Positions 1-36,463 of a stretch of 36,463 bases of DNA are shown piece by piece. Source of the stretch: an uncultured Anaerolineaceae bacterium. Its GTDB lineage: Bacteria > Chloroflexota > Anaerolineae > Anaerolineales > Anaerolineaceae. Where the stretch lies: the NCBI GenBank assembly GCA_964647425.1, contig CAZYIJ010000003.1:1-36463 (forward strand), read 5' to 3'. The notes below the pieces were generated by a model that worked only from the letters and a program-made list of their open reading frames with translations, had not been told where the DNA came from and did no database searches. Both the position numbers and the translations under genes were made by a program. Position 1 is the stretch's first letter. Each line of letters starts with the position of its first letter.

Positions 1-617
1 GCGATATATTTATCGAAATCGCCCAGGATTTCCTGCATTTCTACAGGATCATCAGTGCCAAAGTATTCTTTTGCTAAACTGCGGCGATAGAAGAGAGCAC
101 CAGGGGTAGCCTGATAAGCGTAAGCTTTGTGAATGCCATCAGCCATACCGACTTCGTACACAAAGGGATACATCTTCAATTCGTCAGCATAAACCTGCAA
201 ATCGCCAATGTCAGCCAGGAAATCGCTTTCCACATAGCTTTTCACAAACGCAGCTTCGAGAGCAACAACATCCGGAACATCATCGGTGCCCAGGGTTGCC
301 AACAACTTGGTCTGATACTCACCATTGGTCATGGGGATCATGGTGTAAACAACATCCACATCTGGGTGAGTCTTTTCAAAGGCTACAGCCATGGTGAGGA
401 TTTCGTTAGTGAATGACCAGACATTCAACACGGTTTTATCGGTTGCTACTGGTTCTTCAACTACGGGTTCTTCAGCTACAGGTTCTTCAACTTCAGGTTC
501 CTCTGCAACTGGTTGATCGACAGCAGGAGGTTCTACTTCTGCTGCGGGTGTAGCACAAGCGGAGAGCAGCATGCTCCCAACAAGTATTACGGACAAAATT
601 ACTAATAGACGTTTCAT
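1..617 (-). CDS. Sugar-type ABC transporter substrate-binding lipoprotein (family-1 SBP); N-terminal part only, 3' end lies beyond the left edge
   Basis: It is absent from the ORF track because it runs off the window. Reverse-strand translation from the ATG (complement of 615-617) gives three parts. First MKRLLVILSVILVGSMLLSAC (lipobox LSAC). Then the linker ATPAAEVEPPAVDQPVAEEPEVEEPVAEEPVVEEPVA. Then TDKTVLNVWSFTNEILTMAVAFEKTHPDVDVVYTMIPMTNGEYQTKLL..., which is open to position 1. AAGGAGATAAGGAAAGAAA lies immediately 5' of the ATG. The gene sits directly downstream of a LacI-family regulator. Confidence 0.75.
   Translation of the reverse strand, partial: MKRLLVILSVILVGSMLLSACATPAAEVEPPAVDQPVAEEPEVEEPVAEEPVVEEPVATDKTVLNVWSFTNEILTMAVAFEKTHPDVDVVYTMIPMTNGEYQTKLLATLGTDDVPDVVALEAAFVKSYVESDFLADIGDLQVYADELKMYPFVYEVGMADGIHKAYAYQATPGALFYRRSLAKEYFGTDDPVEMQEILGDFDKYI
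450..509 (-). repeat. Four imperfect 15-nt tandem units encoding the (V/A)EEPx linker of the sugar SBP
   Basis: Units read on the + strand: tggttcttcaactac / gggttcttcagctac / aggttcttcaacttc / aggttcctctgcaac. The same unit family recurs at 14328-14432. Confidence 0.85.
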
Positions 618-676
618 TTTCTTTCCTTATCTCCTTGAATTTTTTAAGTGTTCTAAACAACAACATTTTTTACGGA

Positions 677-1777
677 TTAATGTCTGATTGCACCTCCTGT
701 TTTTACGGACGCTTTGAGAGCGCTCTCTTTACTTTCATCCCCCTGTATGGATAGTATGTTGGATTTCTTTGAGCCGCATGAGTCTCGAACGATCAATTCA
801 GTATCGAGAATCAAACGCTTGGCTGGTCTTGTACCATTTTCGATTAAATCGATAAGCAGATCAACTGCTTTGATACCAAAATGAGTAATGGGTTGATGGA
901 CAGTGGTTAACTTGATCGGTAGAGTGGATGCAATTGGAAGATCATCGAATCCGACAAAAGCAACATCATCCGGAATTTCCAAACCCGCTTCTTGCACAGC
1001 TCGCATCGCACCTATAGCCATGACGTCGGATTGAGCAAAAATTGCGTCTGGTCTGAAGGGCAGCAATTTTTTCATGGCATCGTAGCCGCTGTTTTCAGAA
1101 AAATCGCCTTCGGCGATTAAACTTGGATCGATTTCCCTGCCTGCTTCATCCATTGCCTGTGTAAAGCCGGTTTGCCTGTCAACCGCTGCGGTGCTGTAAA
1201 GACCTCCCGTTATCATACCAATTCGCTTGTAACCGAGGTTTATCAGGTGAATTGTGGCTTTTTTTGCCGCCCAAACATTGTCCACATCGATGTAATTCAC
1301 CAATCTCTCCCCGTGAGGTTTGCCAAAAACCAGGCAAGGGACTTCTGAATTGACCAGGCGCTTAAAAATCTTGTCATCAGAAGTACCAGATTGAATCAGA
1401 ATTCCATCTAACAACCCCCGTCTTGAGATGCGAGGAATAATTTCATTTTCATCTTCCTGGTTTCCCACCAGGAAGAGTGAAAGAGTCAAATGTTGATTAT
1501 TGCAGGCATATGCAACACCCTGCGTAAGTTGTGGAAAGTATGGGTCAGTGAAGAAAGCGCTCGTAGTTCTTGGAATTACCAGGCCAATCATATTGGTACG
1601 CTGAGATGCCAACGATCTTGCAGCCGCATTGGGATGGTAGCCCGTGTTTTGGATGATTTTTTCTACTCGCTTTCGAGTAGCCGAGTCCACGTTTGGACTG
1701 TTGTTGACAACCCGTGAAACGGTCGATCTGGAAACACCAGCTAATTTTGCAATATCCTCGAGTGTTAGATCATTCAT
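677..1777 (-). CDS. LacI/GalR-family transcriptional regulator
   Basis: N-terminal HTH MNDLTLEDIAKLAGVSRSTVSRVVNN. The rest is a periplasmic-binding-protein-like sugar-sensor body (IGLVIP..., GYKRIGMITG, FAQSDVMAIGAMRAV, DDVAFVGFDD). About 30 aa of non-conserved C-terminal tail follow the usual family end (ELIVRDS). Confidence 0.9.
   Translation of the reverse strand: MNDLTLEDIAKLAGVSRSTVSRVVNNSPNVDSATRKRVEKIIQNTGYHPNAAARSLASQRTNMIGLVIPRTTSAFFTDPYFPQLTQGVAYACNNQHLTLSLFLVGNQEDENEIIPRISRRGLLDGILIQSGTSDDKIFKRLVNSEVPCLVFGKPHGERLVNYIDVDNVWAAKKATIHLINLGYKRIGMITGGLYSTAAVDRQTGFTQAMDEAGREIDPSLIAEGDFSENSGYDAMKKLLPFRPDAIFAQSDVMAIGAMRAVQEAGLEIPDDVAFVGFDDLPIASTLPIKLTTVHQPITHFGIKAVDLLIDLIENGTRPAKRLILDTELIVRDSCGSKKSNILSIQGDESKESALKASVKTGGAIRH
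715..728. promoter_or_regulatory. Candidate LacI-family operator O2 (TGAGAGCGCTCTCT, perfect 12-nt palindrome GAGAGCGCTCTC)
   Basis: The palindrome is seen directly. It lies in the codons of the non-conserved LacI C-terminal tail, about 100 nt upstream of the sugar-SBP start (617). It shares the core GAGAGCGCTC with the site at 1818-1831 and has the general shape TGnnAGCGCTnnCA of LacI/CcpA-type operators. Confidence 0.4.
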
Positions 1778-1817
1778 TTCGTCAATTCGGTGAGTAACAT
1801 ATGAACAATATACATTT

Positions 1818-1831
1818 TGGGAGCGCTCTCA
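1818..1831. promoter_or_regulatory. Candidate LacI-family operator O1 (TGGGAGCGCTCTCA, 12 of 14 positions palindromic)
   Basis: Located 5 nt downstream of the predicted -10 box of the lacI-family gene promoter, a position consistent with autorepression. Confidence 0.5.
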
Positions 1832-1836
1832 TAGGT

Positions 1837-1866
1837 ATTATAGTGTATTTAAACCCGGCTTGTCAA
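1837..1866 (-). promoter_or_regulatory. Sigma-70-type promoter of the LacI-family gene
   Basis: The minus strand reads TTGACA (complement of 1861-1866), an 18-nt spacer, then TATAAT (complement of 1837-1842). Both hexamers are consensus. The promoter lies about 60 nt upstream of the ATG at 1777. Confidence 0.55.
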
Positions 1867-2029
1867 TAGGTTAAAACAAATTCAGAATGGAAATATGGTT
1901 AAATTTATATGGCTACCTTTTTTTAAGGGGATAGAATGGTCTATGCCGGCTACCAAATCAGATGGGGCGGAGGAGTAAATTTCCGGAAGTTTTTTTGTAG
2001 CGCTTTACGAACAATATTTATCTTGTTAT

Positions 2030-2494
2030 TTACAGCTGTTTTGTCAGTCGGGTTAGGGCTTCCAGTAACCCTTCCTCACTTTGCAGGCTGTGTGGACCTC
2101 TTGCACGCCAAAGTTCCTCTCCTTGTTGGTCGAAGAGCAGAGCGTAAATATGGTCTTCGTCTTGCATCGTCAGCGCTTCCCTAAATTCATCCTTATTTAG
2201 GTACAGTGTGATCGTACGTTCACGGGACTTTGTATTGGGAATCCCAGCACGCATTCCTTCGTTGATAAAAAAGCGCGAAAGCGTGTTCAGTGACCGGATA
2301 GTCGGCAATTCGTAGTAAACAAGCCCGGGAAATTGCGCTTCCAGTCTCTCAGCCAGCGGGATCCAGCTGTTGACCTCCGATTGGTGCCATTGTTGAAAAG
2401 CGACAAAGATCAGGTTATGTTTCCCCTCAAAATCCTGTGGGAGAGTCAGTTTTTCTCGTTGTAAATTCGAACCATTAACAATTGGAAAGCGCAT
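2030..2494 (-). CDS. Hypothetical protein, thioredoxin-fold-like layout without redox cysteines
   Basis: ORF track 2030..2515. I prefer the internal ATG (MRFPIVNG...) because AAGGTGG lies 4 nt upstream, whereas the first ATG has no SD. The pattern LPQDFEGKHNLIFVAFQQWHQSEV...YYELP resembles a beta-alpha-beta Trx-like start, but QQWHQ replaces CxxC. No family assigned. Confidence 0.5.
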   Translation of the reverse strand: MRFPIVNGSNLQREKLTLPQDFEGKHNLIFVAFQQWHQSEVNSWIPLAERLEAQFPGLVYYELPTIRSLNTLSRFFINEGMRAGIPNTKSRERTITLYLNKDEFREALTMQDEDHIYALLFDQQGEELWRARGPHSLQSEEGLLEALTRLTKQL

Positions 2495-2576
2495 TGGACC
2501 ACCTTTTGAAATCATTAACGAAATTATAGAACATTCTAAGCAGGAACCTTAGGGGAAAGGTTATATATCAGTTAAT

Positions 2577-3980
2577 TCAATCCACAGACTGACCCTTATA
2601 AGCTTGCAGAACTCGCTTCCGTGCCATTGCATGGTCAACGATAGGAGCAGGATAGTCGCGACCAACAAGGCAGCCCACCTGTTTTTGCATATCAAGCGGC
2701 ATTTCCCATGGGGATTGCAGGAATTTGTTGGGCACTTGAGCTAATTCGGGCACCCATCGACGCACATAGTTGCCTTTAGGGTCAAATTTTTGCCCCTGCA
2801 GGACGGGATTGAAGACCCGGAAATAAGGCGCAGCATCGGTGCCGGTGCCTGCCGTCCATTGCCAACCGCCATTATTGGAAGCCGGGTCACCATCCAGGAG
2901 TTGCTGCATGAAGAAGCGCTCGCCCTCCCGCCAATCGATTAAAAGATCCTTGGTCAGAAAAGAGGCTGTGATCATACGCGCCCGATTGTGCATCCACCCG
3001 GTCGCTTTCAGCTGGCGCATGGCAGCATCCACAACCGGGTAACCGGTCAGTCCAGCTTTCCAGGCGTTCAGGGCAGCCGGGTCATTGACCCACGGGATTT
3101 GCCGAAGGGCTTCTTTGAAGGCTGTTCCGCGGACAAACGGGAAGTGGTAGAGGATGGCAGCATAAAACTCACGCCAGATCAGTTCGTTCAGCCAGGTTTC
3201 GACCCCTTCACGAGCTGTCGTTGTCACGGCGGAATCCGATGCCTGCCGGGCAGCCCAGGCTGCTTGCCTTGCGGAAAGCATCCCCAGCCGCAAATAAGGG
3301 GACAGTTGCGATGTGCCTTCCAGATCCATGCGATTGCGCGTATTGGCATACTCAAAAATTTGAAAATCTGTAAAACTGGAGAGCCTTTTTTGGGCTTCCT
3401 GCTCGCCCGCCCTGAAAGTACTTTCGGATGGGTGGGATGGCTGGGTTGGGATTTCAAGGCTCTGTAACTCAGGGACGGTTGGTAGGTGGTCTGGCGCGGG
3501 CAGAGGAGAAGCCACTGCAGGAAGGCTTCGCCACAAGCGGCTGAAAGGAGTGAAGACTGTGTAAGGTTCGCCATTGGCTTTGCGGAGCATCTCAGGATGA
3601 TAGACCGTTACCCCATTCACCAGCTGCAAAGGAAGATTGAGCGCAATTTTTTCATCGCGTTGAATGGCATAAGGCGAATAATCGTCTTCAGCGAAAATGC
3701 CTTCAACCTGGTTTTCATTGCAAAGAGCGCTCAGGACCTCAAGCGGGTCGCCCTCCCGGAGGATAAGCCTGCTTCCGCGCTCCAGAAGGCTGGTTTCCAT
3801 GGCACGCAGACCGTCTAACAAGAAAGCCAGGCGGGCTGGACCGACAAAGTCAGATGACAACAACCCTGGATCCAGAATAAATACCGGAATAACCGTGTTC
3901 GCCTGGCGCAGCGCTTCTGCCAATGCCTGGTTATCACTCAGCCGCAGGTCCCGCCTTATCCACCAAATTGCTCTATCCAT
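2577..3980 (-). CDS. phr: Deoxyribodipyrimidine photolyase (class I CPD photolyase/cryptochrome family)
   Basis: N-terminus IWWIRRDLRLSDNQAL. FAD-binding C-terminal motifs WREFY, GWMHNRARMITASFL, DGDPASNNGGWQWTAGTGTDAAPYFRVFNPVLQGQKFDPKGNYVRRWVPEL. GGAGGG SD upstream of the ATG. Confidence 0.93.
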   Translation of the reverse strand: MDRAIWWIRRDLRLSDNQALAEALRQANTVIPVFILDPGLLSSDFVGPARLAFLLDGLRAMETSLLERGSRLILREGDPLEVLSALCNENQVEGIFAEDDYSPYAIQRDEKIALNLPLQLVNGVTVYHPEMLRKANGEPYTVFTPFSRLWRSLPAVASPLPAPDHLPTVPELQSLEIPTQPSHPSESTFRAGEQEAQKRLSSFTDFQIFEYANTRNRMDLEGTSQLSPYLRLGMLSARQAAWAARQASDSAVTTTAREGVETWLNELIWREFYAAILYHFPFVRGTAFKEALRQIPWVNDPAALNAWKAGLTGYPVVDAAMRQLKATGWMHNRARMITASFLTKDLLIDWREGERFFMQQLLDGDPASNNGGWQWTAGTGTDAAPYFRVFNPVLQGQKFDPKGNYVRRWVPELAQVPNKFLQSPWEMPLDMQKQVGCLVGRDYPAPIVDHAMARKRVLQAYKGQSVD

Positions 3981-4248
3981 TATCTTAACCCTCCTATCCC
4001 TTGTTACCTTCTGCCATCCGTTCGTTTTCGGTTTATACCAATATTACAACATATGTGTCTGCTATTGGCAAACAATTTTAAAATAGGGATCAGGGCAGCA
4101 TTACAGGGGGTTGTGGGCAATCAAATTAACTCATGAATAAGAGCTGGTTGAGGGTTGATCAGTTGGTACTAAATGCAGTATGCAAGATCGATGTGCAGTT
4201 AGACACGAAATCCTCCGCAGAGAGTGTATGAAGGGATAAAATTGTCCT

Positions 4249-4711
4249 ATGGAAGAAATTCTTATTGCACCATGCGGTATGAACTGCGCTTTATGTGCCG
4301 CCTATCTGTTCAAAAAAATGGATTTGAATAAGAGAGGTTTTCACCGCACGTATTGTCCTGGCTGCATACCCAGGGGCAAAAATTGCACCCATATGGCCGA
4401 TGCCTGTGAGTTACTTGGGAATGGTTTGGTTCGTTTTTTTTTTTGAGTGTGAAAGCTATCCCTGTAAAAGATTGAAAGCTCTGGATAAACGCTATCGCAC
4501 CAAGTATCACATGAGTATGATAGAAAACCTGAATTCAATAAAAGAGGATGGCATGAAAAACTTCCTGGAAACCGAAGAGCAGAAATGGCGCTGCCCAAAA
4601 TGCGGGGGCACCATCTGTTGCCACAACGGGCTGTGCCTGGATTGTGATCTCGAAATATTTCTGGAGAACAGAAAATACCATTGGAACGAACAAAAGCCAC
4701 ATTTAAGATAA
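4249..4711 (+). pseudogene. DUF3795-type Cys-rich (zinc-ribbon-like) protein gene split by a frameshift in a T11 run
   Basis: ORF 4249..4446 (frame +1, MEEILIAPCGMNCALCAAYL...CPGC...C...C...RFFF*) and ORF 4400..4711 (frame +2, ...FFFECESYPCKRLKALDKRY...WRCPKCGGTICCHNGLCLDCD) are the two halves of one recognisable protein type. Removing one T from the run at 4434-4444 fuses them into a single ORF of about 153 aa. Confidence 0.7.
4434..4444 (+). repeat. Homopolymer T11 at the frameshift point
   Basis: Counted directly: cg + 11 T + gagtgt. Confidence 0.95.
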
Positions 4712-4725
4712 AAGTGAGCCAGATT

Positions 4726-5220
4726 ATGCAAACACTAAACGATGCCATCAGGGAATATACAGCACAATTGCAAAAAGGTCAGATCCAGGAGGCCTATAAA
4801 GGCATTATGACCTTCATGTCCGGACTCAAAACTTACCTCCAAAGCCGTCATAAGCAATACACAACCACTGGGCTCTATTTTGGCTACATGGACATGACCT
4901 ACTTTGCCTTTACGCCGCCAGAGTTGAAATACCGAAATCTCAAAATCGCAATCGTCTACCTGCACGAAGAAAATAGATTTGAATTGTGGTTAGGCGGCAC
5001 TAACAGGAAAGTGCAAGCGCAATACATCGAAATATTTAGAGAGAAAGATATTGCACCCTATAAGCTTTCCCAGGTCAGCCCGGGTGTGGATTCAATTATC
5101 GAGTTGATTGTTTCTGAGCAGCCAGATTTTGATGATGCCGATACATTGATGCAGATCATCGAAGAAAACACTGTTGAGTTCGCGAATCGAATCATCTCCG
5201 TATTGCCAAAGGGTGTGTAG
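4726..5220 (+). CDS. Conserved hypothetical protein (from memory resembles DUF7000-type proteins of Firmicutes/Bacteroidota; unverified)
   Basis: ORF track 4681..5220. I use the ATG at 4726 (MQTLNDAIREYTAQLQKGQIQEAYKGIM...), which avoids overlap with the preceding ORF that ends at 4711. No catalytic motif recognised. Confidence 0.6.
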   Translation: MQTLNDAIREYTAQLQKGQIQEAYKGIMTFMSGLKTYLQSRHKQYTTTGLYFGYMDMTYFAFTPPELKYRNLKIAIVYLHEENRFELWLGGTNRKVQAQYIEIFREKDIAPYKLSQVSPGVDSIIELIVSEQPDFDDADTLMQIIEENTVEFANRIISVLPKGV

Positions 5221-5505
5221 TCTGTATAACGGCTGGAGGCACCCTTAGTAGGCAATAGAGTCTCAGCCCTACAAAAAAACAGACCCTGATGGATGGAAAA
5301 CCTCAAGCCTTCTTTACCCCATCCTCGCTCGAAGATCCCTGGAGCGCAGCGGAAGGAAATGGGGGATTGAGGGGGTGGGTTTTTGTACTCCGAGGGTTGA
5401 TGGCGTTTTGAAACCAAGCGATATTGAATTTTGTTCTTAGAAACCTGGAAATAAGTTTCAATACCCAGAAGGGATAATACAATATTCTAAGGTGAAGGTA
5501 GATCT

Positions 5506-5661
5506 TTGGACGGTGTGGATAAGGAAAGCGTAAAAGTACTGTTTAACTCAAGCAAATTGAAATTCGACTTTGACGATGAAAAAGTAAACGTTGAAGACGT
5601 CGAAAAAGCCATCACGAAACTAGGCTACGAAGTTTTAAAAACTCAAGTCAAAGCGGTTTAA
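5506..5661 (+). CDS. Short ORF (51 aa from TTG, or 48 aa from GTG at 5515) encoding only the C-terminal half of a heavy-metal-associated (CopZ-like) fold; possible gene remnant
   Basis: Translation ..LDGVDKESVKVLFNSSKLKFDFDDEKVNVEDVEKAITKLGYEVLKTQVKAV* matches the second beta-alpha-beta half of HMA domains (V.V....l.v.fd...v....v..ai..lGYev). The GMTCxxC metal-binding half is absent, and an in-frame TAA lies 5 codons upstream of the TTG. AAGGTGAAGG lies 7 nt upstream of the TTG and a strong terminator follows. Too short for the ORF track. Confidence 0.35.
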   Translation: MDGVDKESVKVLFNSSKLKFDFDDEKVNVEDVEKAITKLGYEVLKTQVKAV

Positions 5662-5677
5662 GACCAGCAACAAGTTT

Positions 5678-5710
5678 GGAGCAAGAAGTTATATTCTTGC
5701 TCCTTTTTTT
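5678..5710 (+). terminator. Rho-independent terminator
   Basis: GGAGCAAGAA (5678-5687), loop gttata, TTCTTGCTCC (5694-5703), then a T7 run. Perfect 10-bp stem. Confidence 0.75.
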
Positions 5711-5738
5711 ATGCTTTCAACAAACAGTTTAATAAGGC

Positions 5739-6263
5739 TTAAAGAGATTTGACGTAGTTTACCAAGGGCTCAATCGACTCGCGAGAGGAATGATCATAAG
5801 AGTTCTTCATTGCAGCGATCATCGGGTCCTGATTCCCATCCTTGTCCTTAATCCTGCGCATTACATTTCGAACCATGGTCATGATCAATTTATCGAAACC
5901 CTTCATCTCCTCATAATTGAAACCGCTTTGTAAGTAGAAAAAAGGGATCCCTGAATTTCGCGGGACATTCATATTTTGTACTCTGTTAATTGCTTCAATC
6001 TCATCTGGTGGGGTTGCACCAGTCGCGAAAATTACCAGTCTTGTATTTGGAAGAGACACTCTGGTTTTGTTCAAAAACTTGATCCCACCAATTTTTCCTG
6101 CACGCACACCACCCCCAAAAATGATCACTTCATAATCAGAAAGATCGACCATATTGACGTTCTCTAACGGATATTTCTCACAATTTAATTCTTCCGCGAT
6201 CCAGGAAGCATACTTCTCAGTAAAACCAGTTTTCGATTTGTAAATAACCACATAATTTCCCAT
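5739..6263 (-). CDS. Flavodoxin-like domain protein
   Basis: ORF track 5739..6299 starts at a TTG. I prefer the ATG at 6263 (MGNYVVIYKSKTGFTEKYASWIAEEL), which has GAGG 8 nt upstream. VVIYxSxTGxTEKYA is the flavodoxin FMN phosphate-binding loop, and VIIFGGGVRAGKIGG fits the fold. Confidence 0.8.
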   Translation of the reverse strand: MGNYVVIYKSKTGFTEKYASWIAEELNCEKYPLENVNMVDLSDYEVIIFGGGVRAGKIGGIKFLNKTRVSLPNTRLVIFATGATPPDEIEAINRVQNMNVPRNSGIPFFYLQSGFNYEEMKGFDKLIMTMVRNVMRRIKDKDGNQDPMIAAMKNSYDHSSRESIEPLVNYVKSL

Positions 6264-6410
6264 GCTGTACCTCAATAATTCTGAATAACTTGGATCCAAA
6301 TTGTCATTAGTGACAAGCCGATGAAAAGCACCCTATATCAAGCGCTTCATACTAATTATACAGTGCCAGAGTAATTTGTTGTGATACTAAGCAGATCTTG
6401 ATAAAAACTG

Positions 6411-7265
6411 TTATACGCCGAAAATCCCGGTCAGAACAAACACAAACATTGAGCCTGCGATGATCCCCAAAGCGGTATAGTTTTCATTCCCATATTTACG
6501 CGCGGTTGGGATGAGTTCGTCGAGAGTGATAAACACCATCACACCCCCTGCAAAGGCCAGTGCTGCCGGAAGGAGCTCGGTAAATCGCACTAAGAACATG
6601 CTTGCCAACAAAGCGCCTGCTGGTTCTGCCAAACCTGATAAAAAAGCTACCTTTAGGGCATCTCGCTTACAGATGCCGGCTTTGCATAGCGGTAAGGCTG
6701 TGGCAATCCCTTCCGGGATGTTATGCAGTAAGATAGCAACGGCTATAAAAAGACCAAACTGGGGATTGTGAAGGTAGCCAGCACCAACAGCAATTCCTTC
6801 AGGCAAATTGTGAATAGTAATGCCGATCGCCAGTAGCAAACCTGTATTGACCAGAGAGCGATCAACACCTTGTCCGTTCCCATTCAGGAATTTTCGCTGT
6901 CGTTTTCGCTTCCTCTCTATGTCTTCATCCTCACAGTTGCATGCTTCAAGTGCTTCTTGTTCCTGCCTGATCTCCCGTTCACCAAAGCGAATGTGTGGAG
7001 CATAATTATCCAAAACAAGCATAAATACCGCTCCCAATCCAAAGCCGATAGTTGCGGTATACCAGTTCGATAATTCGATAGACTCCTGAACTAACTCAAG
7101 AAAAGCCAAACAGATCATCACTCCTGCGGTGATTCCCATCAAAAATCCATAGGATCTGCGCCCCGGTTTTCGGATGATCGCAATAAGACCGCCTAGACCG
7201 GTGCCCAAGCTCGCCATTAGGCTAAGCAAAAGTATATTTACTAGTGGATGCAAGTTTTCAAACAT
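6411..7265 (-). CDS. zupT: ZIP-family divalent metal (zinc) transporter, ZupT-like
   Basis: Polytopic membrane protein with the paired ZIP signatures IHNLPEGIAVG and LLHNIPEGIATA. A charged cytoplasmic loop (CNCEDEDIERKRKRQRKF) sits between the two halves. Confidence 0.88.
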   Translation of the reverse strand: MFENLHPLVNILLLSLMASLGTGLGGLIAIIRKPGRRSYGFLMGITAGVMICLAFLELVQESIELSNWYTATIGFGLGAVFMLVLDNYAPHIRFGEREIRQEQEALEACNCEDEDIERKRKRQRKFLNGNGQGVDRSLVNTGLLLAIGITIHNLPEGIAVGAGYLHNPQFGLFIAVAILLHNIPEGIATALPLCKAGICKRDALKVAFLSGLAEPAGALLASMFLVRFTELLPAALAFAGGVMVFITLDELIPTARKYGNENYTALGIIAGSMFVFVLTGIFGV

Positions 7266-7389
7266 AGTTTTCAGCCATCTTTATTCTTAAGCCCGTGAAT
7301 TATACTGGATTATTAGATAGTGCAATAGAACTTAAACAAATCGAAGGGGGTACAATTCTTGCACATTCCTACGCAGGGATTGACAGCCT

Positions 7390-9003
7390 ATGATAAACAT
7401 CCTCGAATTTGACCCGGTAATCACGGTGTTTCCTTACGCGCTTTTGTATTATGCCCTGCTGCTGGTTTCCAGCGGTCTCGCTCTGCTTGCCTCTAACCGG
7501 TCAACAAGGACCAATAAAGCTGCCCTCCAAACGGTCCTGGTTATCATTTTCGTCAGCCAACTGGTCCTCTTGACGGTCAATTTACTTGCCTATCAGGGTT
7601 TTCAACCTCTCAAAGCGCTTTTTCCTCTGGCACATCGAATAATCAACTTGATTATCCTGCTTTGGCTGATCTGGGCACTCTTTCGATGCCATGAGCAAAG
7701 TTTTCCTCATTGGCTGCCAATTGCGCTTACAGTTGCTGTTTTACTAACCGGTGTCCTGTTCAGCTTGTGGTGGCTGCCAAATGCCACCTCAGAAGACTTC
7801 AATCATCACTGGATGGATAACATCCTGGTTGGTTTCAACCTTGGGCTGATCTTGTTGAGCGCAATCGTCTACTACGCCCGTTACCGCAGTTGGAAGGTAG
7901 AGACCTGGCTGATTTTGGCTATTGCCGCAGCTGGTTTTATCCTCTACCTGTTATTACCCTCGCCTGAAAACATGCCAGCCGTAGTTATGCTGAGCCAGAT
8001 TCTCTATTATCCTCTTTTAATTAGTCTTTCCTCCCATCGGGACCGATCTGACGCTGACCTCACCGAGCCAAAAACGGAAGAAGATGGTCAATTGAGAGCG
8101 AACATAGCCGATGCTTTCCTTAAAGTCAGCCTGCAGTCTGACAAGAACCATTTGGTACAAGCTCTTAGTCACAGCCTGAGTCTTTATCTGACAGCCGATT
8201 TGCTGGGTTTGGTTCACTACGAACCTGGAGGCAGCCAGGCTACTCTTGAAAACACCTATGACCTGATCAGAGAAGACCACATCCAGGAAATAAGCCTGTC
8301 CACCAACCAGATGCCTGTCCTGTTCGGGAAGTTCGATCAAGGCGAAATTGTTATTTCCAATCAGGAATCAGAGCTCAAGGCAGAAAAGAGCTATCTGATG
8401 GAAGCCAGCGGCTATAACCAGATTGGCAACCTGCTGCTTTACCCTCTCAGTAAGCCACCAGATCAACCCAGGTGGGCGTTTTTGGGTTTATCTCCTTATA
8501 CCAATAAAGTATGGGGACTAAAAGATATTGCACGTCTGGACCGTTTGCGAGATAACCTCAGCAGAGTGCTCGAAAAAGCAGGTCGACTCGAACAGGATGC
8601 CCGTCAAATTGGTGCCTTACAAATCGAATTGCGTCAAAAAGAGGAAGAAGTAAACCATCTAATAACCAGTTTCGATGAAAGTCAGTCACAACTGCAAAGT
8701 TTAAGAAACGAAATTTTGCAAACTCAAGCTGCCTGGACTGAAGAAGTAAACTTGTGGATCAATCGTCAAAAAGAACTCGAGTCTGAACTTGAAACACTTC
8801 AACAAACGATCGAAGAAAATAAAGAAAGTGTCGCGGAAGTTGACCTTCTGAAGCAACAAAAGCTCCAACTTGAAGAAACCATTGTCAGGAACTCTGAACA
8901 AACCGCCCAACTGAAAACTGCAATCGACCAAGCCAGTCTTTTGCTGCAGAAATTGTCTGATCAAAACGAAGATTCAAGTCAGGTCGAAGAGAGCAAAGGT
9001 TAG
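7390..9003 (+). CDS. Hypothetical membrane protein: N-terminal polytopic domain (about 8 TM), central soluble domain, C-terminal coiled coil of about 130 aa
   Basis: Hydrophobic segments run through residue ~215. The C-terminus is heptad-like and Q/E/L-rich (LQIELRQKEEEVNHL...LESELETLQQTIEENKE...). It ends 6 nt before the LCP gene, so the two are probably co-transcribed. Confidence 0.7.
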   Translation: MINILEFDPVITVFPYALLYYALLLVSSGLALLASNRSTRTNKAALQTVLVIIFVSQLVLLTVNLLAYQGFQPLKALFPLAHRIINLIILLWLIWALFRCHEQSFPHWLPIALTVAVLLTGVLFSLWWLPNATSEDFNHHWMDNILVGFNLGLILLSAIVYYARYRSWKVETWLILAIAAAGFILYLLLPSPENMPAVVMLSQILYYPLLISLSSHRDRSDADLTEPKTEEDGQLRANIADAFLKVSLQSDKNHLVQALSHSLSLYLTADLLGLVHYEPGGSQATLENTYDLIREDHIQEISLSTNQMPVLFGKFDQGEIVISNQESELKAEKSYLMEASGYNQIGNLLLYPLSKPPDQPRWAFLGLSPYTNKVWGLKDIARLDRLRDNLSRVLEKAGRLEQDARQIGALQIELRQKEEEVNHLITSFDESQSQLQSLRNEILQTQAAWTEEVNLWINRQKELESELETLQQTIEENKESVAEVDLLKQQKLQLEETIVRNSEQTAQLKTAIDQASLLLQKLSDQNEDSSQVEESKG

Positions 9004-9009
9004 AAATTT

Positions 9010-10044
9010 ATGCGATTCAACAAACACCAATCTCTAACATTAACTGTTATTTTTATCCTTTGCATGTCTTTCATCGGCGTAATTCTGGGTAGTGTTGTAA
9101 TAACCGCCATGGCACACTCTGAGAGTTCGCCCTGGTATATCAGTCTCAGTGGCATGGAGCGTACCGCCACACCCTTTCAACCGAATTCTTTTGCCAATAT
9201 TCTCGAAGATGGCAGTATCGAACTTATCCCGCAGCCCATGTTCACCCCCACACCGGTGCCTGTCATCCCTGAGGGGGAGTTGCCGGAAAACCAAGTGAAC
9301 ATTTTGATGCTCGGTGCAGATGACTTCGGAGCGAATAACTTCCGCACAGATGTAATTATGCTGCTCTCGATCAATCCGAAGCATCAGACTGCCAGCCTCA
9401 TCTCTTTCCCTCGGGACCTTTACGTCACGATCCCGGGTTATTGGTCCAACAGGATCAATACTGTCTGGCAATTAGGCGGTTTCCCATTATTGCAGGAAAC
9501 TTTTCAAGTTAATTTTGGCTTCCGACCGGAATATTACATGATGGTGAACTATAACGGTTTCAAAGATGTGGTCAACAGCATCGGTGGAATTGACGTAACA
9601 GTCAGTGAAGAGCTGCAAGACAGCTGTCAGATCGACCCGAGCGGCTGGTGCGTCATTGAACCAGGCGAGTTGCATATGGATGGCGGCACCGCCCTATGGT
9701 ATTCCCGTTCTCGAATGACTACCTCCGATTTTGACCGCAATCGTCGGGCACAGGAAGTAGTGATGGCGATTTTCAAAAAGGCCGTCAATCTCAATATGCT
9801 CGTCAAGGTGCCCGAATTGTATGGCTTGTACCGCGAGTATGTAGACACCGACATTCCTCTCACACAGGTTTTATCACTTCTGCCAATGGCTAAACCACTG
9901 ATGAATACTGAGAATATCCGACGGTTTTCAGTCAGCAATGAAATGGTGACTAACTGGATCACGTATGAAGGTGCCTGGGTCTTGATGCCAAATTATTACG
10001 CGATTTCGGATATGCTCAACGAAGCCCTTTATCGCAACGAGTAA
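9010..10044 (+). CDS. LCP (LytR-CpsA-Psr) family cell-wall glycopolymer phosphotransferase, paralogue 1
   Basis: N-terminal TM anchor, then LCP core motifs NILMLGADD...RTDVIMLLSINP...ASLISFPRDLYVTIPG...RINT...GGIDV...SDFDRNRRAQEV. Confidence 0.88.
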   Translation: MRFNKHQSLTLTVIFILCMSFIGVILGSVVITAMAHSESSPWYISLSGMERTATPFQPNSFANILEDGSIELIPQPMFTPTPVPVIPEGELPENQVNILMLGADDFGANNFRTDVIMLLSINPKHQTASLISFPRDLYVTIPGYWSNRINTVWQLGGFPLLQETFQVNFGFRPEYYMMVNYNGFKDVVNSIGGIDVTVSEELQDSCQIDPSGWCVIEPGELHMDGGTALWYSRSRMTTSDFDRNRRAQEVVMAIFKKAVNLNMLVKVPELYGLYREYVDTDIPLTQVLSLLPMAKPLMNTENIRRFSVSNEMVTNWITYEGAWVLMPNYYAISDMLNEALYRNE

Positions 10045-10131
10045 CACTCATTTTCCACAACCCCCCAGCCATTTGCGGATATGGCTGGAGGGAGTAATGC
10101 AATTACATTTTGCCATTACAACATCATATTG

Positions 10132-10166
10132 AACACAAAAACGGAAGGACTATAGTCCTTCCGTTT
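10132..10166 (-). terminator. Rho-independent terminator of the peptide ABC operon
   Basis: The minus strand reads AAACGGAAGGAC-tata-GTCCTTCCGTTT followed by TTGTGTT (12-bp stem, U-rich tail). It begins 28 nt after the stop of the last permease gene. Confidence 0.75.
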
Positions 10167-10193
10167 GAATATCTTAATTCACAATGTAACTAG

Positions 10194-11240
10194 CTACGAC
10201 TTACCCCTCATACGTGGGTCAAGCACGTCACGCATCGCATCACCAACAAGGTTCCAGCCCATGACAAACAACGTCAATGTGAGACCTGGGTACACCACGA
10301 TGTAACTATATCGATCCAGGTTGGTAATCCAGTTTCTTGCAAAGCTCAGGATCTGTCCCCAGTCGGCGTAACCTACCTCGGTGCCAATGCCCAGGAAAGA
10401 CAGCGCGGCAAAACCCAACACAACATCACCAATGCCAAGACTTGCCAGAACCAGTGTCGGGAAGATGGCATTCGGCAGGATGTGTTTGAACAAAATGCGG
10501 TTTTTCTTCACACCCGAGACTTGGGCTGCCAGCACAAAGTCGCGTTCTTTGATAGACAGGATATCAGCGCGAATGACACGGGCGTAACCCATCCACCCAA
10601 AAGATATCATCGCGATGAGCGGTGGCCACAAACTACGCCCGAGAACAGGTGTCAGAACGGCCGAGAAAATTAGCGCCATCATGATGTACGGAAGTGTCAT
10701 AAAGATATCCGTAATCCTCATGATGACATTGTCCACCCAGCCACCATAATATGCGGCAACCGAGCCCAACACCACTCCAATAATGACCGTCACAGCAACA
10801 ACCAACAAACCGGTTTTAAAAGCGGTGCGGGTACCCCACACAATACCATACAGAATATCATATTGACCTTGGGTAGTGCCGAAAACATGTGTCATTTCAG
10901 TCTTCCCGGTCAATGGCTCATACCAAAATGGCAATTCAGGAACTTTCTTATTCCACTCAGCTCCAGGAGCCTTGGGCTCACCGCTGTAACCATCGCGTGG
11001 CATTTTGAAGGGGTCTTTATCAACAGCAGGCATGATGACAGGAGCAAAAATTGCCATCAAAATAAAAAACAGGATCAAAATAAAACCAATAATAGATGCT
11101 GGCGTTTTAACTAAGCCTTTGACAATTCGATAGTTGTCGGTTCCCAGCACTCTTTCCAGCCAGGTGATCTTTCGGTCACTATGCACCTCATCAAGCATGC
11201 GGTTATCACCAGTTGGAATCAATTCAGGTTGTTCAGTCAT
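10194..11240 (-). CDS. Peptide/nickel ABC transporter permease (OppC/DppC type)
   Basis: Six-TM BPD_transp_1 layout with EAA-loop region AAQVSGVKKNRILFKHILPNAIFPTLV. The N-terminal extension is typical of OppC-type subunits. Confidence 0.9.
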   Translation of the reverse strand: MTEQPELIPTGDNRMLDEVHSDRKITWLERVLGTDNYRIVKGLVKTPASIIGFILILFFILMAIFAPVIMPAVDKDPFKMPRDGYSGEPKAPGAEWNKKVPELPFWYEPLTGKTEMTHVFGTTQGQYDILYGIVWGTRTAFKTGLLVVAVTVIIGVVLGSVAAYYGGWVDNVIMRITDIFMTLPYIMMALIFSAVLTPVLGRSLWPPLIAMISFGWMGYARVIRADILSIKERDFVLAAQVSGVKKNRILFKHILPNAIFPTLVLASLGIGDVVLGFAALSFLGIGTEVGYADWGQILSFARNWITNLDRYSYIVVYPGLTLTLFVMGWNLVGDAMRDVLDPRMRGKS

Positions 11241-11249
11241 CTGGACTCC

Positions 11250-12314
11250 TTATGCAAGACGGACTCTGGGGTCAATAAATGCATAGACAACGTCTATGAC
11301 CAGGTTTGAGACGATCAGGATCGAACCACTGAAAATTGCCAGACCAAGCACCGTGACAACATCCAATTGGGCTGCCGCGTCAGCGGCTGCTTTACCGATT
11401 CCAGGGTAATTGAAAACCGTTTCGGTGATCACGACACCGCCCAGCAAACCAACAATGCTGGAGCCTGCCATGGTCACGATCGGAAGCATTGCATTTGGTC
11501 GGGCGTGTTGATTGATAACGGTTCTCTCACTCAAACCTTTGGCTCGCGCGGTGGTTACATAGTCCATACGCAGTGTCTCTAACATAGAGGAACGTGTCAC
11601 ACGTACGTAAGTTGCCCAGTTGATGTAAGACAAAGTGAGGATGGGCATAATCATATGCCTCATGGCATCCCAGAATATATCAAACCGCAGATTGAGCAAG
11701 GCATCGATAGAAAGTAAATGCGTATATTCTTTGATTTCACCCGCAAATACGAGTCGACTCACCCAATCCGACATTTTGCCAGGAAAAAAGAGTTGCGGAC
11801 CAGCGTACAGAAGCATCAGCAGTAGCAAACCAAACACAAAGGTTGGAAAAGAGGTGCCAATGATACTGTAAACCCTGGCAGCCTGGTCTATAAATTTATT
11901 TTGGTTCACCGCAGCCTTTACACCCAGCCAGATACCTACTGACAGCATTGGAAAAATGGTCCACAGAGCCAGATCAACCGTGTTTGGAAAACGGTTTTTT
12001 ACGATATCAATTACATCCTGCGAAGCGGTACGAGAGTAACCGAAATCGCCAAACAGGATGCCGCCTTCACGTTCTCCAGTGACAGGGTCTTTCACGCCGA
12101 AGAGCCAAATACCATACTGCGTCAGGAAGGGTTTATCCAAACCGTATCTTGTGATAATGCCTTGGATTTGCTTGTCATTCTTGGGAAAATCCCTAACGTA
12201 TAGCGCAGACCTTTCGACTGGACCAAGCAATTGCAGCATGCCAAAGATGATCAGCGTAACTCCAATCAATAACAATGGCACCATCAGCAAACGACGAATG
12301 ATGTAATTGGTCAT
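11250..12314 (-). CDS. Peptide/nickel ABC transporter permease (OppB/DppB type)
   Basis: MTNYIIRRLLMVPLLLIGVTLIIF start typical of OppB/DppB. EAA loop DYVTTARAKGLSERTVINQHARPNAMLPIVT. Confidence 0.9.
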   Translation of the reverse strand: MTNYIIRRLLMVPLLLIGVTLIIFGMLQLLGPVERSALYVRDFPKNDKQIQGIITRYGLDKPFLTQYGIWLFGVKDPVTGEREGGILFGDFGYSRTASQDVIDIVKNRFPNTVDLALWTIFPMLSVGIWLGVKAAVNQNKFIDQAARVYSIIGTSFPTFVFGLLLLMLLYAGPQLFFPGKMSDWVSRLVFAGEIKEYTHLLSIDALLNLRFDIFWDAMRHMIMPILTLSYINWATYVRVTRSSMLETLRMDYVTTARAKGLSERTVINQHARPNAMLPIVTMAGSSIVGLLGGVVITETVFNYPGIGKAAADAAAQLDVVTVLGLAIFSGSILIVSNLVIDVVYAFIDPRVRLA

Positions 12315-12396
12315 AAAGTTTCCTCACAGTTCATTTTGCCTTCGGAACAGGCAGAAATAATTTTCAGCTCATTCCGAAGAAAAAATGACTTCGGAT

Positions 12397-12424
12397 CTGC
12401 GGGAGCTCCGGAGAGCTCCCGCAG
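12397..12424 (-). promoter_or_regulatory. Intercistronic GC-rich stem-loop between the SBP gene and the permease genes
   Basis: CTGCGGGAGCTC-cgga-GAGCTCCCGCAG, a perfect 12-bp stem. No immediate U-run on the coding (minus) strand. A second 7-bp hairpin (TCCGAAG...CTTCGGA) lies at about 12373-12395. Confidence 0.5.
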
Positions 12425-12443
12425 TACGGGTCTAAGTTACAAA

Positions 12444-14510
12444 TTATTCGACAAAGAAGTTGAAGATCAACACATCTTGTTGTAAAGCAGGGCGTCCGTA
12501 ATACAGACGCAGTGGTTGACCATTGCCTTCTTCGCAGCCTTCCGTGCTGAAGCGATCTAAGCCGAGCAAGGAAGTATCAACAGCGCAGACAGGGATTGGA
12601 TCGTCATAGGCATTGGTGTCGGGGTTGTAAATTGCAATCTCACCGACCAATTGATCCACCTGGGGTCGCATAGCGGTATCGACATCGATGTAGTCAGCCT
12701 CACCAGCCTGGAGCATCGCGAAGCGTGTTCCAAATTCAGGTACGATCTTAATCGCGACACGTTCGGTCTTGGCGGGTTCGCCCCAATAACCATCGAAGGC
12801 GGTCAAAACAATTTCCTCACCAGGAGTCCAGTGATCCAACTTGTAGGCGCCGGTACCATTCATGATCTTGCTGAAGGGATTGTCAGCGGAGACCATACCG
12901 TAGGTATTCTGCCAGGTATCGCATTCACCATTCCAACCACCGTTTTCAACAACCCATTCCTTGTCCATGATGGAACCCCAACCCTGGGCAATAGTAGCCA
13001 ACCAGGGACCCCAGCCTTGTGCAAGGGTAATGGTTACAGTGTTAGCTTCATCATCAGTTGCGAAGTGGGAGTAAACTGTCTCGCATGCTCCAACAAGTGT
13101 TTCAGGAGGATTAGCGACGAGAGTTTCACGGCTGTCAGCGGAAGCAAAGTCATCAACAATACCAGTGATATCATCGATGCCAACGCCGAGGATAGGCTCA
13201 GCCAGCAGCCACTGGGGTGAAGAATAACCACCCTGCAGCAGACCGCGGACAAAGGAGTAAACCACATCTGATGGGGTCAGATCGCCACCTTCGTGGAATT
13301 TGACACCATCGCGAAGTTGGAAGGTCCATTCAGTACCGTCTTCGGAAACTTCCCAGGATTCGGCTAATTGACCAACAAATTTGTCTGTCGCAATGCCATC
13401 GTAGTATACGAGAGTCTCGTAAACGTTCTGGATGATTTCACCACTGGCAGTATCGTAGCTCAAAGCCGGATCCAGGGTATCTGCATCACCGATGCTGGCA
13501 TTCACGATTGTCGTGGGGTCAGCGCCGCCGTCTTTGGATATGGTCTTGTAATATTCACCTGAGAAAATCGGGTTTGTAACGCGACCAGATAACCAGGATT
13601 GTTCGTAACCGTGGGTGGTAACAAGCACCACTGGGATACCAACAGCTTCATCGAAGTAAAGTTTATTGAACTCCTGATAGACGGCATGACGTTCTTCAGG
13701 ATCCACCAGGGTTACACCTTCGTCCAGTAAGGCTTTGAATTGGCTTCTCAGATCTTCTGGGAGGTTCTGGCGAGCACCATAGGTGCCGGTGGTGTAGGGT
13801 TGATACCAGTTGTGGGCATCATGAATATCTTCCAGCCAGCCAGCAACCATGATGGGGAGTTTATGGGCTCGTTGAGCTGCCAGGTAGGCAGGCCAGGGCA
13901 GACCGAGAACTTCAATGACAAATTTCTCATTAATCTCGGCCAGGTTGTTTTGCAGGATTTCTGCATAGGTCTGGCGGGTGGCATTACCAGTGTTGTAACC
14001 CATCTGCAATCTGAAACCCATTTCCCAGATGTCATCAGGATCTTCACCAGCAGGAATACCATCTTTGTCGACATCAGCCAGTTTGAATTCTTCAGCTGCC
14101 TTTTCCAGGTCCAAAGTGAAATACTCAGCGTCCATGTCATAACCGGGCATACCGATCAGGGACAGAACCTTGGACTGAATAGCTTCGCCCTGATAGATTT
14201 CATCAATGACAGCATCCCAGTCAAACGCGTATGCAAAACCGCGGCGAACGTGAACGTCATCGAAAATTGTGGGGGGAGCGCCGTTGCCGTCGAGCATATT
14301 GGAACCCAGATATTGACTTTGAGAAACAGGTTCCTCTACTACGGGTTCTTCAACAACAGGTTCTTCCACTACAGGTTCTTCTACCTCGGGCTCCTCTGCT
14401 ACTGGCTCTACCACAGGGGGTTCTTCAACAACAGGGACTGCAGTTTGGCATGCTGACAAAAGCATGCCCAGAACTAACACTAAAGCAAGTAAAACTGAAA
14501 ACTTACGCAT
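12444..14510 (-). CDS. Family-5 (Opp/Dpp/Nik-type) ABC substrate-binding lipoprotein, circularly permuted relative to the canonical family order
   Basis: Signal peptide plus lipobox MRKFSVLLALVLVLGMLLSAC, then an (EEPVV)n linker. Family motifs are all present but in rotated order (see finding). AAGGAGGAG SD upstream. Confidence 0.9.
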   Translation of the reverse strand: MRKFSVLLALVLVLGMLLSACQTAVPVVEEPPVVEPVAEEPEVEEPVVEEPVVEEPVVEEPVSQSQYLGSNMLDGNGAPPTIFDDVHVRRGFAYAFDWDAVIDEIYQGEAIQSKVLSLIGMPGYDMDAEYFTLDLEKAAEEFKLADVDKDGIPAGEDPDDIWEMGFRLQMGYNTGNATRQTYAEILQNNLAEINEKFVIEVLGLPWPAYLAAQRAHKLPIMVAGWLEDIHDAHNWYQPYTTGTYGARQNLPEDLRSQFKALLDEGVTLVDPEERHAVYQEFNKLYFDEAVGIPVVLVTTHGYEQSWLSGRVTNPIFSGEYYKTISKDGGADPTTIVNASIGDADTLDPALSYDTASGEIIQNVYETLVYYDGIATDKFVGQLAESWEVSEDGTEWTFQLRDGVKFHEGGDLTPSDVVYSFVRGLLQGGYSSPQWLLAEPILGVGIDDITGIVDDFASADSRETLVANPPETLVGACETVYSHFATDDEANTVTITLAQGWGPWLATIAQGWGSIMDKEWVVENGGWNGECDTWQNTYGMVSADNPFSKIMNGTGAYKLDHWTPGEEIVLTAFDGYWGEPAKTERVAIKIVPEFGTRFAMLQAGEADYIDVDTAMRPQVDQLVGEIAIYNPDTNAYDDPIPVCAVDTSLLGLDRFSTEGCEEGNGQPLRLYYGRPALQQDVLIFNFFVE
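14328..14432 (-). repeat. Seven imperfect 15-nt tandem units encoding the (P)VVEEP linker of the peptide SBP
   Basis: Units read on the + strand: aggttcctctactac / gggttcttcaacaac / aggttcttccactac / aggttcttctacctc / gggctcctctgctac / tggctctaccacagg / gggttcttcaacaac. Confidence 0.85.
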
Positions 14511-14564
14511 TTTTCTCCTCCTTGAGAGAACTTTTTTTTGGTTAAACTTGGTTTTGTCAATCTT

Positions 14565-15593
14565 TTATATTGAATTTTCCTCAGTTAGCACCTCCTTTGA
14601 ATGAGTGGGCAACTCAGCCTTAAAGCATTCAACAAAATGTCCGGGTAAGATCTCACGAAATTCAGGTCTACCCCGTTCACATTCCTGATCTGCTAGTGGG
14701 CAGCGTGTTCTGAAACGACAACCAGAAGGCGGATTAGCCGGTGATGGCACATCCCCTTCCATAACGATACGGGTATGTTTGCGATAATGCTCAGGGTCCG
14801 GTACTGGAATAGAAGAGAGCAGGGCTTTCGTATAGGGGTGCAGTGGATTATTGTAAATCTCATTGCGATCCGCCAATTCAACGATGATGCCCAAATACAT
14901 GACCGCAACGCGGTCGCTAATATGACGAACCATGGAAAGGTCATGGGCAATAAATAAGTATGTCAGGTTGAGTTCTTTTTGCAGATCTTCAAACAAGTTC
15001 ACGATTTGTGCCTGGATCGAAACATCCAGCGCAGAAATTGGTTCATCGCAGACGATAAATGCAGGGTTCAAGGCCAAAGCGCGTGCGATACCAATCCGCT
15101 GGCGCTGTCCACCAGAGAATTCGTGTGGAAAACGATGGATAAAGTCCGGGTCCAATTTGACCAGGTTCATCAATTCCTTGACACGGTTATCAATTTCTTT
15201 GCCGGTTGCCAATCCAAAAGCCACAAGGGGCTCGGCAACAATATCACGAACAGTCATACGCGGATTCAGGCTTGCGTAAGGGTCCTGGAAAATCATCTGG
15301 ATTTCCTGGCGCATTAAGCGCATCGGTTCTTCTTTGAGACTAACAAGATCAGTGTCTTTAAAATAGATGTGACCGGCTGTAGGTTTGTAAAGTTGTACGA
15401 TAGCGCGTCCGGTCGTCGTTTTGCCACAACCAGATTCACCGACAAGTCCGAGGGTTTCGCCCTGTTGGATCGCGAAAGAAACTCCATCCACCGCTTTGAC
15501 AGAACCGACCTGCCGGCGAATAACGCCACGATAGATCGGGAAGTGTACTTTTAGGTCTTTTACTGTGATCAAAGATTCGTCATTATTCTGCAT
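14565..15593 (-). CDS. Peptide ABC transporter ATP-binding protein (OppF/DppF type)
   Basis: Walker [10 protein letters not shown], signature FSGGQRQR, Walker [13 protein letters not shown], and a C-terminal oligopeptide-transporter Cys motif [15 protein letters not shown] use the ATG at 15593 (MQNNDES..., GGGAG 9 nt upstream) rather than the track start at 15608. It overlaps the upstream ATPase gene by 11 nt. Confidence 0.9.
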
Positions 15594-16584
15594 CACGCAC
15601 GCTCCCATCCTCAGTATTCACCCAGCAAGCCACCCGATGGCCGTCCTCGATCTGTATTAATGGAGGATTTTCCATTCTACATTTCTCCATCACCCATTGA
15701 CAACGTGGGGCAAATGGGCAAGAGTGAGGTTTCTTGTAGAGCATCGGAGGCATTCCCTCGATGGAATAAAGGCGTTTACGTCCTTCAGCTTGAATCTGAG
15801 GCAAGCTGTCCAGTAAACCAATCGTATACGGATGCGAAGGTCTTTTATACAACTCATCAATCAAGGCTTCTTCGATAACAAAACCACCATACATTACGTT
15901 CACGCGGTGAGCGATACTCGCAACCACACCCAGGTCGTGCGTGATCCAAATGATTGCCATACCAACTTCTTCACGTAAGCGGATCACTAAATCCACAATC
16001 TGCGCCTGAATAGTTACGTCTAAAGCAGTGGTGGGTTCATCTGCGATAAGAATCTGGGGAGCACAACTGAGAGCCATGGCGATCATGACGCGCTGACGCA
16101 TACCGCCAGAATACTGGTGCGGGTAATCCTTCAAACGGTCAGCAGCTCTTGGAATGCCTACCTGCTCGAGTAATTCGATCGAGCGTGCACGCGCCTGGTC
16201 CTGGCTAAATCCCAGGTGCAACATCAATGGTTCAGCCAATTGCTTTCCAATGGTCATGACCGGATTCAATGAAGTCATCGGGTCCTGGAAAATCATTGAA
16301 ATCTGACCTCCCCGTACGTGACGAATATCATCATCGCTAATTTGGAGCAGATCTTGTCCCTTGAACATGGCAGTTCCAGCAACGATTTTGCCAGGGGGTT
16401 GTTGGATCAGGCGAAGGATGGAAAGCATCGACACACTCTTACCGCAACCACTTTCGCCGACAATTCCCAGTGTTTCTCCTTCATTTAGTGTGAAATCGAC
16501 GCCGTTGACAGCATGAACAATCCCTTCGGGGGTGTTGAATTGCGTCTCCAGTCCTTGAACATTCAGTAATTCATTTGTCATCAA
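15583..16584 (-). CDS. Peptide ABC transporter ATP-binding protein (OppD/DppD type)
   Basis: Walker [10 protein letters not shown], signature YSGGMRQR, Walker [13 protein letters not shown], and C-terminal [14 protein letters not shown]. Confidence 0.92.
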
Positions 16585-16591
16585 TTTGTCC

Positions 16592-17575
16592 TTAATTGAA
16601 CTGTATTAGGTCTTTGTGATGGAAAATGTGACTATATTTTTTTAAATTATTAAGTTCACCAGAAAAATTTACTGGTCCGATTATATCATTTTTATAAAAG
16701 TCAATTCTATTACTCTTATGGGATACATGTGCAAATTGCTCATTACGGTTAAATTTTAGATGGGTTATTTCGCAGAATGTAGGTTGAGAATACACAAGGT
16801 GGCAGAGTGCGTACCTGCCGTTAAAATCGACCAGAACCTTCATTAATCCCAAATAATTATCTGCTGATACCAGCGTAAGGGAGTGCGGTTGTAACACAAG
16901 ATCGTCTAAAGGACGGACAATGCTCAGGTGCATTTTCCTGGCTTCCAACTTGTCAACTTCCTGGTTGTAGTAGGTCGCTCCATTTTCCAAAAGGGTGTCT
17001 ATTGTGACAATTGGTTCTCGAAATTTGTTCGACATCAGCAAATCCCCGGAAAATCCTGCACCAGTCATAATTGCCATACAAATAATGAAGGGGCTCAACG
17101 CGCCGATTACACTTGAAGAAGCCAGGCTCTGGTCTATCAGCAGATTTTCCATGATCCCACATAAGACACAGGAAAAACCAATCGCAAAAATCCCATAAAA
17201 CCAGAAGTGACCGATGTTTGTCAATTCTTCAAATTTTATGACAGGGATAAACTCAGGAAGCAGTTTCGTCGTTAGCAAGGGAACAAGCTTGATTGGAATA
17301 TTGATAACCAAATAGGTAAATAGAACTGATAACCCACCCCAAAGCACCAAACTCAATAAACCATTCTCGAATTTTGCTGTCAAATAACCAGCCAAAGTGG
17401 CTAAAGGCACACAAATCAGAAGCGCAGGTAGGATTTTTACAAAGGGCAGCGAGTAATTATACCGGACCAGGATAGTGGCATCCATCCCCCAGGCAGCCAG
17501 TGTGAAAAATAGTCCGGCAAGTAGTCCATAGACAATCCCAAGCTTTGTTCGCCTACGCGAAAAATTACCAGCCAT
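16592..17575 (-). CDS. Hypothetical polytopic membrane protein with a soluble C-terminal domain of about 130 aa; first gene of the peptide ABC operon
   Basis: Five to six hydrophobic helices in residues ~10-185. The C-terminal part has no motif I recognise, and its last ~100 nt are visibly AT-rich. The stop lies 7 nt upstream of the OppD-type start. Confidence 0.6.
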   Translation of the reverse strand: MAGNFSRRRTKLGIVYGLLAGLFFTLAAWGMDATILVRYNYSLPFVKILPALLICVPLATLAGYLTAKFENGLLSLVLWGGLSVLFTYLVINIPIKLVPLLTTKLLPEFIPVIKFEELTNIGHFWFYGIFAIGFSCVLCGIMENLLIDQSLASSSVIGALSPFIICMAIMTGAGFSGDLLMSNKFREPIVTIDTLLENGATYYNQEVDKLEARKMHLSIVRPLDDLVLQPHSLTLVSADNYLGLMKVLVDFNGRYALCHLVYSQPTFCEITHLKFNRNEQFAHVSHKSNRIDFYKNDIIGPVNFSGELNNLKKYSHIFHHKDLIQFN

Positions 17576-17671
17576 AGTACAAGTATAACTTAAAATTGCA
17601 CTAGCAGACTATAAACGCGTTGGAAAATTTTCGATTCTAAGTTTGTTAATTGGACCTGGCAGGTGTTTCGT

Positions 17672-17700
17672 TTGACAAACACGCTTACAAGGACTACACT
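17672..17700 (+). promoter_or_regulatory. Candidate sigma-70-type promoter for the recombinase-like gene
   Basis: TTGACA (17672-17677), a 17-nt spacer, TACACT (17695-17700). Located about 40 nt upstream of the ATG at 17742. Confidence 0.35.
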
Positions 17701-17741
17701 TAATTTCACATTTTTCGACTATACGAAATTTTGGAGTCACT

Positions 17742-18680
17742 ATGAAGCAGAAAAACGAAGCAATCAACGCACACATATCGGAGAGCACACTGCTCCAACC
17801 TGCGATTCAAGCCTGGAAATACTTTTTGAGGGACCAAGGTCGCTCACACCACACACTCAAGGCATTTGAAGCTGACATGATGTTGCTGGAAGAATTTATG
17901 CCTACTGACAAACAAATCGGGCAAATCTCCACAAAAGAACTCGAAGATTACCTGACCTGGCTCGAAAAGGATCGCGGAGTGCCATGCAGTCCGAAGACGC
18001 TCTCCCGTCGAATCACATCATTGAAATCCTTTTTCCGCTGGCTGTCTCAGAACGCAGTTGTTTCTATCGACCCCGCTGAAAAATTGATTCAAAAAACTGT
18101 CACCAGCCCCCTGCCAACGGTACTTACCGCCCAGGAACTAAAAGTTGCTCTCGAAGCAGCTGATTCAATCCGTACTTCTGCCAGCGCTGACCCAAGACCC
18201 TACGTTTTGATGCTCCTGGTATTGGAAACCGCCTTGAAAAAAGGCGAATGCCTGAATTTAAAAACCAATCATCTTGAGATAAGCAACCCTGAGGAAGCTT
18301 ACGTCTTCGTACGATATCCCAATCAACGCTATCGTTTCAAGGAACGCAAAATCTCGGTTTCGCCGGAATGGGTGGACGCTTACAATCAATACGCAGAAAA
18401 ATATCAGATCAAAGATCAAGTCTTTCCCTGGTCTCAACGACGTCTGGAATATTTGTTGGAAGACGTCACCAACGCCGCGAAGATGGACAAACATATTAGT
18501 TTTGATATGCTGCGCTGGACCAGCGCACTCAATGACTTCTCTAACGGAGTCGAGCAGGATAAGATCCGTCAGAAACTGGGAATCTCAAAAATTCAATGGC
18601 GTGAAGTAAAAAGCAAACTGCGCAACCTCGCTTCGGAGTATGGATACACACTTCCAGAAGTTGAAGAAAACCAGAGCTAA
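17742..18680 (+). CDS. Tyrosine-recombinase (XerC/XerD/phage-integrase)-like protein with a degenerate active site
   Basis: The N-terminal SAM-like core-binding domain is typical (TLKAFEADMMLLEEF...ISTKELEDYLTWL...SPKTLSRRITSLKSFFRWL). The C-terminal domain is alignable to XerD, but the catalytic positions are replaced (see finding). Confidence 0.8.
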   Translation: MKQKNEAINAHISESTLLQPAIQAWKYFLRDQGRSHHTLKAFEADMMLLEEFMPTDKQIGQISTKELEDYLTWLEKDRGVPCSPKTLSRRITSLKSFFRWLSQNAVVSIDPAEKLIQKTVTSPLPTVLTAQELKVALEAADSIRTSASADPRPYVLMLLVLETALKKGECLNLKTNHLEISNPEEAYVFVRYPNQRYRFKERKISVSPEWVDAYNQYAEKYQIKDQVFPWSQRRLEYLLEDVTNAAKMDKHISFDMLRWTSALNDFSNGVEQDKIRQKLGISKIQWREVKSKLRNLASEYGYTLPEVEENQS

Positions 18681-18705
18681 CTTGCGCCCTAATCATAGAG
18701 AAACA

Positions 18706-19674
18706 ATGAAATATACAACTCGTAACGAACGCAAACGCGGTTTTCCATTTGGTTGGATACTGCTCTTTATTAGCCTGGCTTTGCTCGCAATGGCAGGCAT
18801 CAGCATCAACAAGATGCGCGATGGTCAGCCTGGTTTCATGACCAACCTTTGGGAGAGTGAAACCAACCTTGAACCCGACCCTTACCTCGACGGCAGCGCC
18901 CTGACCCTGCCAGTGCCCGGTCATATTAAAACTGTGATGCTACTGGGTTCTGACTATCAACCCACGATTGGCTTCCGCACTGACGTAATGCTGCTGGTTG
19001 CAATGAATACCAAGACCAGCGAGTTTCATCTGTTGTCTTTCCCTCGCGACTTATGGGTCAACATCCCCGGAGTTGGTCCGCAGCGTCTCAACACTGCCCT
19101 GCCTTTTGGCGGAACAGAGCTGCTCAGCGATACGCTGGCGCTTAATTTCGGATTCAGACCCGACAATTTTGCCATGGTGGATTTTGACGGCTTCAAGTAC
19201 ATCGTTGACGTGATGGGCGGCATTGACGTTGATGTTGAGAAACGTATGGAAGATGAATGCTGGCTGAATGATACTGGCTGGTGTGTGATTGAACCCGGCA
19301 GGCAATATATGACTGCTGGTGATGCCTTTTGGTATGTGCGCGCCCGTAAAAATACCTCTGACTTCGACCGCAACCGCAGACAACAGGAAGTCATCAAAGC
19401 AATGGTCAGCAAAGCTCTGCGACCATCTGAATTGCCCAACCTGGGCAGGGTTTTGAATGCCGTCAGCGATACAGTTGAAACAAATTTGAAGATTTCGGAT
19501 ATGTTCTTATACGTCGTTCCGTTATCCAAATTCTTCGATGGGCCAGATATCACCACCTACCAGATCACCCCTGCAGAAGCCGTACCTGGTATGACCGATG
19601 GCGGTGCTTCTGTGCTTTACCCGGATATTAATGCAATTCAGGCAATCATTCGACAAGCACTTTGGATTGATTAG
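18706..19674 (+). CDS. LCP (LytR-CpsA-Psr) family cell-wall glycopolymer phosphotransferase, paralogue 2
   Basis: ORF track 18640..19674. I use the ATG at 18706 (MKYTTRNERKRGFPFGWILLFISLALLAMAG: basic tail plus TM), which avoids overlap with the upstream gene. Motifs VMLLGSDY...RTDVMLLVAMN...FHLLSFPRDLWVNIPG...RLNT...GGIDV...SDFDRNRRQQEV. Confidence 0.85.
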   Translation: MKYTTRNERKRGFPFGWILLFISLALLAMAGISINKMRDGQPGFMTNLWESETNLEPDPYLDGSALTLPVPGHIKTVMLLGSDYQPTIGFRTDVMLLVAMNTKTSEFHLLSFPRDLWVNIPGVGPQRLNTALPFGGTELLSDTLALNFGFRPDNFAMVDFDGFKYIVDVMGGIDVDVEKRMEDECWLNDTGWCVIEPGRQYMTAGDAFWYVRARKNTSDFDRNRRQQEVIKAMVSKALRPSELPNLGRVLNAVSDTVETNLKISDMFLYVVPLSKFFDGPDITTYQITPAEAVPGMTDGGASVLYPDINAIQAIIRQALWID

Positions 19675-19678
19675 GGAT

Positions 19679-21109
19679 TCAAGCAGGTGGAATGAGCTGG
19701 AGGTGCAAAACCTCTACCTCATCTCCAGTTAGACGCCAGGCTTGAGAGATTCTCAAGCCAACAACCCATAAAACAGACCCCGCACTGCATACAACCGGCC
19801 ATAAATTCCGGGCAGTTCGGGGGATTTTTTGGTTAATTAAGAAATCGCTCATTTTTTGATGCTTGTGCACCATACCAAGCGGTGACCACCTCTCCCCCAC
19901 AATAGGTTGCCTCACCATTAAAGGCCACTCCAGATCTGCCGGGTTCAACCAGGCATGCTCAGGATTTTGCTTGATTTCTGGTGAAAGGCGATCGTAGTCA
20001 TTTTTATCAATCAGCTCAGCTTTAATCTGCCAGCCAAACTGAAGTTTAGCATTTTTCTTAAGGGTAAGCTTGAGGGGAGCGGAATCGGGCAGTTGTGGAT
20101 GATCAGTCTGAGGAAGTTTAAAGTTGCCCAGGGAAAGCAAGAAAGTTTCAGGTTGGTTTTGAATCAGGATGCCGGCTTTAAAATCCGCCCTTGGCGTGAT
20201 TTCGTCAATGCTCTTTTTTGCTCGTTGTAATTCCGGAAAACCAAGATCACGCAACCCAGGCACCAGGTGGTTTCCCGCCTTCATCAAGAGCCGGTATTGG
20301 ATTGCTTCGTCCAATTGCTCCCATTTGGCGCGGTCAAACTGCAATGCTTCGTTTCCATATTTATTGACAAGGCAATTTTGCCAGGAAAGTTCGGTGATTT
20401 TTTCCAACACCTGCCGATCAAGGTCGATTACGGCCGCGTTCCTTGCCAGGATTGTGCGGAAGGAAGGTTGAATTTTTTCGATTTGCGGGATCAGCTCATG
20501 TCGCAAGCGATTGCGATAAAACCGCAAATCCTGGTTCGATTCATCCTCGATCGGCTCAAGCTGATGTCTCCCGCAGTATTCCACGATCTCTTCCTTGCCT
20601 AATCCCAGGAGCGGTCTCCAAATGGGAATTTCTTCGGAAAACTGGGGAAGGGCCTCAGCCGGGGGCATACCGGTCAAGCCGTTAATCCCACTTCCTCTTA
20701 AAAAATGCATCAGGATCGTTTCAACCTGATCGTCCTGGTGATGGGCGGTCAGGATTGCCTGTGCGTTGTACTTTTGGGCCATGGCAGTTAAAAATCTGTA
20801 ACGACAAAAGCGGGCAGCTTCCTCCAACCCCATTTTGTTCTCTTTGGCAAACTGACGCACATCACCTGAGCCAAGTTCCGATTCCAAACCCCAATTTTGC
20901 ATGCGGGATATAACTTCTTTGGCTTGTTGGGCAGAGACAGGTCTGAGTTGGTGATCAAAATGAGCAGCAACCAGCTCTAAGTCTGATTGGAGCAGCAGAT
21001 GAACCAAACAAAGGCTGTCAGCTCCACCCGAAACACCAATTACAATCGGTTTTTTGAGGTCAGGCTTGAAAGTTTCAAAAAAATCCGCCAGAAATTGTGC
21101 GCCATCCAT
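19679..21109 (-). CDS. tilS: tRNA(Ile)-lysidine synthetase
   Basis: PP-loop VIGVSGGADSLCL and the ...HFDHQLR... segment. Length and C-terminal substrate-binding domain are typical of long-form TilS. Confidence 0.92.
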   Translation of the reverse strand: MDGAQFLADFFETFKPDLKKPIVIGVSGGADSLCLVHLLLQSDLELVAAHFDHQLRPVSAQQAKEVISRMQNWGLESELGSGDVRQFAKENKMGLEEAARFCRYRFLTAMAQKYNAQAILTAHHQDDQVETILMHFLRGSGINGLTGMPPAEALPQFSEEIPIWRPLLGLGKEEIVEYCGRHQLEPIEDESNQDLRFYRNRLRHELIPQIEKIQPSFRTILARNAAVIDLDRQVLEKITELSWQNCLVNKYGNEALQFDRAKWEQLDEAIQYRLLMKAGNHLVPGLRDLGFPELQRAKKSIDEITPRADFKAGILIQNQPETFLLSLGNFKLPQTDHPQLPDSAPLKLTLKKNAKLQFGWQIKAELIDKNDYDRLSPEIKQNPEHAWLNPADLEWPLMVRQPIVGERWSPLGMVHKHQKMSDFLINQKIPRTARNLWPVVCSAGSVLWVVGLRISQAWRLTGDEVEVLHLQLIPPA

Positions 21110-21180
21110 GGTGGAAATTATAGCTTAAGCAAACCTTAAAAATTGCGTGAGGTCAAAAATGTTTGCAGTATACTTTAGTT

Positions 21181-22254
21181 ATGTCCCAGAAACCTTTTGT
21201 GATTGGTTTGACCGGAAATATCGCGTCAGGGAAGAGCGTCATTCGCAACTACCTGGCAAACTTTGGCGCCTACACAATTGATGCCGATCTGACCGCGCAA
21301 GACAGCTATTTGCCGGGAACTAAGGGCTATCAAGCTATCCTGGAACATTTCGGCGAAGACCTGTGCCTGGCGGATGGTCAGATCAACCGCAGTAAATTGG
21401 GACGAATCGTGTTTGCCGATCCTGCTGAACTAAAAATACTGGAGGAAATCGTCCACCCCCACGTCACCCAGGCAATATCGAAACAGATCGAGGACTTCAA
21501 TCGCCCATTTTTAGTAATTGAAGCAATCAAGCTGCTTGAATCTCAACTTGTTGACCAATGCGATCAGATCTGGACAGCAGCAGCAGATAAACAAGTGCGC
21601 TTTGAGCGCCTGGTAACTAACCGCGGACACAGCGAAAGCCTTGCCTGGAAAAAAATCAATGCTCAGGCACCACAAGAAGAAAAAATTTCGCGTTCTAATA
21701 CCGTGATATGGACTGATGGCAGCTTTGAGGAAACCTTCAAGCAAACAACGCAGGCACTGAATGAACTGGGATTGCCCCTGGTAAGACAGATTACTCAGTC
21801 TCCTCTTGAGTTGCGCTCGATTATGGAAAGCGAGTTACCAATAGCCTGCGATTTATTTTCTGCTGGCACGCATCAAGAATGGACTTGCGATCGAATTTAC
21901 CAGGTTCTGGCCTCAAAATTAGTTCCGATACTAACCTGGGAAGATGAAATGATCCAAATCCGAAGGCTCAGTACCCGCCAAGATCTGGCGCTGCTTACCC
22001 ACCAATCCCCTATCAAAACAGAGCAAGCCCCGAACCAGGATGTTTTTCCCTTGCTTGAAGCCTGGCTGCAAGGCGCATACACACTCTTAGCAGTCTCTCA
22101 CGAAGTGCTGTCTTCTAAAGAAGCCTGGCAATGCGGTTTCCTGCCTGGTGAAGACGTCCCGGATGAAATACCCCATTCTACTTACATATCTTTTTTGAAA
22201 GAGAATGGATTAATGCCCGGGGAAGTCTGGGTTAAGAATATCCCCGAAACTTGA
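21181..22254 (+). CDS. coaE: Dephospho-CoA kinase with a C-terminal extension of about 160 aa of unknown function
   Basis: ATG at 21181 (the track start 21163 is a TTG). P-loop IGLTGNIASGKS, then ...DADL...GY..I...FG...L..DG.INR..LG.IVF. The kinase fold is complete by about residue 195. Confidence 0.85.
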   Translation: MSQKPFVIGLTGNIASGKSVIRNYLANFGAYTIDADLTAQDSYLPGTKGYQAILEHFGEDLCLADGQINRSKLGRIVFADPAELKILEEIVHPHVTQAISKQIEDFNRPFLVIEAIKLLESQLVDQCDQIWTAAADKQVRFERLVTNRGHSESLAWKKINAQAPQEEKISRSNTVIWTDGSFEETFKQTTQALNELGLPLVRQITQSPLELRSIMESELPIACDLFSAGTHQEWTCDRIYQVLASKLVPILTWEDEMIQIRRLSTRQDLALLTHQSPIKTEQAPNQDVFPLLEAWLQGAYTLLAVSHEVLSSKEAWQCGFLPGEDVPDEIPHSTYISFLKENGLMPGEVWVKNIPET

Positions 22255-22451
22255 TAGCCATTTCTTTATTCGTTTTTCTAAAGGACGACCGTGACCAGTC
22301 GTTTTTTAGTTTATAAGGTTGTGATCAGATTTCTTGCCTGGTAGCAACCCTACTCCATGCAAAACACATTAATTTCCCAGAAACGCTTGTAAATTTTTGG
22401 GCAACAGCCTCAAATAAGGTTATACTTAAATTCGTATAGCAGGTAAAGAAA

Positions 22452-23339
22452 ATGCAAGAAATTTGGAATAACCTCATGTTCATTATGGAGCGGTTCACCT
22501 GGTCCAGTGTTTTAGACATTCTCCTGGTGACCATATTCTTCAGTTTGCTGCTCTACCTGCTGCGTGATACCGATGCCCAGACCCTTTTAAGGGGCGTGTT
22601 CCTGATCGTCATTCTGGTGTTTTTCCTCACTTCCCTGGTGAACCTGCCGGCTTTTTCATGGCTCGTGCAAACAGTCTCCCCTGCACTGATAATCGCGGTG
22701 CCAGTTATTTTTGCCCCGGAAATCAGACGTGGGCTGGAACGTATGGGGAGCATGGGAGAATTGCGCTTCTGGCGCAGTCGCAGAGGTACAAAAGCTTCTT
22801 TGGAATTAGAAGAAACCCTCAACGCGATCACAAAGGCTGTCATTCAACTGTCAGAACGACGCCACGGCGCTCTAATTATTCTGACTCGAAGAGAGATGTT
22901 GGACCGTTTCTACAAGAATGGGGTCATGCTAAATTCGGATGTCAATCCCCAGATCCTGCTGCAAATTTTCTACCCCAACACTCCGCTGCACGATGGGGCT
23001 GTGATCATCTTTGAGAATCGTATTAAAGCTGCCGCTTGTGTTATGCCTCTTTCCAGTAGTGGCGTGCTCAACAGTACTGCTGACCGTTCGTTAGGATTGC
23101 GGCATCGAGCTGCCATGGGTATCAGCGAGGTAAGCGATGCCTTGGCAGTGGTGGTTTCAGAAGAAACTGGCACAATCTCGATTGCCCATCGCGGCAGACT
23201 TATTCGACGTCTGGATGGTGATCGCCTGCTCAACAGTATGCGCGCAATTATGGCAACTGACCAACCTATCAACACCAACCGCCTGAAAATGCTTTTAAAG
23301 AAAAATAAGGTTGAAGAGCCAGTGGAGGAAACAGAATGA
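22452..23339 (+). CDS. cdaA: Membrane-anchored diadenylate cyclase (CdaA/DacA type)
   Basis: Three N-terminal TM helices. DAC domain motifs GALIILTR, PLHDGAVII and GLRHRAAMGISEVSDALAVVVSEETGTISIA. Confidence 0.92.
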   Translation: MQEIWNNLMFIMERFTWSSVLDILLVTIFFSLLLYLLRDTDAQTLLRGVFLIVILVFFLTSLVNLPAFSWLVQTVSPALIIAVPVIFAPEIRRGLERMGSMGELRFWRSRRGTKASLELEETLNAITKAVIQLSERRHGALIILTRREMLDRFYKNGVMLNSDVNPQILLQIFYPNTPLHDGAVIIFENRIKAAACVMPLSSSGVLNSTADRSLGLRHRAAMGISEVSDALAVVVSEETGTISIAHRGRLIRRLDGDRLLNSMRAIMATDQPINTNRLKMLLKKNKVEEPVEETE

Positions 23340-24565
23340 TGGACTTTCTTAAACGGGTCTTCAAACTGCTCCCTATCTTTTTCACAGCCTTGATCCTTGC
23401 TGTAATCGTGTGGGTATCTTCGGTGAGCTCCAGTGATCCCAACGAAGTTGTTTCGTATACCACCCCGGTTCCCCTGACAGTATTGGGGCAAAACCCGGAT
23501 TTTTTGATCACAGAGCAAAGCACTTCTAACCTTACCATCACCTTAAGAGCACCACGGTCTGTTCATGAACAAATTTTACGAAATTTCAACCAGATAACTG
23601 CTCAAATCAATCTGTCAGGTTTGGCAGCAGGCACCTACGATTTAGTGCCGGAAATCGACACAGCTAATTTCAATCCTGTTCAAGTTCTGGAAGTCAATCC
23701 AGCTGAGGTCAACATAACCCTGGAAAAGATGGCAACAAAAATCCTGGATATCACCCTGCTCCAGACAGGGAATCTACCAATCAGCTATGAGGCTGACGAA
23801 GCCACATTGAGCAGTGAGACTGTGGAGTTGTTGGGACCAGAATCAATAATAAACGAAGTCAACGACGTTGTTGCAAGTATCGACCTTAGCAGCACCACGA
23901 CAACCATCACCAGGACTGTAGAACTGCGTCCTCTCGACCGACGCGGCAATGTAATTGAGGGGGTTAGTCTAAATCCCGCCTCCATTACAGTCGAAGTGCC
24001 AATCAGGCAATTGGTTGGTTACCGCAATGTCTTCGTTAAAATTGTAACTACAGGTACGATCGCCCAGGGTTATCATCTGACAAGTTTGGTGGTGGACCCC
24101 CCCAGTGTGACCATCTACACTTCTGATCCGGCACTGGCTGAAGAAATGCCTTCGTTCCTGGATACTGCTCCTATCAATCTGAGCGGAGCGTATGAGGATT
24201 TCAATATCAACGTGGAACTGCAATTGCAGGATGGGATTGTTGTTGTCGGAAACCCGCAAGTCACCGTTCAGGTTGGTATAGATGCGATTCAATCCTCAAT
24301 CCAATTTGTTGGTGTGCCAGTTGAAATCATTAACCTGGAAGTGGATTTGACGGTTAACATCTCACCTGATAGGGTTGATCTTTACATCTCTGGCCCCATG
24401 AATTTACTCGAAGAGCTTACTGCCGATAATATTCGGGTGACGCTTGATCTAAGCGATCGCAGCCCCGGAACTTATCAATTATCGCCTGACGTATTTTTAA
24501 ACGATGATGAACTGCGGTTGGATTCCATCTTGCCGGGTACCATTGAAGTTGTACTTTGGCGTTGA
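23336..24565 (+). CDS. cdaR: YbbR-domain protein, CdaA regulator
   Basis: ATGA start/stop overlap with cdaA. A single N-terminal TM is followed by repeated beta-rich YbbR-like modules (...V.V.G.P.....v..v.v.P..V.v.G...). The call rests on context plus architecture. Confidence 0.85.
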   Translation: MMDFLKRVFKLLPIFFTALILAVIVWVSSVSSSDPNEVVSYTTPVPLTVLGQNPDFLITEQSTSNLTITLRAPRSVHEQILRNFNQITAQINLSGLAAGTYDLVPEIDTANFNPVQVLEVNPAEVNITLEKMATKILDITLLQTGNLPISYEADEATLSSETVELLGPESIINEVNDVVASIDLSSTTTTITRTVELRPLDRRGNVIEGVSLNPASITVEVPIRQLVGYRNVFVKIVTTGTIAQGYHLTSLVVDPPSVTIYTSDPALAEEMPSFLDTAPINLSGAYEDFNINVELQLQDGIVVVGNPQVTVQVGIDAIQSSIQFVGVPVEIINLEVDLTVNISPDRVDLYISGPMNLLEELTADNIRVTLDLSDRSPGTYQLSPDVFLNDDELRLDSILPGTIEVVLWR

Positions 24566-24589
24566 AATAGAAAGATTAGGAAATCCCTC

Positions 24590-25963
24590 ATGCAAAAATC
24601 CGTAGTTGTCCTGGTCGGAAGACCAAATGTTGGTAAGAGCACGCTTTTCAATCGCTTGGTAGGACAGCGATTAGCAATCGTTGACGATGTACCAGGTACC
24701 ACCCGCGACCGGCTTGTCGCTGAAGGTGACTGGGCCGGGCATGACTTTTTTGTCGTGGATACCGGGGGCATTGACCCCAGCAAACAGCATTCCCAGAATC
24801 CTTTGTCTATTGGCTCGGCTGATTTTATCCAGGATATTCGCGAACAAGCCGAGATTGCCATGGAAGAAGCGAATGTGATTCTTTTGGTCACCGACGCTTT
24901 GGATGGCGTCACACAAGCTGATCGAGAGGTCGTTGATATTTTGCGAAAACGTCGTAAATTGGGGGAACAAAAAATGCCGCCGATCCTGCTGGTTGTGAAT
25001 AAGGCTGACAGCCCCAATGCAAGGTTAAATGCCATGGATTTCTATTCGCTTGGTTTGGGAGAGCCTTACCCAATTTCTGCCATACACGGCACGGGAACCG
25101 GAGATCTCCTGGATGCGGTAGTGGAACTCTTTCCAACCCGGGTTGAAGACGAAGAAGAGGACGACAGCATTAAGGTGGCAATTGTCGGTAAGCCCAATGC
25201 GGGTAAAAGTAGCCTGCTTAATAAGATCACAGGACAACCGCGTTCAATTGTCAGCAATATTCCTGGCACCACGCGCGATGCCATCGACTCCAAGATGATT
25301 TTTGATGGGCATGAATTTACCCTCATCGACACTGCTGGAATCCGCAAGCGAGGCTCCGTAATTCCAGGTGTGGAAAAGTATTCTGTTTTGCGTGCAATGC
25401 AGGCAATTGAACGCTGTGATGTTGCAGTTTTGGTCATTGACGCAGTCAGCGGAATCACCGCGCAGGATACACACATTGCCGGCTACATAAACGAAGCCTG
25501 GAAAAGCGTTATGGTAGTGATCAATAAATGGGATTTAATTGAGAAAGATCAGGACACTGCCGCCGCATTTGAAAAAAATCTGCGCCGGGAGTTGAACTTC
25601 TTGCCATACGTACCTGTGATGTTTATCTCAGCCGCCACTGGTCAACGAGTTCACCAGGTTTTACCGTTGGTCTACGAAATTCAGCAAGAACGTTTACGAA
25701 AGATTTCTACTGCCCAATTGAACAAGGTCTTGGTAAACGCTCAGGACAAACATCAATCACCATCTGGAACTGGCAAACCGTTCCGAATTTATTATGGCAC
25801 TCAAGTCAACACCGCGCCGCCAACCTTCTTGCTCTACTGTAACGATCCCAGTCTGTCGCATTTCACTTACTCGCGCTTTCTCGAAAACCAAATCAGAGAG
25901 GTTTTCCCATTCAAGGGTACCCCAATCAAATTAATTCTAAAGAAACGTGAAAGGCGGGAGTAG
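24590..25963 (+). CDS. der: Ribosome-biogenesis GTPase Der (EngA), double GTPase domain plus KH-like C-terminus
   Basis: G-domain 1: GRPNVGKSTLFNRL, DTGG, NKAD. G-domain 2: GKPNAGKSSLLN, DTAG, NKWD. Confidence 0.95.
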   Translation: MQKSVVVLVGRPNVGKSTLFNRLVGQRLAIVDDVPGTTRDRLVAEGDWAGHDFFVVDTGGIDPSKQHSQNPLSIGSADFIQDIREQAEIAMEEANVILLVTDALDGVTQADREVVDILRKRRKLGEQKMPPILLVVNKADSPNARLNAMDFYSLGLGEPYPISAIHGTGTGDLLDAVVELFPTRVEDEEEDDSIKVAIVGKPNAGKSSLLNKITGQPRSIVSNIPGTTRDAIDSKMIFDGHEFTLIDTAGIRKRGSVIPGVEKYSVLRAMQAIERCDVAVLVIDAVSGITAQDTHIAGYINEAWKSVMVVINKWDLIEKDQDTAAAFEKNLRRELNFLPYVPVMFISAATGQRVHQVLPLVYEIQQERLRKISTAQLNKVLVNAQDKHQSPSGTGKPFRIYYGTQVNTAPPTFLLYCNDPSLSHFTYSRFLENQIREVFPFKGTPIKLILKKRERRE

Positions 25964-25979
25964 TATCTTCTGCCAGGCT

Positions 25980-25988
25980 TGGTATAAT
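25980..25988 (+). promoter_or_regulatory. Candidate extended -10 promoter element (TGGTATAAT) upstream of lepB
   Basis: Read directly, 17 nt after the der stop and about 35 nt upstream of the lepB ATG. There is no good -35, which is compatible with the extended -10 class. Confidence 0.35.
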
Positions 25989-26022
25989 AGCTAAACGCGT
26001 CAAATTGACCGCATGGACAAAA

Positions 26023-26655
26023 ATGGAACAAAACAAAAATACATACGAAAATTTTGAATCGGAAGACACAACGGAAATAAAGCTAAATTCCGCTCCTCCT
26101 GCAGAAGTAACTTCAAAAAAATCCAAGGGCTTCTGGCGTGATTTGTTTGAAACCCTTCTGATGGCTTTGGTGCTTTTTTTTATCCTGAATGCCGTTACAT
26201 CCCGCGTTAGGGTTTTTAATGTCAGCATGCAACCTACCTTAAAACAAGGCTACCTGTTATTGGTAAACAAAATGGCCTATAAACTGGGCGACCCGAAATA
26301 TGGCGATGTCGTTGTCTTTCATTACAATGGGGATACACAGGAAGATTATATTAAGCGCGTGATCGGTTTGCCTGGAGATCAAGTGGATATCTCCGGAGGT
26401 GTAGTGCGTGTGAATGGCAATGCTCTCACTGAACCATACATCATGGAAGTCCCTAACTACTCCGGTAGTTGGAGTGTTCCCGCCGGACAGCTTTTTGTAC
26501 TCGGTGATAACCGAAACCACTCCTCCGATTCTCACCAATGGGGCTTTGTGCAGAAGAGTTGGTTGGTGGGCAAGGCTTTGTTTATTTATTACCCCTTTGA
26601 TGCGATAGGCTCACTTAGCGTAGAAGGCTTAGTGCGGGCAGCGCCCGCGCAATAA
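26023..26655 (+). CDS. lepB: Signal peptidase I
   Basis: First ATG at 26023 (the track start 26005 is a TTG). TM anchor, catalytic Ser box VSMQPTL, Lys box YIKRVIGLPGD, and box E GDNRNHSSDS. Confidence 0.9.
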   Translation: MEQNKNTYENFESEDTTEIKLNSAPPAEVTSKKSKGFWRDLFETLLMALVLFFILNAVTSRVRVFNVSMQPTLKQGYLLLVNKMAYKLGDPKYGDVVVFHYNGDTQEDYIKRVIGLPGDQVDISGGVVRVNGNALTEPYIMEVPNYSGSWSVPAGQLFVLGDNRNHSSDSHQWGFVQKSWLVGKALFIYYPFDAIGSLSVEGLVRAAPAQ

Positions 26656-26756
26656 TTTGATTACCTCAAAGTAACTCTTAAAGGCGGGGGTTGGTCATCT
26701 CGATGGTGATTTTGTCACGAGATTGTAAGAGTTTCGTCAAACATTAGAAAATCTCG

Positions 26757-26785
26757 TTGACTTTGATAGCCTGAGATGCTATTAT
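26757..26785 (+). promoter_or_regulatory. Candidate sigma-70-type promoter for the PIN/TRAM gene
   Basis: TTGACT (26757-26762), a 17-nt spacer, TATTAT (26780-26785). Located about 55 nt upstream of the ATG at 26840, which carries a strong SD (TAGGAGG). Confidence 0.4.
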
Positions 26786-26839
26786 TTTATTTGAAATAAT
26801 TATATTTTTTTTCAGCACATTAAAATAGGAGGTTTTCAT

Positions 26840-27916
26840 ATGAATGCGGTATTCATATCTCGCATTGTCGGCGCTATCATACTTGGAGTTGCTGGTGCAT
26901 TCACCGGTTCACCAATTTATGCGTTTGTTTCTGGCTTTATTCCTAATTTATCTCTTACTCAAGGTGCCACAATTGCGATCAATTCAATAATTTTTGCACT
27001 ACTTGGCTTTTTAATCACGCCTTATATCACCATTAAGCCGTTACAAGGTCTGGCAAAGCTATTTAAAAAAGCAACCCCGCAGATATTGATCAGCGGTTTA
27101 CTCGGCTTGATGATCGGTTTGATCACAGCTGCGATCATGGCTTATCCGTTGAGTCTGCTTCCAAGTCCCTTGGGGCAAATCCTGCCTTTTGTGGGATTGA
27201 TTCTCTTTGGATACCTGGGAGTGGTGTTGTTTGTGACCCGCCAGGAAGATTTTATGGCTCTGTTCAGAGGCATCAGCACAAAAACCACCAAGGTTAGCAA
27301 AGGCTCAAACGATAATGAGCGCAGAATTCTGGTTGATACCAGCGCGATCATTGACGGTCGCATTGCAGATATTGCCAAGACTGGTTTTTTGGGGGGCAGC
27401 CTGATTGTCCCACGTTTTGTTTTGAACGAGCTCCAGTTTGTTTCTGATTCCGCCGACAGTTTACGCCGGCAGCGTGGAAGACGCGGCTTGGAAGTATTGT
27501 CAGAACTGCAGGAAGGCAACGATGTGCCTGTGATCATCAGTGATGTCGATGTGGAAGGCGTGCGTGAGGTAGACGAGCGCCTGACGGTATTGGCGCAACA
27601 ACTGAACTGTCCCATTTTGACCAATGATTACAACCTTAACAGAGTCGCAGAATTGCAGGGCATAGAGATCCTGAATATTAATGATTTGGCTAATGCAGTC
27701 AAAGTCGTTTTGCTTCCTGGTGAAGAATTCTTGATTGAAGTCATCCAGGAAGGAAAAGAATATCAGCAAGGTGTCGGCTACCTTGATGATGGCACGATGG
27801 TAGTCATTGAAAACGGACAGCGTTACCTGAAAAAGACCGTTGGTGTTACTGTTACCAAAATTCTGCAAACCTCTGCTGGCCGGATGATTTTTGCAAAACC
27901 GATTTCGGAACATTAG
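26840..27916 (+). CDS. yacL: Membrane-anchored PIN/TRAM-domain protein (YacL type)
   Basis: Four N-terminal TM helices, a PIN domain (RILVDTSAIIDGRI...LTNDYNLNRVAELQGI) and a C-terminal TRAM-like beta domain (GEEFLIEVIQEGKEYQQGVGYLDDGTMVVIENG...VTVTKILQTSAGRMIFAK). Confidence 0.85.
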   Translation: MNAVFISRIVGAIILGVAGAFTGSPIYAFVSGFIPNLSLTQGATIAINSIIFALLGFLITPYITIKPLQGLAKLFKKATPQILISGLLGLMIGLITAAIMAYPLSLLPSPLGQILPFVGLILFGYLGVVLFVTRQEDFMALFRGISTKTTKVSKGSNDNERRILVDTSAIIDGRIADIAKTGFLGGSLIVPRFVLNELQFVSDSADSLRRQRGRRGLEVLSELQEGNDVPVIISDVDVEGVREVDERLTVLAQQLNCPILTNDYNLNRVAELQGIEILNINDLANAVKVVLLPGEEFLIEVIQEGKEYQQGVGYLDDGTMVVIENGQRYLKKTVGVTVTKILQTSAGRMIFAKPISEH

Positions 27917-27925
27917 GAGCCGCTG

Positions 27926-29329
27926 ATGGCACTCAGAATCTACAACACGCTTAGTCGCACAAAAGAAGATTTTTCAACTATCGAACCCGGAAAAGTGCGC
28001 ATGTACGTATGCGGACCCACTGTGTATGCTGAGGCTCACATTGGACATGCCATGTCTGCCCTGGTCTTTGATATCGCCCGACGCTACCTGGAATACAAAG
28101 GCTATGAAGTTCGTTATGTCATGAATTTCACGGACGTGGATGACAAAATTATCAACAAAGCCAACGATTTAGGTGTAGACCCGTTTGGACTTGCCCAACA
28201 ATATATCGATGGTTACAAACGCAACCTGAAAGCGCTCAATATCAAGCCTGCAACAGTTAATCCGCGGGCAACAGAGGATATGCCACAAATCATACAGATG
28301 ATCGAGCAGCTCATTCAAAACGAGTCTGCTTATGTTGTAGACGGAGACGTTTACTATAGTGTTGACAGCGATGACGATTATGGAAAACTCAGCGGTCGCT
28401 CACTGGAAACCATGAATGCCGGTTCCCGCATCCAGGTGGATAACCGCAAGGAACATCCAATGGATTTTGCGCTCTGGAAAGCGGCCAAACCAGGCGAACC
28501 TGCCTGGGAAAGCCCATGGGGTCCCGGTCGTCCCGGCTGGCACATTGAGTGCTCGGCTATGAACATGGTTCACTTAGGTGAACAGATCGATATTCACGGG
28601 GGAGGGAACGATCTGATTTTTCCCCATCACGAAAATGAGATTGCGCAAACCGAATCGATTACAGGCAAAACATTTGCCCGCTATTGGATGCACAACGGCA
28701 TGATGGGTCTGAAAGATGAGAAAATGTCCAAATCCGTCGGAAACATGATCACGATCGATCAATTTCTCCGCGACCATCCGGGAGACGTGATGCGCCTGTG
28801 GGTGTTAAACGGCTCTTATCGCAGCCCCCTCACTTATAACGAGTCGGTAGTTGAGCAAACCACGCAAGCGTACAAACGTCTCCTTAGCGCAAAGAAAGAG
28901 GCTTTACCTGGCGTGCTGGGTCTATCTGAAAGCGAACAGCAAAAGCTGGAAGAAGCTGCCGAACATGCCCGTCAGGCTTTTATTGAAGCCATGGACGATG
29001 ATTTCAACACAGCCTTAGCAATGGCGGCGATTCACGAACTGGTCAAAGTGATCAATCAGGCACGAGCCGATGGCGCAAACACCGCTCAGCTGGAGCGTGT
29101 ACAGTCAGTTTTCAACGAATTGACAGGCACATTAGGCTTGGTTTTATCCGAAGAAAGTACCCAGGCAAGCTCCGCAGATGCTTTCATTGACTTATTGGTT
29201 GCGGTGCGATGGGATTTGCGCGCTGAGAAGAATTGGAAGATGTCAGATAAGATCCGTGATGAATTGAAAGCTTTGGGCGTGATCCTGGAAGACAGCAAAG
29301 ATGGAACAACCTGGAGTTGGGAAAACTAA
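27926..29329 (+). CDS. cysS: Cysteine--tRNA ligase
   Basis: MYVCGPTVYAEAHIGHAMS (HIGH motif), KMSKS, GWHIECSAM and HGGGNDLIFPHHENEIAQ. Confidence 0.95.
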   Translation: MALRIYNTLSRTKEDFSTIEPGKVRMYVCGPTVYAEAHIGHAMSALVFDIARRYLEYKGYEVRYVMNFTDVDDKIINKANDLGVDPFGLAQQYIDGYKRNLKALNIKPATVNPRATEDMPQIIQMIEQLIQNESAYVVDGDVYYSVDSDDDYGKLSGRSLETMNAGSRIQVDNRKEHPMDFALWKAAKPGEPAWESPWGPGRPGWHIECSAMNMVHLGEQIDIHGGGNDLIFPHHENEIAQTESITGKTFARYWMHNGMMGLKDEKMSKSVGNMITIDQFLRDHPGDVMRLWVLNGSYRSPLTYNESVVEQTTQAYKRLLSAKKEALPGVLGLSESEQQKLEEAAEHARQAFIEAMDDDFNTALAMAAIHELVKVINQARADGANTAQLERVQSVFNELTGTLGLVLSEESTQASSADAFIDLLVAVRWDLRAEKNWKMSDKIRDELKALGVILEDSKDGTTWSWEN

Positions 29330-30060
29330 TGAAAGAATGGCTCACTGGTCGTAATCCGGTTTATGAATCCTTGCGCGTCAAGCGTCGTCATTTTTTTGCT
29401 TTGCTCGTTCAACAGGACCTTCGTATTGAAGGCAGATTGAAAGATTCTGTCGATTTAGCCCGGGAGCAAAAAATTCCTATGCGCATGGCAAACAAGCAGC
29501 AGTTATTTCAGATCGACCGTCACCACCAGGGTGTTGCGTTGGAAGTCAGCGGATACCCATATGCAGCACTGGAAGACCTCATCGCCCATTCAAAGGCCAA
29601 AGAAGAACCACCTTTTTTCCTCCTGCTCGATCTGATCCAGGACCCGCAAAACCTGGGTTCTCTGCTGAGAACCGCGGAATTGATGCAGGTACATGGCGTC
29701 ATAATCCCTTCCTCTCAAGCTGCCCAGGTAACACCAGCAGTTGTCAACGCTTCCTCAGGTGCTACTGAACATCTGTTAATTGCCCAATACAACCTGGTCC
29801 AGGCAATCGAAAGGTTGAAAGAACTGGATTTGTGGGTTTATGGGCTGGACGCAAATGAGAAGGCAAAAACCCCTGAAAAGTTAGTAATGAAAGGCGGAGT
29901 AGCCTTGGTTGTGGGTAATGAAGGGGAAGGTTTGCGTAGTTTGGTTCGAAAGAATTGCGATGAAATAATGCGGCTGCCGCAATATGGGCAGATCGATTCG
30001 CTCAACGCCGCTGTTGCTGGCTCAATCGCCCTCTATCTCGCTCGCCAGGCTCGTACCTAA
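29329..30060 (+). CDS. rlmB: SpoU/TrmH-family 23S rRNA 2'-O-ribose (Gm2251-type) methyltransferase
   Basis: The ATG overlaps the cysS stop (TAATG). N-terminal substrate-binding domain (GRNPVYESL), SpoU motifs LLDLIQDPQNLGSLLRTA, ALVVGNEGEGL and IDSLNAAVAGSIALY. Confidence 0.88.
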   Translation: MKEWLTGRNPVYESLRVKRRHFFALLVQQDLRIEGRLKDSVDLAREQKIPMRMANKQQLFQIDRHHQGVALEVSGYPYAALEDLIAHSKAKEEPPFFLLLDLIQDPQNLGSLLRTAELMQVHGVIIPSSQAAQVTPAVVNASSGATEHLLIAQYNLVQAIERLKELDLWVYGLDANEKAKTPEKLVMKGGVALVVGNEGEGLRSLVRKNCDEIMRLPQYGQIDSLNAAVAGSIALYLARQART

Positions 30061-30068
30061 GAATTACT

Positions 30069-30298
30069 GTACGGAACGGACACTGGCCGCCCCTCGTTTG
30101 ACCTTGTACGGAACGGGCACCGACCGTTCCAAACGCCCCCCTCTATCACTGTGTACGGAACGGACACCGTCTAGCCCCTCATTACCTATGTATGAAACGG
30201 ACACCGTCCGTTCCCTTTTTGATTATGTACGGAACGGACACCGGCCGTTCCAAATGCCCCCTTCCACCGCTGCGAACGGACCGGACACTGGCCGGTCC
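30069..30298 (+). repeat. Array of six REP-like (repetitive extragenic palindrome) elements in direct orientation
   Basis: Heads at 30069, 30106, 30153, 30190, 30227 and 30272. Consensus GTACGGAACGGACAC(C/T)GGCCGTTCC, often followed by AAAyGCCCCC. The hairpin is GGAACGG...CCGTTCC. Copies 1 and 3 lack the 3' arm. Copy 6 carries a compensatory A:T to C:G change (GGACCGG...CCGGTCC). Confidence 0.85.
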
Positions 30299-30381
30299 TG
30301 ACTATGTTGGAAAAAATGTAAATGTGACGCTTTGCTAATCTGGATTGCCCTTTTCTTTGAATTTATTAAAATTACCTAATC

Positions 30382-30849
30382 ATGCACAACCGGAAACTAC
30401 CCAGACTTCAAAACTTTGACTATTCATCAGCAAGAATCTACTTTGTGACAATTAATTGTCATGATAACTTACATCTTTTAGGGGAAATCGAACAAGAAGG
30501 TGAAGAGAACATATTCAAACCTTCGACCATCGGGGCTATAGCTGCAATGAGTATAGATGAAATCCCAAGTTACTATCCGGGGGTCGAGATACTGGATTAT
30601 GTGATCATGCCTAACCATATTCATATCCTCATCTCCCTTCTGGAATCAGAGGGTTACATCAATCTTTCAAAAATTATTGGGGCACTTAAGTCGATTGTCA
30701 CCAGAAAAACACAGACGAATTATCCCGAAATCAAACTTTGGAAGAAATCCTTCAATGATCACATAATTCGAAACGAGAGGGATTACCTTATTCATGGTGA
30801 GTACGTTAAAGCTAACGTGCAACGATGGAGAAAGGATGAGTATTTCTAA
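30382..30849 (+). CDS. REP-associated tyrosine transposase (RAYT; IS200/IS605 Y1 HUH superfamily)
   Basis: 155 aa. YDYSSARIYFVTINCHD N-terminus, HUH motif MPNHIHILI, and a C-terminal FNDHIIRNERDYLIHGEYVKANVQRW block (the catalytic-Tyr helix of the YIxxNP type). It is flanked by REP copies in inverted orientation and is AT-richer than its neighbours. Confidence 0.85.
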   Translation: MHNRKLPRLQNFDYSSARIYFVTINCHDNLHLLGEIEQEGEENIFKPSTIGAIAAMSIDEIPSYYPGVEILDYVIMPNHIHILISLLESEGYINLSKIIGALKSIVTRKTQTNYPEIKLWKKSFNDHIIRNERDYLIHGEYVKANVQRWRKDEYF

Positions 30850-30862
30850 GCTTTGTTCCAAT

Positions 30863-30900
30863 GGGGGAAATGCTGGGAACGGCCAGTGTCCGTTCCGTAC
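30863..30900 (-). repeat. Seventh REP copy, inverted relative to the upstream array
   Basis: The reverse complement reads GTACGGAACGGACACTGGCCGTTCCCAGCATTTCCCCC. On the + strand a T7 run begins 5 nt downstream, so the element may also help terminate the RAYT transcript. Confidence 0.8.
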
Positions 30901-30998
30901 AGAGGTTTTTTTGCTAGATACGGTATAAATTCCGAGTATATGCCAGCCCTGTTAGCAAAGTTGATAGGGCTTCCTATGAGTTACCTGACCAAGAATGC

Positions 30999-31532
30999 CT
31001 ACAACACCACAACCATAAACACCCACAAACCGATCATCACCAGGCATAAGAAAAAGCGGATGATCGCAGCGCTGCCGTAGCCAAACGCCAAAGCCTTGGT
31101 GCTTTCCCAAGCTTTTTTTGTGTCCTTTTCAAGTCGTCGGTATTCCATCAGGTAAAGCGTTCCAAGAGACAAAGCCAATCCCCCTATGGGTGTCAGCAAT
31201 GTTCCCGCAATGATCATCACGACCATTGTGACCCCGATTTCCCACCAGGGCACGCCTTTTTTTCGTGAGCCTGATGCCCCAAGGATATTATCCAGCAGAG
31301 AGCCAACGATCATGATCAGCGTGTTCAGGACAAAGATCCCGATTGTAAGTCCAAATTGCCAGCTTTCGTGGCTTTTGTTAAAACCTACGAAAATTACCCA
31401 AATCAATTGCCCCAACCAGGCAACTGTCAGTCCAGGAAAGAACACCAGAAACAGACCAACCAATCCAACCAGGTTCAGAAGTCCACTGATTACCAGGATG
31501 AGGTAATACAGCCAAACTGGGTTAATGCTCAT
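30999..31532 (-). CDS. DUF456-family small membrane protein
   Basis: Four hydrophobic helices. The N-terminal pattern [24 protein letters not shown] resembles DUF456 proteins (family recalled from memory). Its ATG overlaps the serS stop (ATGA). Confidence 0.65.
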
Positions 31533-32800
31533 TTACGAATCACCTCAAGCCCGCCCATGAGCGGTTTCAAAACTTCAGGGACAACAATACTTCCATCCGC
31601 CTGCTGGTAATTTTCCATTACCGCAATCATCGTTCTTGGCATTCCCAAGCCGGAACCATTGAGGGTGTTAACAAATAGAGGAGCAGAACCATCGGCTGGT
31701 CGGTATTTGATATTGGCGCGCCGCGCCTGGAACTGACCGATATTTGAAATTGAGGACACTTCCAGCCATTCCTGGCAACCCGGAGCCCAAACCTCAACAT
31801 CATATGTTTTATGAGATCCAAAGCCTAAATCCCCGGTGGACTGCAACAATACCCGATAAGTAAGCCCTAATTGCTCGCAAGTAGCGCAGGCATCGGCAAC
31901 CATGTTATCCAATTCCTGGGCAGCGTTCTCAGGCAGACAGTATTTGTACATTTCGACTTTGTCAAATTGGTGTCCCCGTTTCATCCCTCTCACATCCCTG
32001 CCAGCGCTCATTTTTTCCCGTCGGAAACAGGCAGTATAAGCTGTCAGATTGAGCGGCAATTCAGCTTCATCCAAAACCTCACCCATCATGATGCCAGTCA
32101 GAGGCACTTCGGCAGTCGGAACCCACCAGAAGTCCTCCAGGTGGTCGTGATACAGATTTTCAGCAAATTTCGGCAGTTGCCCGGATGCAAACATGATTTC
32201 TTCACGTACCATCCAGGGTGGGTAGAACTCTTTGTATCCCTGTCGGATGTGCAAGTCCAACATCCAAAAGATCAAAGCCCGCTGTAAACGTGCGCCAGCT
32301 CCCTCCAAAACGTAGAAACGACTTCCGGACAATTTCACACCGGCTTCAAAATCAAGAATCCCTAATTCAGGTCCAAGTTCCCAATGAGGTTTTGGCTCAA
32401 AATCGAAGTCTCTTTTCTCACCTACTGTCCGGATGACAACGTTGTCTTTGTCATCAATGCCAATAGGCACATCCTGGTCCGGTATGTTGGGGATTGTAGC
32501 TAATTGGTTGTACAAAAGGGATTCAACCCCCTTCAACTCTTCATCCAGTAAATTTATGTCATCGCCAAGGGTCCGCATGGAGGAAATTTTAGCCTCGCGC
32601 TCTTCTTTCTCTTTCATGCGACCAATCTCCTTTGAGGCCGCATTACGTTCCGCTTTTTTACTTTCTACATCCAATATCAACGCCCGTCGTTTTTCATCGA
32701 GCGCAACGATTTCATCGATGATGTCTGTTTCCATCTGTCTCTTGCTCAAGGACTCTTTGACCAGCTCGGTCTGTTCGCGAATCAATTTGATATCTAACAT
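31529..32800 (-). CDS. serS: Serine--tRNA ligase
   Basis: [14 protein letters not shown]... N-terminal coiled-coil arm. Class II core ([63 protein letters not shown]). Confidence 0.95.
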
Positions 32801-33032
32801 GCTTACCTCTGAATGACCAGTATTTTTTCTTTATTGTACTCTCAAGGAAAAAATCGGATTGGAATTGCAGAAATCCTGCTCGTCCCACTTCAAACTCATT
32901 ACTTTTTTAATGCTGACAGCAACTTTCATCTAGGTTGGAGAAAGACTTCCTCCAAACGGAAAGAGCCATATATAGCGCACTTCAGATCGCGGTGCGCATG
33001 ATCACTTGCTTGCTCAGGGTTGAAATAGTCTT

Positions 33033-33065
33033 TCAAAACGGTGGAGGCTGGTCGCCTCCACCGTT
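33033..33065 (-). terminator. Rho-independent terminator after the DUF4282 gene
   Basis: The minus strand reads AACGGTGGAGGC-gacca-GCCTCCACCGTT followed by TTGAAA (12-bp stem, short U-tract). It begins 9 nt after the stop at 33075. Confidence 0.6.
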
Positions 33066-33074
33066 TAGTTCTTC

Positions 33075-33374
33075 CTACTGCCCATCAACCATCTTGTTCT
33101 TGATCGCTACCAGGTTTTGGTGAATTTCGAACACAACAATCAGCAATTCTGCGTAGACCCTTGCCAATAGAATGCCCATGACAATCACCAATGGACCACC
33201 AAACAGACCACCAATTGCTGGACCGAGACTGTTTTGTTGGAAGGCAGAGATTATGCCGCCAAAGAGCGCAATAATACCGCCGATAACGGATAGCGCAATG
33301 CCGATATAGAAGAGGATCTTGATGATAACCGGAGTAATCATCTTGTCAAAATTAAGTAGGGAACGGAAATTCAT
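33075..33374 (-). CDS. DUF4282-family small membrane protein
   Basis: FDKMITPVIIKILFYIGIALSVIGGI plus a second TM helix, as in DUF4282 proteins (family recalled from memory). AAAGGAGG SD upstream. Confidence 0.7.
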   Translation of the reverse strand: MNFRSLLNFDKMITPVIIKILFYIGIALSVIGGIIALFGGIISAFQQNSLGPAIGGLFGGPLVIVMGILLARVYAELLIVVFEIHQNLVAIKNKMVDGQ

Positions 33375-33464
33375 AATAACCTCCTTTAATGGTTATGATA
33401 GGACAATTATACAATAGGATTCCAAAGAATTTCGAAATCGTGCCGACCAATTAATGCTGAATTA

Positions 33465-33986
33465 TCACTTTTTAGCAAAGAAATCAGGATAAAGTCGAAG
33501 TTCAAAGAAAAGATCGATCAGGCTCGGGTGATAAGGTAAAAAATCACCAGATGCGATCATGGATTGGATGGTTGCCCTGTCAGCCCACATTACTGATGTT
33601 ACCTCGTCACCCTGTAATTTCAGAGCCTCGAGCTCTGGGTCCAGGTGGATCAGGTAAACATCATCAAAACCGTATTTAAAATTAAATGTGAACGCAGGTC
33701 GAACATTGCTAAAATCAAAAACGATACCCAGTTCTTCCGCCAGTTCTCGCTGCGCCGCCTGCCAGCTGGAATCTCCCTTTTGTGCTGCCCCACCAACACT
33801 GACGTCCCACATTCCCGCCCATAAGCCCTTTTCGATACTGCGCTTTTGGATCAACATTTGACCATCCTGGTTAAAGATGCAGATATGTATAACAAGGTGG
33901 TATCTATCCTCTGGTGGTCTTTGCCCACGTGTGATGGTTTCTCCGGTTGGGATACGATCGCGGTCATAGAGATCAAAAATTTCCAT
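33465..33986 (-). CDS. NUDIX hydrolase
   Basis: Nudix box GGAAQKGDSSWQAAQRELAEELGI (Gx5Ex7REUxEExGU). I use the ATG at 33986 (MEIFDLYDRD..., GAGGA 4 nt upstream) rather than the GTG at 34028 in the track. Confidence 0.88.
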   Translation of the reverse strand: MEIFDLYDRDRIPTGETITRGQRPPEDRYHLVIHICIFNQDGQMLIQKRSIEKGLWAGMWDVSVGGAAQKGDSSWQAAQRELAEELGIVFDFSNVRPAFTFNFKYGFDDVYLIHLDPELEALKLQGDEVTSVMWADRATIQSMIASGDFLPYHPSLIDLFFELRLYPDFFAKK

Positions 33987-34128
33987 TATTCCTCGTTGCT
34001 TAATGATGAATTGCTCCCATTCTATCACCGCCTATTGCGGTGTTTTACAAGTTTGCTTTTTCCACCTAACAAAAAAATGCGGTTGTTAACAGCTTATTAA
34101 AATTCTTAGTGAAAGTGTTTTTTTTACT

Positions 34129-35316
34129 TTATTCAGATATATGAGAATTATTGTTGAAAAAATCATGAACCATGAATATCAAAATCCCAAATAAAATTAA
34201 TGCAATAGCTCTATAATCAAACCATGGTTGCAATCCAAAAAGGTAAGGCAGATAAGTCATTGTGTTTATTGACCAAATGATGAATGGAATAAAAAAATGT
34301 TTGGGTTTTATAAACAGGTAAATGATAGCAAAGAAATCAGCCATAAACATATATCGTTCATGCATAGATGGTAAAAAATAAACAGTAACTATACTTACAA
34401 TAAGAGCAAGCTCAGTGATTTTATTTCCAGTCAGTTTGAGTTTTTCTAGTGATATAACCATGAACCCCAAAAAACCAAGTGCAGTCAATGAAATTAAAAT
34501 TGCGGGAAAAGCAAAAAGCTCATAATCATCAGGTAATAGGGCGTATAGGTTAGTAAAATTAAGTACCATTGAAGGATAATTACCGACTTGAATCGTGTAT
34601 TCTCTAAAAATCTGACTGAAGGGCTTACCTAACAAAAAAGCTGGCAAATAGACGAGTATGTATACAATCGGAAGGTACAAAAAATGAATTATTGAAAACT
34701 CTCGAGTCTTGATGTAGAAAATAATAAATAATGGCAACAAGAATATTGCCTGAAGCTTGAAACTTAAAGCAAGCCCAAATACTACAAACGACCAACCAAA
34801 TCTATCTTCTGTAAATAAATAGACTGAAATTAAGACGAGGCTTGTGTAGATGATGTCACACTGAACCCAAAGTGAACTATTCAAGATCCCGGTGGGTATA
34901 AAAAGCGCTATTGTATATGCAAGAATGGGAATAAAACTGAATTTAGGACGATTTTTAAGTTTTGCAACGAAGAGTCCTACAAATACCGCCGTTAAGAAAT
35001 CAAAGACCCAGTTTACAACTTTTGCTTTTGCAATTGTGGAGCCTGGGAAGTAACTTATGAAAGCCAAGATATATTGATACATCACGGAGTAATTGGTTTC
35101 CAGAGTTTTGATACCGAGGAACCCACCATTATTTTTCAAATGTTCAGTCCAGGGCTGTATACAGCACGCCATATCCCCTGAGAGATAGCCACGAAAATTA
35201 TTGCGCAAATTTATGCCGATAATAGTAATTATCGCAAAATAGATAACATTTAGATATTTTTGTATAAAGGAAATAAAAGCATCGTCAAATCGTTTTGTTG
35301 GGATATCAAGTTTCAT
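34129..35316 (-). CDS. GT-C-fold polytopic membrane glycosyltransferase (Gpi18/PIG-V-like or DUF2029-like mannosyltransferase type)
   Basis: About 11 TM helices. The first-loop pattern SGDMACCIQPWTEHLKNNGGFLGIKTLETNYSVMYQYILAF fits the acidic-loop plus aromatic pattern of GT-C enzymes. The gene is AT-rich. Confidence 0.6.
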   Translation of the reverse strand: MKLDIPTKRFDDAFISFIQKYLNVIYFAIITIIGINLRNNFRGYLSGDMACCIQPWTEHLKNNGGFLGIKTLETNYSVMYQYILAFISYFPGSTIAKAKVVNWVFDFLTAVFVGLFVAKLKNRPKFSFIPILAYTIALFIPTGILNSSLWVQCDIIYTSLVLISVYLFTEDRFGWSFVVFGLALSFKLQAIFLLPLFIIFYIKTREFSIIHFLYLPIVYILVYLPAFLLGKPFSQIFREYTIQVGNYPSMVLNFTNLYALLPDDYELFAFPAILISLTALGFLGFMVISLEKLKLTGNKITELALIVSIVTVYFLPSMHERYMFMADFFAIIYLFIKPKHFFIPFIIWSINTMTYLPYLFGLQPWFDYRAIALILFGILIFMVHDFFNNNSHISE

Positions 35317-35348
35317 TTATTATTCTTTCTATGAATTTAAGTCTTGTC

Positions 35349-36463
35349 TTATTCCACAAAGTGAGTTCTATGAATAAAGTCGCTTACAAAAATGAGCCCT
35401 AGTTCGTCTTGATAGAGAAGAATATACCCGTTTATCTTCCCTGATTTAGCTGCCTTGTAAAATCGTTGGCTTTCAATAAAGGCTTGCTGATTAATACCTA
35501 TGGCGTTTGGATTTAAGTAGTCATTGATGCGTTGCCTTAAAAGCAGAAGAACATCAAATTCTTTTTCCTCTACAAAGTCATAGCTCAGAAGATCAAAAGA
35601 CGTGTGAACTAGCCAGTTTTTGTTCTCAGGTAGGTAAAGACGATAGTCAAAGTAAACGTTCAACTCTTTATTCTCAATTGGCTTCAATGTTTCTGAGATG
35701 TGTTTGTAAAAAGAAATTTCAGCGCTATCTTCCTCGCGGCGATAACTGGCTTTAATCGTTTTAATGTTTTGTGGAATAAAGAATGCTATTTGACCTAAGA
35801 CAATAAATAGTAGAAAAATAGAGATGGCCTTACTTTTATAGTTCTTAAGTGAAATCTTTTCGGGAAACATGCCTACAAAACCTGAAATGAGCAAAACGCC
35901 AACTGGTAACCAATATTGGTATTTAAAATGTGTCAAGAAAAAAGTTGTGATAGTCATAGGTAAAGACCAAGAGAGAATGAGCCTGTACAGATGCTTATTC
36001 TGGCTTTTCATCGCTCCCCAAATGTTCGTTGCCAACGCAATCAGCAGGAATATGGCATTGCCATAGCTATCCTTTAATAAGGGGTATGTAGCGAGTAGCC
36101 CCTTTGGATATACAATACCATATCCTTGATTGAGCAGGAAGCTCTGTTTTTGAAAAATCTGGAACCATGCAATTCGACCCCAGCTTGATAGCAAGAATGG
36201 ATTTGAAATTACAAAGCTCACTGCCATCAGAGCAATAAAGAGCAAGCCTGATTTAATAATTTTTGGCCAGACAATTTTGTTTTGCTGTCGCGCCATCCAA
36301 AGACAATAAGCTACAGCTAAGAAAAAGTAGAGCCCAACCAGTTTAGTTGCAGTGAGAATGCCACATATTATTGCTGAAAGATAGAAAAAGCTCCTTAAAT
36401 GGAACTCATCTTTTTTTAAGAAATACAAGGTAAGAACGACGAGCAAAAGAACAATTCCATCTG
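35349..36463 (-). CDS. GT-C-fold (family 39/83, ArnT/PMT-like) membrane glycosyltransferase; 5' end lies beyond the right edge
   Basis: The reading frame stays open to position 36463, so the track start at 36446 is only an internal TTG. There are multiple TM helices and a soluble C-terminal domain of about 130 aa. The gene is AT-rich. Confidence 0.55.
   Translation of the reverse strand, partial: DGIVLLLVVLTLYFLKKDEFHLRSFFYLSAIICGILTATKLVGLYFFLAVAYCLWMARQQNKIVWPKIIKSGLLFIALMAVSFVISNPFLLSSWGRIAWFQIFQKQSFLLNQGYGIVYPKGLLATYPLLKDSYGNAIFLLIALATNIWGAMKSQNKHLYRLILSWSLPMTITTFFLTHFKYQYWLPVGVLLISGFVGMFPEKISLKNYKSKAISIFLLFIVLGQIAFFIPQNIKTIKASYRREEDSAEISFYKHISETLKPIENKELNVYFDYRLYLPENKNWLVHTSFDLLSYDFVEEKEFDVLLLLRQRINDYLNPNAIGINQQAFIESQRFYKAAKSGKINGYILLYQDELGLIFVSDFIHRTHFVE

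What the first reader, a model, noticed from the sequence alone, without database searches (positions are those of the whole stretch)
12444..14510. Circularly permuted family-5 (Opp/Dpp-type) substrate-binding protein
Canonical family-5 SBPs such as E. coli DppA carry their landmarks in a fixed order.

Canonical order:
- signal peptide
- TL...tLDP strand
- [26 protein letters not shown]
- GTGPFQL...FDGYWG
- ITPDASVRYAKLQKNE
- YLSYN...PLDDVKVRQALTYAVNKDAI
- YDPEKAKALLKEAG
- MGWTGDNGDPDNF
- RVELYKQAQ...
- C-terminus

Observed order in this 688-aa ORF:
- After the lipoprotein leader and EEPV linker, the protein starts with the late half:
  - residues 83-102: FDDVHVRRGFAYAFDWDAVI
  - residues 133-142: LDLEKAAEEF
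  - residues 222-235: VAGWLEDIHDAHNW
  - residues 273-294: ERHAVYQEFNKLYFDEAVGIPV
  - residues 320-326: a C-terminus-like YYKTISK
- It then continues without interruption into the early half:
  - residues 333-349: TTIVNASIGDADTLDPA
  - residues 382-409: LAESWEVSEDGTEWTFQLRDGVKFHEGG
  - residues 552-577: GTGAYKLDHWTPGEEIVLTAFDGYWG
  - residues 585-610: VAIKIVPEFGTRFAMLQAGEADYIDV
- It stops at ...DVLIFNFFVE (681-688). This is exactly the fN strand that normally precedes the pfxDxxVR motif now found at the N-terminus.

The old termini are fused head-to-tail at about nt 13530. The new termini fall at the crossover between the two lobes.

Inference: only one of the two hinge strands of the Venus-flytrap fold would remain covalently continuous. 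That could change the opening and closing mechanics, or the docking to the permease.

The ORF is uninterrupted and has an SD and a lipobox. It sits inside an otherwise intact operon, so it does not look like a pseudogene. I know of no described circularly permuted Opp/Dpp SBP, but I cannot search.
Basis: partly seen in the sequence, partly recalled or inferred. Interest (0 to 1): 0.72.

Follow-up and report, generated by a model that had tools for sequence, protein, structure and literature searches.

The report
Naturally circularly permuted peptide-type binding protein
The substrate-binding lipoprotein of this Opp/Dpp-type ABC importer really does have its two sequence halves in swapped order; the arrangement is conserved and under purifying selection in many Anaerolineae, and it is one of about ten or more apparently independent circular permutations in the same protein subfamily.

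Summary
Confirmed. The 688-aa ORF lies on the minus strand (12444-14510) and is a family-5 (cluster C) substrate-binding lipoprotein with swapped halves. Residues 63-243 match Pfam SBP_bac_5 positions 199-364. Residues 377-618 match positions 1-185.

It is not an assembly artefact or a pseudogene. Collinear orthologues (53-93% identity) occur in at least 80 Anaerolineae species genomes. They sit in the same operon: membrane protein, two ATPases, binding protein, two permeases. dN/dS is 0.05-0.10.

Both halves are closest to the same canonical-order Chloroflexota proteins (about 57% identity). In those proteins the query's last residue joins directly onto its first mature residue, so the permutation is clean.

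The chain break lies in a subfamily-specific loop just after the first hinge-crossing strand. The strand is retained, but it now ends as the free C-terminus.

Relatives carry the same or three other cut sites. Each type has its own lipoprotein signal. The types are scattered among canonical sisters, which implies about ten or more independent events. Fused tandem proteins (two full copies in one chain) also exist and are plausible intermediates.

I found no published permuted cluster-C binding protein. The known precedent is the cluster-B protein TpMglB-2. The ligand and any change in mechanics remain untested.

The parts
12444..14510 (-). Permuted family-5 substrate-binding lipoprotein gene (688 aa plus stop)
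   Evidence: ORF. Pfam SBP_bac_5 at 217 bits. Swapped HMM coordinates. dN/dS 0.05-0.10 against orthologues.
14515..14523 (-). Shine-Dalgarno sequence AAGGAGGAG, 4 nt upstream of the ATG
   Evidence: Read directly from the sequence.
14448..14510 (-). Lipoprotein signal peptide with lipobox LSAC (residues 1-21; C21 is the predicted lipidated Cys)
   Evidence: Sequence. C21 is invariant in alignment A1.
14328..14447 (-). Pro/Glu/Val-rich tether (residues 22-61, EEPV repeats)
   Evidence: Sequence. Variable in length among homologues. pLDDT below 50.
13533..14327 (-). Late half 'B' (residues 62-326), equivalent to DppA 275-507: lobe 2/domain III plus the second hinge strand and the old C-terminal segment (...YYKTISK)
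   Evidence: Query 83-316 aligns to DppA 276-497. Pfam HMM 199-364 maps to residues 63-243.
13515..13532 (-). Junction linker DGGADP (residues 327-332) joining the old C-terminus to the old mature N-terminus
   Evidence: Canonical relatives end ...SK(D/E/Q) and start their mature chain with ...K(N/D)P(D/T)T.
12447..13514 (-). Early half 'A' (residues 333-688), equivalent to DppA 1-274: first strand of domain I, extra domain II, the rest of domain I, and the first hinge-crossing strand
   Evidence: Query 335-423 aligns to DppA 3-97 and query 489-607 to DppA 132-236. Pfam HMM 1-185 maps to residues 377-618.
12447..12512 (-). C-terminal long beta-strand (residues 667-688, RLYYGRPALQQDVLIFNFFVE): the first hinge-crossing strand, now ending as the free C-terminus
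   Evidence: DSSP strand at 667-686 in the AF2 model. Homology to DppA ...MPGLNVGYLSYN (plus my reading of the sequence).
14565..15608 (-). OppF-type ATPase
   Evidence: ABC_tran plus oligo_HPY. Conserved synteny.
15583..16584 (-). OppD-type ATPase
   Evidence: ABC_tran plus oligo_HPY. Conserved synteny.
11250..12314 (-). OppB-type permease
   Evidence: BPD_transp_1_N plus BPD_transp_1. Conserved synteny.
10194..11240 (-). OppC-type permease
   Evidence: OppC_N plus BPD_transp_1. Conserved synteny.
16592..17575 (-). First gene of the operon: 327-aa membrane protein of unknown family (about 5 TM helices plus a soluble C-terminal part)
   Evidence: No Pfam, NCBIfam or PDB hit. Hydropathy. Present upstream in most of the 80 related loci.
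10139..10166 (-). Terminator-like hairpin (12-bp stem plus T-run) after the last permease gene
   Evidence: Consensus scan only.

Best explanation
What it is. The gene encodes a functional, lipid-anchored substrate-binding protein of an Opp/Dpp-type (cluster C, Pfam SBP_bac_5) ABC importer, and its chain is a clean natural circular permutation of the canonical fold.

Anatomy of the mature chain.
- A lipobox Cys21 is followed by a roughly 40-residue Pro/Glu-rich tether.
- The mature chain then starts in a loop at the beginning of lobe 2 (domain III) and runs through lobe 2.
- It crosses back to lobe 1 by the second hinge strand and reaches the old C-terminus (...YYKTISK).
- A 6-residue linker (DGGADP) joins this to the old mature N-terminus.
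- The chain builds lobe 1 (domains I and II) and ends with the first hinge-crossing strand as a free C-terminus.

Inferred consequences. The bilobed Venus-flytrap and its two-strand hinge are kept. The bulk of lobe 2 is covalently tied to lobe 1 by one crossover only. The other hinge strand docks its last ~14 residues into lobe 2 non-covalently.

Inferred function. It binds a ligand in the cleft and delivers it to the OppBC-type permease, powered by the OppDF-type ATPases. The ligand is probably a peptide or another amine-bearing compound, because the Asp that binds the peptide amino group in DppA (D408) is kept as the invariant D228.

Inferred origin. In-frame tandem duplication or fusion of a canonical-order ancestor gave A-B-A-B. 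The first A was then lost behind the signal peptide, and the last B was lost.

Broader pattern. The same kind of event has happened repeatedly in this Chloroflexota-rich subfamily, at four loop sites that are all longer than the corresponding DppA loops.
For: SHOWN
- Swapped profile and DppA coordinates.
- More than 120 protein clusters (at 90% identity) that are 63-100% identical and mostly full-length collinear. 216 GTDB species genomes encode a relative. The best 80 are collinear matches, 66 of them full-length or nearly so and the rest cut by contig ends or lacking the N-terminal ~60 residues. All but one come from Anaerolineae/Chloroflexota MAGs at 53-93% identity.
- The operon order (membrane protein, ATPase, ATPase, SBP, permease, permease) is conserved.
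- dN/dS is 0.05-0.10.
- Both halves have the same nearest canonical-order relatives, P0404/P0395/P0396/P0403: 58-60% identity for half A and 54-56% for half B.
- In canonical P0123 the query's residue 686 is followed directly by the equivalent of residue 61. The cut is therefore clean, with no duplicated strand.
- Fold control: the query model (pLDDT 78) aligns to PDB family-5 chains over about 300 columns. The canonical P0404 model (pLDDT 90) aligns over about 630 columns at TM 0.73-0.87.
- The model has a long C-terminal strand at 667-686 and a second long strand at 291-304.
- D228 aligns with DppA D408 and is invariant.

RECURRENCE
- Four chain orders besides the canonical one were found. 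Each has its own lipobox signal.
- The permuted types lie scattered among canonical sisters in a permutation-agnostic neighbour-joining tree.
- Each permuted protein is closer to a canonical protein than to the same permutation type elsewhere. Examples: P0164 67% vs 46%, P0375 69% vs 59%, P0128 59% vs 48%, P0145 55% vs 44%. This held in 99.6-100% of column resamplings for the 13 comparisons that define the separate origins.
- Two other types also form families: CP3 has 44 clusters and CP4 has 23.
- Permuted genes were seen in independent assemblies and in ABC-transporter operons: the full ATPase-ATPase-SBP-permease-permease order for P0137, and SBP followed by two permeases for P0375, whose contigs start just upstream of the SBP gene.
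- All four cut sites map to loops of the high-confidence canonical model and to segments longer than in DppA.

INTERMEDIATES
- Fused tandem proteins with the same short B-to-A junction exist. P0125 has two full copies that are 60% identical to each other. P0175 (1600 aa) is a weaker, partial case with an incomplete first copy. P0430 has the order A-B-A and is cut by the contig end.
Against: - No coordinates of the model could be inspected. The placement of the break relative to the hinge rests on homology to DppA, on DppA's domain boundaries recalled from the literature, and on DSSP strings.
- The model is poorly confident in exactly the conserved N-terminal motif (residues 62-75) and in the loop at 225-245.
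- The ligand is unknown. All NCBIfam equivalog scores are far below their cut-offs, and the DppA carboxylate-binding Arg355 is not kept (it aligns to M170).
- The duplication-truncation route is inferred. No flanking gene remnants exist here: the intergenic gaps are only 54 and 129 nt. No tandem SBP genes were seen within 5 kb of 80 related metagenome loci.
- Independent-origin counts come from neighbour-joining and identity comparisons, not from a maximum-likelihood phylogeny. Three of the inferred events rest on single contigs (P0164, P0257, P0151).
Confidence: 0.88

Rival explanations
1. Assembly artefact: two tandem SBP genes were collapsed or mis-joined, giving an apparent late-half/early-half ORF.
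For: The window is a single unreferenced sequence, and I had no reads. SBP paralogues are common in these genomes.
Against: The same order occurs in 138 protein clusters in my sample. It occurs in 80 species genomes from many projects, on contigs up to 3.07 Mb, always in the same operon. Divergence runs from 53 to 93% identity and dN/dS is below 0.1. An artefact cannot be inherited and diverge in this way.
Confidence: 0.01
2. The gene is a chimera rather than a true permutation: the C-terminal half of one divergent paralogue was fused to the N-terminal half of another, for example by a deletion across two adjacent SBP genes.
For: Fused tandem proteins with copies only 60% identical exist, so halves of different copies could be combined. 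This is mechanistically one version of the duplication route.
Against: The two halves of the query have the same nearest canonical relatives at similar identity (A 58-60%, B 54-56%). Across 175 canonical proteins the identities of the two halves correlate at r = 0.76. There is no sign of different histories for the two halves.
Confidence: 0.06
3. The permutation is functionally consequential. With only one covalent crossover, and with the lipid tether moved from lobe 1 to lobe 2, the opening/closing dynamics, affinity or docking to the permease differ from canonical SBPs, and this was selected.
For: - By homology mapping, the break leaves the first hinge strand as a free end.
- The N-terminal motif right after the tether (Y67, G69, S70, N71, L73, D74, G75, N76, G77, P79) is invariant.
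- The same cut site arose at least four times.
- For the cluster-B permutant TpMglB-2, its authors raised the idea that the permuted topology is an adaptation to membrane tethering (PMC4990184).
Against: - The N-terminal motif is equally conserved in canonical-order relatives, where it is internal, so its conservation is not due to the new terminus.
- The 40-residue flexible tether should make the anchoring point less critical.
- Three other cut sites that leave both crossovers intact are tolerated in the same subfamily, which fits near-neutral topology changes at permissive loops.
- TpMglB-2 kept normal ligand binding and ligand-induced closure (PMC4990184).
Confidence: 0.25
4. The gene is a decaying or non-functional relic in an otherwise intact operon.
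For: The unusual domain order could suggest a rearranged gene.
Against: The ORF is uninterrupted, with a strong Shine-Dalgarno sequence and a lipobox. dN/dS is 0.05-0.10. It is the only SBP gene in the operon in all the loci examined. About 190 columns are invariant among 42 homologues.
Confidence: 0.02

Closest known systems
E. coli DppA and other solved cluster-C (family 5) SBPs (1DPP/1DPE, 8Z1Y, OppA, NikA, HbpA/GbpA)
   Same: Same Pfam family (217 bits). All landmark motifs are present. The bilobed fold has an extra domain and two long hinge strands. The amino-group-binding Asp is kept (DppA D408 corresponds to D228). The operon partners are of the same type.
   Different: The chain order is rotated. 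DppA 275-507 comes first and DppA 1-274 last, joined by a 6-residue linker. No PDB chain aligns over more than about half of the model. About 20-30% sequence identity. There are several loop insertions relative to DppA, and the lipoprotein carries a long tether.
Canonical-order Chloroflexota homologues of the same subfamily (e.g. P0404, P0371, P0396; 'ABC transporter substrate-binding protein')
   Same: About 57% identity over both halves. They share the subfamily-specific insertions (NxYIGSGxLDGNGIP, GGWDGxCxTWQN, GWxEDIHDPHNW) and a lipobox plus tether.
   Different: They have the ancestral A+B order. Their model aligns full-length to DppA/OppA (TM 0.73-0.87).
Treponema pallidum Tp0684 / TpMglB-2 ('Cluster Bc'), a naturally circularly permuted glucose-binding lipoprotein (PMC4990184)
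   Same: A natural circular permutation of an ABC-transporter SBP, conserved in a clade, in a tethered lipoprotein. Ligand binding and closure are retained.
   Different: It belongs to a different SBP cluster (B, type I, three-segment hinge), with no sequence relationship. That permutation moves one strand region and adds a fourth crossover. Here half of the protein is rotated and one covalent crossover is lost. Only a single topology is described there, whereas this subfamily has four cut sites.
Classical natural circular permutants explained by duplication followed by truncation (e.g. DNA methyltransferases, saposin/swaposin). This comparison is from my own knowledge.
   Same: The proposed route is the same. 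Extant fused tandem forms (P0125, P0430; P0175 partly) fit the predicted intermediate.
   Different: Here the N-terminal signal peptide must be retained or regained at each event, and many independent events occurred within one subfamily.
Engineered circular permutants of SBPs used in biosensors (reviewed e.g. in PMC6335823)
   Same: They show that the Venus-flytrap fold tolerates new termini at surface loops.
   Different: They are man-made and mostly in clusters B, D and F, not natural cluster-C proteins.

Membership tests
Pfam PF00496 SBP_bac_5 / cluster C SBPs | Sequence match to the family profile above the curated cut-off | tested here: met
   217 bits against a cut-off of 32.4. Each half alone also passes: 78.4 and 140.4 bits.
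Pfam PF00496 SBP_bac_5 / cluster C SBPs | Canonical collinear order of the profile (N-terminal strand, extra domain, domain I, domain III, C-terminal segment) | tested here: not met
   Residues 63-243 match HMM 199-364 and residues 377-618 match HMM 1-185. DppA coordinates are swapped.
Pfam PF00496 SBP_bac_5 / cluster C SBPs | Bilobed fold with an extra domain and a two-beta-strand hinge (as described for cluster C in PMC7312458) | tested here: inconclusive
   The AF2 model (pLDDT 78, pTM 0.75) has two long strands at 291-304 and 667-686. Foldseek probability is 1.0 to DppA/OppA, but over half the length only.
Pfam PF00496 SBP_bac_5 / cluster C SBPs | Export signal, and a gene next to OppBCDF-type permease and ATPase genes | tested here: met
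   Lipobox LSAC with invariant C21. BPD_transp_1, OppC_N, ABC_tran and oligo_HPY neighbours. Synteny in the 80 loci, complete wherever contig length allows.
Specific equivalogs: DppA, OppA, NikA, CntA, GsiB, SapA (NCBIfam) | Whole-protein score above the curated equivalog cut-off | tested here: not met
   Best scores are nickel_nikA 119 against 393, DppA 113 against 1005 and OppA 49 against 947. No substrate assignment can be made from these.
Peptide-binding Dpp/Opp-type SBPs (functional class) | Conserved Asp that salt-bridges the ligand's alpha-amino group (DppA D408, per PMC8566422) | tested here: met
   D228 aligns with D408 and is invariant in 42 homologues. The DppA carboxylate-binding R355 is not kept (it aligns to M170). 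This is a hint only.
Peptide-binding Dpp/Opp-type SBPs (functional class) | Demonstrated binding or transport of peptides | not testable with these tools
   Needs ITC/DSF with peptide and metal-chelate libraries, or transport assays.
Natural circular permutant (general definition) | Same residues and fold as a collinear homologue, with termini moved and the old termini joined; both halves share one ancestry | tested here: met
   In canonical P0123 the sequence joins q686 directly to q61. The query joins the old C-terminus to the old N-terminus by 6 residues. The halves share their nearest relatives.
TpMglB-2-like 'Cluster Bc' permuted SBPs | Homology to MglB-type cluster B proteins with the Tp0684 topology | tested here: not met
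   No MglB or cluster-B chain appears among the 60 listed of 81 PDB sequence hits, all of which are family 5. The resemblance is in the phenomenon only.

The most novel reading that the evidence does not exclude
This Chloroflexota-centred subfamily of lipid-anchored cluster-C binding proteins is a natural 'circular-permutation scan'. About ten or more independent permutations recur at four loops, fused tandem intermediates are still extant, and at least some permutations are adaptive. The query's type is the main candidate, because it leaves a single covalent link between the lobes and moves the membrane tether to the other lobe. The proposed advantage is a change in how the tethered protein opens, closes or docks on the permease in a single-membrane cell envelope.
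Probability: 0.25. Interest if true: 0.85.

Novelty: new variant of a known kind. Interest (0 to 1): 0.68.

Why it matters
Substrate-binding proteins are the textbook hinge-bending receptors and the scaffold of many biosensors.

What this case offers:
- It is a natural permutant of the largest and most complex class, cluster C, conserved for a long time. It shows that the fold and its partnership with the transporter do not need the canonical chain connectivity, not even two covalent links between the lobes.
- The same subfamily holds several other permutation points, canonical sisters at 55-69% identity, and fused tandem forms. Together these give a ready-made comparative series for testing how chain topology, tether position and hinge connectivity affect binding dynamics and delivery to the permease.
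- The series also documents the duplication-truncation route of permutation with intermediates still present.

Practical consequences:
- Profile-based annotation calls these proteins ordinary 'ABC transporter substrate-binding proteins' and misses the rearrangement.
- Sequential structure aligners see only half of the protein.

Tried and rejected
1. Duplicated-strand idea. I suspected that the N-terminal YLGSN motif was a second copy of the C-terminal ...LIFNF strand, a relic of overlapping ends. Rejected: in canonical relatives the two motifs are consecutive (...FNFxIxTEGGN-NYIGSGxLDGNG), so the cut is clean.
2. Partial-duplication intermediates. Long canonical proteins whose alignment seemed to run past the old C-terminus (P0216, P0248, P0207, P0221, P0201) carry unrelated C-terminal extensions, not a second A segment. 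P0475 was a misalignment of its low-complexity tether.
3. Gene remnants or tandem SBP genes next to permuted genes. None were found: the gaps here are 54 and 129 nt, and no second full SBP lies within 5 kb in 80 metagenome loci.
4. Flanking duplication or a mobile element. The two LytR_cpsA_psr genes flanking the operon are only 37% identical, so this is not a recent duplication.
5. Metal site. The GWLEDIHDAHNW loop looked like a His/Asp metal site, but it is the subfamily's version of the usual family-5 GW..D..DP.NF motif and is shared by canonical relatives. No conclusion was drawn.
6. The upstream 327-aa membrane protein gave no hit in Pfam, NCBIfam or the PDB, so it gives no clue to the substrate.
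7. Literature. Eight full-text searches, six of them combining circular permutation with SBP, OppA, SBP_bac_5 or Chloroflexi terms, found no natural cluster-C permutant. The library lacks most subscription journals, so absence is not proof.
8. A permutation-aware superposition (CE-CP) could not be run, because model coordinates are not exposed.
Full report
**The observation**

The ORF lies on the minus strand, 12444..14510, and encodes 688 aa.

Pfam SBP_bac_5 matches at 217 bits against a cut-off of 32.4.
- Residues 63-243 match HMM positions 199-364.
- Residues 377-618 match HMM positions 1-185.

Against solved structures the same swap is seen. Query 83-316 aligns to E. coli DppA 276-497, query 335-423 to DppA 3-97, and query 489-607 to DppA 132-236, each with a significant E-value.

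The protein starts with a lipoprotein signal (LSAC, C21) and a 40-residue EEPV-type tether. A strong Shine-Dalgarno sequence precedes the ATG.

**Real gene or artefact**

- More than 120 protein clusters at 63-100% identity carry the same order; 110 of the 120 listed cover the query at 99-100%, the rest 85-91%.
- A scan of one genome per GTDB species found 216 genomes encoding a relative. The best 80 are collinear matches at 53-93% identity, 66 of them spanning residues 1-6 to 688; the others are cut by contig ends or start near residue 55-67. All but one are Anaerolineae/Chloroflexota MAGs, on contigs up to 3.07 Mb. The exception is a 6.6-kb contig binned as Thiomargarita, probably contamination.
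- In nearly all of these loci the gene sits in the same operon: an unknown membrane protein, an OppD-type ATPase, an OppF-type ATPase, the SBP, then OppB- and OppC-type permeases.
- dN/dS against nine orthologues is 0.05-0.10.

Mis-assembly and pseudogene explanations are excluded.

**A true, clean permutation**

A search of 1.84 billion representative proteins, remapped domain by domain onto the query, shows that most close relatives (40-57% identity) have the canonical order.

I call residues 329-688 half A (equivalent to DppA 1-274) and residues 62-326 half B (equivalent to DppA 275-507).
- In canonical P0123, A runs to the equivalent of query residue 686 and B starts at the equivalent of residue 61 in the very next residue. 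The query's C-terminus and mature N-terminus are therefore neighbours in the ancestral chain.
- The old C-terminus (...YYKTISK) is joined to the old mature N-terminus (TTIV...) by the linker DGGADP.
- Both halves have the same nearest canonical relatives at similar identity: 58-60% for A and 54-56% for B. This argues against a chimera of divergent paralogues.

As a fold control I modelled both proteins.
- The query model (pLDDT 78) aligns with family-5 PDB chains over only about 300 columns (TM 0.37-0.43, E about 1e-15).
- The model of canonical P0404 (pLDDT 90) aligns with the same chains over about 630 columns (TM 0.73-0.87, E about 1e-37).

No solved chain has the permuted order.

**Where the break lies**

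Cluster-C proteins have two lobes joined by two antiparallel hinge strands (PMC7312458, PMC8566422).

By alignment, query P674 corresponds to DppA P260. From my own recollection of the DppA papers, that residue is the boundary between domain I and domain III. VLIFNF corresponds to the DppA strand YLSYN. The model has one long strand at 667-686 and a second at 291-304.

The chain therefore ends just after the first hinge-crossing strand, in a loop that is about 20 residues longer than in DppA.
- Shown: the strand is retained and conserved.
- Inferred: its last ~14 residues complete the lobe-2 sheet without being covalently continuous with the rest of lobe 2. The bulk of lobe 2 hangs on one covalent crossover.

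The break is one strand beyond the crossover, and any mechanical effect is untested.

**The wider pattern**

The same remapping revealed other chain orders among relatives, each with its own lipobox signal and tether:

| Type | Cut position (query numbering) | Examples |
|---|---|---|
| CP1 | 688\|62 (the query's own cut) | P0121, P0375, P0192, P0239 |
| CP2 | about 147-160 | P0128, P0131, P0257 |
| CP3 | about 445-465 | P0137, P0141, P0164, P0333 |
| CP4 | 531\|532 | P0145, P0151 |

CP3 and CP4 are families in their own right.
- CP3: 44 clusters.
- CP4: 23 clusters, all ending ...GGWDG(T/K)C...

P0375 and P0137 are each encoded on contigs from three separate assembly sources (ENA, JGI, Logan). 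P0137 sits in the full ATPase-ATPase-SBP-permease-permease operon; P0375 is followed by the two permeases, with the upstream part not covered by its contigs. CP2 was found on two contigs that are 74% identical.

I built a permutation-agnostic alignment in query coordinates and a neighbour-joining tree from it. The permuted proteins are scattered among canonical sisters. Each is clearly closer to a canonical protein than to the same type elsewhere:
- P0164: 67% vs 46%
- P0375: 69% vs 59%
- P0239: 54% vs 39%
- P0128: 59% vs 48%
- P0145: 55% vs 44%

This held in 99.6-100% of column resamplings for the 13 comparisons that define separate origins. The query itself is only marginally closer to canonical P0404 than to P0375 (57% vs 54%, 93%), so that separation rests on the P0375 and P0121 comparisons. 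Taking the universal family-5 order as ancestral, this implies about 13 events. Roughly ten of them are supported by more than one sequence or contig.

All four cut sites fall in loops of the confident canonical model and in segments longer than in DppA.

All permutants share the same style of B-to-A junction...SK, then 3-5 residues, then K(N/D)P(D/T)T. The same junction is present in fused tandem proteins. P0125 has two full copies that are 60% identical to each other. P0430 has the order A-B-A and is cut by the contig end. P0175 is a partial case whose junction differs. These are the intermediates expected from the duplication-then-truncation route.

That route is my inference. No remnants flank the gene here, and no tandem SBP genes were seen near 80 related loci.

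**Function**

The operon is a standard Opp/Dpp-type importer.
- The Asp that holds the peptide amino group in DppA (D408; PMC8566422) aligns with D228, which is invariant.
- The dipeptide carboxylate-binding Arg is not kept.
- No NCBIfam equivalog comes near its cut-off.

A peptide-like ligand is my best guess, at about 40%. The upstream membrane protein gave no clue.

**Known or new**

Eight full-text searches were run, six of them aimed at natural permutants. They found one natural permuted ABC binding protein: the cluster-B glucose receptor TpMglB-2 of Treponema pallidum (PMC4990184). Its permutation adds a fourth crossover, and it keeps normal binding and closure. Nothing was found for cluster C/family 5. 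The library omits most subscription journals, so this is not proof of absence.

I rate the finding a new variant of a known kind. Circular permutation of a Venus-flytrap receptor is known. New here are the cluster-C case, the loss of one covalent lobe link, and above all the repeated permutation at four sites with intermediates still present.

**Verdict**

The finding is real and correctly interpreted. Its broader setting makes it more interesting than a one-off. The ligand and the functional consequences of the topology are open.

Noticed in passing
window 16592-17575 (-): The first gene of the operon encodes a 327-aa protein with about five transmembrane helices and a soluble C-terminal part. 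It has no Pfam, NCBIfam or PDB match. It is conserved upstream of the ATPase genes in most of the 80 related Anaerolineae loci, so it may be an uncharacterised accessory component of this transporter.
   Followed up: partly
window 9010-10044 (+) and 18640-19674 (+); also 17742-18680 (+): Two LytR_cpsA_psr paralogues (37% identical) flank the ABC operon on the opposite strand. A XerC/phage-integrase-type gene overlaps the start of the second one.
   Followed up: partly
proteins P0122, P0127, P0132, P0153 (relatives; not in the window): Canonical-order members of the same SBP subfamily are fused behind N-terminal Ser/Thr-protein-kinase-like domains (about 970-1120 aa). This suggests that the binding domain is also used as an extracellular sensor.
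   Followed up: no
proteins P0125 (1372 aa), P0175 (1600 aa), P0430 (757 aa, cut by the contig end): Single polypeptides holding two SBP copies in tandem. In P0125 and P0430 the copies are joined by the same short junction as in the permutants; P0175's first copy is incomplete and its junction differs. The two copies of P0125 are 60% identical to each other.
   Followed up: partly
protein P0192 (NCBI MFQ6126131.1): An SBP with the query's cut site, but of independent origin, is annotated in a Heimdallarchaeota MAG on a 19.9-kb contig. This could be lateral transfer or a binning error.
   Followed up: no
locus L071 (DYPD01000170.1, 6.6 kb): The only non-Chloroflexota genome hit for the permuted operon is a short contig in a Thiomargarita MAG. 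It is probably bin contamination.
   Followed up: no
window 12447-14510 (-), residues 476, 530, 642, 659: Four invariant cysteines (C476, C530, C642, C659) lie in subfamily-specific insertions and are likely extracytoplasmic disulfides. The CP4 permutants end one residue after the C530 equivalent.
   Followed up: no
window 10139-10166 (-): A 12-bp-stem hairpin with a T-run lies right after the last permease gene. It is a likely operon terminator.
   Followed up: no
window 7390-9003 (+): A 537-aa ORF with no Pfam family and only weak coiled-coil-type (SMC/Rad50) similarities lies directly upstream of the first LytR_cpsA_psr gene.
   Followed up: no
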